Translations under genes and position numbers: made by a program
Notes under the pieces: generated by a model
Database searches by the model: none
Told to the model about the DNA's origin: nothing
Seen by the model: the letters and a program-made list of their open reading frames with translations, nothing else
In this document: in pieces, positions 1-64,000 of the stretch
Layout: every line of letters starts with the position of its first letter
Numbering within the stretch: position 1 is the stretch's first letter
Assembly (NCBI GenBank): GCA_020341815.1
Contig: CP070837.1
Location: 216,209-280,208 of the forward strand
Length of the DNA: 64,000 nt
Reading direction: 5' to 3'
Source: Candidatus Omnitrophota bacterium
Lineage (GTDB): Bacteria > Omnitrophota > Gorgyraeia > JAFGHF01

Positions 1-507
1 AGTGTTGCTGAGGGCACTAATGACGGTATCGTGGCCCCTCTAATTTATCTGATTTTGGGAGGGCCTGTTTTGGCAATAGCTTATAAGAGCATAAATACGC
101 TTGACTCCATGTTGGGCTATAGGAATGAGAAGTATCTTCAATTCGGCTGGTTTGCGGCAAAATTGGATGATATCGCCAACTTTATTCCCGCGCGGATTTG
201 CGGATTTTTGATTTCGGTTTCTTCCCTCATTCGCGGAAAGCCGAAGGAATCTTATAATGTTATGCTGCGCGACGGGAAAAAGCACCCTTCACCTAATAGC
301 GGCATTTCCATTGCCGCTATGGCCGGGGCTTTAGGAGTGAGGCTGGGCGGGGCCTGTTCGTATCAGGGCGAAGTTTGTAATAAGGAATATATGGGTGAAG
401 AAAAAAGGGCTATTCAGCCTTATTTTATAAATGAGGCTTTGAATATAAGTTTGGTTGTTTCTTTAATGACGATTTCACTGGGGATATTGTTGAAATGGGC
501 TATTTAG
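1..507 (+). CDS. cbiB: Adenosylcobinamide-phosphate synthase CbiB/CobD family, 5'-truncated (frame open from nt 1)
   Basis: Frame 1 is open from the window edge and translates SVAEGTNDGIVAPLIYL..FAAKLDDIANFIPARI, the conserved CbiB core, then continues as the 31..507 ORF. Next to cobD. Confidence 0.8.
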   Translation, partial: SVAEGTNDGIVAPLIYLILGGPVLAIAYKSINTLDSMLGYRNEKYLQFGWFAAKLDDIANFIPARICGFLISVSSLIRGKPKESYNVMLRDGKKHPSPNSGISIAAMAGALGVRLGGACSYQGEVCNKEYMGEEKRAIQPYFINEALNISLVVSLMTISLGILLKWAI

Positions 508-1544
508 ATTTCGCACACGGCGGAAACATTTATGAAGTGAGGAGAAAATACAAGAAAGAAATAATCGACTTCAGCGCCAATATCAACCCCTTAGGCTTAC
601 CCGAAAGAATAAAAGAAAATATCATTAATAATTTTAATAGAATTCTGCATTATCCCGATCTCCAAGCAGAGAAACTCACTGAAAAGCTCGGCAGCTATTG
701 GAAAATAGATAAGGAAAATATTCTGCTTGGTAACGGCTCTATCGAGCTTATTTATCTTATCTTTTCCGCCTTTAAGCCGAAGTCCACTTTTATACCCGTG
801 CCTACATTTTCCGAATATGAACGGGCCGCCAGAAGCGCAAATAGTAAAGTGCAATTCTTACGGCTTAAGGAGAAAGATAATTTCAATCTGCCGGAGAGAA
901 TCGATGCCGGCGGGGCGGATATCTTTTTTCTCTGTAATCCCAATAATCCCACGGGCAATCTCATCCTGCAAAAGCAAAGAGCGGATAATTTGGCTAAATT
1001 GACCGTTATCGATGAGACCTTTATGGATTTCCTGCCTGATCAGGCCGCTCACAGCTTAATCGGTGAAGCGCCGAAAAATAAAAAGATTATTGTCTTGAGG
1101 AGTTTTACCAAGTTCTTTGCCCTTCCCGGCTTAAGAATCGGCTATCTCATAGCGCATAAAGATACTGTCATGAGATTACGGAAATATCAGCTTCCCTGGA
1201 GCGTCAATACCTTTGCTCAAATGGCCGCAGAACTCGCCTTAGATAATGAGGCATATGCGCAAAAGACCAATTGCCTTATAAAAAGAGAAAGAAGCTTTCT
1301 TTTTAGAGAAATTGCAAAAATCAACAGGTTATCCCCGTATCCCTCGCGAGCCAATTTTATCTTGATTAAGATAAATGATAAAGAAATCAACTCTTCTCTA
1401 TTAAAAGAGAGATTGATTGAAAAGGGAATACTCGTAAGGGATTGCGCGAACTTTCGGGGGTTAAGCGGTAAATTTATTCGTATAGCGGTGCGCGCCCGCG
1501 GAGAAAACCAGAGGCTTATTCAGGCCTTGGGGAGGGTAATATGA
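495..1544 (+). CDS. cobD: L-threonine-O-3-phosphate decarboxylase (class I/II aminotransferase fold)
   Basis: 349 aa. N-terminal HGGNIYE motif and PLP-aminotransferase architecture typical of CobD/CobC-type Thr-P decarboxylase. 13-nt overlap with cbiB. Confidence 0.75.
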   Translation: MGYLDFAHGGNIYEVRRKYKKEIIDFSANINPLGLPERIKENIINNFNRILHYPDLQAEKLTEKLGSYWKIDKENILLGNGSIELIYLIFSAFKPKSTFIPVPTFSEYERAARSANSKVQFLRLKEKDNFNLPERIDAGGADIFFLCNPNNPTGNLILQKQRADNLAKLTVIDETFMDFLPDQAAHSLIGEAPKNKKIIVLRSFTKFFALPGLRIGYLIAHKDTVMRLRKYQLPWSVNTFAQMAAELALDNEAYAQKTNCLIKRERSFLFREIAKINRLSPYPSRANFILIKINDKEINSSLLKERLIEKGILVRDCANFRGLSGKFIRIAVRARGENQRLIQALGRVI

Positions 1545-2464
1545 GCAAAATTATTAAAGATTTGAAGAGATTGCTTTGTCAGGCAGTAGAAAGAAATCCC
1601 TATAAAAATTTACTTTTTTCGGGCGGGCTGGATACTTCGATTCTGGCAAGCTTACAGCCCAAATTGACCGGGATTACGATAAGCTTTGGAGATAAGGCCG
1701 AGGACATTCATTATTCAAGCAGCTTATCGCGCCTCTTCAAGATAGAACATTTTCACCGCAAAGTAGATATCGATGAGGCGCAAGAGGCAATTCCCGAAGT
1801 GATAAAAATTCTTAAATCTTTTGATCCGGCCATCCCCAATGATCTGGCGGTCTATTTCGGTCTTCTCAAGGCCGAAGAGCTCAAAATCCGCGAAATAGCC
1901 ACGGGTGATGCCAGTGATGAGTTATTCGGCGGATATTCATTTATGAGAGAAATAGATGATTTGGAAAGTTACATTCGAAGGATTTCTCAAAATTTAAAGT
2001 TCAATTCCAACGACCTCGGCGACTATTTCGGCATTAAAATAATCCAGCCTTTTGTCGATAAGGATGTTTTAGATTTCGCTTTAAAGATACCCAGAGAATT
2101 AAAAATAAGGCAGGGCAGGGGAAAATGGATATTGCGCAAGGCCTTTGAGGGCGTCCTGCCGTATGAGGTCGCCTGGCAGGACAAAAGGCCCCTGGAATAC
2201 GGCTCGGGATTTAATAGAATACGCGAAATTATTTCTAATAAGATATCCGATGAAGAGTTTGCCCAGAGGCCCCCTTTTATGAAGTTTATCAGTAAAGAAC
2301 ACTTCTATTATTACAAAATATATCGGCAAGTAGTGGGAGAAATCCCGAAAGTAAAGGAAGGCCAGGCGAGTTGTCCCGGCTGCGGCGCAGGAATGAAAAA
2401 GGAGAGTTTTCATTGTCAGATTTGCGGCTATGTTATAAATAACACTGAGCGCACTGAACAATAG
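1541..2464 (+). CDS. Asparagine-synthetase-like PP-loop ATP pyrophosphatase (AsnB C-terminal domain only) with C-terminal Cys4 zinc ribbon
   Basis: 307 aa. SGGLDTS PP-loop motif, no glutaminase domain. C-terminus CPGCG..CQICGY. The last 8 codons lie inside the CACTGAR repeat element. Confidence 0.6.
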   Translation: MSKIIKDLKRLLCQAVERNPYKNLLFSGGLDTSILASLQPKLTGITISFGDKAEDIHYSSSLSRLFKIEHFHRKVDIDEAQEAIPEVIKILKSFDPAIPNDLAVYFGLLKAEELKIREIATGDASDELFGGYSFMREIDDLESYIRRISQNLKFNSNDLGDYFGIKIIQPFVDKDVLDFALKIPRELKIRQGRGKWILRKAFEGVLPYEVAWQDKRPLEYGSGFNRIREIISNKISDEEFAQRPPFMKFISKEHFYYYKIYRQVVGEIPKVKEGQASCPGCGAGMKKESFHCQICGYVINNTERTEQ

Positions 2465-2530
2465 CACTGAAACCACTGAAGTTTTTATTCAGTGTTTTCA
2501 GTGTAACAATCTCAGTGACTTCAGTGATAC
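2441..2530 (+). promoter_or_regulatory. CACTGAR heptad-repeat / hairpin element, copy 1
   Basis: Four direct CACTGAR heptads with 2-6-2 nt spacers at 2443, 2452, 2465, 2474. Then three to four inverted TCAGTG copies ending CTTCAGTGATAC, directly upstream of RBS AAGGAGG. Same architecture as 7494..7549. Confidence 0.55.
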
Positions 2531-2546
2531 AAGGAGGTGATAAGAG

Positions 2547-2654
2547 ATGAAAAAAACAAAGGTCAGGAAGAAAAAAGGTATTGTCGCTTTTCGTAAAAAA
2601 TGCAAAGCCAGCGGAACAGGCCTTTCGCATTACATTCTTTTAGATAAAAAATAA
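2547..2654 (+). CDS. Small lysine-rich peptide, 35 aa (MKKTKVRKKKGIVAFRKKCKASGTGLSHYILLDKK); candidate precursor/leader peptide
   Basis: Not in the ORF track because it is shorter than 60 aa. Strong RBS AAGGAGGTGA 8 nt upstream of ATG. Sits between the AsnB-like gene and the radical SAM/SPASM gene. Confidence 0.35.
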   Translation: MKKTKVRKKKGIVAFRKKCKASGTGLSHYILLDKK

Positions 2655-2669
2655 TCGGGAAAATAGGTT

Positions 2670-4064
2670 ATGGAAAATTACGCATCATCGCGAGGGATTT
2701 ATTTCAATACAGGAGGAGGCATTCCGCTTCAACCCGTAGATATCAGACATAAAGATTATATTGGATTGGTATCGGCGGATTCTGCCTTCTGGGCATTAGT
2801 TAAGAAGCATCAGCTTGCTAAGCTCTTGGCAAATCCGTCTTTTTTGCGGAAATACCGCAATAAAGAGAGGGCTTTCCTCAAGGAAATAAATACCTTAAGA
2901 TTTGGCCTGAAGCCTTCGGCAGTTTATTTTAATCCTACCGACCGCTGTAACCTGAACTGTTCTTATTGTTATATTCCGGAACAGTTGCGTCGAGGCGGCA
3001 GGGATATGCCCTCTAAGAAATTATTTGAGGCACTTGAAATTTTAAAGGTTTATTTTGGGGCAACTTTACCTAAAGGCCAAAAGGCGCAGATTATTTTTCA
3101 TGGCGCCGAACCAATGCTTAATAAAGAAGCGATTTTTTCGGCTGTGAATACATTCGCAGGAGATTTTCACTTTGGCATTCAGACAAACGGCACGCTCATG
3201 AGCGATGAAGCAATAGAGTTTCTGACTTCAAGAAAAATAAGCATCGGGCTATCGCTCGACGGCCATATTGCAAGGGTGGCCGATCGCCTGCGCAAGAACT
3301 GGAGCGGCGAGGGCGTTTTTCAGAAAGTAGTAAAGATAATAAAGGCCCTGAGAGGATATGAAAATTTTTCGGTAATTTGCACAGTAACAGGGGAAAATAT
3401 GCTCTCGCTCGTTAAAATAGTCGAGTTCTTGCACAGGATGGAAGTGCCCGTCTGTATGCTGAATCCTGTGCGTTGCACTTTAGCGGCCGCCCGTAAAACT
3501 AAGCCTCAAGACCATCGTTTGGCAAAGAATTATCTAAAGGCACTGGATCGCACCTACGAACTTTACAAGAAAACCGGTCGACGGCTTATAGTAGCGAATT
3601 TTGCCAATGTCCTGATGGGTATTATTGCCCCCGCCGGCCGCAGGCTGATGTGCGACATCTCGCCCTGCGGCGGCGGAAGATGCTTTTTTGCGATTTCAAG
3701 CAATGGAAATTTATTCCCTTGCAGCGAATTCATTGGTCTAAGAAGATTTAAAGGCGGTAATATTTTTAGTGATGATATTAGTAGAGTTTTGCAAACGGAG
3801 CCCTTTAGGCTTGTTACAGAGAGAGATATCGAGAACATTAGGCCTTGCTCTGATTGTGCCATAAGACATTTTTGCGGTTCGCCCTGTCCCGCAGAAGCAT
3901 ATGAGATGAATGGCTCTATGCAGACACCGGGTGCCTTCTGCGAGCTTTACGAGGAACAGGTTCGTTATGCCCTGCGCTTGATTGCCGATGGCAAAGAAGA
4001 CGCATATCTCTGGAATGGATGGAATAAAGGAATCGTTACTACTTTGAAAATAACCGATATTTAG
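2670..4064 (+). CDS. Radical SAM enzyme with C-terminal SPASM domain (anSME/PqqE-like maturase family) and about 95-aa N-terminal extension
   Basis: 464 aa. CNLNCSYCY (CxxxCxxC) at residue 93. C-terminal Cys-rich SPASM region CSDC..C..C. Confidence 0.8.
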   Translation: MENYASSRGIYFNTGGGIPLQPVDIRHKDYIGLVSADSAFWALVKKHQLAKLLANPSFLRKYRNKERAFLKEINTLRFGLKPSAVYFNPTDRCNLNCSYCYIPEQLRRGGRDMPSKKLFEALEILKVYFGATLPKGQKAQIIFHGAEPMLNKEAIFSAVNTFAGDFHFGIQTNGTLMSDEAIEFLTSRKISIGLSLDGHIARVADRLRKNWSGEGVFQKVVKIIKALRGYENFSVICTVTGENMLSLVKIVEFLHRMEVPVCMLNPVRCTLAAARKTKPQDHRLAKNYLKALDRTYELYKKTGRRLIVANFANVLMGIIAPAGRRLMCDISPCGGGRCFFAISSNGNLFPCSEFIGLRRFKGGNIFSDDISRVLQTEPFRLVTERDIENIRPCSDCAIRHFCGSPCPAEAYEMNGSMQTPGAFCELYEEQVRYALRLIADGKEDAYLWNGWNKGIVTTLKITDI

Positions 4065-4076
4065 GAGTCTTGAGAA

Positions 4077-4190
4077 TGAACCCCGCTCTTCCCAACACCA
4101 CGCCTTGCATAAGAGATATGGGTGAAGGCAATAAAAGGAAGGGCTGGGGATATAACCTTGGCATTACGATGAAAGGAAGGGCGGGGTGAA
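4077..4190. repeat. MITE-like intergenic repeat, copy A (TIR GAACCCCGCYCTTCC ... GGAAGGGCGGGGTGAA)
   Basis: 114 bp, near-perfect 15-bp terminal inverted repeats. Internal TTGCATAAGAGATATGGG core shared with copies B and E. The 3' TIR supplies RBS AGGAAGG and the GTG start of the 4186 gene. Confidence 0.8.
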
Positions 4191-4854
4191 AGCATTTGTT
4201 TCCTGGAGCGGAGGAAAAGATGGTCTGCTCGCCTTCTATAAGGCAAAGCAAGATCGAGAGGTAGAGATAGTTTATCTTTTAAATATGATTTCTGAAGATG
4301 GCACCCATTCCCGCACTCACGGCATATCGGCAGCTCTTCTTCGGGCTCAGGCCGATGCTTTAGGTCTGCCTATTATCCAAAAGAAAACTGCCTGGGGAGA
4401 TTACGAGGAGGAGTTCAAAAAAACCGTCTCGGTTTTAAAAAAGGAAGGCATTCAGGCGGGAGTGTTTGGGGATATCGATCTTCAGGAGCATCGCGATTGG
4501 GTGGAGAGGGTTTGTAGTGAGACGGGTATTAAGCCCTTTTTTCCTTTATGGCAGATGGAAAGAGAAGATATTATGCGTGAGCTTATCGCTTCCGGGTTTG
4601 AGGCTACTGTTGTGGCAAGTAAGCGAGATGAGCTGGGCCCCGAGTGGCTGGGGCGAAAAATAGACGAAGCATTTATAAAAGACTTGAAGGGCTTAGGAGG
4701 AATTGACCTATGCGGAGAGGCCGGCGAATATCACAGCTTTGTAAGCGGCGGGCCCCTTTTCAATAAGAAGATAGAACTCTCAAAGACGAGAAAGGTCAAA
4801 AAAGATATAGGCTGGTTTTTGGATGTAATGGATTATGAGATTTGCGCTAAGTAG
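4186..4854 (+). CDS. Dph6/MJ0570-like PP-loop ATPase (DUF71, diphthine-ammonia-ligase-like adenine nucleotide alpha hydrolase)
   Basis: 222 aa. N-terminal SWSGGKDG PP-loop. C-terminal CGEAGEYHSF..PLFNKKI matches the CGEGGEYETF..PLFKKKI signature of the Dph6/ATPBD4 family. GTG start inside the repeat. Confidence 0.7.
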   Translation: MKAFVSWSGGKDGLLAFYKAKQDREVEIVYLLNMISEDGTHSRTHGISAALLRAQADALGLPIIQKKTAWGDYEEEFKKTVSVLKKEGIQAGVFGDIDLQEHRDWVERVCSETGIKPFFPLWQMEREDIMRELIASGFEATVVASKRDELGPEWLGRKIDEAFIKDLKGLGGIDLCGEAGEYHSFVSGGPLFNKKIELSKTRKVKKDIGWFLDVMDYEICAK

Positions 4855-5689
4855 AATTGTTATTTTATTATCTTTGTTGATACTGCCTGTTTCGGCTAAG
4901 GCGGAAACTCCCCGGAGGATAATTTCTCTGGCTCCCTCGATAACGGAAAGCTTATATTATCTGGGGGCAGAGAAAGAATTGATAGCGGTGAGCTCCTATT
5001 GCAATTATCCTGAAGGTGCCCGCCAGAAGGAAATAGTCGGTACTTTAACCAATCCCAATATCGAGAAGATATTTTCCCTTTCTCCGGACTTGGTTCTGGC
5101 GGTCGAGGGGTTAAATCGCACCCAGACCATAGAGAAATTGAAAAGTTTAGGAATAAAGATAGAGGTCTTTGATGCGGGTGACAGCTTCGATGATGTTGTA
5201 AAGAACTTTGTTCAATTGGGAAGATTGATAGGCAAGGAAGATAAGGCCGAGGAAATAGTCGAGCAGGTAAAGAAGCAGATAAAATCTATCAATAACAGGC
5301 TTAAAGGGAGATGGCGCCCGCAGGTCTTCTGGCAGGTGGGCGCCAGGCCTTTGGTCGGGGCCGGCGAGAAATCATTTGCCAATGAGTTTATCCGCTACGG
5401 GGGCGGTGAGAATATCTTTTCCGATACCGCCGCCAGATACCCCCGCCTAAGCCGCGAAGAAGTCTTAAGCAGAAATCCGGATGTAGTCATACTGGTTACA
5501 ATGGGGGACATCACAGAGAAAGAAAAGGAATACTGGCAGAAGTTCAAAGATTTATCGGCCGCTAAGGCCAGAAGGATTTACATAGTTGATGCCGATAAGG
5601 TCTGCCGGCCGACGCCGGTGAGTTTTTTAACAGGTTTAAAGCAGGTAGCGAGGGTTCTTCATCCCGAAGTTTTTGCACAGGAGCGTTAA
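4835..5689 (+). CDS. Periplasmic substrate-binding protein, class III (BtuF/FhuD-like) of a cobalamin/siderophore ABC importer
   Basis: 284 aa. Signal peptide, then ISLAPSITE..AVSSYC motif. Followed by FecCD permease and ATPase. Confidence 0.7.
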   Translation: MRFALSRIVILLSLLILPVSAKAETPRRIISLAPSITESLYYLGAEKELIAVSSYCNYPEGARQKEIVGTLTNPNIEKIFSLSPDLVLAVEGLNRTQTIEKLKSLGIKIEVFDAGDSFDDVVKNFVQLGRLIGKEDKAEEIVEQVKKQIKSINNRLKGRWRPQVFWQVGARPLVGAGEKSFANEFIRYGGGENIFSDTAARYPRLSREEVLSRNPDVVILVTMGDITEKEKEYWQKFKDLSAAKARRIYIVDADKVCRPTPVSFLTGLKQVARVLHPEVFAQER

Positions 5690-5691
5690 CT

Positions 5692-6651
5692 TTGGATAAA
5701 AAGCGTCTTCGGATATTTATTTTACTGTTTGTGATATTTGTTGTCAGTATTATTGTTTCTGCTTTTTCCGGAGCAAGCCAGCTTAAGCTTGACACGGTAG
5801 TAGGAAAAGATATCCTCTGGAAGATTCGTATTCCCCGGATTGTTCTGGGGTTGCTTGTGGGCGGGGCGCTGGCTTGTTGCGGGGCGGTGTTTCAGGGGCT
5901 CCTGCGCAATCCTTTGGCCGAGCCCTATACCCTGGGGATTTCCGGGGCAGCTGCTTTGGGAGTAACCTTAGGTGTTACTTCAGGTGCCAGCGGCATCTAT
6001 TTGCCTGTTTTTGCTTTTGCAGGGAGCGCCTTTAGTGTATTTCTGGTGTATAGCGTAGCGGCAAAAAAACGCTTTTCTAATCCCAGTTTGATACTGGGTG
6101 GGGTTATCCTGAGCTTTCTTTTTTCTTCCTTGGTCTTTTTAATCTTTTCTATTTCTAAGGCAGAGGATATCCACGGAGTAATGTTATGGCTGATGGGGGA
6201 CTTATCATCAGCTTCGGATTATTTAATAAGAATTATACCATTTTTTATTCTGCCGGGCTTGGGGTTGCTTTTCGTCTTCTCCAGTGAACTGAATATCCTT
6301 ACTCTGGGAGAGGAAAAGGCCCGACATTTGGGTGTCAATGCCGAACAGGTTAAAAAGATACTTTTTATTACTGCTTCCTTCATCACAGGGGCCTGCGTAG
6401 CTGCTTCCGGGATAATCGGTTTTGTAGGGTTGATAATTCCCCATTTTATGCGCAGGATAGTGGGCGTTGACCACCGCGCGCTTCTGCCTGTTTCTTGCAT
6501 AGCCGGGGCCGGCTTCCTTGTCCTTTGCGACAGTATAGCGCGCACCATTATCCGGCCGCTGGAGTTACCCGTAGGGGTGATAACAGGGATATTTGGGGGA
6601 GTTTTTTTCTTAAGCTTTTTGCTTAAAAGCAAACAATGGGAAATCTTTTAA
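5692..6651 (+). CDS. FecCD-family ABC permease (BtuC-like)
   Basis: 319 aa, TTG start, multi-TM. Family motifs PRI..LVG..L...GAV.Q.L.RNPLAEP. Confidence 0.8.
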   Translation: MDKKRLRIFILLFVIFVVSIIVSAFSGASQLKLDTVVGKDILWKIRIPRIVLGLLVGGALACCGAVFQGLLRNPLAEPYTLGISGAAALGVTLGVTSGASGIYLPVFAFAGSAFSVFLVYSVAAKKRFSNPSLILGGVILSFLFSSLVFLIFSISKAEDIHGVMLWLMGDLSSASDYLIRIIPFFILPGLGLLFVFSSELNILTLGEEKARHLGVNAEQVKKILFITASFITGACVAASGIIGFVGLIIPHFMRRIVGVDHRALLPVSCIAGAGFLVLCDSIARTIIRPLELPVGVITGIFGGVFFLSFLLKSKQWEIF

Positions 6652-7539
6652 ATGAATATACTGGAAGTTAAAGATTTAAGATGCGGGTATGATTGCGAGC
6701 GGGGAGCGGTGATAAAAGACATCTCTTTTTCTGTGAGGGAAGGAGAGTTCTTAGGTGTGATTGGCCCAAACGGGGCGGGAAAAACCACGCTCTTTCGGGC
6801 CGTAAGCGGGGCATTGAGGCCCTGGGAAGGAAATGTCTTTTATAAAGATAAAGAGATTTGCCGTATTGGTCCTCGTGATTTTGCCTCGCAGGTAGCGGTT
6901 ATGCCCCAGATGTTAGAGATAACTTTTTCCTTTTCGGTGGAGGAGTTTGTATTGATGGGACGCTTTCCGCACAGAACTAGATTTTCCGCTTTGCGAGAAA
7001 AAGACCTTGCGATATTGGAGGAGGTTTTAAGGCTAACCGATACCTTTTCTCTGCGCAGGCGCAAGATTCTTGAGCTCTCAGGGGGCGAGAGACAAAGAGT
7101 GCTTCTGGCCCAGGCTTTTGCCCAGGAACCGCAGCTTTTACTCCTGGATGAGCCCACCTTGCATCTGGATATTTCCCATCAGGTGCAAATTTTGGATTTG
7201 GTCAGGAGATTGAATCAAGAGAAAAGCCTGACCGTAATTATGGTCTTGCATGACTTGAATCTGGCCAGCAGTTATTGCGACCACCTGCTTTTACTTAAAG
7301 AGGGAAAGGTATTTAAGCAAGGCTCAGGGAGTGAGGTGCTTACTTATCAAAATATCGAAGAGGTCTATAAGACAGTGGTTGTGGTGAAGCAAAACCCCAT
7401 CAGCCATAAGCCGTATGTATTGTTAGTATCCGAGGAAGAACAAATGATGAGAAGGAAATTGAATAATACGGAGAGGAGGTGGGAAGAAAAAGAGACACTG
7501 AGAACACTGAGTAATAACACTGAAAGCACTGAAGAATAA
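6652..7539 (+). CDS. ABC transporter ATP-binding protein (BtuD/FecE-like) with repeat-encoded C-terminal tail
   Basis: Walker A GPNGAGKTT, signature LSGGERQR, Walker B LLLDEP. The last about 25 aa (NNTERRWEEKETLRTLSNNTESTEE) are encoded by CACTGAR copy 2. Confidence 0.8.
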   Translation: MNILEVKDLRCGYDCERGAVIKDISFSVREGEFLGVIGPNGAGKTTLFRAVSGALRPWEGNVFYKDKEICRIGPRDFASQVAVMPQMLEITFSFSVEEFVLMGRFPHRTRFSALREKDLAILEEVLRLTDTFSLRRRKILELSGGERQRVLLAQAFAQEPQLLLLDEPTLHLDISHQVQILDLVRRLNQEKSLTVIMVLHDLNLASSYCDHLLLLKEGKVFKQGSGSEVLTYQNIEEVYKTVVVVKQNPISHKPYVLLVSEEEQMMRRKLNNTERRWEEKETLRTLSNNTESTEE

Positions 7540-7549
7540 CTTCAGTGAT
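7494..7549 (+). promoter_or_regulatory. CACTGAR heptad-repeat / hairpin element, copy 2
   Basis: Four CACTGAR heptads at 7496, 7505, 7518, 7527 with the same 2-6-2 spacing as copy 1. Perfect hairpin CACTGAAG-AATAA-CTTCAGTG (7527..7547) encloses the TAA stop. RBS AAAGGAGA follows. Confidence 0.55.
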
Positions 7550-7566
7550 AAGAAAGGAGAATTCTA

Positions 7567-7983
7567 ATGCGCAGAATAGCCGGAATTATTATAGCGGTTG
7601 CCTTATGTCTTTCATCGATAGTTGCCTGGGCCGATAATGAAAACAGCAAAGGTATTATTGTAGAAATTGACTATGGAAGGCTGCGCCCATCTAGAACAAT
7701 AGAGGCCCCTTTGGCAAAAGACAGGACAATTCTTGAAGTGTTACAGAGCGTTGCTACGGTAGAAACACATCCTGTGGGCAAATATGTTATGGTTACTTCC
7801 ATTGACGGCGTCAAGGGTAAGCGCGGAGAGATGGCCTGGTATTATACGATAGATGGAAAATCAGCAGACAAAATAGCCTATTCAAAAGTCGCAGATAGCG
7901 CCAAACATATAAAATGGGTATATAAGAAGGATGTCTGCTCGCCAAAGGTGGATTGCTTAAATACAGCGAAAAAAGAAGATTGA
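7567..7983 (+). CDS. Small secreted protein (signal peptide, 138 aa), function unknown; possible corrinoid-binding accessory protein given context
   Basis: N-terminal signal peptide IIIAVALCLSSIVAWA. Lies between the btuD-like gene and the B12 riboswitch/btuB. The functional assignment is contextual inference only. Confidence 0.4.
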   Translation: MRRIAGIIIAVALCLSSIVAWADNENSKGIIVEIDYGRLRPSRTIEAPLAKDRTILEVLQSVATVETHPVGKYVMVTSIDGVKGKRGEMAWYYTIDGKSADKIAYSKVADSAKHIKWVYKKDVCSPKVDCLNTAKKED

Positions 7984-7992
7984 GTAAGTATC

Positions 7993-8117
7993 TAGCCGGA
8001 TAGCCAAGGGAAGTCTTCGTGAGATTCGAAGCGCTGCCCCGCAACGGTAATCCCTGAGCTTAGTCTTGAGGGGAGTCCGGACCATTGGTTATTTTGGGAA
8101 GCCCGCCGAAGGCGGGT
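7993..8117 (+). promoter_or_regulatory. Cobalamin (AdoCbl) riboswitch
   Basis: Matches to the consensus: AAGGGAA, GTGAGATTC, GCGCTGCCCCGCAACGGTAA (for GCnGnCCCGCAACTGTAA), and B12-box-like GACCATTGG...GGGAAGCC. Followed by hairpin CCCGCC-GAAG-GCGGG, then RBS GAGGGAGAAG and the TonB-dependent receptor. Confidence 0.8.
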
Positions 8118-8140
8118 AAATATTCTCGAGGGAGAAGAAG

Positions 8141-10027
8141 ATGAAAAGAAAGATTACAATTCTAATAGGTATGTTGGTTTTATTAAAGGCTAATTGCATT
8201 TGGGCCGAGGAAAAAACCTCTTCCTCTGCCGAGTATAATCTGGGAGAGGTGCTTGTTTCTGCCACGAAAGTAAAAAGCCATCAGGCCGAAGTGGGAAGCT
8301 CCTCCTCCGTAATTACCGCTCAGGACTTAGAGAAATCAGGTAAAAAAAGTGTTGGGGAAGTCCTGCGAAATGTTCCCGGAGTATCGGTTATGCAGAGCGG
8401 AGCATTTGGGGGAACGAGCTCCATTTATGTCCGCGGCTCAAAGCCGGGGCATACTTTGGTGATGATTGACGGCGTAGAGGTAAACGACCCCATCTCAGCC
8501 AGAGGCTATTTTGATTTCGCCCATTTGACGACCAATAATATTGAGCGCATTGAGATTGTGCGTGGTGCTCAATCCACTCTCTATGGCTCAAAAGCTATAG
8601 GAGGGGTAGTTAATATCATCACCAAAAAAGGCAAAGGCCGTCCCGGGTGGCAGTTTGCTTTTGAGGGCGGTTCTTACAATACTTTTCAGGAGACATTGAG
8701 CTTGAGCGGTTCGCAAAATAAACTAGATTATTCTCTCTCTGTATTGCGCCTGGATAGCGAGGGCATCTCAAAGACTTGTGACACTTCAGAAGATGACGAA
8801 TATGAGAATATCACATTCTCAAACCGCTTAGGGTATGAAGTTTCCGAAAGCAGCAAGCTTGATTTTGTCTTTCGCTTAACGGATGCCAAATATGATTATG
8901 ACGGCGGCGCATATCAGGATGATTCCGATAAAGTGGCATGGTGGAGAAATATAATAGGAAAGGCCGCCTTTAGTCAGGTCCTGACTTCAATCTGGGACCA
9001 TGAGCTTTCGTTTTCTTATGCGCAGACCAGAAGAAAATACAGAGATGACCCTGACTTTGACGATGCACCGGGCACAGGCCGCACGCACAATTGGTATAAG
9101 AGCAGAATAGGAAAGACCGAATGGCAGCATAACATCTCTGCCCTTGATTGGTACACATTGACTTGCGGATTGGAGTACGAAGAGGAAAGGGGCTTTGCCG
9201 ATGGGCGGGTTTCTTCGAACAGGCTTGATAGAAGAGCCGTGGATAGTAAAGGCTGCTATCTGCAAAATCAGTTTAAGTGGCGGGAGAGTTTATTTATTAT
9301 CCCGGGCCTGAGAATAGACGACCATGAACTCTTCGGCACCGAGACCACCTATAAAGTATCTACTTCTTATATTATTCCCAGGATAAAGACCCGCCTTAAG
9401 GGCAATTGGGCTACGGGTTTTAAGGCGCCTTCTCTGTATCAGCTCTTTCATCCCCGATATGGCAACGAAGCTCTCAGGCCCGATGAGAGCAGAAGTTATG
9501 ACTTTGGATTTGAGCAGGGCTTACTTGATGATAAACTGACTTTTGGATTGACCTACTTTCATAATGATTTTAAGAATATGGTTGAGTGGGATACGAATGC
9601 TCTAATATATAACAATATCGACAATGCCCAGACAAAGGGTTTTGAGCTGGAAGGCTCCTTTAGGCCGATAGAGGACTTAACGCTAGGAGCTAATTACACA
9701 TATACTAAAACTAAGGACAAAGACACGGGCAGAAAGTTAACCGAAAGGCCGGAAAATCAGGTAGGCCTTGATTTGAACTGGGCCTTTCTTGAAAAAGGAA
9801 ATGTTAATTTAATGGCAGCCTATGTCGGGCACCGTTGGGATAATAGCGCAAATACGCGCAAAGTAAAGCCATATACTAAAGTTGACTTGTCCGCCTCTTA
9901 CGATTTGACGGAAACTTTTCAGATTTTCGGCAGGATAGACAATCTTTTTGATAGAAACTACCAGCAAATTCGCGGATACGCCACTCCCGGAAGATCTTTT
10001 TATGCCGGCAGCAAAGCGAGTTTTTAG
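8141..10027 (+). CDS. btuB: TonB-dependent outer-membrane receptor, cobalamin-type (riboswitch-controlled)
   Basis: 628 aa. Signal peptide, TonB box EVLVSAT, plug domain motifs, C-terminal ..YAGSKASF terminal Phe. Immediately downstream of the B12 riboswitch. Confidence 0.7.
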   Translation: MKRKITILIGMLVLLKANCIWAEEKTSSSAEYNLGEVLVSATKVKSHQAEVGSSSSVITAQDLEKSGKKSVGEVLRNVPGVSVMQSGAFGGTSSIYVRGSKPGHTLVMIDGVEVNDPISARGYFDFAHLTTNNIERIEIVRGAQSTLYGSKAIGGVVNIITKKGKGRPGWQFAFEGGSYNTFQETLSLSGSQNKLDYSLSVLRLDSEGISKTCDTSEDDEYENITFSNRLGYEVSESSKLDFVFRLTDAKYDYDGGAYQDDSDKVAWWRNIIGKAAFSQVLTSIWDHELSFSYAQTRRKYRDDPDFDDAPGTGRTHNWYKSRIGKTEWQHNISALDWYTLTCGLEYEEERGFADGRVSSNRLDRRAVDSKGCYLQNQFKWRESLFIIPGLRIDDHELFGTETTYKVSTSYIIPRIKTRLKGNWATGFKAPSLYQLFHPRYGNEALRPDESRSYDFGFEQGLLDDKLTFGLTYFHNDFKNMVEWDTNALIYNNIDNAQTKGFELEGSFRPIEDLTLGANYTYTKTKDKDTGRKLTERPENQVGLDLNWAFLEKGNVNLMAAYVGHRWDNSANTRKVKPYTKVDLSASYDLTETFQIFGRIDNLFDRNYQQIRGYATPGRSFYAGSKASF

Positions 10028-10039
10028 ATAGGCGGATGA

Positions 10040-10654
10040 ATGGGCAGTATGTTTAAAAATAGAGAGATGAGGATTGCCTTATTTTTATCTTTGGCAGGGC
10101 ATCTTTTATTTTTGGGGATGCCCGGAGGCGCGAGGCAGGACCTTAAGATAGAGAGGGACGATAAGGAACTGGAAATAGCCTATGTAAAAATAAAAGAGCC
10201 CACGCTTTTACCCAGAATAGATAATATGGGGGAGGAAAAAAAGCTAAAAGAGATTAAGGAGAAGCCAAAATCTCCTGCCGAGCCAGAGCCCGTCCCTGAA
10301 ACTGTAGCCATGGAGAAAGAACCGAGCTCAAGAGAAAAAATTGATGCGTTGGATTTAGCTCAGGAGGCAATGCTTCGCTATCAGGATATGGTAAAACAGA
10401 GGATAGAAGAGGCAAGGAGATATCCTTCCTGGGCAAAAAGACAAGGGCAGGAAGGAATTGTCTATTTAGACTTTATAGTTTTAGCCAATGGTCTGAGCCG
10501 GGATATCGAAATTATTTCCTCCTCCGGCTCAGGTATCCTTGATAAAGAGGCCGTTGCTACTATCCAAAGAGCCGGCCCTTTCCCGCCCATTCCTCAAGGA
10601 ATAAAGCGGAACTCTACCAGAATGCAGGTGGCTATTGTTTTCGCCTTGGATTGA
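10040..10654 (+). CDS. TonB family energy transducer (C-terminal TonB domain)
   Basis: 204 aa. N-terminal TM, Pro/Glu/Lys-rich linker, C-terminal domain YP..A...G.EG.V.L.F.V..G. Confidence 0.7.
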   Translation: MGSMFKNREMRIALFLSLAGHLLFLGMPGGARQDLKIERDDKELEIAYVKIKEPTLLPRIDNMGEEKKLKEIKEKPKSPAEPEPVPETVAMEKEPSSREKIDALDLAQEAMLRYQDMVKQRIEEARRYPSWAKRQGQEGIVYLDFIVLANGLSRDIEIISSSGSGILDKEAVATIQRAGPFPPIPQGIKRNSTRMQVAIVFALD

Positions 10655-10683
10655 GGAAAAGCTCACTTTCCAATTTTTCATTT
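10655..10683 (+). terminator. Putative intrinsic terminator after tonB
   Basis: Hairpin GGAAA-AGCTCAC-TTTCC followed by AATTTTTCATTT. Confidence 0.4.
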
Positions 10684-10739
10684 GAAAATAAAGCGAAATT
10701 AAACTAAAATAGTCTTAAAGAGATATTAGGCAGATAATA

Positions 10740-11519
10740 ATGGCAGTAAAAAAGTTTAAATATATCTACGGGCCGGTGCCTTCCTGGAGACTGGGTGAGT
10801 CCTTAGGGATAGATTTGCTCTCCGGAAAAAATAAGCCCTGCTCCTTTGACTGTATCTATTGTCAGTTGGGTAAAACTTATCCCCGGACACTAAAGAGAAA
10901 GCTCTATGTCCCTACCGAGAAAATTATTGAGGAGATAAAAGCCTTACCCGATATTCATATAGATTATATTACCTTCTCCGGAAGAGGAGAGGCCACACTG
11001 GCCAGCAATCTGGGTGAGGCCATAAAGGCCCTGAGGCGCTTGCGCAGAGAGCCGATAGCGGTCTTGACCAATGCCTGTTTGCTCAACGATAAGAAGGTAA
11101 GAGAAGAGCTTGCCCTGGCAGATTTGGTAGCGCTAAAATTGGACGCCCCTTCGCAGGGATTGTTGAACTCGATAAATCAGCCGGCAAGAAGAGTAAAGTT
11201 TGCCGCTATTTTGGAAGGCATCAAAGAGTTCAGGAAAGAATACAGAGGTAAGCTTGCCTTACAGATTATGTTTGTCAGGGGAAATGCCTCTTTTGCTGAA
11301 GATATCGCAAAGCTTGCCCGAGACATCCGGCCCGATGAGGTCCAGATTAATACACCCAGAAGACGCTCGCCTGTTAAGCCGCTTTCACGCAGTGCTATTC
11401 TCAAGATAAAGAAGGCTTTTTCAGGGATGAACGTGATTTCGGTTTACGATGCCAAACACAAAAAGACCCGTCCCTTAAGCGCAAAAGATACTAGACGCCG
11501 CCGAGGTAAGACTTTGTAA
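10740..11519 (+). CDS. Radical SAM domain protein, uncharacterised subfamily
   Basis: 259 aa. CSFDCIYCQ (CxxxCxxC) at residue 34 preceded by YGPVPSWRLGESLGIDL. No SPASM domain. Confidence 0.65.
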   Translation: MAVKKFKYIYGPVPSWRLGESLGIDLLSGKNKPCSFDCIYCQLGKTYPRTLKRKLYVPTEKIIEEIKALPDIHIDYITFSGRGEATLASNLGEAIKALRRLRREPIAVLTNACLLNDKKVREELALADLVALKLDAPSQGLLNSINQPARRVKFAAILEGIKEFRKEYRGKLALQIMFVRGNASFAEDIAKLARDIRPDEVQINTPRRRSPVKPLSRSAILKIKKAFSGMNVISVYDAKHKKTRPLSAKDTRRRRGKTL

Positions 11520-12379
11520 TGAAGACACGCTCAGAATGCATCCCCTGTTTTTTCAAGCAAGCCCTCTCTGCCGCTCGCCTGGCCGGTGCAAGCCTCACCC
11601 TGCAGAAAAAAATACTGAGTGAGCTCGTCCAGGAAATCCTTAAGTTCAATTTGGACTTGTGTCCCTCCCAGATGGGTAGAACCCTCTATCGCCTGGTAAG
11701 AAAAAGGACCGGCAAGCACGACCCCTTTAAGCAGCTTAAGGAAAAAAGCAACAAGATTGCCTTGAGCCTTTATCCCCGCCTTAAAGAAAGAATAGCCCAC
11801 TCAAAAAACAGGCTTTTGACTGCTACTAGCCTGGCCATCGCCGGAAATGTGATTGATTACGGTGTGGGGACCTCTTTAGATGTTGCCAGAGAGATAGAGA
11901 GGATACTTGCCGAGGAAAACAGGCTTGTTCGCAGAGAGACTAAAAAGATATTTAATTATTCCGGTTTTGAGAAGGCCGTAAAGAAAACAAAGAAGATTCT
12001 ATATTTAGGCGATAATGCGGGTGAGGCGGTATTTGACCGTGTTTTAATCGAAGAGCTGAAAGACAAAGAAATTACTTATGTGGTAAGAGGCGGCCCGATA
12101 ATCAACGATGTTTTAAGAGAAGATGCCGTATCTTGCGGAATAGACAGATGCGCCCGGATTATCTCTTCGGGTTGTGATGCCCCGGGCGTAATATTAAAAT
12201 TTTGCTCAAGCAGGTTTAGAAAAATCTATCACCAGGCGGAATTGATAATTAGTAAGGGCCAGGGTAACTTTGAGGCCTTATCGGGAAGAGGTGAACCCAT
12301 CTTTTTCCTTTTTAAGGCCAAATGCCCTGTAGTGGCTGAGCATTTAGGGTGTAAACTGGGAGATGTCATCTTAAAATAA
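11519..12379 (+). CDS. DUF89/ARMT1-like damage-control phosphatase family protein
   Basis: 286 aa. N-terminal C.PCF motif and overall DUF89 pattern. Start overlaps the radical SAM stop (ATGA). Confidence 0.6.
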   Translation: MKTRSECIPCFFKQALSAARLAGASLTLQKKILSELVQEILKFNLDLCPSQMGRTLYRLVRKRTGKHDPFKQLKEKSNKIALSLYPRLKERIAHSKNRLLTATSLAIAGNVIDYGVGTSLDVAREIERILAEENRLVRRETKKIFNYSGFEKAVKKTKKILYLGDNAGEAVFDRVLIEELKDKEITYVVRGGPIINDVLREDAVSCGIDRCARIISSGCDAPGVILKFCSSRFRKIYHQAELIISKGQGNFEALSGRGEPIFFLFKAKCPVVAEHLGCKLGDVILK

Positions 12380-12605
12380 GTGAGGCCACGACTTAGTGAA
12401 TGATAATGAAACTAAGTTGTCTGGCCGAACTTACCCCGAACCAAAATACTACATAGTGTTGTATTTTGGCAAGACTCGTGCCATATGGCATTAGATTGCT
12501 CTTAAAAATTAACTGTTGTTAGTATTTTGGTACGGGGTTTAATTCGCACAGCGACTTATGTTCACTGTGTTCCATAAGTCACGTGCTCATTAAAGGAGGT
12601 TTATT

Positions 12606-12803
12606 ATGGCGGAATGTAATATAAAGCAAAACAAGCACAGCTGCAACTGTTCTTACGAGCCTTGCTCAAGAAAAGGTATCTGCTGCGAGTGTATCCAGTA
12701 TCACCGCGCTCAAAAACAGCTGCCTGCCTGCTTTTTCCCTGCCGATGCAGAAAAGACCTACGACCGCAGCATTGAAAACTTCATCCAGAGCTGCGGACGC
12801 TAG
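12606..12803 (+). CDS. Cysteine-rich small protein (65 aa, 9 Cys), probable metal-binding
   Basis: [33 protein letters not shown].. Strong RBS AAAGGAGGT. Preceded by a 225-nt structured leader. Confidence 0.5.
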
Positions 12804-12865
12804 GAGTGAGGCCTTGACGAATTAAGCCAGTTGTAGTAAACTCGCCTTACCGAAAGGAATTTGAG

Positions 12866-13825
12866 ATGTCCTATATTATTGGTATAGATATAGGGGGCAC
12901 AAAGACCTCCGTGTCCATAGGAACTGCCAGGGGTAAAATCCTTAGCCGCCGGGTTTTTCCTACAGAAAAAGTAGAGCCTACCCTTGCCGAGGTAAAGGGA
13001 TGTATTCGGTCATATCTTAAGAAATACGCTAAGGGCCTGAAGAAGGTTAAGGGTATCGGTATTTCCTGCGCCGGTCCTATGGATCCGGAAAGGGGCATCT
13101 TGATTAATCCTCCCAATATGCCCACCTGGCGCAACGTTCCTTTAAAGAGGATTTTTGTCCGCAGCTTTAGGTTTCCTGTGGCTATGGACAATGATGCAAA
13201 TTGCGCGGCTTTAGCCGAGAAGACCTTCGGAGCCGGCAGGGATGTGCAGGACCTTTTTTATTATACGGTGAGCACGGGTATCGGCGGCGGGTTGGTTATT
13301 GAGGGAAAGGTTCATCGCGGCGCAAGCTTTGACGCCGGAGAAATCGGCCATTCCGTAATTTTACCCGAAGGCCCCAGATGCAACTGCGGAAAACGCGGAT
13401 GTCTGGAGGCCTTAGCCAGCGGCACAGCTATAGCCAGGGTCGCCAGAGAAAAAGTAAAGGAAAGTTCCCTGATTTTGAAATTGGCCGGCGGGAAAAAGAA
13501 GGATATCAACGCAGTCTTTGTTGCCCAGGCGGCTGCCAAAGGAGATAAGCTGGCCCGGGCAATATATGCGCAGGCCGCTTTTTATCTGGGCTTAAGCGTT
13601 ACCAATGTTATTCAGATAGTCAATCCTGAGATGATTGTTATCGGGGGAGGAGTCTCTTTTGCCGGCCCGATACTTTTTCAGCCGCTGATAAAGACCGTGC
13701 GCGCTCACGCCTGGCCCAGGCCTTATCACAGCTGTAAAATTGCCCCGGCTAAGCTGAAAGAGAAAGCGGGGGATCTGGGAGCAATCAGCCTGTTTCTTAA
13801 GGAACTGGACCTTGGCCGAGTTTAG
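12866..13825 (+). CDS. ROK family sugar kinase (glucokinase-like)
   Basis: IGIDIGGTKT N-terminus. ROK zinc motif CNCGKRGCLE. Confidence 0.8.
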   Translation: MSYIIGIDIGGTKTSVSIGTARGKILSRRVFPTEKVEPTLAEVKGCIRSYLKKYAKGLKKVKGIGISCAGPMDPERGILINPPNMPTWRNVPLKRIFVRSFRFPVAMDNDANCAALAEKTFGAGRDVQDLFYYTVSTGIGGGLVIEGKVHRGASFDAGEIGHSVILPEGPRCNCGKRGCLEALASGTAIARVAREKVKESSLILKLAGGKKKDINAVFVAQAAAKGDKLARAIYAQAAFYLGLSVTNVIQIVNPEMIVIGGGVSFAGPILFQPLIKTVRAHAWPRPYHSCKIAPAKLKEKAGDLGAISLFLKELDLGRV

Positions 13826-15071
13826 AGAGATCTTGAAAAATAAGAATTTTCTTTTCCTCTGGTTAGGGCAGATTACTTCTCAATTTGGCGACCGCTTAAA
13901 TCAGATGGCCCTGATTGCCTTAATTTATGCCCGCGCCCCCGGCTCGGCCTTACAGTTAGCCAAACTGCTTTCCTTCACGATTATTCCCGTATTTGTCGTG
14001 GGACCTGTTGCCGCTGCCTATGTGGATAGATGGGACCGCCGCCGGATAATGATAGTTTGCGATGCGTTGAGGGCGGTTCTGGTAGCTTTGGTGGCCTTCT
14101 TCTTCCTGGGGGCAAAAAACCTCTGGCCGATATACACAGCCCTTTTTTTGATATTTTCCGTGAGCCGTTTTTTCATCCCCGCAAAAATGGCCATTATTCC
14201 GGAGCTGGTTTCCAAAGAGAAACTGCTTTTGGCTAATTCTCTTTCCTCTACCAGCGGGATGATTGCTGTGGTGGCCGGACTCGGGGCTGGCGGGTTGATT
14301 GTCGAGGCCGTAGGTGCGCGCGGAGGACTTGTTATTGATATGCTCACTTATCTTTTTTCCGGATTTATGGTCTTTATGATTACTTCGCGCGCACACACTT
14401 ATCTTAGAAAGGAACGCCCGATAGAGGCACTCAGGGATGCCGAGAGGCTGTTTAAGAAAACGCTTTTTTCCGAGATTAAAGAAGGCTGGCATTATCTTAT
14501 CGGAGACAGCGACGTACGTTTTATCGCCCAGAGCTTTTTTCTCCTGGGCTCAGCCGCAGGAGCGGTGTTTGTAGTAGCGATTATCTTTGTGCAGAGGGCC
14601 TTTGGTTCTGTTACACAGGACTTAGGAATCCTGGCGGTGTTTTTGGGGCTGGGACTCTTTGTTAATTCTCTTATATACGGCAGATTGGGCGCAAAACTCT
14701 CCAGAATAAAGGCGATATTTATTTTCCTGGGGGCAAGCGGAGTTGTTTTAAGCGTATTTACAATTTCTTTGAAGTTTTTTCCTTCGATGTTTTTGGCCGT
14801 AATTTTGATTTTTCTTCTTGGCATGGCTCTTGCTCCCATTATCATATCGTCATACACCCTGATTCATGAAATAACCAAGCAGAAGATGTACGGAAGGATT
14901 TTCGGGTCGCTTGAGGTGGTAGCGCATTTAGGTTTTCTTTTATTTATGTTTCTCACCTCTTTTTTAGCGGAAAGAATCGGACGCTTTCAGATTTTGCTCT
15001 TCGTGGGAATAGCGCTTGCCGTTATAGGATGGGGAGCATTGGCCTTGAAGCTGGACAAAAGAAGGATTTAG
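13812..15071 (+). CDS. MFS transporter
   Basis: 419 aa, about 12 predicted TM helices. MFS-like D-R-x-G-R-R motif (DRWDRRR). Confidence 0.7.
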   Translation: MAEFREILKNKNFLFLWLGQITSQFGDRLNQMALIALIYARAPGSALQLAKLLSFTIIPVFVVGPVAAAYVDRWDRRRIMIVCDALRAVLVALVAFFFLGAKNLWPIYTALFLIFSVSRFFIPAKMAIIPELVSKEKLLLANSLSSTSGMIAVVAGLGAGGLIVEAVGARGGLVIDMLTYLFSGFMVFMITSRAHTYLRKERPIEALRDAERLFKKTLFSEIKEGWHYLIGDSDVRFIAQSFFLLGSAAGAVFVVAIIFVQRAFGSVTQDLGILAVFLGLGLFVNSLIYGRLGAKLSRIKAIFIFLGASGVVLSVFTISLKFFPSMFLAVILIFLLGMALAPIIISSYTLIHEITKQKMYGRIFGSLEVVAHLGFLLFMFLTSFLAERIGRFQILLFVGIALAVIGWGALALKLDKRRI

Positions 15072-15074
15072 ACT

Positions 15075-16037
15075 ATGGCCGAATATGACCTCATCATTGT
15101 TGGCGCAGGGCCTGCGGGCTTGAGCGCCGGGCTTTATGCTGTCCGGGCAGGAATGAAGACAATAGCCTTGGAGCAGGCCTCTTGCGGCGGGCAGATGCTT
15201 TTAACGGAAATTGTGGAGAACTATCCCGGCTTCCCTCAGGGGATAAAAGGACAGCTTCTCGCCGAGCAATTTAAGGCCCAGGCAGCGGGGGCGGGACTAC
15301 GCATTATTAACCAGGGCGTAAAGGAAATAATTCCTCTGGACTTAACTACAGGTTGTACCGTAAAGACAGATGAGGCCTCCTACGGGGCCAAGTCCCTGAT
15401 CCTGGCCTGCGGGGCCAATCCCAAAAGATTAGCCATTCCGGGCGAGGAGCGTCTTATAGGGCGTGGGGTTTCCTATTGTGCGACCTGTGACGGCCCTTTA
15501 TTTCGCGGACGCCAGATAATCGTGGTAGGCGCAGGCAATGCCGCTTGCGAAGAGGCCCTTTTCTTAAGCAAGTTTGCGCGCAGGGTTACCCTCATCCATC
15601 GCCGCTCGAGGCTGAGGGCGGATAAGGTATTTCAGGAGAGGCTAAAGGCCGAGCCAAAAATAGATTTTATCTGGAACTCGCGGGTTATTGAGATAGTGGG
15701 AGAGGCAAAGGTGAGCGCGGTGACGCTTGAAGATGTAAAGACGGCCAGGAAAAAAAGTGTTTCCTGCGACGGGGTATTTATCTTTGTTGGCCTTAAGCCC
15801 AATACGGATTTTATTAAAGGTTTGGTAGATATGGATTCGCAAGGTTTTATTCTTACGGATGAGAATCTCCAGAGTTCCCGCAAAGGCATATTTGCCTGCG
15901 GAGATTGCCGTCTGAGGCCCTTGCGCCAGGTAGTTACTGCCTGCGGCGAAGGGGCAGAGGCGGCTGTAGCTTCCTATAATTATGTGGAAGAATTAAAAGG
16001 GACTGCTTATGGGAAAGACCAGACTTTCGCCTCCTGA
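15075..16037 (+). CDS. trxB: Thioredoxin-disulfide reductase
   Basis: 320 aa. GAGPAG FAD motif, CATCDG redox-active site, GAGNAA NADPH motif. Confidence 0.85.
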   Translation: MAEYDLIIVGAGPAGLSAGLYAVRAGMKTIALEQASCGGQMLLTEIVENYPGFPQGIKGQLLAEQFKAQAAGAGLRIINQGVKEIIPLDLTTGCTVKTDEASYGAKSLILACGANPKRLAIPGEERLIGRGVSYCATCDGPLFRGRQIIVVGAGNAACEEALFLSKFARRVTLIHRRSRLRADKVFQERLKAEPKIDFIWNSRVIEIVGEAKVSAVTLEDVKTARKKSVSCDGVFIFVGLKPNTDFIKGLVDMDSQGFILTDENLQSSRKGIFACGDCRLRPLRQVVTACGEGAEAAVASYNYVEELKGTAYGKDQTFAS

Positions 16038-17313
16038 CTTTAAAGAGAGAACGCGCGCCTTGCCTATAAAAGCAATGGGTGCTGTGCCTGAAGTGGTGCT
16101 TCCGCTATTACAGCATACAGGAGCCCCATGCGGCCCTGAGGTTGCAGCAGGAGACAATGTTAAAGCTGGCACATTGATTGCCCGGTCAAAAGAATATGTC
16201 TCTGCGCCGATTCACTCATCCGTCTCCGGAAGCGTAAAGGCCATTGAAGAGAAACCTCATCCTATCCTGGGCCGCTACAAGGCCATAGTAATTGCCTCCG
16301 ACGGCCGGGATGAGCAGGATAGCTCTATTCAGGATAGAAAGGACACCGCTTCTCTTTCTGCGGATGAGATAAGGAAAATTATTCGTGACTGCGGGATTGT
16401 CGGGCTGGGGGGAGCGGCATTTCCTACCCATATAAAGTTGAAGCCTCCGAAAGAAAAGCCCATTGACACCTTTATCTTAAATGCCGCAGAGTGCGAGCCT
16501 TTTTTAACCGCCGACCACAGGCTGATGCTGGAGAAGCCCGAAAGAATTATTGAAGGTATGCTGATAGCGATGAAGGTCCTGGGAGTGAAAAGGGCCATAA
16601 TAGCAATCGAGGAAAATAAACCCGATGCCATAGAAGTGATGAAAAAAATAGTCGATAATGATTCTATTAAAGTCGTTTCTTTAAAATCGTTTTACCCTCA
16701 GGGTGCAGAGAAGCAGCTTATTAAGACTATTCTCAGGCGGGAGGTTCCTCCGGGCGGACTCCCCTTTGATGTAGGATGCGTAGTAAACAATGTGGCCACC
16801 TGTTTTGCTATTTATGAGGCAGTTTATAAAAATAAACCCTTATATGAAAGGGTAATTACCGTAAGCGGAAAGATTGTTAAAAATCCCGGAAATATTTTAG
16901 TGAGAGTGGGGACTAAGGTAGGCGATATAATTGAGTTCTGCGGGGGCTTAAGTGAAGAGGCGGCCAAAGTTATTGTCGGCGGGCCGATGATGGGTATTGC
17001 CCAATATACGCTTGAGGTGCCCGTGATTAAAGGCACTTCAGGCATAATTGTTTTTGGCAAAAGCCAGGTAAAGGCGCCTCTTTCTCAGGCCTGCATTCGC
17101 TGCGGGAGGTGTATCGAGGTCTGCCCCATGGGGCTAAACCCTTCGGCCATTGCCCAGGCAATAGAAAAGGGCAGGTTCGATTTGGCGGAAGAATACAATG
17201 TCTTGGATTGCGTTGAGTGCGGCATCTGCAGCTATGTCTGTCCGGGGAATCGCGATATCGTGGGCCTGGTCAAATTAGCCAAACAAAAGCTAAAGAATAA
17301 AGAGCGAAAATAA
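16009..17313 (+). CDS. rnfC: Rnf electron transport complex subunit C
   Basis: 434 aa. Two ferredoxin-type clusters CIRCGRCIEVCP and CVECGICSYVCP. N-terminal region conserved with RnfC/NqrA. Confidence 0.85.
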   Translation: MGKTRLSPPDFKERTRALPIKAMGAVPEVVLPLLQHTGAPCGPEVAAGDNVKAGTLIARSKEYVSAPIHSSVSGSVKAIEEKPHPILGRYKAIVIASDGRDEQDSSIQDRKDTASLSADEIRKIIRDCGIVGLGGAAFPTHIKLKPPKEKPIDTFILNAAECEPFLTADHRLMLEKPERIIEGMLIAMKVLGVKRAIIAIEENKPDAIEVMKKIVDNDSIKVVSLKSFYPQGAEKQLIKTILRREVPPGGLPFDVGCVVNNVATCFAIYEAVYKNKPLYERVITVSGKIVKNPGNILVRVGTKVGDIIEFCGGLSEEAAKVIVGGPMMGIAQYTLEVPVIKGTSGIIVFGKSQVKAPLSQACIRCGRCIEVCPMGLNPSAIAQAIEKGRFDLAEEYNVLDCVECGICSYVCPGNRDIVGLVKLAKQKLKNKERK

Positions 17314-17317
17314 GGAC

Positions 17318-17989
17318 GTGAAGGAAAACCTGAGATATATTTTAACCCTGACTTTGATCTGTTTCGTTACCGCCTCTTTGCTTACGGGCGTTTATCTTTT
17401 GACTCAGCCCAGAATCCTCGAGCAAAAAGAGAAAGAGAAAACAGAGGCCTTAAAAGAGGTAATGCCGGAGGCAGGATATTTTGATGCGGTTAGCGAGGAG
17501 GGTAAGGTTATTTATTATCGGGCTTATCCTTCGTCCAACAAACAGAGACTATTAGGCTTTGCTTTTACGGCCCGGGCTCAAGGGTATTCCGGAGTGATTG
17601 AAACTATGGCCGGCATAGATAGAGAGGGCAAAATTACGGGGGTAAAGATATTGCAGCAGACTGAGACCCCGGGCCTGGGGGCCAGGATTAGCGAAGTCCT
17701 TAAGCAAAAGACTCTTTATGAGGCAACCAAAGATCTTTTTTCCAGAGAAAAGAAAATTGATGAGATACCCGATAAGCCCTGGTTTTGCGCGCAATTTAAG
17801 GGCAAAAGAATTAGTGATTTAATAGTGGTAAAAACTCCCACCGAAAAAAATATTCAGGCCATAACCGGGGCGACGATTTCTTCGGAGGCCCTGACTGATT
17901 CTGTGCGCGAGAAGGCAAAAGAGATTTTAAGATATGAACCCCGCCCTTCCAAACACCACGGCTTGCACAATAGATATGGGCAAAAGTAA
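17318..17989 (+). CDS. rnfG: Rnf complex subunit G (FMN-binding) with repeat-encoded C-terminal extension
   Basis: ITGATISSEALTDSV FMN-binding motif. The last about 18 codons (..EPRPSKHHGLHNRYGQK) lie inside MITE-like copy B. Confidence 0.75.
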   Translation: MKENLRYILTLTLICFVTASLLTGVYLLTQPRILEQKEKEKTEALKEVMPEAGYFDAVSEEGKVIYYRAYPSSNKQRLLGFAFTARAQGYSGVIETMAGIDREGKITGVKILQQTETPGLGARISEVLKQKTLYEATKDLFSREKKIDEIPDKPWFCAQFKGKRISDLIVVKTPTEKNIQAITGATISSEALTDSVREKAKEILRYEPRPSKHHGLHNRYGQK

Positions 17990-18050
17990 TAAAAGAAAAG
18001 GTAGGTATAAAGAGTTGGCATTAGGAAGAGAGAAAGGAAGGGCGGGGTGA
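17935..18050. repeat. MITE-like intergenic repeat, copy B
   Basis: TGAACCCCGCCCTTCC ... GGAAGGGCGGGGTGAA, 116 bp. Internal TTGCACAATAGATATGGGCAAAAGTAATAAAAG core. The 3' TIR gives the GTG start of rnfD at 18047. Confidence 0.85.
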
Positions 18051-18976
18051 ACAATAAACTGATTGTTTCGACCTCGCCTCACATTTATACGCGGGAGAGC
18101 TCTGCTAAGATAATGTGGATGGTAACACTATCTCTCGTTCCCGCAGGCATTGCCGGGGTGTATATCTTTGGGTTGAGCTCCTTATGGGTAATTTTAACCG
18201 GCATTATTTCTGCAGTATTAACAGAGGCAGCAATTCAGAAGTTACGTGGGGCAGCAGTTACTCTTTATGACGGCAGTGCCCTGCTCACGGGCCTGCTTTT
18301 AGCCTATTGCCTGCCGCCGGCAGTTCCTTTGTGGGTGGTGGCTTGCGGCTCCGTGTTTGCCATTGCCATTGGCAAGCAGGCCTTTGGCGGACTGGGACAG
18401 AATATCTTTAATCCTGCGCTTGCCGGACGGGCCTTTTTGCTGGCGGCCTGGCCGACATATATGACTACCTGGACAAATCCCCGAGGCGCGCTTGATGCAA
18501 TAACCTCGGCCACCCCTTTAGATAACGCCTTTGTTGGAGTCACTTACTGGGATTTGTTTATCGGCAGGCGCTCTGGCTGTATCGGCGAGGTCTGTATTAT
18601 TGCACTTTTAGCCGGGGCATTATTTTTGTTGATGTCGGGATATATCAGCTGGCATATCCCTTTTTCCTTTATTGCTACGGCGGGCATATTTACCTGGGCG
18701 TTCGGCGCAGATACTTTATTTAGCGGCCAATGGCTGTTTCATATCTTGTCCGGCGGGCTTATCCTCGGTGCCTTCTTTATGGCCACCGATTATGTCACTT
18801 CTCCCCTGACCAATAAAGGTAAATTAATCTTTGGCTTTGGCTGCGGTCTGTTTACAGGCATAATCCGGCTCTGGGGAGGGTATCCTGAAGGTGTCTGTTA
18901 TGCAATCCTGCTGATGAATGCGGCTTGCCCCTTGATCGACAGATACACAAGACCGAGAAGGTTTGGAACAAAATGA
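18047..18976 (+). CDS. rnfD: Rnf complex subunit D
   Basis: 309 aa polytopic. SPH motif. Both termini lie in repeat copies (GTG start in copy B, TGA stop in copy C). Confidence 0.85.
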   Translation: MNNKLIVSTSPHIYTRESSAKIMWMVTLSLVPAGIAGVYIFGLSSLWVILTGIISAVLTEAAIQKLRGAAVTLYDGSALLTGLLLAYCLPPAVPLWVVACGSVFAIAIGKQAFGGLGQNIFNPALAGRAFLLAAWPTYMTTWTNPRGALDAITSATPLDNAFVGVTYWDLFIGRRSGCIGEVCIIALLAGALFLLMSGYISWHIPFSFIATAGIFTWAFGADTLFSGQWLFHILSGGLILGAFFMATDYVTSPLTNKGKLIFGFGCGLFTGIIRLWGGYPEGVCYAILLMNAACPLIDRYTRPRRFGTK

Positions 18977-19050
18977 ACCCCGCCCTTCCTAAACATCGGA
19001 AGGATGGGGATAGATAAGTGGCATTGGGATGAAAGGAAGAGCGGGGTGAA
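18974..19050. repeat. MITE-like intergenic repeat, copy C (short form)
   Basis: 77 bp: TGAACCCCGCCCTTCC .. GGAAGAGCGGGGTGAA. Supplies the TGA stop of rnfD and RBS + GTG (19046) of rnfE. Confidence 0.85.
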
Positions 19051-19636
19051 AAAATTATTTCAGGAGTTTACGAAAGGTATTCACAGGGAAAATCCTATTT
19101 TCGCTTTGGCCCTGGGGCTCTGCCCGACATTGGCAATTTCTACTTCAGTAAAAACTGGCTTAGGCATGGGTCTGGCGGCGACATTTGTCCTGATAGGCTC
19201 AAATGTGATTATCTCCGCTATCCGCAACGGCATCCCTCACAAAATCAGGATTCCCTGTTTTATCGTGATTATCGCTACTTTTGTAACTATTGTTGAGCTG
19301 GTTATGCAGGCATACTTTCCGCCCCTGAGCAAGCAACTGGGTATCTTTGTGCCTTTGATTGTGGTTAACTGTATTATTATGTGCCGGGCCGAGGGCTTTG
19401 CGGCAAAAAATCCTCCCACCAGGTCCTTATTTGATGCCCTGGGCATGGGCGCAGGCTTTACCCTGGGGCTGGTTTTGATTTCGGCAATCCGTGAAGCTAT
19501 TGGTTCAGGAAGATTATTCGGTTATATATTATTTAAGGGCTATCAGCCGGCATTGACGCTGGCCTTAGCACCGGGAGCGCTTTTGGTCCTGGGGCTTCTT
19601 TTGGGATTATCCAATTTAATTTTTAAAAGGAAATAA
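19046..19636 (+). CDS. rnfE: Rnf complex subunit E (start revised to the repeat-supplied GTG)
   Basis: NPIFALALGLCPTLA motif. GTG 19046 with RBS AGGAAGA 5 nt upstream matches the start position in other repeat copies. ATG 19004 from the ORF track lies inside the repeat. Confidence 0.75.
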   Translation: MKKLFQEFTKGIHRENPIFALALGLCPTLAISTSVKTGLGMGLAATFVLIGSNVIISAIRNGIPHKIRIPCFIVIIATFVTIVELVMQAYFPPLSKQLGIFVPLIVVNCIIMCRAEGFAAKNPPTRSLFDALGMGAGFTLGLVLISAIREAIGSGRLFGYILFKGYQPALTLALAPGALLVLGLLLGLSNLIFKRK

Positions 19637-19638
19637 AA

Positions 19639-20247
19639 ATGGATTTAGGGTTGCTTCTTTCAATCGTTATCGGCAATATCTTTATCAGCAATTTTATTCT
19701 TTTTAAATTTTTAGGATTGTGTCCGTTTATCGGCGTCTCAAGAAAAACGGGCCCTGCCTTGAGCATGGGCGCAGCGGTTATCTTTGTGATGACGCTTTCC
19801 TCCATTATTACCTGGTGTATCTATAATTTTTTACTTTTACCCTTTAATATGGAGTTTTTAAGGACGATTTCTTTTATTTTGGTGATTGCCAGTTTTGTCC
19901 AGCTGGCGGAGATGATTATTTTAAAGACCAATCCCACACTTTACCGTGTATTGGGAGTTTATCTTCCCTTAATTACCACTAACTGTGCTATCCTGGGCGT
20001 AACGGTATTGAATATAGATATGTTTTTTAAAGAGGGCAAAGCTTTAAGTTTTAGCTTTTTCTATGCGGTTCTCCAGGGTTTCTGCGCAGGATTAGGGTTT
20101 CTCCTGGCTATGCTTTTGATGTCCGGCATTCGCGAAAGGCTGGATATCTTAGATGTGCCCGATTCCTTAAAGGGTATTCCTTTGGCCTTTATCGTTGCCT
20201 CTTTGATGTCTTTAGCCTTTATGGGTTTTTCCGGATTTAAATTTTAG
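19639..20247 (+). CDS. rnfA: Rnf complex subunit A
   Basis: 202 aa. FILFKFLGLCPFIGVS motif. Confidence 0.85.
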   Translation: MDLGLLLSIVIGNIFISNFILFKFLGLCPFIGVSRKTGPALSMGAAVIFVMTLSSIITWCIYNFLLLPFNMEFLRTISFILVIASFVQLAEMIILKTNPTLYRVLGVYLPLITTNCAILGVTVLNIDMFFKEGKALSFSFFYAVLQGFCAGLGFLLAMLLMSGIRERLDILDVPDSLKGIPLAFIVASLMSLAFMGFSGFKF

Positions 20248-20255
20248 GAGAGATA

Positions 20256-21089
20256 ATGCAATTCTTAGCACCAATACTTACATTAACGGCCTTAGGCCTT
20301 CTTTTTTCTCTGGCGCTTTTCTGGGCCTCCAAGAAATTCGCCGTGGTGCAGGATGCCAGAATAAAAGAGATTATGGAGAAGCTTCCCGGGGCTAACTGTG
20401 GCGCCTGCGGTATGGCCGGATGCAGCCGTTTTGCCGAGGCCCTGGTGCGCAAAGAAGTGGCTATCGAAAATTGTAAGGCCTGTTCCGAGGAGACTGCTTC
20501 CGAGATTGCCGGCATTTTAGGCGTGGACTTTCTGGTAAAAGAGAAAATGCTGGCCACACTGCGTTGCCACGGCGGCAAAAAGGCCAGGGATAAGTTTATC
20601 TATCAGGGGATAAAGGATTGTCAGGCGGCGGTTGAGCTTTTAGGGGGACATAAGCTATGCAATTTTGCCTGTGTCGGCTTTGGAAACTGCCAGCGGGCCT
20701 GCCCCTTTGGTGCTATCCGGATGAGTGACGAGGGGCTGCCCATAATTGATAGCGAGCTTTGCACCGGCTGCGGAAAGTGCGTTACGGTCTGCCCGAGAAA
20801 TTTATTAGTCTTAATCCCGCGCAAGGGCAAGGCATGCCCCGTTCGAAAAGATGATATTTCATCCGCTTTTTCGAATGGGGTGTATGTCGGCTGCAGCTCG
20901 CACGATGGTGCAAAGATTGTGGCCTCTGTCTGTGGCGTGGGATGCATTGCCTGCAAGAAGTGCGAAAAGGTCTGTCCCGTGGATGCGATAAAAGTAGTTG
21001 AAAATCTGGCGGTAATCGATTATGATAAATGCACCTCTTGCGGAGAGTGTGTTAAGGTCTGCCCGAGAAAGATTATAAAGGAGCTATAA
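20256..21089 (+). CDS. rnfB: Rnf complex subunit B (polyferredoxin)
   Basis: 277 aa. N-terminal TM, then multiple CxxCxxCxxxCP 4Fe-4S motifs. Confidence 0.85.
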   Translation: MQFLAPILTLTALGLLFSLALFWASKKFAVVQDARIKEIMEKLPGANCGACGMAGCSRFAEALVRKEVAIENCKACSEETASEIAGILGVDFLVKEKMLATLRCHGGKKARDKFIYQGIKDCQAAVELLGGHKLCNFACVGFGNCQRACPFGAIRMSDEGLPIIDSELCTGCGKCVTVCPRNLLVLIPRKGKACPVRKDDISSAFSNGVYVGCSSHDGAKIVASVCGVGCIACKKCEKVCPVDAIKVVENLAVIDYDKCTSCGECVKVCPRKIIKEL

Positions 21090-21688
21090 TGAATATCGCC
21101 GTTCTTTGTTCCGGAAACGGCAGTAATTTTCAGGCAATTGCCGATAGCCTGAAGAGTGGCAAGATTAAGGGCAAGGTTGCTCTGATGGTCTGTGACAACC
21201 CAAAGGCCTTTGCCCTTACCCGGGCAAAGAAAGCGGGAATAAAGACCGCTCTTATTGAGAGAAAGAACTTTAAGACCACCAGAGACTTTGAGGCCGAAAT
21301 TATCAAGAGCCTGGAAAAAGAAAAAATAGAGCTTATTTGCCTGGCCGGTTTTATGCGTATTATGGGTGCGGAGTTCGTGCGGAGGTTCCGCAATAAAATC
21401 TTAAACATACATCCGGCACTCCTTCCTTCTTTTAAGGGTGCCCATGGAATAAAGGATGCCTTGGATTACGGAGTAAAGGTCACCGGGGTTACCGTGCATT
21501 TCGTTGACGATAAAATGGACCATGGCCCGATAATCCTGCAGGAGGCGCTGGAAGTCAAAAATGATGATACGCAAGACTCTTTGGGCCAGCGTATTCACAA
21601 GATAGAGCATAAATTGTATCCTGAGGCAATAAAGCTTTTTGTAGAAAAAAGATTAAAAATAGAAGGACGCAGAGTAAAGATAAAATAA
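21089..21688 (+). CDS. purN: Phosphoribosylglycinamide formyltransferase
   Basis: 199 aa. SGNGSN N-terminus, formyltransferase core (LAGFMRI, HPALLPSF..G). Confidence 0.85.
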   Translation: MNIAVLCSGNGSNFQAIADSLKSGKIKGKVALMVCDNPKAFALTRAKKAGIKTALIERKNFKTTRDFEAEIIKSLEKEKIELICLAGFMRIMGAEFVRRFRNKILNIHPALLPSFKGAHGIKDALDYGVKVTGVTVHFVDDKMDHGPIILQEALEVKNDDTQDSLGQRIHKIEHKLYPEAIKLFVEKRLKIEGRRVKIK

Positions 21689-21689
21689 G

Positions 21690-23084
21690 ATGTCTATTAA
21701 GTTCGGCACCTCCGGCTGGCGCGCAATTATAGCCGATGAGTTTACCTTTTCCAACGTACGTATAGTTTCACAGGCAATAGCCAAATACCTTAAGAGCCAC
21801 CATTTGCAGGATAAAGGCATAATCGTCGGGTATGATACCAGATTTCTCTCAAAAGAGTTTGCTCAAAGCTGTGCAGAAACTATTGCCGGGAGTAATATCG
21901 ATGTATATCTGACAGAGCGTGAGGCACCCACTCCCGTAATCGCTTACCAGATATTGAAGAGAAAAACCGGCGGGGCGATTAATATAACCGCCAGCCATAA
22001 TCCTGCGCAGTATAACGGCATTAAGTTTTCTTCTGCCTCAGGCGCCCCGGCGCCTCCTGAGGTAACTAGTGAGATAGAGAAGAATATCGGAAGTGCCGCC
22101 GGCAGCTCTTCAGGCAAAAAAGGTCAAATCGAAATATTTGACCCCCGTCCGGAATATTTAGAACAGATTAAAAAATTGGTTAATTTCGGGGCTATTGGTC
22201 AGGCTAAGCTTAAAATAGGAGTCGACCTTTTATATGGGACAGGGCGGGGATATCTGGATGAGCTACTTCGGGAGGCCGGATGTGAGGTTATATCTTTACA
22301 CGATAGGCTTGACCCATCATTTGGCGGTTTGCCTCCTGAGCCGGCCAGCCTTCAGCTTGCCGAATTGACTAAGTTGATTGAAAGCAAAGGCCTGGACCTG
22401 GGTCTGGCTGTCGATGGTGATGCCGACCGCTTTGGGGTTGTGGATAGAGACGGCACATATATTAGCGCTAATCAGGTAATCAGTCTTTTGAGCGCCCATC
22501 TGATAGCTACGCGGCCAGGATACAAAAGAATAGCCCGGACCATAGCCACCACGCATATGGTCGATGCCTTAGCCCGAAAAGAAGGCTTAAGAGTTACAGA
22601 GACCCCTGTGGGCTTTAAGTATATTGCAGAGGAATTGATGAAAGGGGATTGCCTTATCGGGGCAGAGGAATCCGGAGGGCTTTCCATCGCCGGCCATATC
22701 CCTGAGAAGGACGGCATTCTGGCCTGTTTCTTGATTGCCGAGATGGTAGCCGTAAGAAAGAAGCCGCCGGGCGAGATATTAAAAGAATTATATAAAGAAG
22801 TGGGAGATTTCTTTAGCGCGCGGGAGGATTTTCATCTTCAGGAAAAGGCTATGAAAAATTTTTCTAATCAAGCAAAATCTTTTTCCTCTTTATCCTCCTT
22901 GGGAGGGAGGAAAATAAGCAGTTTTTCCCAGCGCGACGGATATAAGTTCATTTTTAATGATGAGAGCTGGCTGATGTTTCGTTTAAGCGGCACCGAGCCT
23001 GTAGTAAGGTGCTATTGTGAGGCTAAGACCAAAGCCGGCCTGAAGGAGCTGCTAAAATTAGGGGAAGGAATGGTTAATGCTTAA
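21690..23084 (+). CDS. Phosphoglucomutase/phosphomannomutase family protein
   Basis: 464 aa. Active-site TASHNP, metal loop DGDADR. Confidence 0.8.
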
Positions 23085-23142
23085 AGACCTTGACAATAGA
23101 GAAGAGTTGGGGTATAGTAGCACCACCGAAAGTGACGACACT

Positions 23143-24423
23143 ATGAAAATCAAAGACGCAAAAGCAAGAGAAATAATTGACTCCCGGGGCAATCCCACCG
23201 TCGAGGTAGATGTAATCCTGAACGATGGGATTTTGGGTCGGGCTGCTGTGCCCAGTGGTGCCTCTACCGGAGAACACGAGGCCGTTGAGCTTCGCGACGG
23301 AGACAGGGCAAGATTCTTAGGCAAAGGGGTAACCCGGGCAATAGAAAATGTAGTCAATGTTATCAAACCGGCAATTCTGGATAAAGATGCTTCCAATCAG
23401 GAAGAGATTGATAAAATCCTTATTGACTTGGATGGCACAGAGAATAAAGGGCGCCTGGGGGCCAATGCTATTTTGGGGGTTTCTTTAGCCTCGGCTAAGG
23501 CCGCAAGCGCTGCGGCAAAACTACCGCTTTACCGCTATTTAGGCGGCGGCAGTGCGGTGACTCTGCCGGTACCGATGATGAATATCCTAAACGGAGGAAA
23601 GCACGCCGATAACAATGTGGATATTCAGGAATTTATGATTTTTCCTCTGGGCGTGAATAGCTTTTCTCAAGGTCTGCGCGCAGGATGTGAAGTTTTTCAG
23701 CATCTGAAAAAGATATTGCATAAAAACAAGCTCTCCACAGCCGTGGGCGATGAAGGGGGATTTGCCCCTGATTTGAAGTCAAACACCGAAGCTATCGAGG
23801 TGATTATTCAGGCAATCGAGCAGGCAGGATACAAACCGGGTAAAGACATCTATCTGGCTTTGGATGCCGCAGCCAGCTCCTTTTACGATGGGAAAAATTA
23901 TATCCTTGAGGCGGAAAAAAATCCAAAGAAGACGGCGGATGAGCTTATCGAGTTTTATCAGGAATTAGTCGAGAAATACCCCGTTGTTTCAATTGAGGAC
24001 GGCTTGGCCGAAGACGACTGGGACGGCTGGAGGAAGATGACCGAAAAATTGGGTCAGGATATTCAGATAGTAGGTGATGACCTTTTTGTAACCAATACAA
24101 AAAGATTGAAAAGGGGTATAGACGAGAAATGCGCCAATTCCATTTTGATTAAGGTCAACCAGATCGGCACCTTAAGTGAGACCTTGGCGGCTATCAAGAT
24201 GGCCAAAGAAAATGGCTTCAGCTCGGTGATCTCGCACCGCTCGGGTGAGACGGAAGATGCAACCATTGCCCATCTTGCCGTAGCCACATCCTGCGGCCAG
24301 ATTAAAACCGGCTCCACCTCACGTAGCGAGCGCCTGTCCAAATATAACGAGCTTTTGCGCATCGAAGAGGAACTGGGCAAAGAGGCAGTTTACGGAGGCG
24401 GGCTTTGGAGAAAAAGAAGATAA
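23143..24423 (+). CDS. eno: Enolase (phosphopyruvate hydratase)
   Basis: [32 protein letters not shown] motifs. Start placed at ATG 23143 (MKIKDAK..) rather than the 23077 ATG, which overlaps the upstream gene. Confidence 0.85.
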
Positions 24424-24686
24424 TTGCTCTTGGTGTTTTGGGTTTGATTTTATTGGGGGTTATTTTTATTCCCGGATATTTGAGAATTAAGAGATTGGCC
24501 GCCCAGAATAGAGACTTGGAAAAACAGATTAAGGAAATCAAAGAGGCCAACAGAAGATTGCAGGAAGAAAAGCAGTTAATCGAGACCGACCCTGTTTATT
24601 TTGAGAAGATGCTCCGTGAAGAATTAGGCCTGGCAAAAGAAGGAGAAATAGTTTATAAGGTTTTGCCACCGCAACAGAAGCAATAG
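24405..24686 (+). CDS. ftsB: Septum formation initiator FtsB/DivIC-like
   Basis: 93 aa. N-terminal TM plus coiled coil ([21 protein letters not shown]). Confidence 0.6.
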
Positions 24687-24697
24687 ATTATTCATCT

Positions 24698-25018
24698 ATG
24701 ATAGCAGAATTAAATGTAGGCGACATAGTAGAAGCAAAAGTTACTAAAATTACCGATTTCGGCGCTTTCGTTAAAATTAACGGACGAAACCGCGGCTTAA
24801 TCCATATTTCCCAGGTATCCAACGATTTTGTGAAGGATATCAATAAATATCTTAAAGTGGGGGATGAGGTAAAGGCGCGGATAATCAAGCTTGGGCCCGG
24901 CAATAAAATCGATTTGACCTTGAAAAAACCCAAAAGTGACCGGCCCCAAAAGAAAGATAAGTCGTCCGGATTTAAGTCCTCTGATTTTGAGGAGAAGCTA
25001 AGGAAGTTTTTAGAATAA
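24698..25018 (+). CDS. S1 RNA-binding domain protein (YabR/GSP13-like)
   Basis: 106 aa. S1 fold motifs GDIVEAKVTKITDFGAFV..GLIHIS. Confidence 0.7.
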   Translation: MIAELNVGDIVEAKVTKITDFGAFVKINGRNRGLIHISQVSNDFVKDINKYLKVGDEVKARIIKLGPGNKIDLTLKKPKSDRPQKKDKSSGFKSSDFEEKLRKFLE

Positions 25019-25019
25019 T

Positions 25020-25119
25020 CGCGGGGTGGAGCAGCCTGGTAGCTCGGCTCGTAAAAACACTTCGTGTTCACGAGCCGGCACGTGGGCCGATGAAATCGGC
25101 CTTTACGTGCCGCAAGGCT
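25020..25119 (+). pseudogene. Pseudo 5' half of tRNA-fMet (acceptor + D arm) with 66-nt double-hairpin insertion, then anticodon-stem 5' strand CAAGGCT
   Basis: CGCGGGGTGGAGCAGCCTGGTAGCTCG is identical (except 1 nt) to exon 1 at 25390. It is followed by two perfect hairpins (25047..25075 and 25076..25112), then CAAGGCT, then the GIY-YIG ORF. Confidence 0.6.
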
Positions 25120-25131
25120 CATTTGGATTAA

Positions 25132-25470
25132 ATGTATTACGTTTACCTTCTGATTAGCACAAAGGATAATAATCAATATATCGGATTCACTGAAGATATC
25201 GATAAAAGACTAAAAGAACATAATGCTGGTAAAGTAGTATCTACAAAGAATAGAAGACCATTAAAGTTAATTTATTTTGAGGCTTATCTAGATAAAAGAG
25301 ATGCTCAAGGTAGAGAGCAATTTCTTAAAAGTGGAGCAGGTAAGAGATTTTTACGAAAACAATTGAAACACCATTTGGAAACAAGTAATCGCGGGGTGGA
25401 GCAGCCCGGTAGCTCGCAAGGCTCAAAATGGACACAAAGCTCAAAGCCGACATTGCGGAGTCAGCTGTAG
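25132..25470 (+). CDS. GIY-YIG nuclease superfamily protein, YhbQ/UPF0213-like; C-terminal about 30 aa read through tRNA exon 1
   Basis: YYVYLLISTKDNNQYIGFTEDIDKRLKEHNAGK matches the YhbQ-type GIY-YIG signature. The ORF continues through the tRNA 5' exon (..NRGVEQPGSS..) to a stop at 25470. Confidence 0.65.
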   Translation: MYYVYLLISTKDNNQYIGFTEDIDKRLKEHNAGKVVSTKNRRPLKLIYFEAYLDKRDAQGREQFLKSGAGKRFLRKQLKHHLETSNRGVEQPGSSQGSKWTQSSKPTLRSQL

Positions 25471-26060
25471 TAACTAAACTTCTGGAAAGAGGTTTTAGAG
25501 TACTGCGGCCTGTGGGAGATCGACTTTCCTACGATTTAGGCGTCGATCTCGACGGAAAGTTCATTCGCATCCAGGTGAAGAGTGCTTGGTTCAACAAGAA
25601 AGGCAGTTGCTATACTGTTGATGTGCGTCGAACCAAGACAAATCGCCGACATATGTTGAGACAACGTTATGATGCAAATGACTTTGATTTCGCAATTATC
25701 TACATCGCTGATTTGAATGTGTTCTACGTAATGCCTGTATCTGCATTCTCTCGTTACGGAAGTAGCGTAACATTTGTAGAATCAGATAAAAGGCAGCGTA
25801 AACCAAAATCAGCGAATTATAGAGAGCAATGGGATTTGTTGTTCAATGGGTCCCTCAGGCGGCAACGTCTGATGGAAAACCTGTCAAATTCGGTGGAGCC
25901 CTCGACATTAGATCAAGGTAATACCGAGCCAAGTCTCCCGATGGCCATCGGGGGAAAGGTGTAGAGACTAGGTGGCAGGAATCCTGAGGAATCAGGATTA
26001 AGGTATAGTCCAGACTACAAATGCCGTAAGTTCGGCAGCAGTGAAAACTGTAGTAGTAAG
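25424..26060 (+). mobile_element. Group I intron (IC3/Azoarcus-like core) in the tRNA-fMet anticodon loop, between U33 and C34
   Basis: Core-like motifs: GUCAAAUUCGG (25882..25892); GGUGUAGAGACUAGGUGGCAG (P7/P3'); hairpin AAUCCUGAGGAAUCAGGAUU (P8-like); GGUAUAGUCC (P7 3' strand); P9-like hairpins. The last intron nucleotide is G and the last exon nucleotide is U. Confidence 0.6.
25428..25964 (+). CDS. Intron-encoded ORF, 178 aa, possible PD-(D/E)xK-like endonuclease
   Basis: Starts 5 nt after the 5' splice site and ends inside the intron core. Loose GVDLDGKF..IRIQVKS D..(E/Q)xK-like pattern. The nuclease assignment is weak. Confidence 0.4.
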   Translation: MDTKLKADIAESAVVTKLLERGFRVLRPVGDRLSYDLGVDLDGKFIRIQVKSAWFNKKGSCYTVDVRRTKTNRRHMLRQRYDANDFDFAIIYIADLNVFYVMPVSAFSRYGSSVTFVESDKRQRKPKSANYREQWDLLFNGSLRRQRLMENLSNSVEPSTLDQGNTEPSLPMAIGGKV

Positions 26061-26111
26061 CATAACCTTGAGGTCGGCCGTTCGAATCGGCCCCCCGCTA
26101 CCATTTAAGAG

Positions 26112-26139
26112 AGTCCCGGCTTACTGTCGGGACTTTTTA
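26112..26139 (+). terminator. Intrinsic terminator after tRNA-fMet
   Basis: AGTCCCGG-CTTACTGT-CGGGACT stem followed by TTTTTATTT. Confidence 0.65.
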
Positions 26140-26257
26140 TTTGACGTAACCCCTTATATTTGATATAATAATGGTTCTGAAAAGCCTCCGGCTCTACTCT
26201 CCGAGTCAACGACTCGTAGAGTCGGAGACGAACCGTAGGCTCGGAGAGGAGGTAAAA

Positions 26258-27550
26258 ATGATTAAGAGATATACGCTTCCCGAGATGGGCCGCATTTGGG
26301 AAGATGAGAATAAGTTTCATTGGATGTTACAGGTAGAACTCTTAGTCTGCGAAGCCTTAAGCCGAGAAGGTAAAATTCCCAAAGAGGCCCTGAATAATAT
26401 CAAACAAAGAGCCAAAATCGACCTTACCCGTATCCAGGAAATAGAAAATAAGACCCGCCATGATATTATCGCTTTTGTCGCCCAGGTTTGTGAAAATTTA
26501 AAGGAAGAATCCCGCTATTTCCACTTTGGCTTGACCTCGAGTGACCTTTTAGATACGGTTTTGGCAGTAAATTTAAGAGAAGCGGCAAAGATTTTAATTG
26601 CGGATACCAAAAAACTCCTGAACTCTTGCGCTAAACGGGCCCGGGAACATAAACGCACTGTCTGCGTAGGCAGAACGCATGGCATGCATGCTGAGCCGAT
26701 TACCTTTGGGCTAAAACTTGCCCTTTTCTACGACGAAATGAAGCGCAATCTGCAAAGCTTAGAAGAGGCGCTTGAGGCTATAAGTTATGGTAAGATTTCC
26801 GGAGCAGTAGGCACTTATGCCCATCTTTCCCCCGCCGTAGAGGCGTATGTTTGCAAAAAATTAAATCTTAAACCCGCAGGTATCGCCAGCCAGATAATCC
26901 CCCGCGACAGGCATGCGCGCTTTATCAGCTCGCTTGCCCTTGTGGGCAGCTCGTTAGAAAGGTTTGCCCAGGAAATCCGCCACTTACAGCGCAGTGAAGT
27001 GGCCGAGGTCTTGGAGCCTTTTACCAAGACGCAGAAAGGCTCAAGCGCCATGCCGCATAAGCGCAATCCTATTCTTTGCGAGAGAATCTGCGGCTTGGCT
27101 CGTATCTTAAGAGGCAATGCCCAGGTGGCCCTGGAAAATATTGCCCTCTGGCACGAGCGGGATATCAGCCATTCCTCGGCGGAAAGAATAATTATCCCTG
27201 ACTCGACAATCCTGCTTGACTATATGCTCCAGAAGTTTAACTGGGTTGTAGAAAATTTGGTAGTATATAAGGACAAGATGGAAGAAAATCTGGAAGAGAG
27301 CCGTGGGCTAATCTTTTCCCAGCGGTTGCTTTTACGCCTGATGGAAAAGGGCCTCTCCAGAATCGAAAGTTATGATTTGGTCCAGCAGGCCGCATCGCGT
27401 CTCTGGGAGACAAATTTGAACTTTAAAGACGTCCTGATGAATACCCCCGAGATTAAAAAATATCTTAAGGTTCAGGAGATTGAGGATTGCTTTAACGTAA
27501 ATTCATACTTGAAGTATGTAGATAATATATTTAAACAGGTAGGATTGTAA
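26258..27550 (+). CDS. purB: Adenylosuccinate lyase
   Basis: Fumarate-lyase signature GSSAMPHKRNP. Start at ATG 26258 after RBS GGAGAGGAGG; the track's 26171 start is upstream in a leader. Confidence 0.85.
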   Translation: MIKRYTLPEMGRIWEDENKFHWMLQVELLVCEALSREGKIPKEALNNIKQRAKIDLTRIQEIENKTRHDIIAFVAQVCENLKEESRYFHFGLTSSDLLDTVLAVNLREAAKILIADTKKLLNSCAKRAREHKRTVCVGRTHGMHAEPITFGLKLALFYDEMKRNLQSLEEALEAISYGKISGAVGTYAHLSPAVEAYVCKKLNLKPAGIASQIIPRDRHARFISSLALVGSSLERFAQEIRHLQRSEVAEVLEPFTKTQKGSSAMPHKRNPILCERICGLARILRGNAQVALENIALWHERDISHSSAERIIIPDSTILLDYMLQKFNWVVENLVVYKDKMEENLEESRGLIFSQRLLLRLMEKGLSRIESYDLVQQAASRLWETNLNFKDVLMNTPEIKKYLKVQEIEDCFNVNSYLKYVDNIFKQVGL

Positions 27551-27554
27551 GACC

Positions 27555-28259
27555 GTGAAGAAGGGCAAACTTATTTACGAAGGTAAAGCCAAGAGGGTGT
27601 ATGAAACCGATAACCCGGACCTTTTGATTCAGGAATTTAAAGACGATGCCACCGCCTTTGACGCCAAAAAGCGGGGCACAATAAAGAATAAGGGTGTCTG
27701 TAATAACGAAATCTCCGCCCGGCTTTTCGGGCTTTTGGACTGCCGGGGCGTGCCTACGCATTTTGTCAAGCTTTTAAGCGCACGGGAAATGCTGGTAAAA
27801 AGACTGGAGATTGTGCCGGTTGAGGTAACTATCCGCAATGTTGTGGCCGGTGGTATGGCCAGGATGTTCGGACTTGAAGAAGGCACAACCCTTTGCCCTC
27901 CGGTTTTGGAATATCATTATAAAAACGATGCCTTAGGCGACCCTCTGATGAATGAATACCACATCTTTGCCCTGAAATTGGCTGAAGAAAGAGAACTTAA
28001 AACAATTGCTAAATATTCATTTGAGATCAATCGCATACTATCGAAATTCTTCGATGAGCGCAATTTAAAGCTCATCGATTTCAAATTGGAATTCGGTCGG
28101 CACAGGGGCAAAATTTTATTAGGCGATGAAATTTCGCCTGATACCTGTCGTCTGTGGGATAAAGCTACGAATAAAAAGTTAGATAAGGACAGATTCCGCC
28201 GCGACCTGGGAAATATAGAAGAGGCCTATCAGGAAGTATTGCATAGGGTATTGGGATAA
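27555..28259 (+). CDS. purC: SAICAR synthetase
   Basis: 234 aa, GTG start. Starts IYEGKAKRVYE and carries the RLEIVPVEV motif. Confidence 0.85.
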   Translation: MKKGKLIYEGKAKRVYETDNPDLLIQEFKDDATAFDAKKRGTIKNKGVCNNEISARLFGLLDCRGVPTHFVKLLSAREMLVKRLEIVPVEVTIRNVVAGGMARMFGLEEGTTLCPPVLEYHYKNDALGDPLMNEYHIFALKLAEERELKTIAKYSFEINRILSKFFDERNLKLIDFKLEFGRHRGKILLGDEISPDTCRLWDKATNKKLDKDRFRRDLGNIEEAYQEVLHRVLG

Positions 28260-28267
28260 AAACAGAT

Positions 28268-29287
28268 ATGCCCAAAAGAAATATTACATATAAAAAGGCG
28301 GGAGTGGATATCGATAAGGCCGAGGCCTTTGTGCAGCAGATAAGGGAGTCGGTTCAATCCACGCGACGGCCGGGATGGTTAAGAGATATCGGCTCATTCG
28401 GCGGTTTTTTCGAGCTCCCTAAAAAATATAAAAATCCTATTCTGGTTTCATCGTCCGACGGAGTGGGCACAAAATTAAAGCTGGCATTCCTGGCCGATAT
28501 CCACGATACCGTGGGCATCGATCTGGTGGCGATGAATGTGAATGACTGTCTTTCGTCAGGGGCAGAGCCCTTGTTTTTCCTGGATTATATCGCTACAGGA
28601 AAACTGGAAAAGGAAAAATTAGTCGATGTCGTTAAAGGCATTGCCGCCGGTTGCCGCGAAGCTAACTGCGCTTTAATCGGAGGAGAGACCGCCGAGATGC
28701 CCGGCTTCTACCGCGAAGGAGAGTATGACTTGTCGGGCTTCTGCGTAGGAGTAGTGGAAAAAAGTAAAATAATCGACGGCTCCAAAATAAAGTTAAAAGA
28801 TAAGGTAATCGGCCTGGCCTCCTCGGGCCTGCATTCCAATGGTTTTTCTCTGGTAAGAAAGATATTTTCTGAAAAAGAATTGAAAAAACGCGCCAAAGAG
28901 TTCTTAACTCCGACGCGTATTTATGCTAAAGCAGTTTTATCTTTACTGCGAAATACGGAATACGCACGAGGCAATAAAATAAAAGGTATTGCCCATATAA
29001 CCGGCGGCGCTTTTATCGACAAGGTTCCCCGGATAATTCCTGAAGGATTAGCTATTCGGCTCTTTGAAGACTCCTGGCCCGTGCCGCCCCTCTTTGAGGA
29101 AATTAAGGTCCGCGCAGGCCTGAATAAATATGAGATGTTTCGCACCTTCAATATGGGAATAGGTATGGTCTTGGTAGTCTCTGTCGAGAGTTCCGAAAAG
29201 ATAATAAAACTATTAAAGCAAAAGTTTAATTTGAACTCCTGGATTATCGGCGAGATAACACGGGGCAAAAGAGAAGTAAAGATATGA
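28268..29287 (+). CDS. purM: AIR synthetase
   Basis: 339 aa. PurM-family motifs DGVGTKL and GIAHITGGG. Confidence 0.85.
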   Translation: MPKRNITYKKAGVDIDKAEAFVQQIRESVQSTRRPGWLRDIGSFGGFFELPKKYKNPILVSSSDGVGTKLKLAFLADIHDTVGIDLVAMNVNDCLSSGAEPLFFLDYIATGKLEKEKLVDVVKGIAAGCREANCALIGGETAEMPGFYREGEYDLSGFCVGVVEKSKIIDGSKIKLKDKVIGLASSGLHSNGFSLVRKIFSEKELKKRAKEFLTPTRIYAKAVLSLLRNTEYARGNKIKGIAHITGGAFIDKVPRIIPEGLAIRLFEDSWPVPPLFEEIKVRAGLNKYEMFRTFNMGIGMVLVVSVESSEKIIKLLKQKFNLNSWIIGEITRGKREVKI

Positions 29288-30555
29288 AGGTTTTAGTTGT
29301 CGGCTCGGGGGGACGCGAACACTGCCTGGTTTGGAAGATTGCCCAGTCGGACAGAATCAAAGAAATCTTTTGCGCCCCGGGAAATGGCGGGACGGAGAGC
29401 TTAGCTAGAAATATTAATATCCCCGCTTCAGACATTAAGACCTTAGCCGATTTTGCGAAATCAGAGGCGATTGACCTGAGCGTTGTTGGGCCGGAAGTGC
29501 CTTTGGTCGGGGGCATTGTTGATGAGTTTCTTCGACGTGGCCTGAAGATATTTGGCTCCCGAGAGGAAGTTGCCCGCCTGGAAGGCAGTAAGGTCTTTGC
29601 TAAAGAAGTAATGGCGAAGTTTTCTCTGCCCACGGCAGAGTTCCGCATCTTTGACGATAAAAGACAAGCCGCGGATTATATTCGCACGCGAAGCGCTCCC
29701 TTGGTCGTGAAGGCCGATGGCCTAGCCAGCGGAAAAGGCGTATTTGTCTGTGAAAGTACCGATGAGGCTTTGGCAGCCATAAAGATAATTATGGCAGAGA
29801 GAAAATTCGGAGATGCCGGAGGCCGCATAGTAGTTGAGGAGTGCCTCAGAGGTGAGGAGGCTTCAATCCTGGCATTTTCCGATGGAGAAAACATTCTGCC
29901 TCTGGCCTCCTCGCAGGACCACAAGAGGATTTACGATGGCGACCGGGGAGCAAATACAGGTGGCATGGGCGCATATTCACCGGCTCCCGTAATTACAGAG
30001 GCACTCAATCAGAAGATAAATAGCGAAATCCTGCAGCCTCTGATATCAGGTTTGAATAATGAGGGGAAAAAATATATCGGTATGCTTTACGTAGGTCTGA
30101 TGCTTACCGATAGTGGCCCCAAGATATTGGAGTTTAATGTGCGTTTCGGCGACCCGGAGACTCAGGCAATTCTGCCCAGATTAAAGAATGATTTGGTAGA
30201 GGTTATGCTGGCGACGATAGAAGGCAAACTGGATAAAGTAACTTTATCCTGGGAGAGGCGTCCCTGCATATGTGTGGTTATAGCCTCAGGAGGCTATCCA
30301 CAAGAGTATGAAAAGAATAAGGAAATCTTTGGCTTGAACCAGACAGAAAAGCTTCCCGATACATTTATTTTTCACGCCGGCACCAGAAGGGAAAAAGAGA
30401 AATGCTTTACAACGGGCGGGCGTGTATTGAATGTAGCGGCTTTGGGAGATACGCTTGATAAGGCTAAGGCGCGCGCCTATCAGGCAATCGAGAAAATAAA
30501 GTTTGAAAAAATGTATTTTCGCCGGGATATCGGCTGGAGGGCATTGCAAAGATGA
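29284..30555 (+). CDS. purD: Phosphoribosylamine-glycine ligase
   Basis: 423 aa. [14 protein letters not shown]-terminus, ATP-grasp. Confidence 0.85.
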
Positions 30556-31031
30556 AACCAGATGTCGCAATAATAATGGGAAGCAAATCCGATTTGCCTG
30601 TTATGTCCGAGGCAGAAAAAATGCTTGATTCTTTCGGGGTAAAGGCCGAGATAAAAGTCCTTTCGGCGCACCGCACGCCGCTGGCCACCATCAATTATGC
30701 GGTTTCAGCCAGGCAAAGAGGCATAAAGGTGATTATTGCCGGCGCCGGAGGTGCTGCGCATTTGGCGGGCGTAGTCGCTGCGCACACTACCTTACCGGTT
30801 ATCGGCGTGCCTATGCCCAGCAGGCATCTTAAGGGAATAGATTCCTTGTTTTCTACGGTGCAGATGCCCTCAGGCGTGCCGGTGGCAACCATGGCTATAG
30901 GGGCATCGGGTGCGAAGAACGCGGGTATTCTGGCGGTGCAGATTATAGCGCTGGAGAACGAAAAGTTAGAGAAAAGATTAGTCAATTTCAAAAAGAAGCT
31001 CGCCGCTTCGATTAAGCGAAAGAAGGGATAA
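30552..31031 (+). CDS. purE: N5-CAIR mutase
   Basis: 159 aa. PurE-family motifs IMGSKSD and AGGAAHL. Confidence 0.85.
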
Positions 31032-31033
31032 TA

Positions 31034-32086
31034 ATGATTCAGCAGATTATAGAGCAGAGCTTTTTGGGAAATCGTATTCTGGATTATCTGATTTCTGCTC
31101 TTTTGTTCTTGATAGGCTTCGGTGTTATTAAAATATTCCAGTGTTTTGTTCTCAAGCGCTTAAAGGCCTGGGCGCAGAAGACGGCTACCACCCTGGATGA
31201 TTTCCTTGTGAAGATTATCCAAAGCATCCTTCTTCCTTTGGCTTATTTCGGTGCTTTTTATTTAAGCGTAACCACTTTAAGCTTAAATCCTCTGGTAAAA
31301 AGAGGCATTGATATTATAGGCATGGCCATCCTGACTTTATTTGCCGCGCGCCTGGGCACAGTTATTGCAGGTTATGGATTTAAGGTTTACCGGGCGAAAA
31401 GAGCGGAAGATGCGACTTTAGAGCGCAGTCTAAGCGGGATTTTAAAAGTAATAAAAGTAATTATATGGGCACTGGCCATTATCTTCTTCCTGGATAATCT
31501 GGGGTTTAAGATATCGGCTATTATTGCCGGCTTGGGTATCGGCGGCGTAGCCGTAGCTTTAGCCGCACAGGCAATTTTAGGGGATTTATTCAGTTATTTC
31601 GCTATATTATTCGACCGGCCCTTCGAAGTCGGAGATTTCATTATATTAGAAGACTTTCTGGGGACTATCGAACATATTGGAATTAAGACCACGCGCTTGC
31701 GCAGTCTAAGCGGGGAACAGTTAGTCTTCGCCAACACCGATCTTACAAAATCCCGCCTGCGTAACTATAAACGGATGGGAAAAAGAAGGGTTGTCTTTAA
31801 GCTCGGCGTTACATATCAGACAAGCCTTGAAAAACTAAAAGCCATACCGGGGATGATAGAGAATATTATAAAAAGTGTTGAAAATACTGCTTTTGACCGG
31901 GCGCATTTTTTCTCCTACGGAGATTTCAGTCTTGTATTTGAAATTGTCTATTATGTTATGAGCAGGGACTACAATCAATATATGGATATCCAGCAGGAGA
32001 TTAATTTTGCCATAAAGAAAGAGTTTAAGGCGCGGGGTATCGAATTTGCTTATCCCACGCAGACATTGTATTTAAATAAGAGCTGA
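31034..32086 (+). CDS. Mechanosensitive ion channel, MscS family
   Basis: 350 aa. 3-4 TM helices followed by the MscS beta-domain (F..GD.I..E...G.I..IG...T.L). Confidence 0.75.
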   Translation: MIQQIIEQSFLGNRILDYLISALLFLIGFGVIKIFQCFVLKRLKAWAQKTATTLDDFLVKIIQSILLPLAYFGAFYLSVTTLSLNPLVKRGIDIIGMAILTLFAARLGTVIAGYGFKVYRAKRAEDATLERSLSGILKVIKVIIWALAIIFFLDNLGFKISAIIAGLGIGGVAVALAAQAILGDLFSYFAILFDRPFEVGDFIILEDFLGTIEHIGIKTTRLRSLSGEQLVFANTDLTKSRLRNYKRMGKRRVVFKLGVTYQTSLEKLKAIPGMIENIIKSVENTAFDRAHFFSYGDFSLVFEIVYYVMSRDYNQYMDIQQEINFAIKKEFKARGIEFAYPTQTLYLNKS

Positions 32087-32091
32087 ATAAA

Positions 32092-33576
32092 ATGCCTAGC
32101 AATAAAGAAAAACTGCAAAGAACCGTTCGCGAGAAGTTAAAAGACTACCAGGTGGTGGTAGCCTCCAACCGCGAGCCATATCTGCATTATTTAAAAGAAG
32201 GAAAGATTGCCTATCTTAAGCCGCCCGGGGGCGCTGCGCATACGCTGGATTCAATTCTTCAGGCCTGCGGGGGAACATGGGTTGCTTACGGCAGCGGGAA
32301 TGCCGATAAAAAGGTTGTGGATGCCCAGGGCCGGGTTCGCCTGCCTCCCGATGAGCCTTCCTATACCTTAAAAAGAGTGTGGCTAAGCAAAGAAGAGGTA
32401 GATGGATACTATTACGGCTTCTCAAATCAGGCGCTGTGGCCCTTATGTCATATTGTTTATACCCGCCCGATATTCAGACAATCCGATTGGAAATATTATC
32501 AACAGGTGAATAAGATGTTTGCCGAGGCCGTACTTAAGGAAATAGGCAGAAATCGCGCTTTTGTCTGGATTCAGGACTATCATCTGGCGCTTTTGGCTAA
32601 ATATATCAAGGAAAAAAGAAAAGATGTAATCTGTGCGCAATTCTGGCATATACCCTGGCCGAACCCTGAGGCCTTTAGAATCTGTCCGATGAAAAAGGAA
32701 ATTCTTCAGGGGCTTCTAGCCAATGATATGCTCGCCTTTCACGTGCGCTATTATGATGAAAATTTTATCAGCGCGGTGGAAAGGGAAATCGAGGCCCGCA
32801 CCGATAAAGAAAAGACTTCCCTGATTTGCCATGGCCACGAAACTATAATCAGGGCTTTTCCCATCAGTGTGGATTTTCAAAAGGTGAGCCATGAGGTTGA
32901 TTCTACAGCCGTCAAAGAGCGCACTATGCGCTTCAAAGAGGAATTTTCTCTGGGCGAAGATATGAAGGTTATCTTTGGCTTGGATAGAATCGATTATACC
33001 AAGGGAATCCCGGAGAGACTAAAGGCCATAGGCCGTCTTCTGGAGAAATACCCCCAATATAAAGAGCGTTTCGTCTTTATTCAAATGGGCGCTTTAAGCC
33101 GCGTGCATATTTCCCAATACCGGGATTTGAACGATGAAATAAATGATCTGGTGGAAGAGATTAACTGGAAATATTCGACCGAGAACTGGTCGCCGATTAT
33201 CTTTGTAAGAAGGACGTTGTCTTTCCTGGAGACCCTGGCGCTTTATCGCCTGGGGGATATCTGCGTAGTCAGCTCTCTCCACGACGGAATGAATATCGTA
33301 GCCAAAGAATATATTTGCGCTAAAAATAATTTAGACGCAGTGCTTCTTTTGAGCCAGTTTACCGGAGCAGCCCGCGAGCTTCCCGAGGCGCTGATGATTA
33401 ATCCCTATGATATCGAAGACTTCGCCGAAAAAATAAAAGATTCTATAGAGATGTCTAGGGAAGAAAAGGCCCAGAGAATGAAGAAGCTCCGTGAGACTAT
33501 AGCCGACAACGATATCTATAAATGGGCAGATAAATTTATTAATGAGCTGGCTAAGACCTTAAAAGTCTTGCGTTGA
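32092..33576 (+). CDS. otsA: Alpha,alpha-trehalose-phosphate synthase (GT20)
   Basis: 494 aa. GT20 motifs WIQDYHL, HIPWP, FGLDRIDYTKGI and LHDGMNIVAKEY. Confidence 0.8.
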   Translation: MPSNKEKLQRTVREKLKDYQVVVASNREPYLHYLKEGKIAYLKPPGGAAHTLDSILQACGGTWVAYGSGNADKKVVDAQGRVRLPPDEPSYTLKRVWLSKEEVDGYYYGFSNQALWPLCHIVYTRPIFRQSDWKYYQQVNKMFAEAVLKEIGRNRAFVWIQDYHLALLAKYIKEKRKDVICAQFWHIPWPNPEAFRICPMKKEILQGLLANDMLAFHVRYYDENFISAVEREIEARTDKEKTSLICHGHETIIRAFPISVDFQKVSHEVDSTAVKERTMRFKEEFSLGEDMKVIFGLDRIDYTKGIPERLKAIGRLLEKYPQYKERFVFIQMGALSRVHISQYRDLNDEINDLVEEINWKYSTENWSPIIFVRRTLSFLETLALYRLGDICVVSSLHDGMNIVAKEYICAKNNLDAVLLLSQFTGAARELPEALMINPYDIEDFAEKIKDSIEMSREEKAQRMKKLRETIADNDIYKWADKFINELAKTLKVLR

Positions 33577-34772
33577 CCCTAGAAAGAGAGAATAAGATGC
33601 GCATTGCTATGTTGCACTGGGGATTTCCCCCGATTATCGGGGGCGTAGAGACGCACCTGACTATGCTCTGCCCGGAACTGGTAAGGAAAGGCCATAAAGT
33701 ATTTTTACTTACTTCTTCCGTAGAGGGTTTAGGGAAGATAGAAGAAGATTTTGCCGGCAGCGCTATAAAAAGAACTCCCTTGATGGATTTGAATTGGCTT
33801 TATAAGAGAGGCCTGGAAGGTCTGGATGACAGAGTTGAGGAGGCTTTTTCGGATTTTATAGAGCGGGCCCATCCCGATATTATTCATGCGCACAATATGC
33901 ACTATTTCAGTCATGTCCACGCCAAGACCTTAGAGTCGTTGGCAAAAAAGAAAGGCGTTCCTCTGGTCTTGACGGCCCATAATGTCTGGGATGATATTGT
34001 TTTTTTAGATTTAACCCTGGGTATCGGCTGGGATGCAATAATAGCGGTAAGTGAATTTATTGCCCGGGAGTTAGTTAGTGTGGGCCTATCCAAGAAAAGA
34101 GTAACCGTTGTCCATCACGGCATCGATATAGATAAGTTTATCCCCGGCAAAGCAGGCAGGGTCTTTAAAAAATATCCCATGCTTAAAAATAGAAGAATAA
34201 TTTTTCATCCTGCGCGCACGGGATTGGCTAAAGGAAGCGATATCAGCGTAAAGGCCTTAAGGATTATCAAGAAAACCATACCCGACGCTCTATTAATCCT
34301 GGCAGGTACCAGAAGAATAATCGATTGGGGCTCTACGCAGCATAAAGATCTCGCCTATATTACCCAGCTGGTGAAAAGATTTGGCCTGGAGAAGGATACG
34401 TTTGTAGATGTATTTACCAGAAAAGAAATGCCGGAATTATATCAGGCCTCCGAAATCGTCATTTATCCTTCATCGGTAAGTGAGCCCTTTGGCCTGACTA
34501 TGCTGGAGGCAATGGCCTGCAGCCGGCCGATGATAGTGACCAATTCCGGAGGAATGCCGGAGATTATCAAAGACGGCGTGAATGGTTTTGTGATTAAGGT
34601 CAGGGACTATAAGGCCCTGGCGGATAGATGCATCAGCCTTTTTCAAAACGAAGACTTAAAGGCTTCTCTGGGGCAAACAGGCAGGGAAATAGCCGAGGAG
34701 AAGTTCACTCAAGGCATAATGACGGAAAACACTCTCAGCGTCTACCGAAAACTCGTAGGCAAGAAAAAGTAA
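33573..34772 (+). CDS. Glycosyltransferase family 4 (GT-B, group 1)
   Basis: 399 aa. E..(9)..PSSVSEPFGLTMLEAMACSRP retaining GT-B EX7E region. Confidence 0.7.
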   Translation: MTLERENKMRIAMLHWGFPPIIGGVETHLTMLCPELVRKGHKVFLLTSSVEGLGKIEEDFAGSAIKRTPLMDLNWLYKRGLEGLDDRVEEAFSDFIERAHPDIIHAHNMHYFSHVHAKTLESLAKKKGVPLVLTAHNVWDDIVFLDLTLGIGWDAIIAVSEFIARELVSVGLSKKRVTVVHHGIDIDKFIPGKAGRVFKKYPMLKNRRIIFHPARTGLAKGSDISVKALRIIKKTIPDALLILAGTRRIIDWGSTQHKDLAYITQLVKRFGLEKDTFVDVFTRKEMPELYQASEIVIYPSSVSEPFGLTMLEAMACSRPMIVTNSGGMPEIIKDGVNGFVIKVRDYKALADRCISLFQNEDLKASLGQTGREIAEEKFTQGIMTENTLSVYRKLVGKKK

Positions 34773-34773
34773 T

Positions 34774-35559
34774 ATGCAATACATCTTCGATTATTGGCCC
34801 GGCCTAAAGCCGAGATTGCAAGCAGCCAAGCGCATTCTTTTATGTTTAGACTTTGACGGCACCCTTACTCCCATTAAGCCGACTCCGCATGAACCTAAGC
34901 TTGAGAGAGATATTAAGTTGCTTTTGCGCAGGATATCTCAAGATAAATCTTTTGTTGTGGGAATTGTCAGCGGCCGTACATTAAAAGATATCAAGAATAG
35001 AGTCGATATTAAAAGCTTATTCTTCGCCGGCAATCACGGACTGGAAATCTTTTATAAGAATAAAAAGTTTATTTATCCTGCGGCAAAAAAATATGTTCCG
35101 ATATTCAAGCGAATTTCCCTGAGCTTAAAAAAACATTTAAAGCTTTTCCCGGGAGCTATTTTAGAGGATAAGGGTTTTAGCCTGAGCTTGCATTACCGCC
35201 TGGTTAAAAAAGAAGAAGTCCACGCGCTTAAGAAAATATTTTTAAAGATTATCGAACCTTATTTAGCCAGGCAGAAGATAAAATTAACTTACGGTAAAAA
35301 GGTCTGGGAGCTCAAGCCCCCTGTAGAGTGGGATAAAGGAAAGGCCGTCGTAAAGTTGGCAGAAAAGTTCAAAGCAAAGGATTTGTTTACTCTATATATA
35401 GGGGATGATGTGACCGATGAAGATGCCTTCCGGGCGGTAAATAGAATTAAGGGAATGAGTATCCGCGTAGGGCAAAAAAGGGCTTCGGCTGCGCAATATT
35501 ACCTGAAGAGTGCTCAAGAGACCAAGAGGCTTTTAGAGAAGATAGACGAGCTTAAATGA
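34774..35559 (+). CDS. otsB: Trehalose-6-phosphate phosphatase (HAD-IIB)
   Basis: LLCLDFDGTLTPI HAD motif I. GDDVTDEDAF motif. Confidence 0.75.
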   Translation: MQYIFDYWPGLKPRLQAAKRILLCLDFDGTLTPIKPTPHEPKLERDIKLLLRRISQDKSFVVGIVSGRTLKDIKNRVDIKSLFFAGNHGLEIFYKNKKFIYPAAKKYVPIFKRISLSLKKHLKLFPGAILEDKGFSLSLHYRLVKKEEVHALKKIFLKIIEPYLARQKIKLTYGKKVWELKPPVEWDKGKAVVKLAEKFKAKDLFTLYIGDDVTDEDAFRAVNRIKGMSIRVGQKRASAAQYYLKSAQETKRLLEKIDELK

Positions 35560-36233
35560 AGAAATTAAAAAAGGCAAAACAGGCCTTTACTTTTTACACG
35601 CGTTTGCATCTGCAGGAGTTAACCGGGTATAAAGCACGCGACCTTAAAGGGCTTCTTAAGGGCATTAAAGAGCTTTCCGGTTCCGTCATCTATCACCATA
35701 CCCACCGCTTTCTCCAGCAGCATCAGTTTCTTTCGCCGGAACCCCCCAATGATTTTGCCTATTGGGTAGCGGAGGTCTTGGGGGAGCACAAATTAGGGGA
35801 AGAACTGGCCAGCGTCGATGTAATTCAATTCTCCAGTATCCGCGCCTTAAGAGAAAAGCTTATCCAGACTATCGAAAATCATATCCGCTATATGGAAAAT
35901 ACAGGCCGGGGGCAATTCCGCGTCTCAGGCATGGAGGAGCAATTTCATTTTATTAAGACTATAAGTTTTGTCTTTCCCACTTCTTATGTAGTGCATAACC
36001 TTTTAGAATTTGTAGAATCCTTGAAGAAAGTCACGATTAATTCCATATATTTTCATGTTTTCGAAGCAAAGTTGCGCCTGGAAAAAAGCATAAATGATTT
36101 TTCTTACTGGATTGATACCAACTGCGGGGAAAATGAGCTTTCCAAGGAACTGGCCCGGCTCGACCCTTATACATATACCCTGGAAGGATTAAGGACAAAA
36201 ATTATTAATCTGATCGAGAAAAGGATAAAATAA
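35556..36233 (+). CDS. Hypothetical protein, 225 aa, embedded in the trehalose cluster
   Basis: Tight coupling (ATGA overlaps with neighbours). No family motif recognised. Confidence 0.5.
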   Translation: MKKLKKAKQAFTFYTRLHLQELTGYKARDLKGLLKGIKELSGSVIYHHTHRFLQQHQFLSPEPPNDFAYWVAEVLGEHKLGEELASVDVIQFSSIRALREKLIQTIENHIRYMENTGRGQFRVSGMEEQFHFIKTISFVFPTSYVVHNLLEFVESLKKVTINSIYFHVFEAKLRLEKSINDFSYWIDTNCGENELSKELARLDPYTYTLEGLRTKIINLIEKRIK

Positions 36234-36237
36234 CTTA

Positions 36238-37458
36238 ATGAAGCTTTCCGATTACGAAGCGGTAGTGGGCAAAAATATTATCGAAGAACTGAGAGTTTTA
36301 GGCAAGCGTCTTACGGGAAAGGTGGTGCGTAACGTCAATTCCACCGCCGTCGGCGGAGGCGTAGCGGAGATTTTAAACCGCATGAATCCTCTTTTAAATG
36401 AAGTGGGGCTTCGCGCCCATTGGAGCGTAATCAAGGGAGGGGAGGAGTTCTTCTCCGTTACCAAAAAGTTTCATAATATGCTGCACGGAAAGGATGAGGC
36501 GCTTTCCGATAAGGAAATGGAACTATTTTTGCAGACAAGCGAAGAAAACCTGAAGAATATGGACCTTTCCGCCGACATCATATTTGTTCACGACCCCCAG
36601 CCTATTGTTTTGATTAAAAATAAATCCCGTTTTAAAAAAAGCAAGTGGATTTGGCGCTGCCATATCGATGTCTCCCAGCCCAATGCACAGGTATGGAATT
36701 TTTTAAAAGATTATGTCGAGCAATATGATGCCTCGGTCTTTTCTTCGCCCAGTTTCGCCCAGATTTTAAAAATCAGGCAGTTTTTGATTTCCCCCTCAAT
36801 CGACCCCTTGAGCGACAAAAATAAAGAATTGAGTAAAGAAAAAATAGAAGAAGTGCTTAAACACTTCGGCATTGCTCAGGGTAAGCCGATTATTGCCCAG
36901 ATTTCCCGCTTCGATTATCTCAAAGATCCCGTGGGCGTAATTGATGTTTATCGGCTGGTAAAAAAATATATAGATTGCCAGTTGGTTTTAGCCGGAGGCA
37001 CCGCCACCGATGACCCGGAATCAAGTAAGGTTTTGGCCGAAGTAATGGAGCGGGCAAAGGGAGATAATGATATTCACGTCCTGGCCATTCCCGCAGCAAG
37101 CGATATAGAAATAAATGCCCTGCAGAGAGCCGCCGATGTAGTATTACAGAAGTCTATCCGCGAAGGCTTTGCCCTTACGGTTACCGAGGCCCTCTGGAAG
37201 GCCAAGCCCGTAGTGGCTTCGGCGGTGGGAGGCATTCCTTTACAGATAAAACATAAATACAGCGGGCTTCTTTCGCGGACAATAGAAGGCACCGCCTACT
37301 GGGTAAAACAGCTCCTGAACAGCCCTGCCTACGCCAAAAGATTAGGCCAGAGCGGGCGGGCCTACATTAAACAGAACTTCCTGCTTACCCGCCACTTGAG
37401 AGATTATCTTCTTTTATTCCTGGCGCTATATCATACAGAAGATATTATAAATATATAA
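36238..37458 (+). CDS. GT4-family glycosyltransferase, TreT-like (trehalose glycosyltransferring synthase) candidate
   Basis: 406 aa. NSTAVGGGVAEIL N-terminal motif reminiscent of TreT. GT-B C-terminal domain. Confidence 0.5.
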   Translation: MKLSDYEAVVGKNIIEELRVLGKRLTGKVVRNVNSTAVGGGVAEILNRMNPLLNEVGLRAHWSVIKGGEEFFSVTKKFHNMLHGKDEALSDKEMELFLQTSEENLKNMDLSADIIFVHDPQPIVLIKNKSRFKKSKWIWRCHIDVSQPNAQVWNFLKDYVEQYDASVFSSPSFAQILKIRQFLISPSIDPLSDKNKELSKEKIEEVLKHFGIAQGKPIIAQISRFDYLKDPVGVIDVYRLVKKYIDCQLVLAGGTATDDPESSKVLAEVMERAKGDNDIHVLAIPAASDIEINALQRAADVVLQKSIREGFALTVTEALWKAKPVVASAVGGIPLQIKHKYSGLLSRTIEGTAYWVKQLLNSPAYAKRLGQSGRAYIKQNFLLTRHLRDYLLLFLALYHTEDIINI

Positions 37459-37463
37459 CAGTT

Positions 37464-38087
37464 GTGAAGACCAAAATTATAAAGATAGACCCGGAGAATA
37501 TAGAATTAGCCAAGATTAAAAAGGCGGCAGAAGTTATTAAAAAAGGCGGGATTGTTGCCTTTCCCACAGAGACTGTTTACGGATTGGCAGCGGATTTCTT
37601 TAATAAAGAGGCAGTGGAAAGAATTTATAAGATAAAAAAGCGCCCTAAGGATAAACCTTTAAGTGTTCAGATAGAAGATATTTCTTATTTAGAAAAATTG
37701 GCCTGCGGTATTCCTACCTCCGCTTATCAACTAATGAGCAAGTTCTGGCCCGGGCCTTTAACTTTAGTTTTACCTGCCCGCCCTGAATATGACAAAACAG
37801 GAGGGACAATCGGCGTGCGCATTCCCGATAGCAAAATTGCCCAAAGTCTATTGAAAGAATGCTCTACTCCCCTGGTGGCCCCCAGCGCCAATGTCTCAGG
37901 CGAGCCTGCTGCTACCACGGCGCCTGAAGTATCACGTTATTTTGACGGCCTCATAGAGATGATTATCGATGGCGGTAAAGCAAAATTAGGCGTAGCCTCC
38001 ACAGTCCTGGATTTGACCGCCTCTCCTTATAAAATATTGAGAGAAGGGGCAATTACTCAAAAGGATATCCAGAGTGTCTGCAATTAA
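37464..38087 (+). CDS. tsaC: L-threonylcarbamoyladenylate synthase (YrdC/TsaC)
   Basis: 207 aa, GTG start. FPTETVYGLAAD and SANVSG motifs. Confidence 0.8.
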   Translation: MKTKIIKIDPENIELAKIKKAAEVIKKGGIVAFPTETVYGLAADFFNKEAVERIYKIKKRPKDKPLSVQIEDISYLEKLACGIPTSAYQLMSKFWPGPLTLVLPARPEYDKTGGTIGVRIPDSKIAQSLLKECSTPLVAPSANVSGEPAATTAPEVSRYFDGLIEMIIDGGKAKLGVASTVLDLTASPYKILREGAITQKDIQSVCN

Positions 38088-38556
38088 GACAATTCTTTTG
38101 GTCTGCACAGGCAACAGCTGCCGCAGCGTAATGGCTGCGGGCCTCCTGAAGAAGATGTTAAAAGACAAAGGCGATTACAGGATAATGACTGCGGGAACAA
38201 TGGCAATAAGAGGAATACGCCCCAGCCCCGGGGCAGTTGAGGTTATGGCAGAGGAAGGTATTGATATAAGCGGGCATTATGGGCAGCCATTGAGTGATGA
38301 AATGTTGCGTCAGGCCGATTTAATTTTGGTGATGGAGGAGAGGCAAAAGGAAAATATCTTAATGCATTACGGTGATGTTGAGCACAAAGTACATTTATTA
38401 AGTGAATTTGGCAGGATTGCCAACGAAAATAAATTGGTTGACCCGAATATTCCCGACCCCATCGGCAAGTCTTTGGATTTCTACCGCAAGGTTTATAGTA
38501 TTATTAAAGAAGGCATTACGCGCACAGTAAAGAAATTAGAAGAGGAGGAAAAGTGA
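38074..38556 (+). CDS. Low-molecular-weight protein-tyrosine phosphatase
   Basis: VCTGNSCRS P-loop (CX5R). DP motif near the C-terminus. TGA stop lies in repeat copy D. Confidence 0.8.
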   Translation: MSAIKTILLVCTGNSCRSVMAAGLLKKMLKDKGDYRIMTAGTMAIRGIRPSPGAVEVMAEEGIDISGHYGQPLSDEMLRQADLILVMEERQKENILMHYGDVEHKVHLLSEFGRIANENKLVDPNIPDPIGKSLDFYRKVYSIIKEGITRTVKKLEEEEK

Positions 38557-38630
38557 ACCCCGCCCTTACAAAACATCAGAAGGACGGGGCTAACGCTTTG
38601 ACATTACGAAGAAAGGAAGGGCGGGGTGAA
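38554..38630. repeat. MITE-like intergenic repeat, copy D (short form)
   Basis: 77 bp: TGAACCCCGCCCTTAC ... GGAAGGGCGGGGTGAA. Its internal CTAACGCTTTGACATTACGAAGAAA segment is shared with copy E. Supplies the stop of the PTP gene and RBS/GTG of rpiB. Confidence 0.85.
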
Positions 38631-39111
38631 GATTGCTATCGGCGCTGACCACGGCGGATATAAAATGAAAAATGGACTGGTAAAATTCCTCAAAACAAAA
38701 GGCTTTGCCCTTGCCGATATGGGAACGCATAACGCCGAGTCTTGCGATTATCCCGCTATCGGCTACAAGGTCGCCGCCAGCGTATCAAGCGGGCAATTTC
38801 CGCGGGGAATATTGATTTGCAAAACAGGGGTCGGTTTTTCCATAGTAGCGAATAAGCTTCCCGGGGTGCGCGCGGCGCTTTGCCTCAAAGCATCTCAAGC
38901 CCGCTTAAGCCGCGAGCATAATAACTCCAATATCCTTATCCTGGCAGCCAATTACCTGAACATAAAGGAAGCTTCACGGATTGTCGATGCCTGGTTGAAG
39001 GCTGAGTTTTCCCCGCGGTCTCGCCATGGCCGCAGGGTGAGGCAAATTGCTAATATAGAGAGAAAGTTGAAGAAGTTAAAATTATCAGGAGTCAAAAGAT
39101 GCATTGCTTAA
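38626..39111 (+). CDS. rpiB: Ribose-5-phosphate isomerase B
   Basis: [11 protein letters not shown]. RpiB/LacAB fold. Confidence 0.8.
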
Positions 39112-40346
39112 AGACGATGGACCCGCAGGTATATAAGGCAATTGCCGCTGAAGTTAAAAGGGAGCGCAATACTATAGACCTGATTGCCAGCGAAAACTTT
39201 ACTCACCCGGCAATTCTGGAAGCCCAGGGCTCGGTGATGACAAATAAATATGCCGAGGGGTATCCTTCGGCGCGCTGGTATGACGGCTGCGAATATGTGG
39301 ATGTAGCGGAGAATTTGGCCAGGGACAGGGCAAAGAAGATATTTGGCGCCGAGCATATAAACGTCCAGCCCCATTCCGGCACCCAGGCCAATATGGCCGT
39401 ATATTTTGCTATGCTTAAGCCGGGTGATACGGTTTTAGCAATGGATTTAGCTTGCGGGGGACACCTATCTCACGGCCATCGCCAGAACTTCTCCGGGAAA
39501 TATTTTAATATTGTCTCTTACGGCGTAAATAAAGAAGACGAGAGAATAGATTATAATGAGGTGGAAAGTCTCGCCCTGAAGCATAAACCCAAGATGATTC
39601 TGGCGGGGGCCTCGGCCTATTCCAGGGTTATCGATTTTGCCCAGTTTCGTAGAATTGCCGATAAGGTTGGGGCTTTTATTTTAGCCGATATCGCCCATAT
39701 TGCCGGCCTCATAGCCTGTAAGCTTCATCCTTCGCCCGTTCCGCATGCCGAGTTTGTCACTACCACTACCCATAAGACCTTGCGCGGACCCCGGGGCGGA
39801 ATGATAATGTGCCGGAAAGAATTTGCCAAAAAAATAGACAGCGAGGTTTTTCCGGGTATTCAAGGGGGGCCCCTGATGCATGCTATCGCGGCAAAGGCCG
39901 TAGCCTTTAAGCTTGCGCTTGAGCCTGAGTTTAAGGATTATCAAAAAAGCATAATTGCCAATGCCAAAAGATTGGCTAGTGAATTACAAAAGAGGGGTTT
40001 GCGTATTGTCTCCGGCGGAACAGACAATCACCTGCTCCTTGTGGACTTAAGAGCTAAAAAGATAAACGGAAAAGAGGCCGCTTCCAGTCTTCACAAGGCC
40101 AATATCGTGGTAAATAAGAACTTGATTCCTTTTGACCCTCTGGGGGCAAGGCTGACCAGCGGCTTAAGATTAGGCACCCCTTCTGTCAGCGCCAGAGGAA
40201 TGAAGGAGGATGAGATGACCCAGATAGCCTGTCTAATGGACGGGGTTTTGTCCTCTTGCGAGGACAAAAAGACAATAGAGATGACCAAACAGGAAGTAGT
40301 TAAACTTACCAAAAAGTTCCCTTTATATAAGGAGCTCACAGCGTGA
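39099..40346 (+). CDS. glyA: Serine hydroxymethyltransferase
   Basis: [24 protein letters not shown]-lysine motif. Confidence 0.9.
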
Positions 40347-40813
40347 AAACCGAAAGCAAAATGAAAAAAGATGCCCGCCCCAGCTGGGATGAATATTTTT
40401 TGGAGATTGCCGGGATTGTCTGCAAACGCTCTACCTGCTTGCGCAGAAAAGTGGGTGCTTTAATTGTAAAGGGAAGGCGCATCCTGGCTACCGGTTATAA
40501 CGGCACACCCAGCGGAATAAAGCATTGTGCTGAAGTAGGCTGCCTGCGCACAAGGCTTAATATTCCTTCAGGCCAGAGGCATGAGCTCTGTAACGGCTTG
40601 CATGCCGAGCAGAATGTCCTTTTGCAGGCGGCACTTTACGGGATTAGTTTAAGAGAGAGCAGTCTTTATGTTACCCATCAGCCCTGTATCATTTGTGCCA
40701 AAATGATTATCAATGCCGGGATAACGGAAGTAGTTATTGCCGGTGAATATCCCGATGAGATGGCCCGCAGATTTCTGGATGAGGCGGGAATAAAGGTGCG
40801 TAGGGTGGGATGA
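40343..40813 (+). CDS. dCMP deaminase / ComEB-family cytidine-deoxycytidylate deaminase
   Basis: HAEQNVL ... PCIICAK zinc-binding motifs. Confidence 0.8.
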
Positions 40814-40899
40814 GTCCGAAAAATCGCATTTTTTGACAGAAATAAAGCTAAAAACACAAAGAGAGAAAGTTAGCTATTAATTATTAAGCATAAAATATT

Positions 40900-41661
40900 A
40901 TGGAAAAAATAAAAACAACTCTTAGAAAGTTAATAGAAGAAGCTGGAGTTTTGCTAAAAACTTCTAGTAAACAGGAATTAGCTTTTCAAAAAGCCCATCG
41001 TTGGGTTGAGCGAAGTGAAATATTATTGAAGAAATATTTTTCTGCCGAGGAAGCCAATAAATTCAAAAATACAAGAGGTGGTATTCGAATGGGTGATCCA
41101 TGGGGGAACCTTCATAGAATGATAAAACCAAAAATATCTTTCCTTGAAGTTTTACAAGAAGAACTTGAAATCCATCCTGATTTTTGGAAAGAAGAATTAA
41201 ATAGTGATTTAAATGAAAGTAATAAAAATGACTATCGCGAAGGTTTCTTTATAAACGGACAATATTATGAAGCACAAAAAATTATCCGTAAAATGGTTTT
41301 ATCTGCAAAAAAGTCGATTTATCTTATTGACAATTATATAGACGAAAATGTTTTAGATTTATTGACAGACAAAGAATCATCGGTGATTGTCAATATATTA
41401 ACTAGATCCATCAAGCCCTCTCTTAAGGCTGCTGCACAAGCATTTAATAAACAATATGGCGGAATGCAAGTAAGAACATCAAATAATTTTCACGATAGAT
41501 TTATAATAATAGATGATTTAACTTTATATCATTTAGGAGCGTCGATTAAAGATTTAGGAAATTTATCTTTTATGTTTTCCTTAATTGAAGAAAAAGCAAT
41601 AATAAATATGTTGACAAAAAAATGGAATAAAGAATGGAAGCAAGCAACAACTATTGTATAA
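40900..41661 (+). CDS. PLD-like (HKD-superfamily) domain protein with unknown N-terminal domain; AT-rich island gene 1
   Basis: 253 aa. C-terminal half shows the PLD pattern AKKSIYLIDNYI..VLDLL...VIVNILT then HDRFIIIDD...GAS (HxRxxxxD in place of HxKxxxxD). Local GC about 30% against about 47% genome. Confidence 0.5.
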   Translation: MEKIKTTLRKLIEEAGVLLKTSSKQELAFQKAHRWVERSEILLKKYFSAEEANKFKNTRGGIRMGDPWGNLHRMIKPKISFLEVLQEELEIHPDFWKEELNSDLNESNKNDYREGFFINGQYYEAQKIIRKMVLSAKKSIYLIDNYIDENVLDLLTDKESSVIVNILTRSIKPSLKAAAQAFNKQYGGMQVRTSNNFHDRFIIIDDLTLYHLGASIKDLGNLSFMFSLIEEKAIINMLTKKWNKEWKQATTIV

Positions 41662-41685
41662 ATAACAATTTAGCAACTCGTTGTA

Positions 41686-42147
41686 GTGAATCTAACAAGG
41701 CAGCATTTTAGGTCGCTGATTTCAAATATTGTAGGAAAAGAAATGCCCAATCCATTTAATCCATTAGACTGGTTAACTGCTGCTCAAAATTGGTTTGCCA
41801 GAACAGAAAAATCTAGTGGTTTCCGACCATATCTCATACTTTTAATATTAGTTTTCGGTCTCGCTATGATACTTCTAACTTTCTTTAATAAAGAAGGAGA
41901 ATTTACAAGCTTTATTATTTTACTTATTTCGATACCGCTTGGCATTTTTATCTTACTCTATATTATAAAGTGTTTTCAAGATCCAAACTTTTGTAGATCA
42001 GAAAAACATATAGAAACTGTTCGCCGTATTGAACTTATGCAACAAAAAGGAGAATCTAGACCAACTATAATAAAAACAGAACATATAGAATTAATTTCAA
42101 AACCAAAACATCCATCTTTACCTCCATCCAAAGGAGGTGCTAAATGA
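41686..42147 (+). CDS. Small membrane protein (2 predicted TM helices); island gene 2
   Basis: 153 aa. Hydrophobic segments YLILLILVFGLAMILLTFF and FIILLISIPLGIFILLYII. AT-rich. Confidence 0.5.
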   Translation: MNLTRQHFRSLISNIVGKEMPNPFNPLDWLTAAQNWFARTEKSSGFRPYLILLILVFGLAMILLTFFNKEGEFTSFIILLISIPLGIFILLYIIKCFQDPNFCRSEKHIETVRRIELMQQKGESRPTIIKTEHIELISKPKHPSLPPSKGGAK

Positions 42148-42428
42148 AAAAAGCATATCTCCTTACATTTAGCAATAGCTTAGGAACGCAAGAGGAAGTG
42201 AAAGAATGTTTAGATACAATTTCTGCAGTAGAAATTTGGCGTTATGATATGCTAAATGCTTTCTATATTATTTCTGAAGATAATGCAGAAAGAATATTTA
42301 ATCAAATTAAAAGACATTTTAATAATAATGGAAGATTTATAATCGCCGAAATTACTGATAATAGTCAAGGCTGGCTAACCAATAAATCATGGTATCTAAT
42401 TGAAAACAAAGAGATTAAAGAAGGTTAA
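42144..42428 (+). CDS. Hypothetical 94-aa protein; island gene 3
   Basis: ATGA overlap with gene 2. AT-rich. No family motif recognised. Confidence 0.45.
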   Translation: MKKAYLLTFSNSLGTQEEVKECLDTISAVEIWRYDMLNAFYIISEDNAERIFNQIKRHFNNNGRFIIAEITDNSQGWLTNKSWYLIENKEIKEG

Positions 42429-42458
42429 AAATGCTTCTTATAAGGAGAATCAGAGGTA

Positions 42459-42914
42459 ATGAAATGTCCTTATTGCGCAAATCTGGAGGATAAAGTGGTG
42501 GATTCGCGCCTGGCGACAGAAGGCAGCTCCATCCGCCGCAGGCGGGAGTGCCTTAAGTGCCAGAGGCGCTTTACCACTTATGAATATATTGAAGGGACTC
42601 CTTTAATGGTGGTGAAGAAGGATTCGCGACGCGAGCCCTTTGAGCGCAAAAAGATTTTGGCAGGATTAGTCAAGGCCTGTGAAAAAAGGCCGATAAGCAT
42701 GCAGCAGCTGGAAGAGCTCGTAGATAAAATAGAGTTCACCCTGCAGAAGAATTATGATAAGGAAGTAAAGTCAAAAGATATCGGGGAGCTCCTGATGAAG
42801 ATGCTTAAGGAGCTCGATGAGATAGCTTATGTGCGCTTTGCTTCCGTATACCGCCAGTTTAAGGATATCAGCCAGTTTATGGAAATCTCCAGGAAATCCA
42901 GGCACGAAGCTTAA
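42459..42914 (+). CDS. nrdR: Transcriptional repressor NrdR
   Basis: MKCPYC...C.KC zinc ribbon plus ATP-cone. Confidence 0.85.
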
Positions 42915-42922
42915 GGACCCCA

Positions 42923-45829
42923 GTGGCCATAAACCTTGAAGAGCAAATATTGAGCGGCCTTAATGCCGCGCAGAAAGAAGCGGCCCGGCATGACAAGGGG
43001 CCTCTTTTGATTATTGCCGGAGCCGGCACCGGAAAGACCGCAGTGATTACCCGCCGCATCGCCCACCTTATTTCCACAAAGCGCGCCCGTCCTGAAGAGA
43101 TATTGGCTTTGACCTTCACCGATAAGGCCGCCTCCGAGATGGAGGAGAGGGTGGACATGCTTGTGCCTTATGGCTATACCGATATCTGGATTTCTACATT
43201 TCACGCCTTCGGCGATCGCATCCTGCGCGAGAATGCATTGGAGTTGGGTCTGGATCCGGAATTTCAGGTTTTAACCCGTCCCGAACAACTCATCTTTTTA
43301 AAAGAGCACCTCTATGATTTTAATCTGGATTACTATTCTCCCAAAAGCGACCCCACCCGTTTTCTGGAGGCGCTTTTGGCCCTGTTTAGCCGCTTAAGAG
43401 ACGAAGATGTTTCCTGGGAGGAGTATCTAAAATATGCAAAAGGGCTGCAGGAAAAAGCCGACGGTAAAGAAGCAGAAGAAAATGCCAAAATACAAATGGA
43501 GCTGGCCTCGGCCTATGAGGTATATCAGAGACTCCTGATGCAGGAAGGCAAGGTGGATTTTGCCAATCAGGTGTATCTCGCCTTACATCTTTTGCGCCGG
43601 CACCCCTTAATACTTAAGCGCTACCAGAGGCAGTTTAAATATATCCTGGTGGATGAGTTTCAGGATACCAATTACGCTCAATTTCAGCTGGTGAGATTGT
43701 TGGCCGAAGGGCATAAAAATATTGTTGTCGTCGGAGACGATAACCAGTCTATCTTCAAATTCCGCGGGGCGGCCATCAGCAATATCCTTAACTTTATGGA
43801 ATATTATCCTCAGGCAAAAAGGATCGTCCTTACCGAGAATTATCGCTCGACCCAGACAATCCTGGATCAGGCATATCAATTGATAAAATATAACGACCCC
43901 GATACCTTAGAGGTAAAATGCAATATCAGCAAAAAATTAGTGGCCCGGGAAAACGAGGGCCCTTCCATTAAACACCTGCATTTTGATACGGGCGCCTCGG
44001 AAGCCGATGAAGTGGCGCGCCTGATTGAGGAAAAGGTAAGGCAGGGAAATCTCTCTTTCGGCGATATAGCAATTCTGGTGCGCTCCAATAATGATGCCGA
44101 AAGCTTCCTGCGCGCCTTGAATATGCGCTCTATCCCCTGGCGCTTCTCCGGAAACCAAGGACTTTATTCTCAAGAAGAGATTCGTTTTTTAATTTCTTTT
44201 TTACGCACTATCGCCAATCCCGATGACAGCGCAAGCCTCTATCATCTGGTGAGCTTTCCGGAAGTATATAATCTGGATATGGCCGATTTGACTCGCTGCC
44301 TTAACTGCGCCCATTATAAAAACCGCTCTTTATTTACCGTCTTTAGCCGCCTGGATGAGTTTGGCGAGCTTCGCGAAGTTTCAGAAGAGAGCAAAGCCCG
44401 GATAAAAAAGATTGTCGAGGACATCAATTATTATTTAAAAGAGGCAAGAAATCTTTCCACCGGAAGACTGCTTTATCTATTTTTACAGCAAAGCACCTAT
44501 CTTGAGAAATTGGTAAAGGAAGAAAGCTTAGTTAATGAGCAGCGCATCAAAAATATCGCCCGTTTCTTCAGTATTCTCAGCAACTCCGAAAACCTCTCCC
44601 AGGAGAATCGTCTTGCGTCTTTCATCCGCTATTTAGATATGCTGATTTCCTCCGGAGACGACCCGGCGCTACCTGAGGCCGATTTGGATTTGGATGCGGT
44701 CAATGTCCTGACCATACATAAGGCCAAGGGCTTGGAGTTTGAGATAGTCTTCATGGTGAATCTGGTCCAGGGGCGTTTCCCCTGGCCCAGAAGGCGCGAG
44801 AGCCTGGAAGTGCCTCTTGAGCTTATCAAAGATATTCTCCCCGCGGGGGATTATCATATTCAGGAGGAAAGAAGGCTCTTTTATGTGGGGATGACCCGGG
44901 CCAAGAAGGAGTTATATCTTACCTGTGCCCTTGATTACGGAGGAAAGCGCCTGCGTAAGGTGAGCCAGTTTGTGTTTGAGGCCCTGGGAAAGAGCCCGCA
45001 GAAACCTGAGATAATCAAGACCCAGGCCAAAGAGGAAATCGAGCGTTTTGCCCCCCGTGCGCCCGCACCCTTTTTAAAAGAAAAGCCCATGGCAGAAAGT
45101 GAGCTTTTGCAATTGAGCTTCCGCCAGATCGACGATTATCTCACCTGCCCCCTGAAATACAAATATGTGCACATTCTGCACATTCCCATTATGCGCCATC
45201 ACAGCGTGGTTTACGGCAGCGCAATTCATAAGGCAATCGTAAATTTCTATCAGGCTAAATTCAATAAAAAGAGCTTTACGGAAAATGATTTAATCAAAAG
45301 TTTTTCCGCGGCCTGGAAAAATGAGGGCTTTTTATCGCGCGACCACGAAGAGCAGAGATTTGCCCAGGGGCAAAAGACGCTTAAGCGCTTTTATGCCTCG
45401 GAAAAAGAAAAGGCCGCGCCGGCTTCCGTAGAAGAAAGCTTCAATTTCGTCCTGGGTAAAGATAAGATTGCCGGCCGCTGGGACAGGATTGACGGGGCAG
45501 GGAGTGAGGCGGTAATTATTGATTTTAAGACTTCCGATACAGTCAAGAAGCAGGAGCAGGCAGATAAGAAAGTTAAGGAGTCCCTGCAGCTTTCAATTTA
45601 TGCTCTGGCTTATCGTATAATTAAGGGTGAGCTTCCTTCCAGGGTCGAGTTGCATTTTGTAGATACGGGCCTGGTGGGCAGCGCCCGGCGCACAGAAAAG
45701 GATTTCGAAAAACTCGGGGAGCTGATTAAAGAGGCATCAGGCGGCATCAGGACAAGAAAGTTTCCGGCAAAGCCCGGATATTTTGCCTGCAATTATTGCG
45801 CATATCGTGAGGTCTGTCCTCATACTTAA
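42923..45829 (+). CDS. UvrD/PcrA-family ATP-dependent helicase fused to a C-terminal RecB/AddB-like PD-(D/E)xK nuclease domain with Cys cluster
   Basis: 968 aa, GTG start. Helicase motifs GAGTGKT, LVDEFQDTN, VGDDNQSIF, VLTIHKAKGLEF. C-terminal ..CPLKY...IIDFKT...CNYCAYREVCP. Confidence 0.75.
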   Translation: MAINLEEQILSGLNAAQKEAARHDKGPLLIIAGAGTGKTAVITRRIAHLISTKRARPEEILALTFTDKAASEMEERVDMLVPYGYTDIWISTFHAFGDRILRENALELGLDPEFQVLTRPEQLIFLKEHLYDFNLDYYSPKSDPTRFLEALLALFSRLRDEDVSWEEYLKYAKGLQEKADGKEAEENAKIQMELASAYEVYQRLLMQEGKVDFANQVYLALHLLRRHPLILKRYQRQFKYILVDEFQDTNYAQFQLVRLLAEGHKNIVVVGDDNQSIFKFRGAAISNILNFMEYYPQAKRIVLTENYRSTQTILDQAYQLIKYNDPDTLEVKCNISKKLVARENEGPSIKHLHFDTGASEADEVARLIEEKVRQGNLSFGDIAILVRSNNDAESFLRALNMRSIPWRFSGNQGLYSQEEIRFLISFLRTIANPDDSASLYHLVSFPEVYNLDMADLTRCLNCAHYKNRSLFTVFSRLDEFGELREVSEESKARIKKIVEDINYYLKEARNLSTGRLLYLFLQQSTYLEKLVKEESLVNEQRIKNIARFFSILSNSENLSQENRLASFIRYLDMLISSGDDPALPEADLDLDAVNVLTIHKAKGLEFEIVFMVNLVQGRFPWPRRRESLEVPLELIKDILPAGDYHIQEERRLFYVGMTRAKKELYLTCALDYGGKRLRKVSQFVFEALGKSPQKPEIIKTQAKEEIERFAPRAPAPFLKEKPMAESELLQLSFRQIDDYLTCPLKYKYVHILHIPIMRHHSVVYGSAIHKAIVNFYQAKFNKKSFTENDLIKSFSAAWKNEGFLSRDHEEQRFAQGQKTLKRFYASEKEKAAPASVEESFNFVLGKDKIAGRWDRIDGAGSEAVIIDFKTSDTVKKQEQADKKVKESLQLSIYALAYRIIKGELPSRVELHFVDTGLVGSARRTEKDFEKLGELIKEASGGIRTRKFPAKPGYFACNYCAYREVCPHT

Positions 45830-45955
45830 TCAGTATCTAGTATTTAGTATCTCGTATCTAGTCGATAGTATTTAGTAAAATAAAAACACTTATAAATATT
45901 AAAAATTATATAAAAAAGTTTTTAACTAGATACTAGCGACGAGCGACTAATAACT

Positions 45956-46159
45956 GTGAGGAACGCAGTGACGAACAATTGTCCACATTGCCAGAAGCCT
46001 ATATATGATGATGACGCCTTATTATGCCTTTATTGCGGCGAAAGCTTAAGCCGTGATGTGGGCGTTCTGGGAAAGCTAAAGTATTATCGCCCCAGGATAA
46101 TCATTGCACTTATAGTGCTTTTGATTGTATCGGCTTTTGTTATATTAATTATTAGATAA
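45956..46159 (+). CDS. Small zinc-ribbon membrane protein (67 aa)
   Basis: CPHC..(12)..CLYCG followed by one TM helix. GTG start. Preceded by a repeat-rich AT-rich leader. Confidence 0.45.
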   Translation: MRNAVTNNCPHCQKPIYDDDALLCLYCGESLSRDVGVLGKLKYYRPRIIIALIVLLIVSAFVILIIR

Positions 46160-46177
46160 AGAAAAGGAGAGATAAGG

Positions 46178-46495
46178 ATGCTTAAATTCGAAGATTTCAA
46201 AAAGATGGATATTAGAATCGCCACTATTGTTGAGGCGGAAAAAGTATCCGGCGCGGATAAGCTTTTGAAATTGATTGTTGATTTGGGTGAAGAAAAAAGA
46301 CAGCTCATTGCCGGCATAGCCTTGCAATATGAAGCACAGGATGTAATAGGAAAGCAGGTTCCGGTGCTCTGCAATCTTGAGCCGGCAAAAATCAGAGGGG
46401 TGGAAAGTAACGGTATGGTCTTATGCGCGACGGCGCCTGATCCGGTTTTGCTTTCGCCGCTAAAAAAGGTGCCCGCCGGCAGTAAAATAAGGTGA
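46178..46495 (+). CDS. tRNA-binding domain protein (CsaA/Trbp111/MetRS C-terminal-like)
   Basis: 105 aa. FKKMDIRIATIVEAEKV..ADKLLKL.VDLGEE.RQ..AGI motif. Confidence 0.7.
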   Translation: MLKFEDFKKMDIRIATIVEAEKVSGADKLLKLIVDLGEEKRQLIAGIALQYEAQDVIGKQVPVLCNLEPAKIRGVESNGMVLCATAPDPVLLSPLKKVPAGSKIR

Positions 46496-46501
46496 GCATG
46501 A

Positions 46502-46616
46502 TGAACCCCGCCCTTCCAAACACTAAGCTTTGCATAAGAGATATGGGCGAGGGTAATAGGAAAGGAAGGACGGGGCTAACGCTTTGATATTACGAAGAAA
46601 GGAAGGGCGGGGTGAA
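46502..46616. repeat. MITE-like intergenic repeat, copy E (composite: A/B-type core plus D-type segment)
   Basis: TGAACCCCGCCCTTCC..TTGCATAAGAGATATGGGCGAGGG..GGAAGGACGGGGCTAACGCTTTGATATTACGAAGAAAGGAAGGGCGGGGTGAA. Supplies the GTG start of cutA. Confidence 0.85.
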
Positions 46617-46926
46617 ATTCAGTTTTGTTTATATCACGGCAAAAAATAAAGAAGAGGCGCGGAAAATCGGCAAGGAGCTGGTAGCCTCAAGGCTTGCAGC
46701 CTGCGTAAATATAATTGATAATATGAACTCTATCTACCGCTGGGAAGGCAAAATCCAGGACGATAACGAGGCCGTTCTTATTGCCAAGACTAAAGAGTCT
46801 TTAATGGATGAATTGATAGAAAAGGTAAAGTCCCTGCACAGCTACAGCTGCCCCTGCGTAATTTCTCTGCCTGTCTTAAATGGTAATAAGGATTATTTGG
46901 CCTGGCTTGCGAAGGAGACAAAATAG
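46612..46926 (+). CDS. cutA: Divalent-cation tolerance protein CutA
   Basis: 104 aa. CutA1 fold, consistent with the LAACVN motif. Confidence 0.75.
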   Translation: MKFSFVYITAKNKEEARKIGKELVASRLAACVNIIDNMNSIYRWEGKIQDDNEAVLIAKTKESLMDELIEKVKSLHSYSCPCVISLPVLNGNKDYLAWLAKETK

Positions 46927-46927
46927 A

Positions 46928-47160
46928 TGAACCCCGTATTATCATATTCACGGTATAATAATATTAAACAATTGAATTAATTCAACGTCAATTATCGGGC
47001 GGCCAGCCAGCCGCCCCTACAGGACATTTAAATAGCGACAGCGCCTATATATTGTACCCGTAGGGGCCGACGGCTGTCGGCCCGATAATAATACAAAATA
47101 AGGGAAACATATTTGGTGAATATAAAAATATCGTAGGGGCGGGGTGACCCCGCCCGAAAC
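46928..47160. repeat. Degenerate repeat-end / GC-palindrome cluster
   Basis: 5' TIR remnant TGAACCCCG (46928). Hairpins GGGCGGC-CAGCCAG-CCGCCC and GGGCCGAC-GGCT-GTCGGCCC enclosed by TTATCGGGC/GCCCGATAA. Abutting TIR pair GGGCGGGGTGACCCCGCCC at 47137..47155. Confidence 0.6.
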
Positions 47161-47193
47161 GTCTAAACAAAGATTGGAGGGATTTCTAACGGG

Positions 47194-48051
47194 GTGAAAA
47201 AAGAGTCGATGCATTGCGAGATACTGGAGGCGGGTAAGGTCAGGTGTCTTCTCTGTCCTCATGTTTGTCTGCTTAAGAAGGGCGAAGTGGGCCGCTGCGG
47301 CGTAAGGCAGAATGAGTATGGCCGGCTCTATTCTTTAATCTACGGCGAGGTCACGTCTTGTGCCTTAGACCCCATTGAGAAAAAGCCCCTTTATCATTTC
47401 CATCCGGGTGAACATATTCTTTCTTTAGGCACAAAGGGATGTAATCTCAAGTGTCCCTGGTGCCAGAACTGGGCGATTTCTCAAGAGTATGCAAGTTGTC
47501 CCACAGAAAAGTTAAGCCCTCAGGAGGCAGTTAGCCGGGCGAAGGAATTGAACTCCTTTGGCATCGCCTATACCTATAATGAACCGTTTATCTGGTATGA
47601 GTTTGTCTATGATACCGCACTTCTTGGGCACAAGGAAGGCCTGAAGAATGTCCTGGTGACCAACGGATATGTTAATCAGAAGCCCCTGGAGGAAATTATT
47701 TCACTTATCGATGCAATGAATATCGATGTTAAGTCAATGGACGATAATTTTTATAAGAAATACTGCGACGGAAGGCTCTCGCCCGTATTGCGCACGGCAG
47801 AGTTTTCGGCTGCGAGGTGCCACGTCGAAATTACCAATTTGATTATCCCCACACTTAATGACAGCCGGGAGAATTTCCAAAAATTGACGGACTGGGTGGC
47901 CGAGAAGTTAGGAAAGGACACCCCGCTTCACTTTTCCCGTTATTTTCCCGCCTATAAAATGGATATCCCGCCTACGCCGATAGAGACGCTGAAGGCGGCC
48001 GAAGAAATTGCCAGGAAGAAATTGCGTTATGTATATCTGGGTAATACTTAA
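47194..48051 (+). CDS. AmmeMemoRadiSam-system radical SAM enzyme (PflA-like activase family)
   Basis: 285 aa, GTG start within a GGGGTGAA motif. CNLKCPWCQN radical SAM motif. N-terminal C..C..C..C cluster typical of this family. Confidence 0.7.
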   Translation: MKKESMHCEILEAGKVRCLLCPHVCLLKKGEVGRCGVRQNEYGRLYSLIYGEVTSCALDPIEKKPLYHFHPGEHILSLGTKGCNLKCPWCQNWAISQEYASCPTEKLSPQEAVSRAKELNSFGIAYTYNEPFIWYEFVYDTALLGHKEGLKNVLVTNGYVNQKPLEEIISLIDAMNIDVKSMDDNFYKKYCDGRLSPVLRTAEFSAARCHVEITNLIIPTLNDSRENFQKLTDWVAEKLGKDTPLHFSRYFPAYKMDIPPTPIETLKAAEEIARKKLRYVYLGNT

Positions 48052-49670
48052 GGTAGGGATCGATTTTTAAGTTCCCCGAGATTGCTTAATAAGTTTGCTT
48101 GCCTTTTCAAATCTTCCAGCCAGTTGTTGAGAAAAACCATCTGTTTTCTTAAAAGGATTCTTTGACTGAATGTTTCCTTTTCCCGGGTAAATGTCTCTTC
48201 CTCAAAGGGAGCAATATCTATCAGGCTCAAAACGCAATACCCCTTGGAGATACTGAATAAACCGCTTATTTCACCGGGTTTAAGCCCGAAGGCAGCTTGC
48301 GCAAACTCGGCGCTGTCACCGATACCGGGAATATAATCTATTCTGGCAAATCTTTCGGTTTCCTCAACTGCCAGGGAGAGGTTTTCCGCTGCTTTTGAAA
48401 AACTCATCTTTTCTTCCTGCATCGATTTTTTGATTTGTTTAAAGTACTCTTCAGCTTTATCTTTAGCCAGCTGCCGGGATTTTTCTTTAATCACCGCCTG
48501 CTCAACTTCCTTTTCGGCTTCTTCTAAAGCGGGAATGTAGCTTTCCTTCTTTTCCTTTAGTTTGATGATGAAAAAGCCCTGGGGAGTCTCTATTACATCG
48601 CTTACCTCGCCTACCTTCATAGAAAAGGCGGCATTGAGCAGCTCGTAAGAAAGCCCTACCTCCGGAATAACGTCCTGCGGGCCGAAAAATCCGGTTTCTT
48701 TAATGCTAAGCTGATTCTTCTCTGCCGTTTCTTTGAAGAGCGCGGAGTTATTTGCGATTTCATCGGCTATCTGCCAGGCTTTATCTTCCTGAAGCGCGTA
48801 GGCCTTCTCTTGTCTCAAGACTCCTTTGATCTGCGCCTTTACTTCTTCTAAGGGCGTTGTAATTTCTTTATCTTTTTTATCTTTTCGGGTGAAATCTTCG
48901 ATGTGTTCCTGGTAATAACTGCCGATTTCCTCTTCGGTGGCCTCTATTCCAGAGAGGGCCTCTTCAAGATAAAAAGCCAGATATTGCAGATTGACCTGGT
49001 CGGGTTTTTTGAATTCGTCTTTGTGACTTTGATAATGTTCTTTTTTCTCTTCGTAGGAAGGATGGACTTCTTCTGTGAATTGCTGCGGTTCAATCAATAT
49101 ATAGAAGACCCTGGCCTTTTCGTTTTCCTTCCTGTATTCTTCTTTTATTTCCTCTTCACTAAGAGAGACTTCATTGATGACAGTCTCTCTTAGCTTATTA
49201 ATCTTGAGCGTTCCTCTTATCTGTTCTTCGAAATCGCGCGAGTTTGTGCGGAATACATAATCTAAGAGCAGATTATATCTGTCCCGGCTGAAGCGCCCGT
49301 CCTTTTGAAAAGAAGGCATCTTCCCGATAAAATCAATTACTTCGCGGTCTGAGACCTTTATCTTTTCCTTTTTCGCATGATAAAGCAGGATAAGCCTATC
49401 CCAGGCGGTCTCTTCCAGGTTAAGGGCTTTAGCCACCTGGTTAAAGTTGTCCCCGTGAATAAGTATGGCCTGGTTCCGGCAGGCCAGATACGAGGCCTCA
49501 TATTGGCTGAAGGAAACTTTCCTGCCGAAAATCTCACCCGCGTATTTAGGCAGGCCCTTTTGCCTTACGGAACTGCCGCTTCCCCATAAGACAAAGGCAG
49601 GGATAATCAATAGAGCCAAAACCCACATAATCTTTTTGACGTTTTCTCTTTTGCGCAAGAACTTGAGCAT
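48048..49670 (-). CDS. Periplasmic chaperone / peptidyl-prolyl isomerase, PpiD/SurA-like (parvulin domain)
   Basis: 540 aa. N-terminal TM anchor, chaperone domain, PpiC-type PPIase (..SDVIETPQGFFIIKL..). The only confident minus-strand gene. Confidence 0.75.
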   Translation of the reverse strand: MLKFLRKRENVKKIMWVLALLIIPAFVLWGSGSSVRQKGLPKYAGEIFGRKVSFSQYEASYLACRNQAILIHGDNFNQVAKALNLEETAWDRLILLYHAKKEKIKVSDREVIDFIGKMPSFQKDGRFSRDRYNLLLDYVFRTNSRDFEEQIRGTLKINKLRETVINEVSLSEEEIKEEYRKENEKARVFYILIEPQQFTEEVHPSYEEKKEHYQSHKDEFKKPDQVNLQYLAFYLEEALSGIEATEEEIGSYYQEHIEDFTRKDKKDKEITTPLEEVKAQIKGVLRQEKAYALQEDKAWQIADEIANNSALFKETAEKNQLSIKETGFFGPQDVIPEVGLSYELLNAAFSMKVGEVSDVIETPQGFFIIKLKEKKESYIPALEEAEKEVEQAVIKEKSRQLAKDKAEEYFKQIKKSMQEEKMSFSKAAENLSLAVEETERFARIDYIPGIGDSAEFAQAAFGLKPGEISGLFSISKGYCVLSLIDIAPFEEETFTREKETFSQRILLRKQMVFLNNWLEDLKRQANLLSNLGELKNRSLP

Positions 49671-49699
49671 TGTTTTTTACCTCGACTTTCTTTTGGGTT

Positions 49700-49728
49700 A
49701 TTATATCCCAATCGCCTTAAATTGACAA
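49700..49728 (-). promoter_or_regulatory. Sigma70-type promoter for the ppiD-like gene (minus strand)
   Basis: On the minus strand: TTGTCA, 17 nt spacer, TATAAT, about 23 nt upstream of RBS GAGGTAAAA and the ATG at 49670. Confidence 0.6.
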
Positions 49729-49802
49729 GCCCGATTTATACAATAATCTTTACAAATCTCTTCCGATATGTTAAAATTTAAGGACTAAAAGGGGTATTTA
49801 CC

Positions 49803-49831
49803 TTGACATTTTAGCTATAACAGGATACAAT
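49803..49831 (+). promoter_or_regulatory. Sigma70-type promoter upstream of hisG
   Basis: TTGACA (49803..49808), 17 nt spacer, TACAAT (49826..49831). Confidence 0.6.
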
Positions 49832-49959
49832 GTTAAAGCCAAAATCGCCGATAAAGATTAGAAAGCGCTGGAAGATTAACCCCAAGACTAAAATCAAGGA
49901 AAGCGCCAAACGTTATTCCAGAAAGAAAGATAAAAAACTTGTGCGCAAAGCCATCAAAA

Positions 49960-50844
49960 ATGCAGAAAAAGAAATTACTTAAATTAGGCCTGCCCAAGGG
50001 CAGCCTTCAGGAAGCGACCTTAAAGATGTTCCAGAATGCAGGCTTTAAGGTCAGCGTCTCGAAGCGGTCTTATTTCCCGGATATCGACGATCCCCAGATA
50101 GAGCCGATTTTGTTGCGTGCCCAGGAGATGTCCCGTTATGTAGAAGCGGGAGCGCTTGACTGCGGTATTACCGGAGAAGACTGGGTTTTGGAAAATTCCT
50201 CCCAGGTAATCAGGGCCGCAGAGCTTATTTATGCAAAGAGAAAGCTTGTGCCCATAAGGTGGGTGCTGGCGGTTCCCGCTAATTCCAGGATTAAGAGTGT
50301 TCGGGACTTAAAAGGAAAACGCATTGCCACGGAGCTGGTAAATGTAACGCGTAAGTATTTGGCCAGAAATAAGGTCAAGGCGGATGTTGAGTTCAGCTGG
50401 GGCGCCACAGAGGCAAAATTGGCCACCGGGCTTGTGAAGGCTATAGTAGAACTTACAGAGACCGGTGCTACGCTTTCCGCGCACAATTTGCGCATTGTGG
50501 ATACGGTATGCACTTCTGTAACGCAAGTAGTTGCCAACAAGAAAAGCTGGCAGGATTCCTGGAAAAGGAAAAAGATTGAGGAGCTGGCCCTTTTGCTCAA
50601 CGGGGCGGTGGAGGCCCAGGAGAAGGTGGGCCTGAAGATGAATGTGCGCGATGAAGATCTGAAAAAGGTCTTAAGCGTCTTACCGGCAATGCGCAAGCCC
50701 ACTGTTTCCGGATTAAGTCAGAAGGGATGGTCGGCCCTGGAGACCGTAATCGATGAGAAGGTGGCCAGAAATTTAATTCCCAGATTAAAAAAGGCCGGCG
50801 CAGAAGGAATTATTGAATATCCATTAAATAAAGTTATTCATTGA
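49960..50844 (+). CDS. hisG: ATP phosphoribosyltransferase, long form with C-terminal regulatory domain
   Basis: [18 protein letters not shown]..., periplasmic-binding-like fold plus C-terminal HisG_C. Start at ATG 49960 preferred over the 49939 ATG. Confidence 0.8.
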
Positions 50845-50868
50845 TCGGAAACACAGGAGAAACTCAGA

Positions 50869-50958
50869 ATGCCTTGCGGGAAAAAGCGAAAAAGAAAAAA
50901 GATGGCCAAGCACAAAAGAAAAAAGAGAATGAGACGAGACAGGCATAAGAAGAAATAG
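50869..50958 (+). CDS. Ribosomal protein bS22-like (AURKAIP1/mS38 family), 29 aa
   Basis: MPCGKKRKRKKMAKHKRKKRMRRDRHKKK matches the KRKRKM.K.KHRK..RR pattern of bS22/mS38. RBS ACAGGAGA. Absent from the ORF track (shorter than 60 aa). Confidence 0.6.
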   Translation: MPCGKKRKRKKMAKHKRKKRMRRDRHKKK

Positions 50959-50973
50959 ACTAATCCATTGTAA

Positions 50974-52506
50974 ATGCGCAAATTAGCGAGTGTAACGATA
51001 GCCTTAATTATATTTTTCTCCTGTGCCGGAATAAGGATGAGTTTTTCCGATCTTTCTCTGGAAGGCTTCAGCCCCCTGCCTCCGCAAACGCCAAAAACTC
51101 TCTCCCAGACTTTCGCCCACTATATCCGTGGTCTTCTATATGACAGCCAGGACAAGGTCGATGAGGCTATCGAAGAGTATCTTCAGGCCTCGGCATTAGA
51201 TTCGACGGCCTGGGCAATTCGTAAAAAGCTGGCCATAGATTATATAAGGAGCGGACAGTACGATAAGGCCGAGCAGGAACTGCTTGTAGTCAAAAAGCTA
51301 AAGCCCGATGATAAAAACGTGCGCCTGATTTTGGCCCACTTCTACACCGCACAGGAGAAGTTCGAGGAAGCTACCGCCGAATACGAGGAATTGCAAAAAA
51401 CTTATCCTTCCGACCTGGAAATCCTGGCTTCTTTAGCCGACCTTTATGTGGTTCAGGAAAAAATCGAAGAGGCAATTGCGGTATATCAGAAACTGCTCCA
51501 GGAAAAACCGCAATCGGCGCAGATACATTTTAACCTGGGTACAATCTATACGAAGGTCAACGAGCTCGATAAAGCCGAGGAGCACTTTAAAAAGGCCCTG
51601 GAGTGCGACCCTGAATATATGCAGGCGGAGCTGGCCCTGGGTCTTTTAAGCGAGGTCAATCAGGACTTGCCCGGGGCCATCGAGCACTATCAGAAGGCCC
51701 TCGAGGTGGATCCGCTTAATATAGGCGTGTATCGCCGTCTGGCACAGACGTATTACCGCGATAAAAGAATCGAAGAGGCTATCCGCCAATACAGATTTAT
51801 CCTGAAGCTCAAGCCTAACGATATAAATACCTACCTGGAGCTGGCCTATGTTTATTTGAATCAGGAGCGGCCTAAAGATTGTATCGAGCTGCTTAAAGAG
51901 GCCCAGGAGTATAAAGCAAGTTGGGGGGCAACGAAAGAGGAGGAGGCCCAGCTTTATCTTATGTTGGGCTTAGCCTATATTCGTAATTCGCAAGAAGCCG
52001 AAGCCATCAAGGCCTATAAGGACTCTATCGAGGCCCAGCCGGCAAGCGGGGTAAGTTACTTTTATCTCGGCGCCGCATACGAGCAGAGCGGCAGGCGCCG
52101 TGAGGCTTATGAGGCCCTGAAGAAGTCCGTGGAATTGGACGAGGCAAATGCCGATGCCTTAAATTACTTAGGTTATATGTATGCCGACGACGGCATAAAG
52201 CTTGATGAGGCCGAGAGACTGATTGATAAGGCCCTGGAAATGGATCCCGATAACGGCGCCTACATCGACAGCCTGGGCTGGGTTTATTTTAGAAAAGGAA
52301 AGATTGAGGAAGCCAAAGACTTGATAGAGAAGGCCGCAGGCCTCTTAGAAGATGCGGAAATCTTTGAGCACCTGGGGGATGTTTATCGCACCCAGGGGCG
52401 CATGGAAAGCGCAAAAGAGGCCTATGAGCGCGCCCTTAAGCTTGAACCGGAACGAGAATCAGTAAAAGAGAAATTAAGAAAATGTCTCATACTCCAGAGA
52501 AGATAA
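50974..52506 (+). CDS. TPR-repeat lipoprotein
   Basis: 510 aa. Signal peptide plus lipobox FFSCAG. About 12 TPR repeats. Confidence 0.7.
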   Translation: MRKLASVTIALIIFFSCAGIRMSFSDLSLEGFSPLPPQTPKTLSQTFAHYIRGLLYDSQDKVDEAIEEYLQASALDSTAWAIRKKLAIDYIRSGQYDKAEQELLVVKKLKPDDKNVRLILAHFYTAQEKFEEATAEYEELQKTYPSDLEILASLADLYVVQEKIEEAIAVYQKLLQEKPQSAQIHFNLGTIYTKVNELDKAEEHFKKALECDPEYMQAELALGLLSEVNQDLPGAIEHYQKALEVDPLNIGVYRRLAQTYYRDKRIEEAIRQYRFILKLKPNDINTYLELAYVYLNQERPKDCIELLKEAQEYKASWGATKEEEAQLYLMLGLAYIRNSQEAEAIKAYKDSIEAQPASGVSYFYLGAAYEQSGRRREAYEALKKSVELDEANADALNYLGYMYADDGIKLDEAERLIDKALEMDPDNGAYIDSLGWVYFRKGKIEEAKDLIEKAAGLLEDAEIFEHLGDVYRTQGRMESAKEAYERALKLEPERESVKEKLRKCLILQRR

Positions 52507-53303
52507 AGGAATTAGAGAAAAAGGCAAAAAAGATCAGGCGGCTGATTGTTAAAATGCTGGCCAAGGCTGGCTCCGGGCATCCGGGAGGCTCGCTTTCCTC
52601 GACGGATATAGTAACCTCTCTTTATTTTTCGGTTATGCGATATGACCCCAAAGACCTGCGTTGCCTGAAGAGTGACAGATTCCATATGTCCAAAGGGCAC
52701 TGTTGCCCTTTATTGTATGCGGTTCTGGCGGAGACGGGTTACTTTCCGGAGAAGGAACTCTGGACCCTGCGTAATTTAGGCAGTATTCTCCAGGGGCATC
52801 CGGACTGGAGGACCCCCGGGGTAAATGTAGCCAGCGGTTCTTTAGGCCAGGGGCTTTCCGTGGCCCTGGGGATGGCCTTAGCCGCAAGGCTTAATAACTC
52901 GCCTTCCAGGATATATTGCCTTTTGGGGGATGGGGAGATACAGGAGGGCCAGATCTGGGAAGCAGCAATGGCCTGCGCCCACTACGGCTGCGATAATCTC
53001 TGCGCTATTTTAGACCACAACGGTTACCAGATCGACGGCAAGGTCAAGGATATAATGAACATTGAGCCTTTGGCGGATAAATGGCAGGCCTTTGGCTGGC
53101 ACACCATAAATATTGACGGACATAACATCGCCCAGATACTCACCGCCTTTGATCGGGCTAAAAAAGTGAAGGGCAAGCCCACAATTATTATTGCCAAGAC
53201 AACCAAGGGCAAGGGGGTCTCTTTCATGGAAAATGTAGTTGATTTCCATGGCCGGGCCCCGACAGCCGAAGAAGCAGAGCAAGCCCTTAAGGAGTTAAGT
53301 TAA
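52482..53303 (+). CDS. Transketolase, N-terminal (TPP-binding) subunit
   Basis: 273 aa. GSGHPGGSLS TPP-binding motif and GDGE..EG..WEA motif. Confidence 0.85.
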   Translation: MSHTPEKIKELEKKAKKIRRLIVKMLAKAGSGHPGGSLSSTDIVTSLYFSVMRYDPKDLRCLKSDRFHMSKGHCCPLLYAVLAETGYFPEKELWTLRNLGSILQGHPDWRTPGVNVASGSLGQGLSVALGMALAARLNNSPSRIYCLLGDGEIQEGQIWEAAMACAHYGCDNLCAILDHNGYQIDGKVKDIMNIEPLADKWQAFGWHTINIDGHNIAQILTAFDRAKKVKGKPTIIIAKTTKGKGVSFMENVVDFHGRAPTAEEAEQALKELS

Positions 53304-53305
53304 AT

Positions 53306-54244
53306 ATGACGGAGATGCTTTATGCCAGGGACGCCTATGGCGAAGCCCTGGTAGAAATAGGCCAGAAGAATAAAGATATCGTGGTTTTGGATGCGGACCT
53401 GGCCGGCTCAACCAGGACGGCCAAGTTTGGCAAAAAGTTTCCCCGGAGATTCTTTGACTTTGGCGTAGCCGAACAAAATATGATGGGGGCCGCAGGCGGC
53501 CTGGCCAGCTGCGGGAAGATTCCCTTTGTAAGCACCTTTGCTATCTTCGGCTCAGGCCGTGCCTGGGACCAGGTGAGAAATACTATTTGCTACAATAAGC
53601 TAAACGTAAAGATTGTCGTAACTCATGCCGGTATTACCGTAGGCCCCGACGGCTCAAGTCACCAGGCTATCGAAGATATCGGCTTAATGAGAGCTATTCC
53701 CAATATGACTATTGTAGTTCCTTGTGATGCCCCGGAGACAAAAGAAGCAATTTATGCCGCGGCCGAATATCGCGGGCCGGTCTATGTGCGCCTGGGCAGG
53801 TCCAAGGTTACTACTGTGAGCAAAAAAGGTAACTTCAAAATTGGCCAGGCATGTATCTTGCGCGAAGGCAAAGACGTCAGTATTATTGCCTGCGGGATAA
53901 TGGTAAAACAGGCCCTGGATGCCGCAGAGATACTGGAGGCCGAAGGCGTAAGCGTGCGAGTGGTGAATATGCATACCATAAGGCCGCTGGATAAAAAAAC
54001 TATTATCGAATGCGCAAAATTGACCAAAGGAATTGTCAGTTGCGAGGAGCACCTGCTTAGTGGCGGTTTGGGTTCTGCGATAGCGACTGTCCTGGCTGAA
54101 AATATACCTACCCCTATGGCAATGATAGGTATCAGGGACAGATTCGGGCAGTCGGGTGCTCCGGATGAGTTAATTAAAGAATATCACTTGACCTCAGAGG
54201 ACATTGTTCAGGCCTGCAGAAAATTATTAACTTATGCTCGCTAA
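53306..54244 (+). CDS. Transketolase, C-terminal (pyrimidine-binding) subunit
   Basis: 312 aa. Carries the FDFGVAEQNMMG motif. Confidence 0.85.
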   Translation: MTEMLYARDAYGEALVEIGQKNKDIVVLDADLAGSTRTAKFGKKFPRRFFDFGVAEQNMMGAAGGLASCGKIPFVSTFAIFGSGRAWDQVRNTICYNKLNVKIVVTHAGITVGPDGSSHQAIEDIGLMRAIPNMTIVVPCDAPETKEAIYAAAEYRGPVYVRLGRSKVTTVSKKGNFKIGQACILREGKDVSIIACGIMVKQALDAAEILEAEGVSVRVVNMHTIRPLDKKTIIECAKLTKGIVSCEEHLLSGGLGSAIATVLAENIPTPMAMIGIRDRFGQSGAPDELIKEYHLTSEDIVQACRKLLTYAR

Positions 54245-54256
54245 CTACTTTTTAAC

Positions 54257-55126
54257 ATGCAGATAATTAATCTTAAGGCGCCGGCTAAAATAAATCTTCA
54301 CCTGGATGTATTGGCAAAGCGACGTGATGGGTTTCACGATATTGAGACCATCTTTGAAAAAATAGGCCTCTGCGATGAAATCAGCTTAAGCAGGCAAAGG
54401 CAGGGCATTACGGTTTTCTGCCGGCACAAAGATGTGCCCAAAGACGCAAGTAACCTCGGGTTCAGGGCAGCGCGGCTACTGCTGGCAAAGACCGGTTGCG
54501 CAGGCGGAGTGCGGATAAAGATAGTTAAAAGGATTCCCGTAGCTTGCGGTTTAGGGGGAGGAAGTTCAGACGCCGCCTCCGTGCTTTTAGGTCTGAACGA
54601 ACTACTGGGGTTAAAGCAGACCCGGCCCCAGTTGCTTAAGATAGCGAAAGAGCTGGGAGCGGATGTTCCGTTTTTTATTCTGGGCCAGACAGGGGCAATT
54701 GGCCGGGGAAAAGGCGATATCCTGACCCCTTTAAGGGTAGAGAGAAAAAGCTGGTATATTTTAGTGATTCCCGAATTTAGGGTTTTTACCCCCATGATGT
54801 ATAAAGCCTTGAGAATAGCCTTGACAAAAGTCCCCCGCAGTGTTAAAATTGTGCTCCACGCCCTCAAAACCGGCAACCTAACTGCCTTTGACAAATACAG
54901 TTATAACAGTTTTGAGCCGGTTCTTATAAAAAAATATAGAGAAATTTCAAAGATCAAAAAGGCCCTCAAATCTTGTGGAGTCAACGCAGCTAAGGTATCT
55001 GGAAGTGGGCCTTGTGTTTTTGGGATTGCTCGGACTCGAAAGGAGGCGATGGATATAAGTAAAAAGTTGCGAGCAACAGGAGAAGCCTGGCGGGTAATAG
55101 TTACCAAGACATATCAGAATCATTAA
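54257..55126 (+). CDS. ispE: 4-diphosphocytidyl-2-C-methyl-D-erythritol kinase
   Basis: APAKINL..L motif. GHMP kinase motif P.ACGLGGGSSDAA. Confidence 0.85.
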   Translation: MQIINLKAPAKINLHLDVLAKRRDGFHDIETIFEKIGLCDEISLSRQRQGITVFCRHKDVPKDASNLGFRAARLLLAKTGCAGGVRIKIVKRIPVACGLGGGSSDAASVLLGLNELLGLKQTRPQLLKIAKELGADVPFFILGQTGAIGRGKGDILTPLRVERKSWYILVIPEFRVFTPMMYKALRIALTKVPRSVKIVLHALKTGNLTAFDKYSYNSFEPVLIKKYREISKIKKALKSCGVNAAKVSGSGPCVFGIARTRKEAMDISKKLRATGEAWRVIVTKTYQNH

Positions 55127-55148
55127 GGTGAGGAGGGCTTAAGGAAAT

Positions 55149-55574
55149 ATGGAAATAACAGAGGTGAGAATTTTTTTACGAGATAATCCAGCGACGAAAC
55201 TCAGGGCTTACGCCACAATTACCTTTGATAACGCTTTTGTAGTCAGAAATATAAAGGTCATTGAGGGCAATAAAGGTTTATTTGTCGCAATGCCTTCCCG
55301 GAGAATTGAAGACCCCTGTCCCAAGTGCGGGGCCAAAAATTCCCTAAGAAGCAAGTATTGCAATCAATGTGCAAGTCTTCTTCCGCAAAAAGAAAGCCCG
55401 ATATCGTCGGAAAATGAAAGAATTTTTGCTGGCGAAGATAAAACTGATCGCCGCTCCGAACACAGAGATATCGCTCATCCTATTAATATGGAGACCAGGG
55501 AATACATTCAGAATAAAATTTTAGAGACTTATGATTTGGAGAAGGCCCAGAGGTTGCAACACAAAGAAGTATAA
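55149..55574 (+). CDS. spoVG: SpoVG family protein with about 45-aa zinc-ribbon insertion
   Basis: MEITEVRIFLRDNP..AYATITFDNAFVVRNIKVIEGNKGLFVAMPSRR then insertion EDPCPKCGAKNSLRSKYCNQCASLL.., then the conserved HRDIAHPIN. Confidence 0.8.
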   Translation: MEITEVRIFLRDNPATKLRAYATITFDNAFVVRNIKVIEGNKGLFVAMPSRRIEDPCPKCGAKNSLRSKYCNQCASLLPQKESPISSENERIFAGEDKTDRRSEHRDIAHPINMETREYIQNKILETYDLEKAQRLQHKEV

Positions 55575-55580
55575 TAACGT

Positions 55581-55653
55581 TGCCCGGTGGTGAAATGGGT
55601 ATTCACACCGGCCTTTGGAGCCGAGGTTCCTGGTTCGAATCCAGGCCGGGCAA
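55581..55653 (+). tRNA. tRNA-Gln(TTG)
   Basis: Acceptor TGCCCGG/CCGGGCA with U1-A72. Anticodon loop CTTTGGA (anticodon TTG). T arm CCTGG-TTCGAAT-CCAGG. No encoded CCA. Confidence 0.8.
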
Positions 55654-55671
55654 CTCTTGTTTTATTTAATC

Positions 55672-55700
55672 TTTACAATTTAAAACTTAATAGCATAATA
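55672..55700 (+). promoter_or_regulatory. Putative promoter giving a leaderless or near-leaderless glmU mRNA
   Basis: TTTACA, 17 nt spacer, ATAATA, ending 4 nt before the glmU ATG (55705). No Shine-Dalgarno between. Confidence 0.35.
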
Positions 55701-55704
55701 TAAA

Positions 55705-56991
55705 ATGAAAGATGTTACTGCAGTAGTATTGGCGGCGGGAGAAGGCACAAGGATGAAATCCGCCAAACCCAAAGTGTTGCACAAGGTTGGCGGCGAGCCT
55801 ATGCTCAAATGTATGCTTGGGCTTCTTAAGCGGATAGGGATTGACGACTACATTGTGGTTGTAGGGCATAAGGCAGAGGAAGTGGAGCGGGTTCTCAAAA
55901 ACGCCGACGGTAAAGTCAGAACCGTTAGACAGCTGAGGCTTTTAGGCTCGGCGGATGCGGTCTGGCAGGCGAAGAGCCTTTTCTCCAATTTTAAAGGAGA
56001 TGTGCTTATCGTATACGGAGATACGCCGCTTATAACCCATTCCAGCCTTAAAAAATTAATCCATTCTCATAGGACAAAAGAGGCCGATTGCACAATCCTG
56101 ACCGCTGTTACCAAAAACCCCAGCGGTTTCGGCAGAATTATCAGAGGGGAAAATGAGCGTATTGTAAAGATAGTCGAGGAACAGGAAGCCGACAAATACG
56201 AAAAAGCAATCGGAGAAGTCAATGTCGGTGCTTATTCTTTTAAGGCAAAAGAGCTTTTCTCTGCCCTGGAGGAGATTAAACCCGACAACGCAAAAAAAGA
56301 ATATTATTTGACCGGCGCTATAGAGACCTTATTCAAAAAGAAAGCGAAAATAGAAAGTGTTTGCGCGGATGATGAAGAAGAGGCCCTGGGCGTTAATTCC
56401 CGTTCCGACCTTTCTCGCGCCAACGCTATAATAAATAAAAGAAATATGAAAAAATTGGCCCAAAAAGGTGTGACCATAATAGACCCGGCCACAACTTTTA
56501 TATATGGAAATGTAGAAATCGCAGGCGACACGGTCATTTATCCGCATTGCGTTATCGAAGGCACGATAAAGATTGGAAAAGCCTGCTCTATTGGTCCTTT
56601 TGCCCGTCTTCGTCCGGGCACTATATTGGAAGATGATGTCCAGGTAGGCAATTTTGTGGAAGTAGTCCGCTCAAAAATTGCATCAGGCTGCAAGATAAAG
56701 CATCACAGCTATATCGGAGATACCGTTATGGGTAAAGGGGTGAATGTTGGTTGCGGCACTATTACCGCAAATTACGACGGAAAAAATAAAAATCGCACTA
56801 TTATCGGCGAAGGAGCCTTTATCGGCGTAGGCACTATCCTGATTGCCCCGGTTAAAATCGGCAAAGGGGCAATTATCGGAGCAGGAAGCGTAGTCACCAA
56901 AAACAAAGATGTTCCTGCCGGAGTAACCGTAGCGGGTGTACCCGCCGCAGTTCTTAAAAAAAGACACAAGGCGCAGGGCGTTAATTCATAA
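55705..56991 (+). CDS. glmU: Bifunctional UDP-GlcNAc pyrophosphorylase / GlcN-1-P acetyltransferase
   Basis: LAAGEGTRMKS N-terminal motif. C-terminal left-handed beta-helix hexapeptide repeats. Confidence 0.85.
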   Translation: MKDVTAVVLAAGEGTRMKSAKPKVLHKVGGEPMLKCMLGLLKRIGIDDYIVVVGHKAEEVERVLKNADGKVRTVRQLRLLGSADAVWQAKSLFSNFKGDVLIVYGDTPLITHSSLKKLIHSHRTKEADCTILTAVTKNPSGFGRIIRGENERIVKIVEEQEADKYEKAIGEVNVGAYSFKAKELFSALEEIKPDNAKKEYYLTGAIETLFKKKAKIESVCADDEEEALGVNSRSDLSRANAIINKRNMKKLAQKGVTIIDPATTFIYGNVEIAGDTVIYPHCVIEGTIKIGKACSIGPFARLRPGTILEDDVQVGNFVEVVRSKIASGCKIKHHSYIGDTVMGKGVNVGCGTITANYDGKNKNRTIIGEGAFIGVGTILIAPVKIGKGAIIGAGSVVTKNKDVPAGVTVAGVPAAVLKKRHKAQGVNS

Positions 56992-57015
56992 GAAGATCCA
57001 AAGAGGGGTGATGAA

Positions 57016-57954
57016 ATGTTTGATAAATTGGCAGTATTTTGCGGTAACGCCAATCCTAAATTAGCTAAAGATATTTGTAAGTATTTGAGGCTTAAATTGG
57101 GCCAGGCCGAAGTTACCAGATTCAGCGAAGGAGAAATCCGGGTTAAGATTAATGAAAATGTGCGCGGGAAGGATGTTTTTCTTATCCAGCCGACCTGTTC
57201 TCCTCCGAATGAAAATATGATGGAGCTTTTAATTATGATTGATGCCCTTAAGAGGGCATCGGCTTCCCGGATTACAGCGGTGCTGCCCTATTACGGATAT
57301 GCGCGGCAAGACAGGAAGGACCAGCCCCGCGTGCCCATTACGGCCAAGCTGGTGGCAGACTTGATAACCGTGGCCGGGGCCTCAAGGCTTTTGACTATAG
57401 ACCTGCATGCCGGCCAGATTCAGGGTTTCTTTGACATACCCGTGGATCACCTCTATGCCATAAATACCTTTGTGGAATATTTTCAAAAATTACGGCTGCA
57501 AAACCTGGTAGTGGTATCTCCCGATGTGGGAGGAATAAAGATGGCCCGGGCATATGCCAAGCGCTTTAATACAAACTTGGCAATAATCGATAAGCGCAGA
57601 ATCAATACCACCCAGACCGAGGTAATGAACATAATGGGTGAGGTCAAGGGTAAAAACGCAATTATTATCGATGACCTGGTAGCCACTGCCGGCTCACTGG
57701 TAGAGGCAACCCAGGCCTTAAAAAATCAGGGCGCAGAGGATATTTATGCGGCTATTACCCATCCCGTTCTTTCGGGGCCGGCCCTGGAAAGAATTGAAAA
57801 ATCTGCCTTGAAACACATCGCTGTCTGTGATACTATACCTGTTGAGGATGGTAAGATCCATCCTAAGATTAAGGTGCTAACGGTGGCTCCTTTGCTTGGG
57901 GAAGCAATTAAGAGGATTCACAATGAAGAATCGGTGAGCTGCCTCTTTGATTAA
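57016..57954 (+). CDS. prs: Ribose-phosphate pyrophosphokinase
   Basis: 312 aa. Motifs DLHAGQIQGFF and VSPDVGG; PRPP-binding loop IIDDLVATAGS. Confidence 0.9.
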   Translation: MFDKLAVFCGNANPKLAKDICKYLRLKLGQAEVTRFSEGEIRVKINENVRGKDVFLIQPTCSPPNENMMELLIMIDALKRASASRITAVLPYYGYARQDRKDQPRVPITAKLVADLITVAGASRLLTIDLHAGQIQGFFDIPVDHLYAINTFVEYFQKLRLQNLVVVSPDVGGIKMARAYAKRFNTNLAIIDKRRINTTQTEVMNIMGEVKGKNAIIIDDLVATAGSLVEATQALKNQGAEDIYAAITHPVLSGPALERIEKSALKHIAVCDTIPVEDGKIHPKIKVLTVAPLLGEAIKRIHNEESVSCLFD

Positions 57955-57966
57955 GGAAAGACAACA

Positions 57967-58677
57967 ATGGAGAAAATAAATTTAAAAGCTAAAATGAGAG
58001 AAGAGCTGGGAAAAGAGGCGGTAAAGAAACTCCGCAAAGAGGGGCTTGTGCCTGCGGTAGTCTACAAAGAAAGCAAGTCCCTTAATCTGAAAGTATCCGC
58101 CAGGGACTTATTCGAAGCAACCCATACCAAGGCGGGAGAAAATGTGATCATCAATTTGCAGATAGAATCCAAGAAGCCCGTACGTACCACTATTATTAAA
58201 GAGATTCAATACCACCCTGTAACGGCGGATATCCTGCACGTGGACTTCAACGAGATATCCTTGAATGAAGTCTTGACCGTGAAAGTACCCGTTGCCGTTA
58301 AGGGCGAGGCCGAAGGCATTAAAGAGGGCGGGGTAGTGGAGCATATCCTCTGGGAGATAGAAATAGAGTGTTTGCCTACCCAGATTCCGGAAGATATCCC
58401 CGTGGACGTCTCTGCCATGAAGATTGGGGACGCTGTATTGGTAAAAGATTTACATCTGCCCAAAGAGATAAAGGTCCTTACGGACCCCGAGGCTACAGTG
58501 GTAACCGTAGCTGTGCCCCACGTAGAAGAAGCAGAAGAGGCAAAGCCGGAAGAGGAGCAGGTAGAGCCCGAAGTAATTATGGAAAAGAAGCCTAAAGAGG
58601 AAGAGGCGCCTGAGGAAGAAGGGGCGGCTCCTGAAAAGGCAAAAGAGCCTGCAAAAGAAAAGAAACAAAAAGAATAA
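57967..58677 (+). CDS. rplY: Ribosomal protein bL25 / general stress protein Ctc with Glu/Lys-rich C-terminal tail
   Basis: 236 aa. bL25 beta-barrel N-terminal domain, Ctc-type C-domain, acidic/basic low-complexity tail. Confidence 0.8.
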   Translation: MEKINLKAKMREELGKEAVKKLRKEGLVPAVVYKESKSLNLKVSARDLFEATHTKAGENVIINLQIESKKPVRTTIIKEIQYHPVTADILHVDFNEISLNEVLTVKVPVAVKGEAEGIKEGGVVEHILWEIEIECLPTQIPEDIPVDVSAMKIGDAVLVKDLHLPKEIKVLTDPEATVVTVAVPHVEEAEEAKPEEEQVEPEVIMEKKPKEEEAPEEEGAAPEKAKEPAKEKKQKE

Positions 58678-58683
58678 GGGCTA

Positions 58684-59211
58684 GTGAAGGCAATATTAGG
58701 GTTAGGTAATCCCGGCTTAAGATATAGGCTTAACCGCCACAACGCAGGTTTTTTAGTAATCGAAAAATTGATGAAGCAGCGCACCTTGAATAGACAGCAG
58801 GTGCTTCTGGTTAAACCTTTGACCTTTGTTAATTTAAGCGGACACTGCGCCCGCTCGATAGTAAGGCGCAATAAAATACAGTTAGAGGATTTGCTGGTTG
58901 TTTGCGATGATGTGAATTTACCCCTGGGTAAAATCCGCATCAGGCCCAGTGGCAGTGATGGCGGGCACAAAGGTTTGCGTTCGATTATAGAGGCCTTGCA
59001 AAGCGAAAGATTTCCTCGTTTAAGGATTGGCGTAGGTGCGCCAATCAGGGCAAAAGAAGATACGCTCAAAGAGCACGTCTTGGGAAACTTTGATAAAAAA
59101 GAGATTAAGGTTATAGAAGGGGCAATAGAAACAGCTGCCGCCTGCTGCTGTGTCTGGGCAGAGGAAGGGATTGCGGCGGCAATGAATAGATTTAATCGGA
59201 AAGGAGATTGA
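58684..59211 (+). CDS. pth: Peptidyl-tRNA hydrolase
   Basis: 175 aa, GTG start. LGLGNPG..Y..(T/N)RHNAGF. Confidence 0.85.
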   Translation: MKAILGLGNPGLRYRLNRHNAGFLVIEKLMKQRTLNRQQVLLVKPLTFVNLSGHCARSIVRRNKIQLEDLLVVCDDVNLPLGKIRIRPSGSDGGHKGLRSIIEALQSERFPRLRIGVGAPIRAKEDTLKEHVLGNFDKKEIKVIEGAIETAAACCCVWAEEGIAAAMNRFNRKGD

Positions 59212-59213
59212 TT

Positions 59214-59513
59214 TTGTCAGCGTATGAGGCAATGTTTATATTTCAACCCGGCTTGGGCGAACAAGAACAGAAGACGCAGGTGGCAGGAATCGAAAATATT
59301 TTGAAGGAAAATCAGGCCAAGCTCCTCAACTCACAGGTATTCGGCAGACGTCAACTTGCCTATGTGCTCAATAAGCATAAAGAGGGTCTTTACCATCTGA
59401 TGGACTTTTCTGCCTCAAGCGGTGCAGTTGTTACGAAATTAAAAAAGGCCTGTGGCATAAACGAGAACATCTTGAGGGTTTTGATTGTTAAAAAGGAGGC
59501 AAAAAGTGGCTAA
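59214..59513 (+). CDS. rpsF: Ribosomal protein bS6
   Basis: TTG start at 59214 (MSAYEAMFIFQP..), 7 nt after RBS AAGGAGA. The track's 59208 start lacks an RBS. Confidence 0.75.
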   Translation: MSAYEAMFIFQPGLGEQEQKTQVAGIENILKENQAKLLNSQVFGRRQLAYVLNKHKEGLYHLMDFSASSGAVVTKLKKACGINENILRVLIVKKEAKSG

Positions 59514-59931
59514 CTTCAATCGCGTATTCTTGATGGGCAATCTTACGCGCGATCCGGAATTAAGATACACTCCCGCGGGAGCTGCGGTAGTAAACTTAAG
59601 GATTGCCGTAAACAGAAGATATAAGACCCAGTCCGGTGAGACAAAAGAGGAAACCGCATTTATTACTGTGGTGGCCTGGGGTAAGCAGGCGGAGACCTGC
59701 AGTCAGTTTTTGAGCAAAGGAAGACCTATATTTGTGGAAGGAAGGATACAGATGCGTTCCTGGGAGGGTCAGGACGGACAGAAGCGCAATGTCTTGGAGG
59801 TAAGGGCTTCGCGCGTGCAATTCCTGGGCAAACCTCAAGGCGCCTCCGAAGCCTCTGAGGCGAAGGAAGAATCGCTGGAGGCCCTTCTGGATGAAGAGAG
59901 GAATCCCGATTCAAAAGAGACGCCTTTCTGA
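59506..59931 (+). CDS. ssb: Single-stranded DNA-binding protein
   Basis: GTG 59506 after RBS AAAAGGAGG gives MANFNRVFLMGNLTRDPELRYT. OB fold and acidic C-terminal tail. Confidence 0.8.
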   Translation: MANFNRVFLMGNLTRDPELRYTPAGAAVVNLRIAVNRRYKTQSGETKEETAFITVVAWGKQAETCSQFLSKGRPIFVEGRIQMRSWEGQDGQKRNVLEVRASRVQFLGKPQGASEASEAKEESLEALLDEERNPDSKETPF

Positions 59932-59954
59932 GCGAGATCTAAAAGGAAAAACTT

Positions 59955-60206
59955 ATGCCTAAATTTAAAAAGAAAAAAAGACAGATGAAGAGGCGCGTTT
60001 TCAGAAAGAAGGTTTGCGCCTTCTGCGTCGAAAAGGTTAAGGAAATAGATTACAAGGATATAAATAAATTAAGCAGATTTATTACCGAAAGAGGCAAGAT
60101 AAGTTCGCGTCGGGGCTCGGGAGTTTGCGCCAGGCACCAGAGAAAACTGGCCTCCGCCATCAAGCGGGCGCGCTACATAGCCCTTTTACCTTTTGTAAAA
60201 AAGTAG
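59955..60206 (+). CDS. rpsR: Ribosomal protein bS18
   Basis: 83 aa. Motifs [15 protein letters not shown] and [18 protein letters not shown]. Confidence 0.9.
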
Positions 60207-60215
60207 GCATGCTTT

Positions 60216-60659
60216 ATGCGGGTTATTCTTAAAAAAGACATCGAAAAATTGGGTAAGGCAGGCGAGGTTGTGACTGTCAAGCCCGGATACGGCAGAAACT
60301 TTTTGCTTCCCCAAGACGCTGCCCTGGCGGCAACGGAGGCTAATTTAAAGCTCATGGAGCAGGAAAAGGCAAGGGCGCACTTTCGTCAGGAAAAGGAAAA
60401 AAAGGAAGCCGAGGCCTTGGCAGCTAAAATCAGCTCTATCTCCTGCACAATTCCTGTAGCGGTAGGCCCGGATGGAAAGCTTTACGGCAGCGTAACGACC
60501 CAGGACATCGCCCAGGCCTATAAGCTGGAAGGAATTGATATTGACAAAAGGAAGATAGAGCTTCCCCAGGCGATTAAGGAAGTAGGAGTCTTTAAGATAA
60601 ATATAAAGGTGCATCCCGAACTTAACATAGAAGCCAAGGTGTGGGTAGTAAAGGAATAA
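60216..60659 (+). CDS. rplI: Ribosomal protein bL9
   Basis: 147 aa. N-terminal motifs MRVILKKDIEKLGKAGEVV and GYGRNFLLPQ. Confidence 0.9.
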   Translation: MRVILKKDIEKLGKAGEVVTVKPGYGRNFLLPQDAALAATEANLKLMEQEKARAHFRQEKEKKEAEALAAKISSISCTIPVAVGPDGKLYGSVTTQDIAQAYKLEGIDIDKRKIELPQAIKEVGVFKINIKVHPELNIEAKVWVVKE

Positions 60660-60660
60660 C

Positions 60661-62043
60661 ATGGCCGCAAGGGGCATTAAAGATATCACAAAAGATGTAC
60701 CCAATGTAAAAGATATAACCTTGGAGAAGGTCCCGCCTCAGAGCCTGGAGGCGGAAATTGCCGTCCTGGGTTCGATGTTGATCGAAGAAGATGCTATTTC
60801 TCAAGGAGTGGAAATAGTCAAGCCTTCTTTCTTTTACAGGGATGCCCATCAAAAGATATTTCAGGCTATAATCGATTTATATAGCCTGAACAAGCCGGTA
60901 GATTTGGTTACCCTGACCGAAGAGTTGAAGAAAAGAGGCAGCCTTGATGATATAGGGGGCGCTGCCTATTTAACCGAGTTGACCGCCGCTGTGCCTACAG
61001 CGGCTAATGTTATCCATTACGCCAGGATTGTCAAAGAAAAGGCGATCCTGCGCAATTTGATTAATACGGCAACGCACATTGTCAGCCAGAGCTACGGGGC
61101 TCAGCAGGATGCTGGTATCCTTTTGGATAAGGCGGAGAAGCTGATATTTGATATTTCCGGCTCCCACCTGCAAGGCGTCTCCGTATCCATAAAAGAGATT
61201 GTCAAAGACAGCATTGAGACTATCGAGGGATTTTATCGCAGGAAGGCCCATGTTACAGGGCTTCCCACCGGTTTTGACGATTTAGATATGATGACCTCCG
61301 GCCTGCATAAAGGAGATTTGATAATCGTCGCCGGACGTCCCTCTATGGGTAAGAGCGCCTTCGCGACCTGTGTTGCCGAATATATCGGTGTGCATGAAGA
61401 AAAGCCCGTAGCTATTTTTAGTATAGAGATGTCCAAAGAGCAGCTGGTGCAGAGGATGCTGTGTTCGCATGCCCGCATTGAGTTGCAAAAGGCCAGAAGC
61501 GGCTTTTTAACCCAGTCTGATTGGCCGAAACTCGTGACGGCCGCAGGCAGGCTTGCCGAGGCACCCATATATATAGATGATAGCGCCGGCCTCTCGGGCC
61601 TTGAGCTCAGGGCCAAGGCCAGAAGAATGAAGAGCCGCTATAATATTGAGCTGATTATCGTAGATTATCTGCAGTTGATGAGCGGCTCAAGCAGCACAGA
61701 AAGCCGCCAGCAGGAGATTTCGGAAATATCCCGTTCTTTAAAGGCATTGGCAAAGGAACTCAATGTGCCTTTGATTGCCGTCAGCCAGCTTTCCCGTGCG
61801 CCCGAGAAAAGAGAAAGTTACCGCCCCAGGCTTTCCGATTTGAGAGAGTCCGGTGCCATAGAGCAGGATGCGGATGTGGTAATGCTTTTGTTTCGCGAGG
61901 AATATTATAATCCCAAAGATACGAATAAAGGCATTGCCGAAGTAATCATGGCCAAACAAAGAAACGGCCCGGTAGGTTCGCAAAGTTTGATGTTTTTAAG
62001 CGAGTATACCAAATTTGAAAACTTATCCAGACGTGAAGAGTAA
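60661..62043 (+). CDS. dnaB: Replicative DNA helicase
   Basis: PPQSLEAE..VLGSML N-terminus. Walker A GRPSMGKSAF. RecA-like C-domain. Confidence 0.9.
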   Translation: MAARGIKDITKDVPNVKDITLEKVPPQSLEAEIAVLGSMLIEEDAISQGVEIVKPSFFYRDAHQKIFQAIIDLYSLNKPVDLVTLTEELKKRGSLDDIGGAAYLTELTAAVPTAANVIHYARIVKEKAILRNLINTATHIVSQSYGAQQDAGILLDKAEKLIFDISGSHLQGVSVSIKEIVKDSIETIEGFYRRKAHVTGLPTGFDDLDMMTSGLHKGDLIIVAGRPSMGKSAFATCVAEYIGVHEEKPVAIFSIEMSKEQLVQRMLCSHARIELQKARSGFLTQSDWPKLVTAAGRLAEAPIYIDDSAGLSGLELRAKARRMKSRYNIELIIVDYLQLMSGSSSTESRQQEISEISRSLKALAKELNVPLIAVSQLSRAPEKRESYRPRLSDLRESGAIEQDADVVMLLFREEYYNPKDTNKGIAEVIMAKQRNGPVGSQSLMFLSEYTKFENLSRREE

Positions 62044-64000
62044 ATTTATCATACTATCTTTGGTGGTGTCTTTAATCTCGTGCTTTCTGTTAGCCGAGGC
62101 CGATGAGCCGGAGGCCCCTGCCCAAAAAATAGTTACCGCCGTAGAGGTGGAAGGCAATAAGAACTTAAGCGAAGCCAGTATCCTCTCCAAGGTCAGGACA
62201 AAACAGGGCAAGGGCTTTTCTCAGCTTATTGCCAGCGATGACCTGAAGCGCCTCTATGCCCTCGGTTATTTCGACGACATTAAAATTGATCTTAAGGATG
62301 TCGAAGAAGGCGTAATCGTAATCTTTCGGGTCAGCGAGAAGCCCATTGTCTCAGAAATCACTTTATCGGGGAACAAATCCGCCCGTACGGAAAAGCTGCA
62401 GGAATTAGTTAAGTCAAAAACCGGAGAGTTCTTTAATGTCCAGCAGCTTAAGCAGGATATGCGCGATATCCAAAAGGACTATGAAGCGCGCGGCTTTCCT
62501 CTGGCGAACATCGACTATGATATGCAGCTTGATAAAGAAACAAATGAAGCAAAAATAATAATTAATATCCAGGAGAAGGTGCGCGTTAAGATCAAGCAGA
62601 TTTACGTTGAGGGGAATAATGCCTTTTCGGATAAAAAAATATTGAAGCTTATGCGCACGCGCCGCGACGCCTTTTTCACCTCCGGTTTATATAGAGAAGA
62701 TATTCTGGATATGGACCTTGAGCGCATTACATCATTTTATCATCAGAACGGTTTTCTGGATGTAAAGGTAACCTCAAGCAAATCTTTCGCTGAAGAAAAA
62801 AAGAAGATGTTTATCACCATTGAAATAGATGAGGGCAAGCAGTATCGGGTAGGCGAGATTGAAATTCGCGGCGCGGTTATTTTCCCGGAAAGCGAGGTAA
62901 GGGATGTGCTTACCATGAAGCCGGCCGAGGTCTTTAATAAAGATGTCTTAAAATATGACATTTCCAATGTGCAAAGTTTTTATTTCGCAAAAGGCTATAT
63001 TACCGCCGAGGTAGATGTGGATACAATTTTGGATGAGAGGACCGGACGCCTGGGTTTAGTCTATAGAATAAGAGAAAATGAGTTGGCCTACATCGATAAG
63101 ATTAAAATCAGGGGCAATACAAAGACACGCGATATCGTAATCAGGCGCGAGCTTCGTTCTTATCCCGGTGAGGCCTTTGACGGGGAAAAATTGCAACGCA
63201 GCAAAGAAAGGTTGTATAACTTGGGTTTTTTCCAGGAAGTCAGTTATGATACGGAAAAGACAAAAGACCCCAACAAAAGGGACCTGGTTGTCAATGTCAA
63301 AGAAGCAAAGACGGGTGAGTTTTCCTTTGGGGCGGGTTTTAGCTCTGTGGAGAGATTTGTCGGCTTCGTAGAGGTGGCCCAGAGGAATTTCGATATCAGT
63401 AACTGGCAGACCTTTACCGGAGCAGGCCAGAATCTGAAAGTCAAGGCAGAGTTCGGCTCCAGCCGCCGGGAGTATGACTTGAGTTTTACCGAGCCCTGGA
63501 TATTTGGCTATCCTTTATCTTTCGGCATAGACGGCTATAATAAAGTCCGCGAGCGTTCCGGCACAACCGGCTACAGCTATGACGAAGAAAGAAGCGGGGG
63601 AGATATCCGCCTGGGCAAAGAACTTACCGATTTTACGCGCGCGGATTTAATGTATAAATTGGAAAATGTGGAAATTGAAAATGTTCCGGATGACGCCTCT
63701 ACGGATTTAAGAAATGAGGTAGGGGAAAACACCATCAGCAGCCTGTTTTTAGGCCTGACACGCGATACCCGCGATAACATCTATAATCCCTCAAAGGGCC
63801 TGGTCTTAAGCAGTTCGGGCGAGGTAGCCGGAGGGTTTTTGGGACAGGATAAGGATTTCTTTAAAGTAATAGGCTCAGCCGACCTTTATAAGACTTTCAT
63901 GGAAAAGCTATTATTTCAATTGAAAGTGATTGCCGCAGGATGCGACACCTACGATGATACCGATGCCATGCCTATATATGAGAGATTTTACGCCGGAGGC
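62034..64000 (+). CDS. bamA: Outer membrane protein assembly factor BamA, 3'-truncated at window edge
   Basis: GTG start overlapping the dnaB stop. Signal peptide. POTRA repeats (..DDLKRLYALGYFDD..) then beta-barrel region. Open to nt 64000, so absent from the ORF track. Confidence 0.85.

What the first reader, a model, noticed from the sequence alone, without database searches (positions are those of the whole stretch)
25020..26139. tRNA-fMet split by a group-I-like intron carrying an ORF, preceded by a duplicated pseudo-5'-exon and a YhbQ-type GIY-YIG gene
A complete tRNA-Met(CAT) with initiator-like C1xU72 can only be assembled from 25390..25423 plus 26061..26103. The join falls between U33 and C34. 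The last exon nucleotide is U and the last intervening nucleotide is G, as at group I splice sites.

The 637-nt intervening sequence ends with group-I core-like motifs. These are GUCAAAUUCGG, GGUGUAGAGACUAGGUGGCAG, a P8-like hairpin, UAUAGUCC and P9-like hairpins. They resemble the compact Azoarcus/cyanobacterial IC3 tRNA introns. The intervening sequence also contains a 178-aa ORF that starts 5 nt after the splice site and overlaps the core.

Upstream, the first 27 nt of the tRNA are duplicated (25020..25046). They are separated by two perfect GC hairpins from a second CAAGGCT anticodon-stem strand. A YhbQ-like GIY-YIG nuclease ORF follows and reads through the real exon 1.

So the initiator tRNA depends on splicing. 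The locus records at least two nuclease-associated insertion or duplication events. If this is the only initiator tRNA gene, splicing is essential.
Basis: partly seen in the sequence, partly recalled or inferred. Interest (0 to 1): 0.75.

Follow-up and report, generated by a model that had tools for sequence, protein, structure and literature searches.

The report
Initiator tRNA gene, two nuclease parasites
An initiator-tRNA gene of an uncultured Omnitrophota bacterium carries a known type of self-splicing intron with a homing endonuclease, and separately a small hairpin-associated GIY-YIG nuclease cassette that duplicated the gene's 5' half; related cassettes sit the same way in tRNA genes of other uncultured bacteria.

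Summary
Exons 25390-25423 and 26061-26103 join into a canonical 77-nt tRNA-Met(CAU) with initiator features. The 637-nt insert is a group I intron (Rfam RF00028, 80.7 bits).

Its ORF is a homolog of I-Ssp6803I, the PD-(D/E)XK homing endonuclease of the Synechocystis tRNA-fMet intron (PDB 2OST, E 1e-47). It sits in the P1 loop. This part is a known kind. What is new is its distribution: 71 species-level genomes, mostly Omnitrophota.

The upstream "pseudo-exon + hairpins + GIY-YIG gene" is an independent element. At least 13 other assemblies show the same order: tRNA promoter, truncated tRNA-fMet 5' copy interrupted by a conserved hairpin pair, an ~86-aa single-domain GIY-YIG ORF without its own stop codon, then the intact tRNA.

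Homologous cassettes are flanked by 18-70-nt direct repeats of tRNA-Gln, -Asn and -Ser genes and of a protein-gene 5' end. In each case one intact copy of the host gene remains.

The closest known system is the Ssn/NTS hairpin-associated ssDNA nuclease family. The hairpin motif differs from the published one, and nesting in tRNA genes is not described there.

The closest relative (L159) has the cassette but an intronless tRNA, so the intron probably arrived later. Essentiality of splicing could not be tested.

The parts
24987..25016 (+). Sigma-70-like promoter candidate (TTGAGG-18-TAGAAT) inside the 3' end of the S1-domain gene. It ends 3 nt before the truncated tRNA copy. It is the inferred promoter of the whole unit.
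   Evidence: Consensus scan, 9/12 matches. In relatives a promoter-like TTGACA/TATAAT pair sits in the same position before the truncated copy. Function not shown.
25016..25046 (+). Left direct repeat, part a: 4 nt of leader plus tRNA-fMet nt 1-27 (the 'pseudo 5' exon').
   Evidence: 31 nt, 97% identical to 25386-25416. Conserved 24/27 with the equivalent fragment of relative L159.
25047..25112 (.). Hairpin pair H. Two copies of one module in inverted orientation: hp1 ~25045-25077 reads xxxCGTAAAA-[stem, UUCG loop]-TCACGxxx'; hp2 ~25078-25110 reads xxxCGTGG-[stem, GAA loop]-TTTACGxxx'. The pair is bounded by a 2-nt CG repeat.
   Evidence: DNA fold -24.8 kcal/mol, z -4.7. The module occurs 89 times in 199 kb of GIY-YIG loci against 2 times in 379 kb of control loci. 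Outer-stem positions are complementary in 75-83% of 109 modules, with covariation. Only these two copies occur in the 64-kb window. No Rfam family matches.
25113..25122 (+). Left direct repeat, part b: tRNA nt 28-36/37 (CAAGGCTCA, then T). This is the anticodon-stem 5' strand running into the anticodon.
   Evidence: Exact repeat of 25417-25425. The fragment end CAAGGCTCAT is the same in L159.
25132..25470 (+). Single-domain GIY-YIG nuclease ORF. The core is 25132-25389 (86 aa). It has no stop codon of its own, so the frame runs through exon 1 into the intron.
   Evidence: PF01541, E 7e-16. PDB 1ZG2 and 1YWL (UPF0213), E 4e-8 and 1e-5. All 14 family-invariant residues are present. dN/dS ~0.10 against L159, compared with 0.07 for PurB. 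98-aa homologs end ...RGVEQPGSSQGS*, which is tRNA read-through.
25386..25425 (+). Right direct repeat: 4 nt of leader plus the first 36 nt of the functional gene.
25390..25423 (+). tRNA-fMet exon 1 (nt 1-34, ending at canonical U33).
   Evidence: In 60+ related loci exon 1 also ends GGCT, and the first intron base is C or T.
25424..26060 (+). Group I intron, 637 nt, terminal G at 26060.
   Evidence: RF00028 hit. Alignment with the ORF-less 253- and 268-nt introns of L002 and L004 shows a conserved core and a terminal G in all three.
25428..25964 (+). I-Ssp6803I-family PD-(D/E)XK homing endonuclease ORF in the P1 loop. The domain is aa 1-141 (to ~25850). The last 37 aa are read-through into the ribozyme core.
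   Evidence: PF11645, E 7e-47, covering profile positions 1-137 of 138. 2OST_A, E 1e-47, query residues 2-141. Many of the listed homologs are 145 aa.
25848..25852 (+). Internal guide sequence GGGUC, the 3' strand of P1. It pairs with G30 G31 C32 U33 and intron C+1 (U33.G25849). A25846-G25848 can pair with exon 2 C34 A35 U36 to form P10.
   Evidence: Read from the sequence. It agrees with the conserved U.G columns of the P1 helix in the Rfam alignment and with the GGGC/GGGCU at the same place in L004 and L002. Inferred.
25827..26036 (+). Ribozyme core (P1 3' strand to P9) as matched by Rfam.
26061..26103 (+). tRNA-fMet exon 2 (CAU anticodon to the encoded CCA).
26112..26142 (+). Terminator-like hairpin (AGTCCCG/CGGGACT, 9-nt loop) followed by TTTTTATTT. 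Inferred end of the transcription unit.
   Evidence: Read from the sequence. The automatic scan misses it because the loop is longer than 8 nt.

Best explanation
The locus is one initiator-tRNA transcription unit colonised by two unrelated selfish nuclease elements.

(A) The intron. A group I intron lies between U33 and C34. It is homologous to the cyanobacterial tRNA-fMet intron and carries an I-Ssp6803I-type PD-(D/E)XK homing endonuclease gene in its P1 loop. The RNA is expected to splice itself out and restore the tRNA. The endonuclease is expected to cut the anticodon stem-loop DNA of intronless alleles, so that the intron is copied in by break repair.

(B) The cassette. Upstream lies an Ssn-like mini-element made of an ~86-aa single-domain GIY-YIG nuclease gene and its cognate hairpin pair. 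It sits inside the 5' half of the tRNA gene. A ~40-nt target duplication (leader -4 to tRNA nt 36) leaves a dead 5' fragment next to the tRNA promoter and an intact gene downstream.

The nuclease gene is therefore probably transcribed from the tRNA promoter. The tRNA would then be released from the same transcript by RNase P and by splicing.

By analogy with SsnA, the nuclease most likely recognises the hairpins as single-stranded DNA and nicks next to them. How that leads to integration with a long duplication is not known.

The cassette came first, into an intronless gene. The intron homed in later.
For: SHOWN, intron:
- RF00028 at 80.7 bits.
- The spliced product is a canonical tRNA.
- The endonuclease matches PF11645 (E 7e-47) and 2OST (E 1e-47).
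- 71 genome loci have the same arrangement and the same GGCT| exon end, including a Nostoc locus.
- ORF-less versions of the same intron show that the ORF is an insert in the P1 loop.

SHOWN, cassette:
- It is conserved at the syntenic site (enolase, DivIC, (S1), cassette, tRNA-fMet) in L001, L002/L003, L004, L005, L077, L080, L081, L085, L096, L099, L158, L159 and L160. These loci have an intronless tRNA or an ORF-less intron.
- None of the 71 endonuclease-intron loci has the cassette, so the two elements are independent.
- The hairpin module is about 85-fold enriched in GIY-YIG loci, and its outer stem covaries.
- Direct repeats of the host gene flank cassettes in other targets: tRNA-Gln (25 nt, in the order repeat, hairpin, GIY, inverted hairpin, repeat), tRNA-Asn (18 nt), tRNA-Ser (~70 nt) and the 5' end of a 5'-3' exonuclease gene (~48 nt). 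One intact host copy remains each time.
- 22 of 80 metagenomic homolog loci have a tRNA within 300 nt.
- The GIY ORF is under purifying selection: dN/dS ~0.10, against 0.07 for PurB.

Order of events: L159 has the same flanking S1 and purB genes, GIY 77% identical and PurB 79% identical. It has the same hairpin position and the same fragment end CAAGGCTCAT, but an intronless tRNA.

Known biology: single-domain GIY-YIG Ssn proteins flanked by hairpin repeats are ssDNA-specific, hairpin-directed nucleases (PMC11893778).

INFERRED: the promoter, co-transcription, RNase P release, and nicking at the hairpins.
Against: - The published Ssn-related motif does not match these hairpins (0 hits at the locus). 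Assignment to the Ssn clade (CDD cd10448) could not be tested. The nearest solved structures are UPF0213 proteins.
- There is no sign of recent mobility in this lineage. GIY and PurB have diverged in step, which points to vertical descent. No filled/empty pair of near-identical genomes was found. The hairpin module is not dispersed in the 64-kb window.
- The truncated tRNA copy is far better conserved (34/37 against L159) than saturated synonymous sites would predict. A plain 'dead remnant' reading does not explain this.
- In the tRNA-fMet subfamily both hairpins lie on one side of the gene and 3-10 nt inside the repeat, unlike the cleaner tRNA-Gln arrangement.
- No nuclease, splicing or transcript data exist.
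- The anticodon stem has only two of the three G-C pairs typical of bacterial initiators.
Confidence: 0.75

Rival explanations
1. The GIY-YIG gene is a free-standing homing endonuclease of the phage T4 Seg type. It cuts double-stranded tRNA-fMet genes that lack it and is copied in by break repair. The truncated copy would be the disrupted, and so immune, recognition site.
For: It sits directly next to a highly conserved gene, as SegB sits in the T4 tRNA cluster (PMC2330249, listed). The hairpin insert would destroy a recognition site in the upstream copy. There is a weak similarity to the group I intron endonuclease model TIGR01453.
Against: The protein is only the ~86-aa catalytic domain, with no DNA-binding domain. 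TIGR01453 scores 22.7 bits against a cut-off of 56. Break-repair homing does not create flanking direct repeats. Homologs carry the same hairpins in unrelated targets. The intact downstream tRNA copy would remain cleavable.
Confidence: 0.1
2. The hairpin pair is an RNA-level leader element (attenuator, terminator or mRNA stabiliser) that controls the GIY-YIG gene or the tRNA. The cassette would be a long-domesticated host gene, not a mobile element.
For: One apical loop is UUCG (hp1), and hp2's inner stem is followed by a T-run (TTT here, TTTT in relatives). The pair always lies 10-48 nt upstream of the start codon in the tRNA-fMet subfamily. GIY has diverged in step with PurB under purifying selection. 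Stem covariation fits RNA as well as ssDNA.
Against: The same module occurs in both orientations relative to the gene. It also occurs at the 3' side, nested inside another module, in tandem arrays, and in frame inside a protein-coding gene. That is the behaviour of REP- or MITE-like DNA repeats. No Rfam family matches.
Confidence: 0.1
3. The truncated copy is the remnant of an older tandem duplication of the tRNA-fMet gene. The first copy would have been destroyed by unrelated insertions, so the GIY-YIG gene and the hairpins are there by accident.
For: Tandem tRNA genes are common. Repeat length varies between lineages, with fragment ends at nt 18-37.
Against: The GIY ORF abuts the left edge of the right repeat exactly, and has no stop codon, in almost every locus. 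The same repeat, hairpin, GIY, repeat pattern occurs at tRNA-Gln, -Asn, -Ser and a protein gene. No locus keeps a 3' half of a first copy.
Confidence: 0.04
4. The locus is a decayed pseudogene and a functional, uninterrupted tRNA-fMet lies elsewhere in the genome.
For: It cannot be excluded, because only 64 kb of 1.55 Mb is visible. The anticodon stem has two rather than three G-C pairs.
Against: The exons are 95% identical to the intronless gene of L159 and fold perfectly. The ribozyme core, the terminal G and the guide sequence are intact. Both nuclease ORFs are intact. This is the conserved syntenic tRNA-fMet locus of the phylum.
Confidence: 0.05

Closest known systems
Synechocystis sp. PCC 6803 tRNA-fMet group I intron with homing endonuclease I-Ssp6803I (PDB 2OST; Bonocora & Shub 2001 and Zhao et al. 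2007 as cited in PMC3984707 and PMC3384342)
   Same: Same host gene. Same insertion site: a Nostoc locus in the same search also has exon 1 ending GGGCT|. Same ribozyme class. The endonuclease matches over residues 2-141 at E 1e-47, including identical SYDL and QVKS segments in the printed alignment.
   Different: The host is an Omnitrophota MAG rather than a cyanobacterium. The review states that close homologs are 'generally encoded in cyanobacteria' (PMC3384342). Here 71 species-level genomes were found, mostly Omnitrophota, with single MAGs labelled Deltaproteobacteria, Bacteroidetes, Melainabacteria, Margulisiibacteriota and Patescibacteria. The ORF runs 37 codons into the ribozyme core.
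Ssn family: single-domain GIY-YIG ssDNA nucleases flanked by NTS/SRM hairpin repeats (Chenal et al. 2025, PMC11893778)
   Same: A small single-domain GIY-YIG protein. Cognate hairpin repeats lie next to the gene, on both sides in several homolog loci. Module layout is similar: short 5' motif, hairpin, short 3' motif (CGTCA-hp-TCYRG against CGTAAAA-hp-TCACG). Catalytic Tyr/Tyr/Glu spacing is Y5/Y16/E62 here against Y6/Y17/E64 mutated in SsnA.
   Different: The published SRM search motif does not match. The hairpins are not dispersed in the available 64 kb. The paper does not mention tRNA genes, target duplications, or ORFs lacking stop codons (0 occurrences of 'tRNA'). Clade membership (cd10448) was not testable here.
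UPF0213 / YhbQ / YazA small GIY-YIG proteins (PDB 1ZG2, 1YWL)
   Same: Best solved-structure matches: E 4e-8, or 2.6e-12 with the family profile. Similar size.
   Different: Only residues ~2-67 align. No hairpin or tRNA association is reported for them. Plasmid hits of this type (yazA) reach only 37-42% identity.
REP/RAYT and IS200/IS605 systems (hairpin repeats with a dedicated HUH nuclease)
   Same: Short hairpin repeats that multiply near, and co-occur with, a small nuclease gene. They occur as inverted doublets. The same analogy is drawn in PMC11893778.
   Different: The nuclease fold is different (GIY-YIG, with no covalent tyrosine chemistry known). The long 18-70-nt flanking direct repeats are not a feature of IS200/IS605.
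tRNA-gene-targeting integrative elements (islands and prophages with att repeats)
   Same: Insertion in a tRNA gene with a direct repeat of part of that gene, so that an intact tRNA is kept.
   Different: The element is only ~0.35 kb with no integrase. Either the 5' or the 3' part of the tRNA can be duplicated. A protein-gene 5' end can also be a target.

Membership tests
Group I intron (Rfam RF00028) | Covariance-model match above the gathering score over the catalytic core | tested here: met
   80.7 bits against 50, model positions 1-253 of 253.
Group I intron (Rfam RF00028) | U at the end of the 5' exon paired to G in P1; terminal intron G; P10 with the 3' exon | tested here: met
   U33 (25423) can pair with G25849 in the guide sequence GGGUC. 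G26060 is terminal. A 3-bp P10 is possible. The same holds in the ORF-less relatives. These are pairings read from the sequence, not measured.
Group I intron (Rfam RF00028) | Guanosine-dependent self-splicing | not testable with these tools
   Needs in vitro transcription and splicing, or RNA data.
I-Ssp6803I / PDDEXK_5 homing endonucleases | PD-(D/E)XK_5 domain with sequence similarity to the solved enzyme | tested here: met
   PF11645 at 159 bits (cut-off 26.1). 2OST_A at E 1e-47.
I-Ssp6803I / PDDEXK_5 homing endonucleases | Encoded inside a tRNA-fMet group I intron at the anticodon loop | tested here: met
   The ORF lies in the P1 loop of the intron at U33|C34. The arrangement is the same in 60+ loci.
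I-Ssp6803I / PDDEXK_5 homing endonucleases | Cleaves the intronless tRNA-fMet gene | not testable with these tools
   A natural intronless target is available in L159 for an assay.
Bacterial initiator tRNA | CAU anticodon, unpaired 1:72, A11:U24 | tested here: met
   The ARAGORN fold shows C1xU72 (a mismatch, though not the usual C-A), A11-U24 and CAU.
Bacterial initiator tRNA | Three consecutive G-C pairs (29-31 : 39-41) in the anticodon stem | tested here: not met
   The stem is C-G, A-U, A-U, G-C, G-C, so only two G-C pairs. Orthologous genes of relatives with the stem UUGGG have three.
Ssn single-stranded nuclease family (cd10448) | Single-domain GIY-YIG protein under 150 aa with the catalytic residues | tested here: met
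   86-aa core. Only PF01541 matches. The invariant residues Y5, Y16, R26, H30, E50 and E62 are present.
Ssn single-stranded nuclease family (cd10448) | Gene flanked by hairpin repeats | tested here: met
   Two modules lie upstream here. 37 of 84 homolog loci carry the module (31 within 260 nt upstream, 8 downstream). Several loci have it on both sides of the gene.
Ssn single-stranded nuclease family (cd10448) | Repeats fit the published SRM motif HGTCWYN(0-2)YYVSBRHN(0-5)WNVSBRGN(0-2)RNCYNB | tested here: not met
   0 hits in 24900-25500, 1 in the whole window, and 1 in 199 kb of homolog loci.
Ssn single-stranded nuclease family (cd10448) | CDD/phylogenetic placement in cd10448, and ssDNA-specific cleavage next to the hairpin | not testable with these tools
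   No CDD search and no SsnA sequence were available. The paper's supplements are not held.
UPF0213 (YhbQ/YazA) | Closest sequence relationship to UPF0213 members | tested here: inconclusive
   These are the best PDB hits, but they are partial (residues 2-67) and modest. No Ssn structure or sequence was available for comparison.
Classical GIY-YIG homing endonucleases (I-TevI/Seg) | Catalytic domain joined to a DNA-binding domain; match to the family model | tested here: not met
   There is no second domain. TIGR01453 scores 22.7 bits, below the cut-off of 56.

The most novel reading that the evidence does not exclude
Hairpin-bounded single-domain GIY-YIG cassettes may be an autonomous, so far unrecognised class of prokaryotic mobile element. 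On this reading they integrate at the ends of tRNA genes and other highly expressed genes by hairpin-directed single-strand nicking. Integration creates 18-70-nt target duplications that regenerate the host gene and capture its promoter. The initiator-tRNA locus here would be one such insertion, later invaded by a homing intron.
Probability: 0.3. Interest if true: 0.8.

Novelty: new variant of a known kind. Interest (0 to 1): 0.6.

Why it matters
The intron part extends a textbook bacterial mobile intron (tRNA-fMet / I-Ssp6803I) from cyanobacteria to Omnitrophota and several other uncultured lineages. It also supplies natural intron-plus, intron-minus and free-standing-endonuclease states for studying how such introns form and spread.

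The cassette part bears on an open question about the Ssn nucleases. The Ssn authors raise the hypothesis that NTS-ssnA-NTS units derive from IS-like mobile elements that were domesticated.

Flanking direct repeats of host genes, with one intact copy kept each time, are direct sequence evidence of insertion. They also define concrete substrates for a biochemical test: the hairpins plus the tRNA-gene junctions.

The locus also shows how an essential single-copy RNA gene can tolerate two nuclease parasites. One is removed at the RNA level. The other is accommodated by target duplication.

Tried and rejected
This is an artefact of the CA shared by the intron start and the exon 2 start. The variable first intron base (C or T) in relatives fixes the junction at U33|C34.
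- An Rfam E-value scan of 24900-26300 gave no credible family for the hairpins.
- NCBIfam gave no family above cut-off for either protein.
- A tblastn search against plasmids, meant to bridge to canonical Ssn genes, gave only three YazA-type hits.
- The Ssn paper's supplements and Paquin et al. 1997 are not held.
- The T after CAAGGCTCA in the truncated copy was considered as proof of an intronless ancestor. It is only one informative base, and L158 has C there. The argument therefore rests mainly on the intronless close relative L159.
- The truncated copy was considered as an alternative 5' exon, because GGCU|C is present at 25116-25120. This was rejected: the product would carry the 66-nt hairpin insert, and most relatives' fragments end before the anticodon stem.
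- IS200/IS605-type ends were considered. No HUH transposase is present, and long direct repeats do not fit.
- An assembly artefact was rejected because the architecture recurs in many independent assemblies.
- Two other window matches to CGTGA...TTTACG (11432, 27554) have no hairpin and were treated as chance.
Full report
**Source and context.**
The two nuclease proteins occur with 100% identity in a Candidatus Omnitrophota MAG, on a 1,553,238-bp contig (P0001 and P0121). The local gene order is enolase, DivIC/FtsB-like, S1-domain protein, the feature, then adenylosuccinate lyase (PurB).

**The split tRNA and the intron.**
ARAGORN finds no tRNA-Met in the raw window. Joining 25390-25423 to 26061-26103 gives a canonical 77-nt tRNA-Met(CAU) with C1xU72, A11:U24 and an encoded CCA.

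The 637 nt between the exons contain a full-length match to the Rfam group I intron model (25827-26036, 80.7 bits against a gathering score of 50).

In 60+ related loci exon 1 ends in GGCT, and the next base is C or T. The junction is therefore U33|C34, and the intron ends in G26060.

I aligned the gene with the 253-nt and 268-nt ORF-less introns of two relatives (L002, L004). The ribozyme core is almost identical. About 420 nt (25428-25845) form an insert between the 5' splice site and the guide sequence, that is, in the P1 loop.

Reading the sequence, GGGUC (25848-25852) can pair with G30 G31 C32 U33 and the first intron base, with U33.G25849. AUG (25846-25848) can pair with the CAU of exon 2 to form P10. 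These pairings are inferred, not measured.

**The intron ORF.**
The 178-aa ORF matches Pfam PDDEXK_5 end to end (E 7e-47). It matches the crystal structure of I-Ssp6803I over residues 2-141 (2OST, E 1e-47). Many of the listed homologs are 145 aa. The last 37 codons here are read-through into the ribozyme core.

A review states that this enzyme and its close homologs are generally found in cyanobacteria (PMC3384342). My scan of one genome per species found 71 loci, mostly Omnitrophota. Single MAGs were labelled Deltaproteobacteria, Bacteroidetes, Melainabacteria, Margulisiibacteriota and Patescibacteria, and there was one Nostoc. NCBI already names some of these proteins 'group I intron-associated PD-(D/E)XK endonuclease'.

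This half of the finding is a new member of a known kind.

**The upstream structure.**
25016-25046 repeats 25386-25416 (31 nt, 97% identical: 4 leader bases plus tRNA nt 1-27). 25111-25121 repeats 25415-25425 exactly.

Between the two pieces lie 66 nt that fold into two hairpins (DNA -24.8 kcal/mol, z -4.7).

The GIY-YIG ORF starts 19 nt further on (25132). Its conserved core ends at about codon 86, exactly where the right repeat begins, and it has no stop codon.

In relatives with an intronless tRNA the frame ends at the UAA of the anticodon loop. That gives 98-aa proteins ending RGVEQPGSSQGS.

**The arrangement is conserved and independent of the intron.**
The closest GIY-YIG homologs lie at the same syntenic site. 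All of them show this order:
- a promoter-like sequence;
- a truncated tRNA-fMet 5' copy, sometimes with 4-60 nt of leader;
- the hairpin pair inside that copy;
- 10-48 nt of spacer;
- the GIY-YIG ORF;
- the intact tRNA.

The hairpin pair interrupts the copy after nt 9, 13, 18-20 or 27. The copy ends 3-10 nt later. The truncated copy carries each lineage's own tRNA variants.

These tRNAs are intronless or have an ORF-less intron. Conversely, none of the 71 endonuclease-intron loci has a GIY-YIG gene. The window is the only locus seen with both elements.

**The hairpins are a conserved module.**
The module reads xxxCGTGR-[variable stem-loop]-TTT(T)ACGxxx'. Here it occurs as an inverted doublet.

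With one pattern it occurs 89 times in 199 kb of GIY-YIG loci against 2 times in 379 kb of control loci. In the window it occurs only at this locus.

With no pairing imposed, the three positions outside CGT/ACG are complementary in 75-83% of 109 modules. The pairs vary (A-T 33, C-G 27, G-C 18). Complementarity falls to chance at positions 5-6.

Between the window and its closest relative, the outer stem of hairpin 2 differs by two compensatory pair changes.

No Rfam family matches.

**The pattern holds for other host genes.**
Among 80 metagenomic homolog loci, 22 have a tRNA within 300 nt. From the density in this window I would expect roughly 2.

Flanking direct repeats of the host gene occur at several targets:
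- tRNA-Gln: a 25-nt repeat, in the clean order repeat, hairpin, GIY, inverted hairpin, repeat plus the rest of the tRNA.
- tRNA-Asn: 18 nt.
- tRNA-Ser: about 70 nt.
- A 5'-3' exonuclease gene: about 48 nt of its 5' end, where the second hairpin even supplies the new GTG start codon.

 In every case one intact host copy remains. The nuclease gene lies behind the host promoter or next to the host gene.

**Comparison with what is known.**
The closest described system is the Ssn family. These are single-domain GIY-YIG proteins flanked by hairpin repeats (NTS/SRM). SsnA was shown to bind and cut single-stranded DNA next to its hairpin. The authors note that the NTS-ssnA-NTS layout is the same as that of insertion sequences and raise the hypothesis that it is a domesticated element (PMC11893778).

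That paper never mentions tRNA. Its SRM search motif does not match these hairpins. I could not test clade membership (cd10448).

The nearest solved structures are UPF0213 proteins.

I therefore describe the cassette as working like an Ssn unit. I do not file it as a proven member.

**History of the locus.**
L159 has the same S1 and purB neighbours (PurB 79% identical) and a GIY-YIG protein 77% identical. The hairpin pair sits at the same position, and the fragment end is the same (CAAGGCTCAT). Its tRNA-fMet is intronless.

The cassette is therefore older than the split of the two lineages. The intron with its endonuclease most likely homed in afterwards.

The GIY-YIG gene has evolved under purifying selection (dN/dS ~0.10, against 0.07 for PurB), with nearly saturated synonymous sites. 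In this lineage it is therefore maintained and vertically inherited, not a recent arrival.

**Unexplained points.**
- The truncated tRNA copy is 34/37 identical between the two lineages, despite that divergence. This implies gene conversion from the intact copy, or a function.
- In the tRNA-fMet subfamily both hairpins sit upstream and slightly inside the repeat.
- The integration chemistry that would yield 18-70-nt duplications is unknown.
- The promoter (24987-25016), co-transcription, and RNase P release of the tRNA from a stop-less mRNA are inferences.
- Whether this is the only initiator tRNA gene could not be checked.

Noticed in passing
L033 1568-3450; also L047 and L072: Here the tRNA-fMet carries an ORF-less group I intron (RF00028 at 1592-1799 in L033). 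The I-Ssp6803I-like endonuclease gene lies free-standing ~1.2 kb downstream. In L033 a 233-aa HNH-motif ORF lies between them. This looks like the 'free-standing endonuclease next to an intron' state proposed as a precursor of mobile introns.
   Followed up: partly
L086 and L156, downstream of the GIY-YIG gene (5'-3' exonuclease ORF): Solo hairpin modules are inserted in frame inside the exonuclease coding sequence. They add about 10 residues (IENGD[RVKGSASRGP]TYLGV), reminiscent of Rickettsia palindromic elements.
   Followed up: no
L088 310-570: There are tandem repeats of the first ~21 nt of the GIY-YIG ORF, each followed by a hairpin module, upstream of the full gene. The ORF start ATGTTTTACGT contains the module's TTTTACG motif.
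   Followed up: no
L004 3740-4263: Downstream of the intron-containing tRNA-fMet lies a degenerate copy of the tRNA 3' end (CAAATCCTGTCCACGCAA) preceded by other hairpins, then a second, more distant GIY-YIG gene (42% identical).
   Followed up: no
L157 1835-2000: After the tRNA-Ser that hosts a cassette there is a second short copy of its 3' end (AATCCCACCCCTTCCGC) behind a hairpin-rich stretch, just before a second tRNA-Ser. It may be the scar of another cassette.
   Followed up: no
L090 1288-1390: One hairpin module is nested inside the loop of another, directly after tRNA-Asn.
   Followed up: no
window 25016-25046 and 25113-25122 against L159 196-222 and 291-300: The non-functional tRNA 5' copy is 34/37 identical between two lineages whose synonymous sites are nearly saturated (pS 0.63-0.67). 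This points to gene conversion or an unknown function.
   Followed up: partly
window 25831-25839: GGGAUUUGU, inside the 3' end of the endonuclease ORF, is aligned by the Rfam model as the 5' strand of P1. It can pair with the guide sequence, so it is a possible competitor of the real 5' splice site.
   Followed up: no
window 25274-25285 and 25418-25429: A 12-nt inverted repeat (92% complementary) links the middle of the GIY-YIG ORF to the exon 1/intron junction. It may be chance.
   Followed up: no
window 26141-26257: There is a near-consensus promoter (TTGACG-17-TATAAT with a TG extension) followed by a ~90-nt leader with long inverted repeats before purB. No Rfam family matched.
   Followed up: no
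window 25416-25420 and 26066-26070: The anticodon stem of this initiator-like tRNA has A29-U41 instead of the usual third G-C pair. Many orthologs in the phylum keep three G-C pairs.
   Followed up: partly

Follow-up and report, generated by a model that had tools for sequence, protein, structure and literature searches.

Between the genes for dCMP/cytidine deaminase (dcd, 40343..40813) and NrdR (42459..42914), both recognised by Pfam, the latter by its Zn-ribbon and ATP-cone, lies an AT-rich segment of ~1.65 kb that runs from the dcd stop to the nrdR start (40814..42458). Coordinates refer to the window, the 64-kb stretch of DNA that was analysed, and all features are on the + strand. The segment contains three open reading frames on one strand, placed just as the preliminary description had them: g1 (40900..41661, 253 aa, identical to NCBI JSV30_01445), g2 (41743..42147, 134 aa) and g3 (42144..42428, 94 aa). 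Its GC content is 29.8% (0.298), compared to a mean of 45.7% (0.457) for the window. With a standard deviation of 0.028 among 1645-bp windows across the 64 kb, the segment is low by about 5.6 SD, and it is the sole region below 0.35 when GC is computed in 500-bp windows. The drop to about 30% GC noticed earlier is thus real.

The flanking genes belong to a conserved block. The order rpiB-glyA-dcd-nrdR is kept in 80 related loci, nearly all from Omnitrophota, and g1, g2 and g3 occur in 0/80, the nearest relatives at hand being only 62–75% identical in NrdR. Likewise, in 49 relatives dcd is followed by nrdR at a distance of 0–558 bp, with none of the three genes in between. The absence of g1–g3 from the conserved block implies that the segment is an insertion. 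We conclude that it is foreign DNA, horizontally acquired, as had been proposed from composition before the empty site was seen in relatives. Alternatively, the stretch could have been present ancestrally, or its AT-richness could be a compositional artefact. The distance of the relatives gives this idea some room, as does the lack of mobility signatures: there is no recombinase ORF inside the island, no tRNA between 30 and 52 kb of the window, and nothing in the flanks beyond short AT-rich repeats at chance level, while scans of the island itself for Rfam families, tRNAs, terminators and repeats were all negative. Against it stand the empty site in every one of the syntenic relatives, the size of the GC deviation, and the recurrence of the island's genes in unrelated hosts and on mobile elements (see below). 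Together these make an ancestral origin exceedingly improbable.

The first gene, g1, encodes two distinct parts. Its N-terminal domain (approximately residues 1–110, 40900..41229) is predicted by AlphaFold2 (AF2) to be all-helical, with pLDDT values of 45–73. No family match was found for it in Pfam, NCBIfam or PHROGs, and phmmer found no match among the N-termini of 119 homologs, in keeping with the earlier impression that this domain is novel. The C-terminal domain (approximately residues 113–253, 41236..41658) is modelled with pLDDT >90 as the alpha/beta fold of the phospholipase D (PLD, or HKD) superfamily. Foldseek matches the model to Nuc, NucT, Zucchini, SauUSI, TrmB/TrmBL2, FAM83, MITD1, PLDs and PSS, which confirms, at the level of predicted structure, the PLD fold suspected from the sequence. 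The canonical HxKxxxxD...GSxN signature is not present in g1. In its place is a variant, H198-D-R200-FIII-D205 ... G213-A-S215-I-K217 (residues 198–217, 41491..41550), located from invariant columns of the alignment. HDR replaces H-x-K in 120/120 homologs, which makes the lysine-to-arginine change reported previously a property of the whole family, and a lysine follows GxSx, at the place of the Asn in GSxN, in 117/119. There is a single copy of the motif per chain, implying a homodimeric active site.

Which of the known PLD-fold families is closest to g1? Two PADLOC models of the candidate defence system PDC-S05, PDLC04869 and PDLC04879, match residues 98–245 with E = 2.9e-43 and 3.1e-39, respectively, whereas g2 and g3 match none of the models in PADLOC-DB v2. 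The statement that this island fits no named system therefore holds for g2-g3 and only in part for g1. The correspondence is partial, in that g1 and all its ~255-aa relatives match only positions ~140–303 of these two PLD-bearing models. What is common to both is a ~140-aa C-domain with invariant HDR...GASxK, as well as a single-gene layout and an association with defence islands. PDC-S05 proteins carry an N-terminal RhuM or ORF6N domain, which is what most of the ~40 PDC-S05 HMMs describe (RhuM proteins match 34–38 of them through this domain); g1 has its own unique N-domain instead, and Pfam detects neither RhuM (PF13310) nor ORF6N (PF10543) in it. The single PDC-S05 representative tested, a RhuM-type gene whose C-domain need not be of the g1 kind, has been reported to confer ~1000-fold protection against T7 and T5, and also to protect E. 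coli from T4 (bioRxiv 10.1101/2024.09.26.614923). A literature search for RhuM+PLD or ORF6N+PLD proteins returned nothing relevant. The closest homolog of g1 adjoins PDC-S11-like and PDC-S18-like genes and a gene for an Hma-type helicase. Along with the anti-phage genes found beside homologs of g2-g3 (see below), these data agree with the defence-like character first ascribed to the island.

Comparisons with characterised proteins point in two directions. On the one hand, the single-HKD nucleases Nuc, NucT, Zucchini and BfiI have the same alpha/beta PLD fold (TM score of 0.68 for Nuc, 1byr, relative to target) and one motif per chain, and their His, Asp and Ser positions are kept in g1. In essentially every member of the g1 family, by contrast, Arg takes the place of the Lys in HxK and Lys that of the Asn in GSxN, and sequence similarity between Nuc and the g1 family profile is marginal (E = 0.5). 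In an hhalign comparison the HDR of g1 lies opposite what we take to be the HDK of Nuc; this alignment is indicative only. On the other hand, the closest solved relative by profile is the C-domain of TrmBL2 (E = 1.6e-6 over ~170 residues), which was reached with the g1 family profile only, the g1 sequence by itself matching no PDB sequence. TrmB/TrmBL2, a family comprising archaeal regulators and a chromatin protein, also gives the top Foldseek match, and its layout is like that of g1: an N-terminal domain, helices, then a PLD-like C-domain.

It is thus conceivable that the C-domain of g1 is non-catalytic and serves in ligand binding or oligomerisation, as in TrmB/TrmBL2, which would make g1 a regulator or a nucleoid-associated protein. 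The missing canonical lysine fits with this idea, as does the fusion of the domain, in relatives, to N-domains of DNA-binding type (ORF6N, RhuM), an arrangement reminiscent of TrmB. However, the His, Arg, Ser and Lys that are invariant in the g1 family, namely the HDR and GASxK residues, are missing from TrmBL2, and the fact that they stay invariant whichever N-domain is attached speaks for an active site or one that binds phosphate. Furthermore, the winged helix (wHTH) that begins TrmB/TrmBL2 is absent from g1, and a Pfam scan detected no DNA-binding (HTH) domain in it. For these reasons we consider a purely structural or regulatory role unlikely, and favour a catalytic one. We know of no HxR-type PLD enzyme for which activity has been shown.

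The second and third genes form a pair. Hydropathy predicts two transmembrane (TM) helices in g2 (41827..41886 and 41911..41976), and its conserved tail, FCRSEKHIETVRRIELMQQKGES.P, would be cytoplasmic. The ATG start at 41743 is supported by homologs and by NCBI; an alternative first start, GTG at 41686, would give a protein of 153 aa (41686–42147). We found 67 homologs of g2, about 135 aa in length. They are homologous to divergent 2-TM partners from viral and plasmid loci (hhalign probability 95.7%, E = 9e-9), meaning that the two g2 subfamilies are related. The start of g3 overlaps the stop of g2 by 4 nt (ATGA), with a GGAGG ribosome-binding site upstream, as expected of the translational coupling described earlier. 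The account of g2 as a two-helix membrane protein and g3 as a small soluble protein is likewise upheld by hydropathy and by a confident model of the 94-aa g3 (pLDDT 97), which shows a ferredoxin-like fold. Neither protein has a significant family in Pfam or NCBIfam, and in PHROGs the pair matches only families of unknown function. A profile of g3 matched nothing in Pfam or among PDB sequences, and a comparison to BFVD gave no significant match. A search by shared exact words yielded just three g3 proteins, query included; the family was widened by exhaustive profile search, and related loci were found from a five-sequence g3 alignment. Fusions of g3 told us little: one partner matched GIY-YIG below threshold, and another case is probably a gene fusion to an amidase.

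The fold of g3 invites comparison with the ferredoxin-fold nucleases Cas2, VapD and BPSL1038. In BPSL1038 the catalytic motif is D11, at the end of beta1 (PMC10491678; the paper contains no neighbourhood information). Proteins of the g3 family do not conserve the corresponding Asp: their positions 10–11 vary among S, N, D, E and G. Sequence identity is 12%, no sequence-profile match was obtained, and the fold itself is generic, with many unrelated ferredoxin-like folds scoring nearly equally. We therefore do not place g3 among these nucleases.

The g2-g3 pair is obligate and mobile. Its genes are paired in 20/21 assessable loci, mostly with the 4-nt overlap, and their GC content is below that of the flanks in 16/17. 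The pair is present on 12 viral contigs, where the neighbours are integrase or Xre HTH genes, and on a small plasmid. Elsewhere, adjacent co-directional neighbours include CBASS, Abi/PD-T4-5-like, GmrSD-like and PDC-M34 genes, an association based on ~20 loci and uncorrected neighbour counts. A ParE toxin gene lies ~0.4 kb upstream at one locus, genes of the DUF433/DUF5615 toxin-antitoxin (TA) type are found near the pair at others, and four loci have housekeeping neighbours only. Metagenomes contain the pair in at least 421 clusters at 50% sequence identity, while tblastn with g3 variants found it in 1/72,556 plasmid records and 0/50,697 phage records from cultured collections. A literature search on an Acinetobacter g2-g3 pair, using its RefSeq accessions, gave nothing relevant.

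Do the three genes work together? The preliminary description took them for one cassette, and one can imagine the PLD protein, the membrane protein and the small protein acting jointly as a single system. Within the window the genes share a strand, tight spacing and an equally low GC content, and no terminator is predicted between them. Moreover, g2-g3 is often co-directional with, and no more than 100 bp from, a different defence gene at other loci; this closeness to varied defence genes may mean that the pair acts as an accessory to its neighbours. However, neither g2 nor g3 is nearby in any of 36 loci with a g1-type PLD domain (0/36), g1 is found in none of ~20 independent g2-g3 loci other than the window, and each module is found alone many times. 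Because the modules do not co-occur, the idea of one system is largely refuted, and we hold it to be very unlikely. The island consists instead of two unrelated mobile modules, g1 and g2-g3. Homologs of g1 and g2 that seemed to share a 20,294-bp contig were found to be on two different contigs, each 20,294 bp long.

Our preferred reading, to which we assign a probability of roughly 0.55, is that this is a small, horizontally acquired island of defence type whose two modules are independent of each other. One would be a phosphodiesterase of PLD type, the other a RexAB-style membrane effector together with its cytosolic partner. The island's point of entry would be the spacer between dcd and nrdR, within a conserved block of housekeeping genes. 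In the first module, the C-domain of g1, with its invariant His/Arg/Asp...Ser/Lys, would form a homodimer that acts as effector, a phosphodiesterase resembling Nuc and most probably a nuclease; the helical N-domain would replace the RhuM or ORF6N of PDC-S05 relatives as a recognition or regulatory part. In the second, g2 would reside in the inner membrane with both tails in the cytoplasm, and g3, the translationally coupled ferredoxin-like protein of the cytosol, may bind or control it. On infection, g2 might then disrupt the membrane or block entry, leading to abortive infection or exclusion. Precedents for such a two-component design and mechanism are RexAB-type systems (PMC12894663) and gp30/gp31 of phage Butters (PMC7542560). 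Like these, g2-g3 comprises two adjacent genes, one for a membrane protein and one for a cytosolic protein, and is found near the integrase/repressor region of prophage-like contigs. The analogy is one of design only: there is no sequence similarity (PADLOC matches neither protein to RexA or RexB), g2 has just two TM helices in its 134 aa, and g3 is unrelated to RexA.

It is also possible that g2-g3 does not itself sense phage and serves to keep mobile elements and defence islands stable, as an addiction module made of a small membrane toxin and a cytosolic antidote. The obligate pairing and translational coupling would be natural for such a module, as would its low-GC occurrence at varied sites, its presence on a small plasmid and on viral contigs, and its proximity to ParE and DUF433/DUF5615 genes. 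Yet comparison with Pfam, NCBIfam and PADLOC revealed no similarity of the pair to any of the known TA families, and having the membrane protein first is atypical of type II TA systems. We judge a TA role improbable as the full explanation, and note that it is not wholly distinct from ours, given that TA and abortive-infection roles can coexist. Less probable still is that g2-g3 is a phage 'moron' with a role in superinfection exclusion, lysis timing or stress, its defence neighbours being due to shared integration hotspots. The 12 viral contigs, with an integrase or Xre repressor-like gene alongside, the matches to PHROGs, and the several loci with housekeeping neighbours only are compatible with this idea. 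Nonetheless, the pair lies outside recognisable lysis cassettes and occurs in settings other than phage, namely the present window, the vicinity of CBASS genes and a plasmid, and exclusion itself counts as defence.

A bolder version of the defence reading makes two claims at once, and we offer the combination only tentatively. Under the first, g2-g3 is a new self-contained, low-GC anti-phage or exclusion cassette, or else an accessory carried beside PLD, CBASS, Abi, GmrSD and PDC-M34 genes; the portable accessory would be the more unusual of the two. Under the second, g1 defines an active clade of HxR PLD phosphodiesterases whose N-domains are swapped as specificity modules. If g2-g3 does work in defence or exclusion, a very small (~0.7 kb) two-gene system would be added to those known. 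If the HDR-variant site is catalytic, it would provide a mechanism for those of the abundant RhuM/ORF6N (PDC-S05) candidates that bear a PLD domain, and this domain would be a transferable effector. Neither outcome would overturn current ideas, as defence candidates of such general design are numerous.

Finally, the edges of the island bear on the neighbouring nrdR. On the left, 40814..40897 contains TTGACA at 40832, and part of it aligns to the sequence 'TTAGCTAAAAATAATTATTGACA' of relatives; it is likely a remnant of the ancestral dcd-nrdR spacer, judging from this alignment, and the junction is not sharply defined. On the right, just 30 bp (42429..42458) separate g3 from nrdR. Spacer alignment and a box scan show that this short stretch has the nrdR ribosome-binding site and lacks the promoter and NrdR-box palindromes that the closest relatives have where the island is now. 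Across the whole window just one sequence resembles an NrdR box; it lies at 35389 in coding sequence and matches by chance. The locus thus offers a clean natural case of a putative defence cassette inside a housekeeping operon, with the autoregulatory nrdR promoter displaced.

The AT-rich segment at 40814–42458 of the window, part of a 1.55-Mb contig of a Candidatus Omnitrophota MAG, lies between a gene for a dCMP/cytidine deaminase (dcd) and nrdR. Three ORFs, all on the + strand, occupy 40900–42428: g1 (40900–41661, 253 aa), g2 (41743–42147 from its ATG, 134 aa) and g3 (42144–42428, 94 aa), identical to JSV30_01445, JSV30_01450 and JSV30_01455, respectively. The ATG start of g2 is backed by homologs and by NCBI; starting at the first GTG would give an ORF of 41686–42147. 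The start of g3 overlaps the stop of g2 (ATGA) and is preceded by a GGAGG site. The preliminary description of this island, including its composition, is borne out: its GC content is 0.298 versus a window mean of 0.457 (SD 0.028, same-size windows), so the low GC is real, and nowhere else in the 64 kb is it nearly as low.

This island was proposed to have been acquired horizontally. In a set of 80 nrdR loci (NrdR 62–75% identical to that of the window; almost all Omnitrophota), the order rpiB-glyA-(dcd)-nrdR is kept. In 49 loci dcd is followed directly by nrdR (gap 0–558 bp, mostly <200 bp), and glyA abuts nrdR in most of the remainder. Homologs of g1, g2 and g3 occur at none of the 80, so the site is empty of island genes there. 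Together with the low GC, this absence makes acquisition well supported, as judged against relatives only 62–75% identical in NrdR. Neither a tRNA nor a recombinase gene marks the island, and its flanks show no meaningful repeat.

In the eight closest relatives (L015–L022), the dcd-nrdR spacer is ~190 bp long, but 322 bp in L015. About 80 nt before nrdR it contains a TTGACA promoter overlapping the palindrome ACACTATATATAGTGT, followed ~30 bp downstream by a second, half-related box, an arrangement we take to be the tandem NrdR-box layout. In the window, resemblance to the ancestral spacer is limited to ~85 bp on the left and ~20–30 bp on the right, with the island in between. The promoter/palindrome region is gone; ~30 bp (42429–42458) with a ribosome-binding site precede nrdR, and no terminator is predicted from dcd to nrdR. 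Because the relatives' promoter and NrdR-box-like palindromes are missing, nrdR autoregulation may have been lost, and expression may depend on read-through from the island. Just downstream of nrdR lies a gene for a 968-aa UvrD/PcrA-like helicase (42923–45829) whose GC is host-like. At this position 79 of the 80 relatives lack a counterpart (a 31% match is seen in L083 only), so synteny ends at nrdR. The second-lowest GC of the window (0.35 over 500 bp) is found at 45801–46300, directly after the helicase gene.

The three genes were originally read as a single defence-like unit. The unit is not borne out: neither g2 nor g3 lies near a g1-type gene in the fetched flanks of 36 loci, and g1 is found at no g2-g3 locus besides the window. 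Since g1-type genes and g2-g3 co-occur at none of these other loci, the island is two independent modules side by side. Such juxtaposition is usual in defence islands. The rest of that reading, a PLD variant and a defence-like flavour, stands. The closest g1 homolog (52% identity) sits in a defence island (L001, 2380–6659) with genes like the PADLOC candidate families PDC-S11 and PDC-S18/DUF5655 and an HmaA-type SNF2 helicase with NOV_C. Another homolog, P0029 (L128, contig Ga0212089_10001116), has surroundings that look like a mobile element, with ParB_N, a DUF87 ATPase, Hjc and many small ORFs without family.

The PLD assignment of g1 rests on its AF2 model, in which the C-domain (residues ~113–253) has pLDDT >90 and the N-terminal part is helical and less certain (pLDDT 45–73). 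Foldseek against the PDB returns PLD folds both catalytic (Nuc 1byr, TM 0.68 relative to target; NucT; Zucchini; SauUSI; PLDs; PSS) and non-catalytic (TrmB/TrmBL2, FAM83, MITD1). The main rival reading of g1 is a non-catalytic, TrmB-like role. In a family profile search TrmBL2 scores E = 1.6e-6, versus only 0.5 for Nuc. However, TrmBL2 lacks the residues that are invariant in the g1 family (H198, D199, R200, D205, G213, S215 and K217). HDR is present in all 120 retrieved homologs, and a Lys follows GxSx in 117 of 119. The proposed replacement of the catalytic Lys by Arg is upheld as far as the HDR motif goes; placement of the Arg at the HKD Lys position, from hhalign against an approximate Nuc sequence, is indicative only, the profile match to 1byr being weak. 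Most likely, g1 is a homodimeric PLD-type phosphodiesterase or nuclease, in which His198 would be the nucleophile, Arg200 and Lys217 would bind phosphate, and specificity or regulation would lie with the variable N-domain.

The g1 C-domain is widespread (1187 matches) and is fused to ORF6N, RhuM, DUF2321 or unannotated helical domains of ~110 aa. None of 119 homologs has an N-terminus matching the first 112 residues of g1, in keeping with the novelty first ascribed to that region. The initial reading could not match the combination to a named system; the C-domain does match PDC-S05 in PADLOC (E = 3e-43), and g2-g3 remains unnamed. The ~40 HMMs of PDC-S05 mostly model the RhuM/ORF6N N-domain, and only two include the g1-type C-domain. 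Because the match is confined to that part, g1 is a relative of a PDC-S05 subset via a common domain rather than a strict member; it can be seen as a new architectural variant within an already known candidate group. A RhuM-type PDC-S05 gene, its C-domain not stated, protected ~1000-fold against T7 and T5, and ~10-fold against T4 (bioRxiv 10.1101/2024.09.26.614923); RhuM proteins were earlier proposed as toxins in R-M loci (PMC3710099). Residues 101–221 of g1 also match NCBIfam NF040700, 'VPA1262 family N-terminal domain' (E = 5.6e-8, model positions 300–451 of 478), and matches of the C-domain to Pfam DUF7436 (E = 0.19) and PADLOC MkoB (E = 0.01) are weak; these similarities suggest further families with this PLD-like domain.

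The g2-g3 pair recurs as a module that has no name yet follows a familiar design. There are 67 g2 homologs (~135 aa) and, by exhaustive search, 421 cluster representatives of g3 homologs (50% identity clusters, E <= 1e-3). Among loci drawn from encoding contigs, viral and metagenome contigs and one plasmid, a 2-TM protein of 116–161 aa precedes the g3 homolog in 20 of 21 assessable cases, with a 4-nt overlap in nearly all, consistent with the translational coupling first noted in the window. The window-type g2 family is homologous to the divergent 2-TM partners (hhalign probability 95.7%, E = 9e-9, 104 columns); both groups have two TM helices and the tail motif D(P/R)(N/D)xxxSE(K/E)(H/Y)...QKG(D/E)..P. 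The only exception to pairing is L161 (5154–6318), where the g3 homolog P0235 follows a LOG/SLOG-family protein (LDcluster4) of 241 aa, upstream of which lies a SpoIIAA-like gene; the contig stops 62 nt past g3, and a downstream partner is possible. The pair is nearly absent from cultured collections.

Most likely, g2-g3 work along the lines of RexAB or Butters gp30/31 (PMC12894663, PMC7542560): a cytosolic partner would control the small membrane protein, which upon infection would damage the membrane or block entry. The main rival is a TA-like addiction module. Immediate neighbours are mostly co-directional and include a CBASS CD-NTase with Cap15 (L013/L014), an Abi/PD-T4-5-like gene on Acinetobacter plasmid pXBB1-6 (L107), a GmrSD-like DUF262+HNH protein (L115), PDC-M34A/B (L116), an integrase (L095) and, on gut viral contigs, Xre-type HTH genes (L096–L106). 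ParE lies ~0.4 kb upstream in L110, with a small ORF in between, and YfbU ~0.2 kb upstream in L118. Some loci have only housekeeping neighbours (ispG, dnaE). In 16 of 17 loci the pair is lower in GC than its flanks, by up to 14–21 points in L010 and L007. In L010 (4654–5357), after ispG, and in L115 (5085–5722), before the GmrSD-like gene, the pair is just 5–7 bp from its co-directional neighbour. This spacing and the GC drop suggest a promoterless cassette inserting at operon ends. P0313 (224 aa) combines the g3 domain with a C-terminal extension whose GIY-YIG match is weak (E = 0.0024, short of the Pfam cut-off); the tails of further long g3-family members are unannotated or low-complexity.
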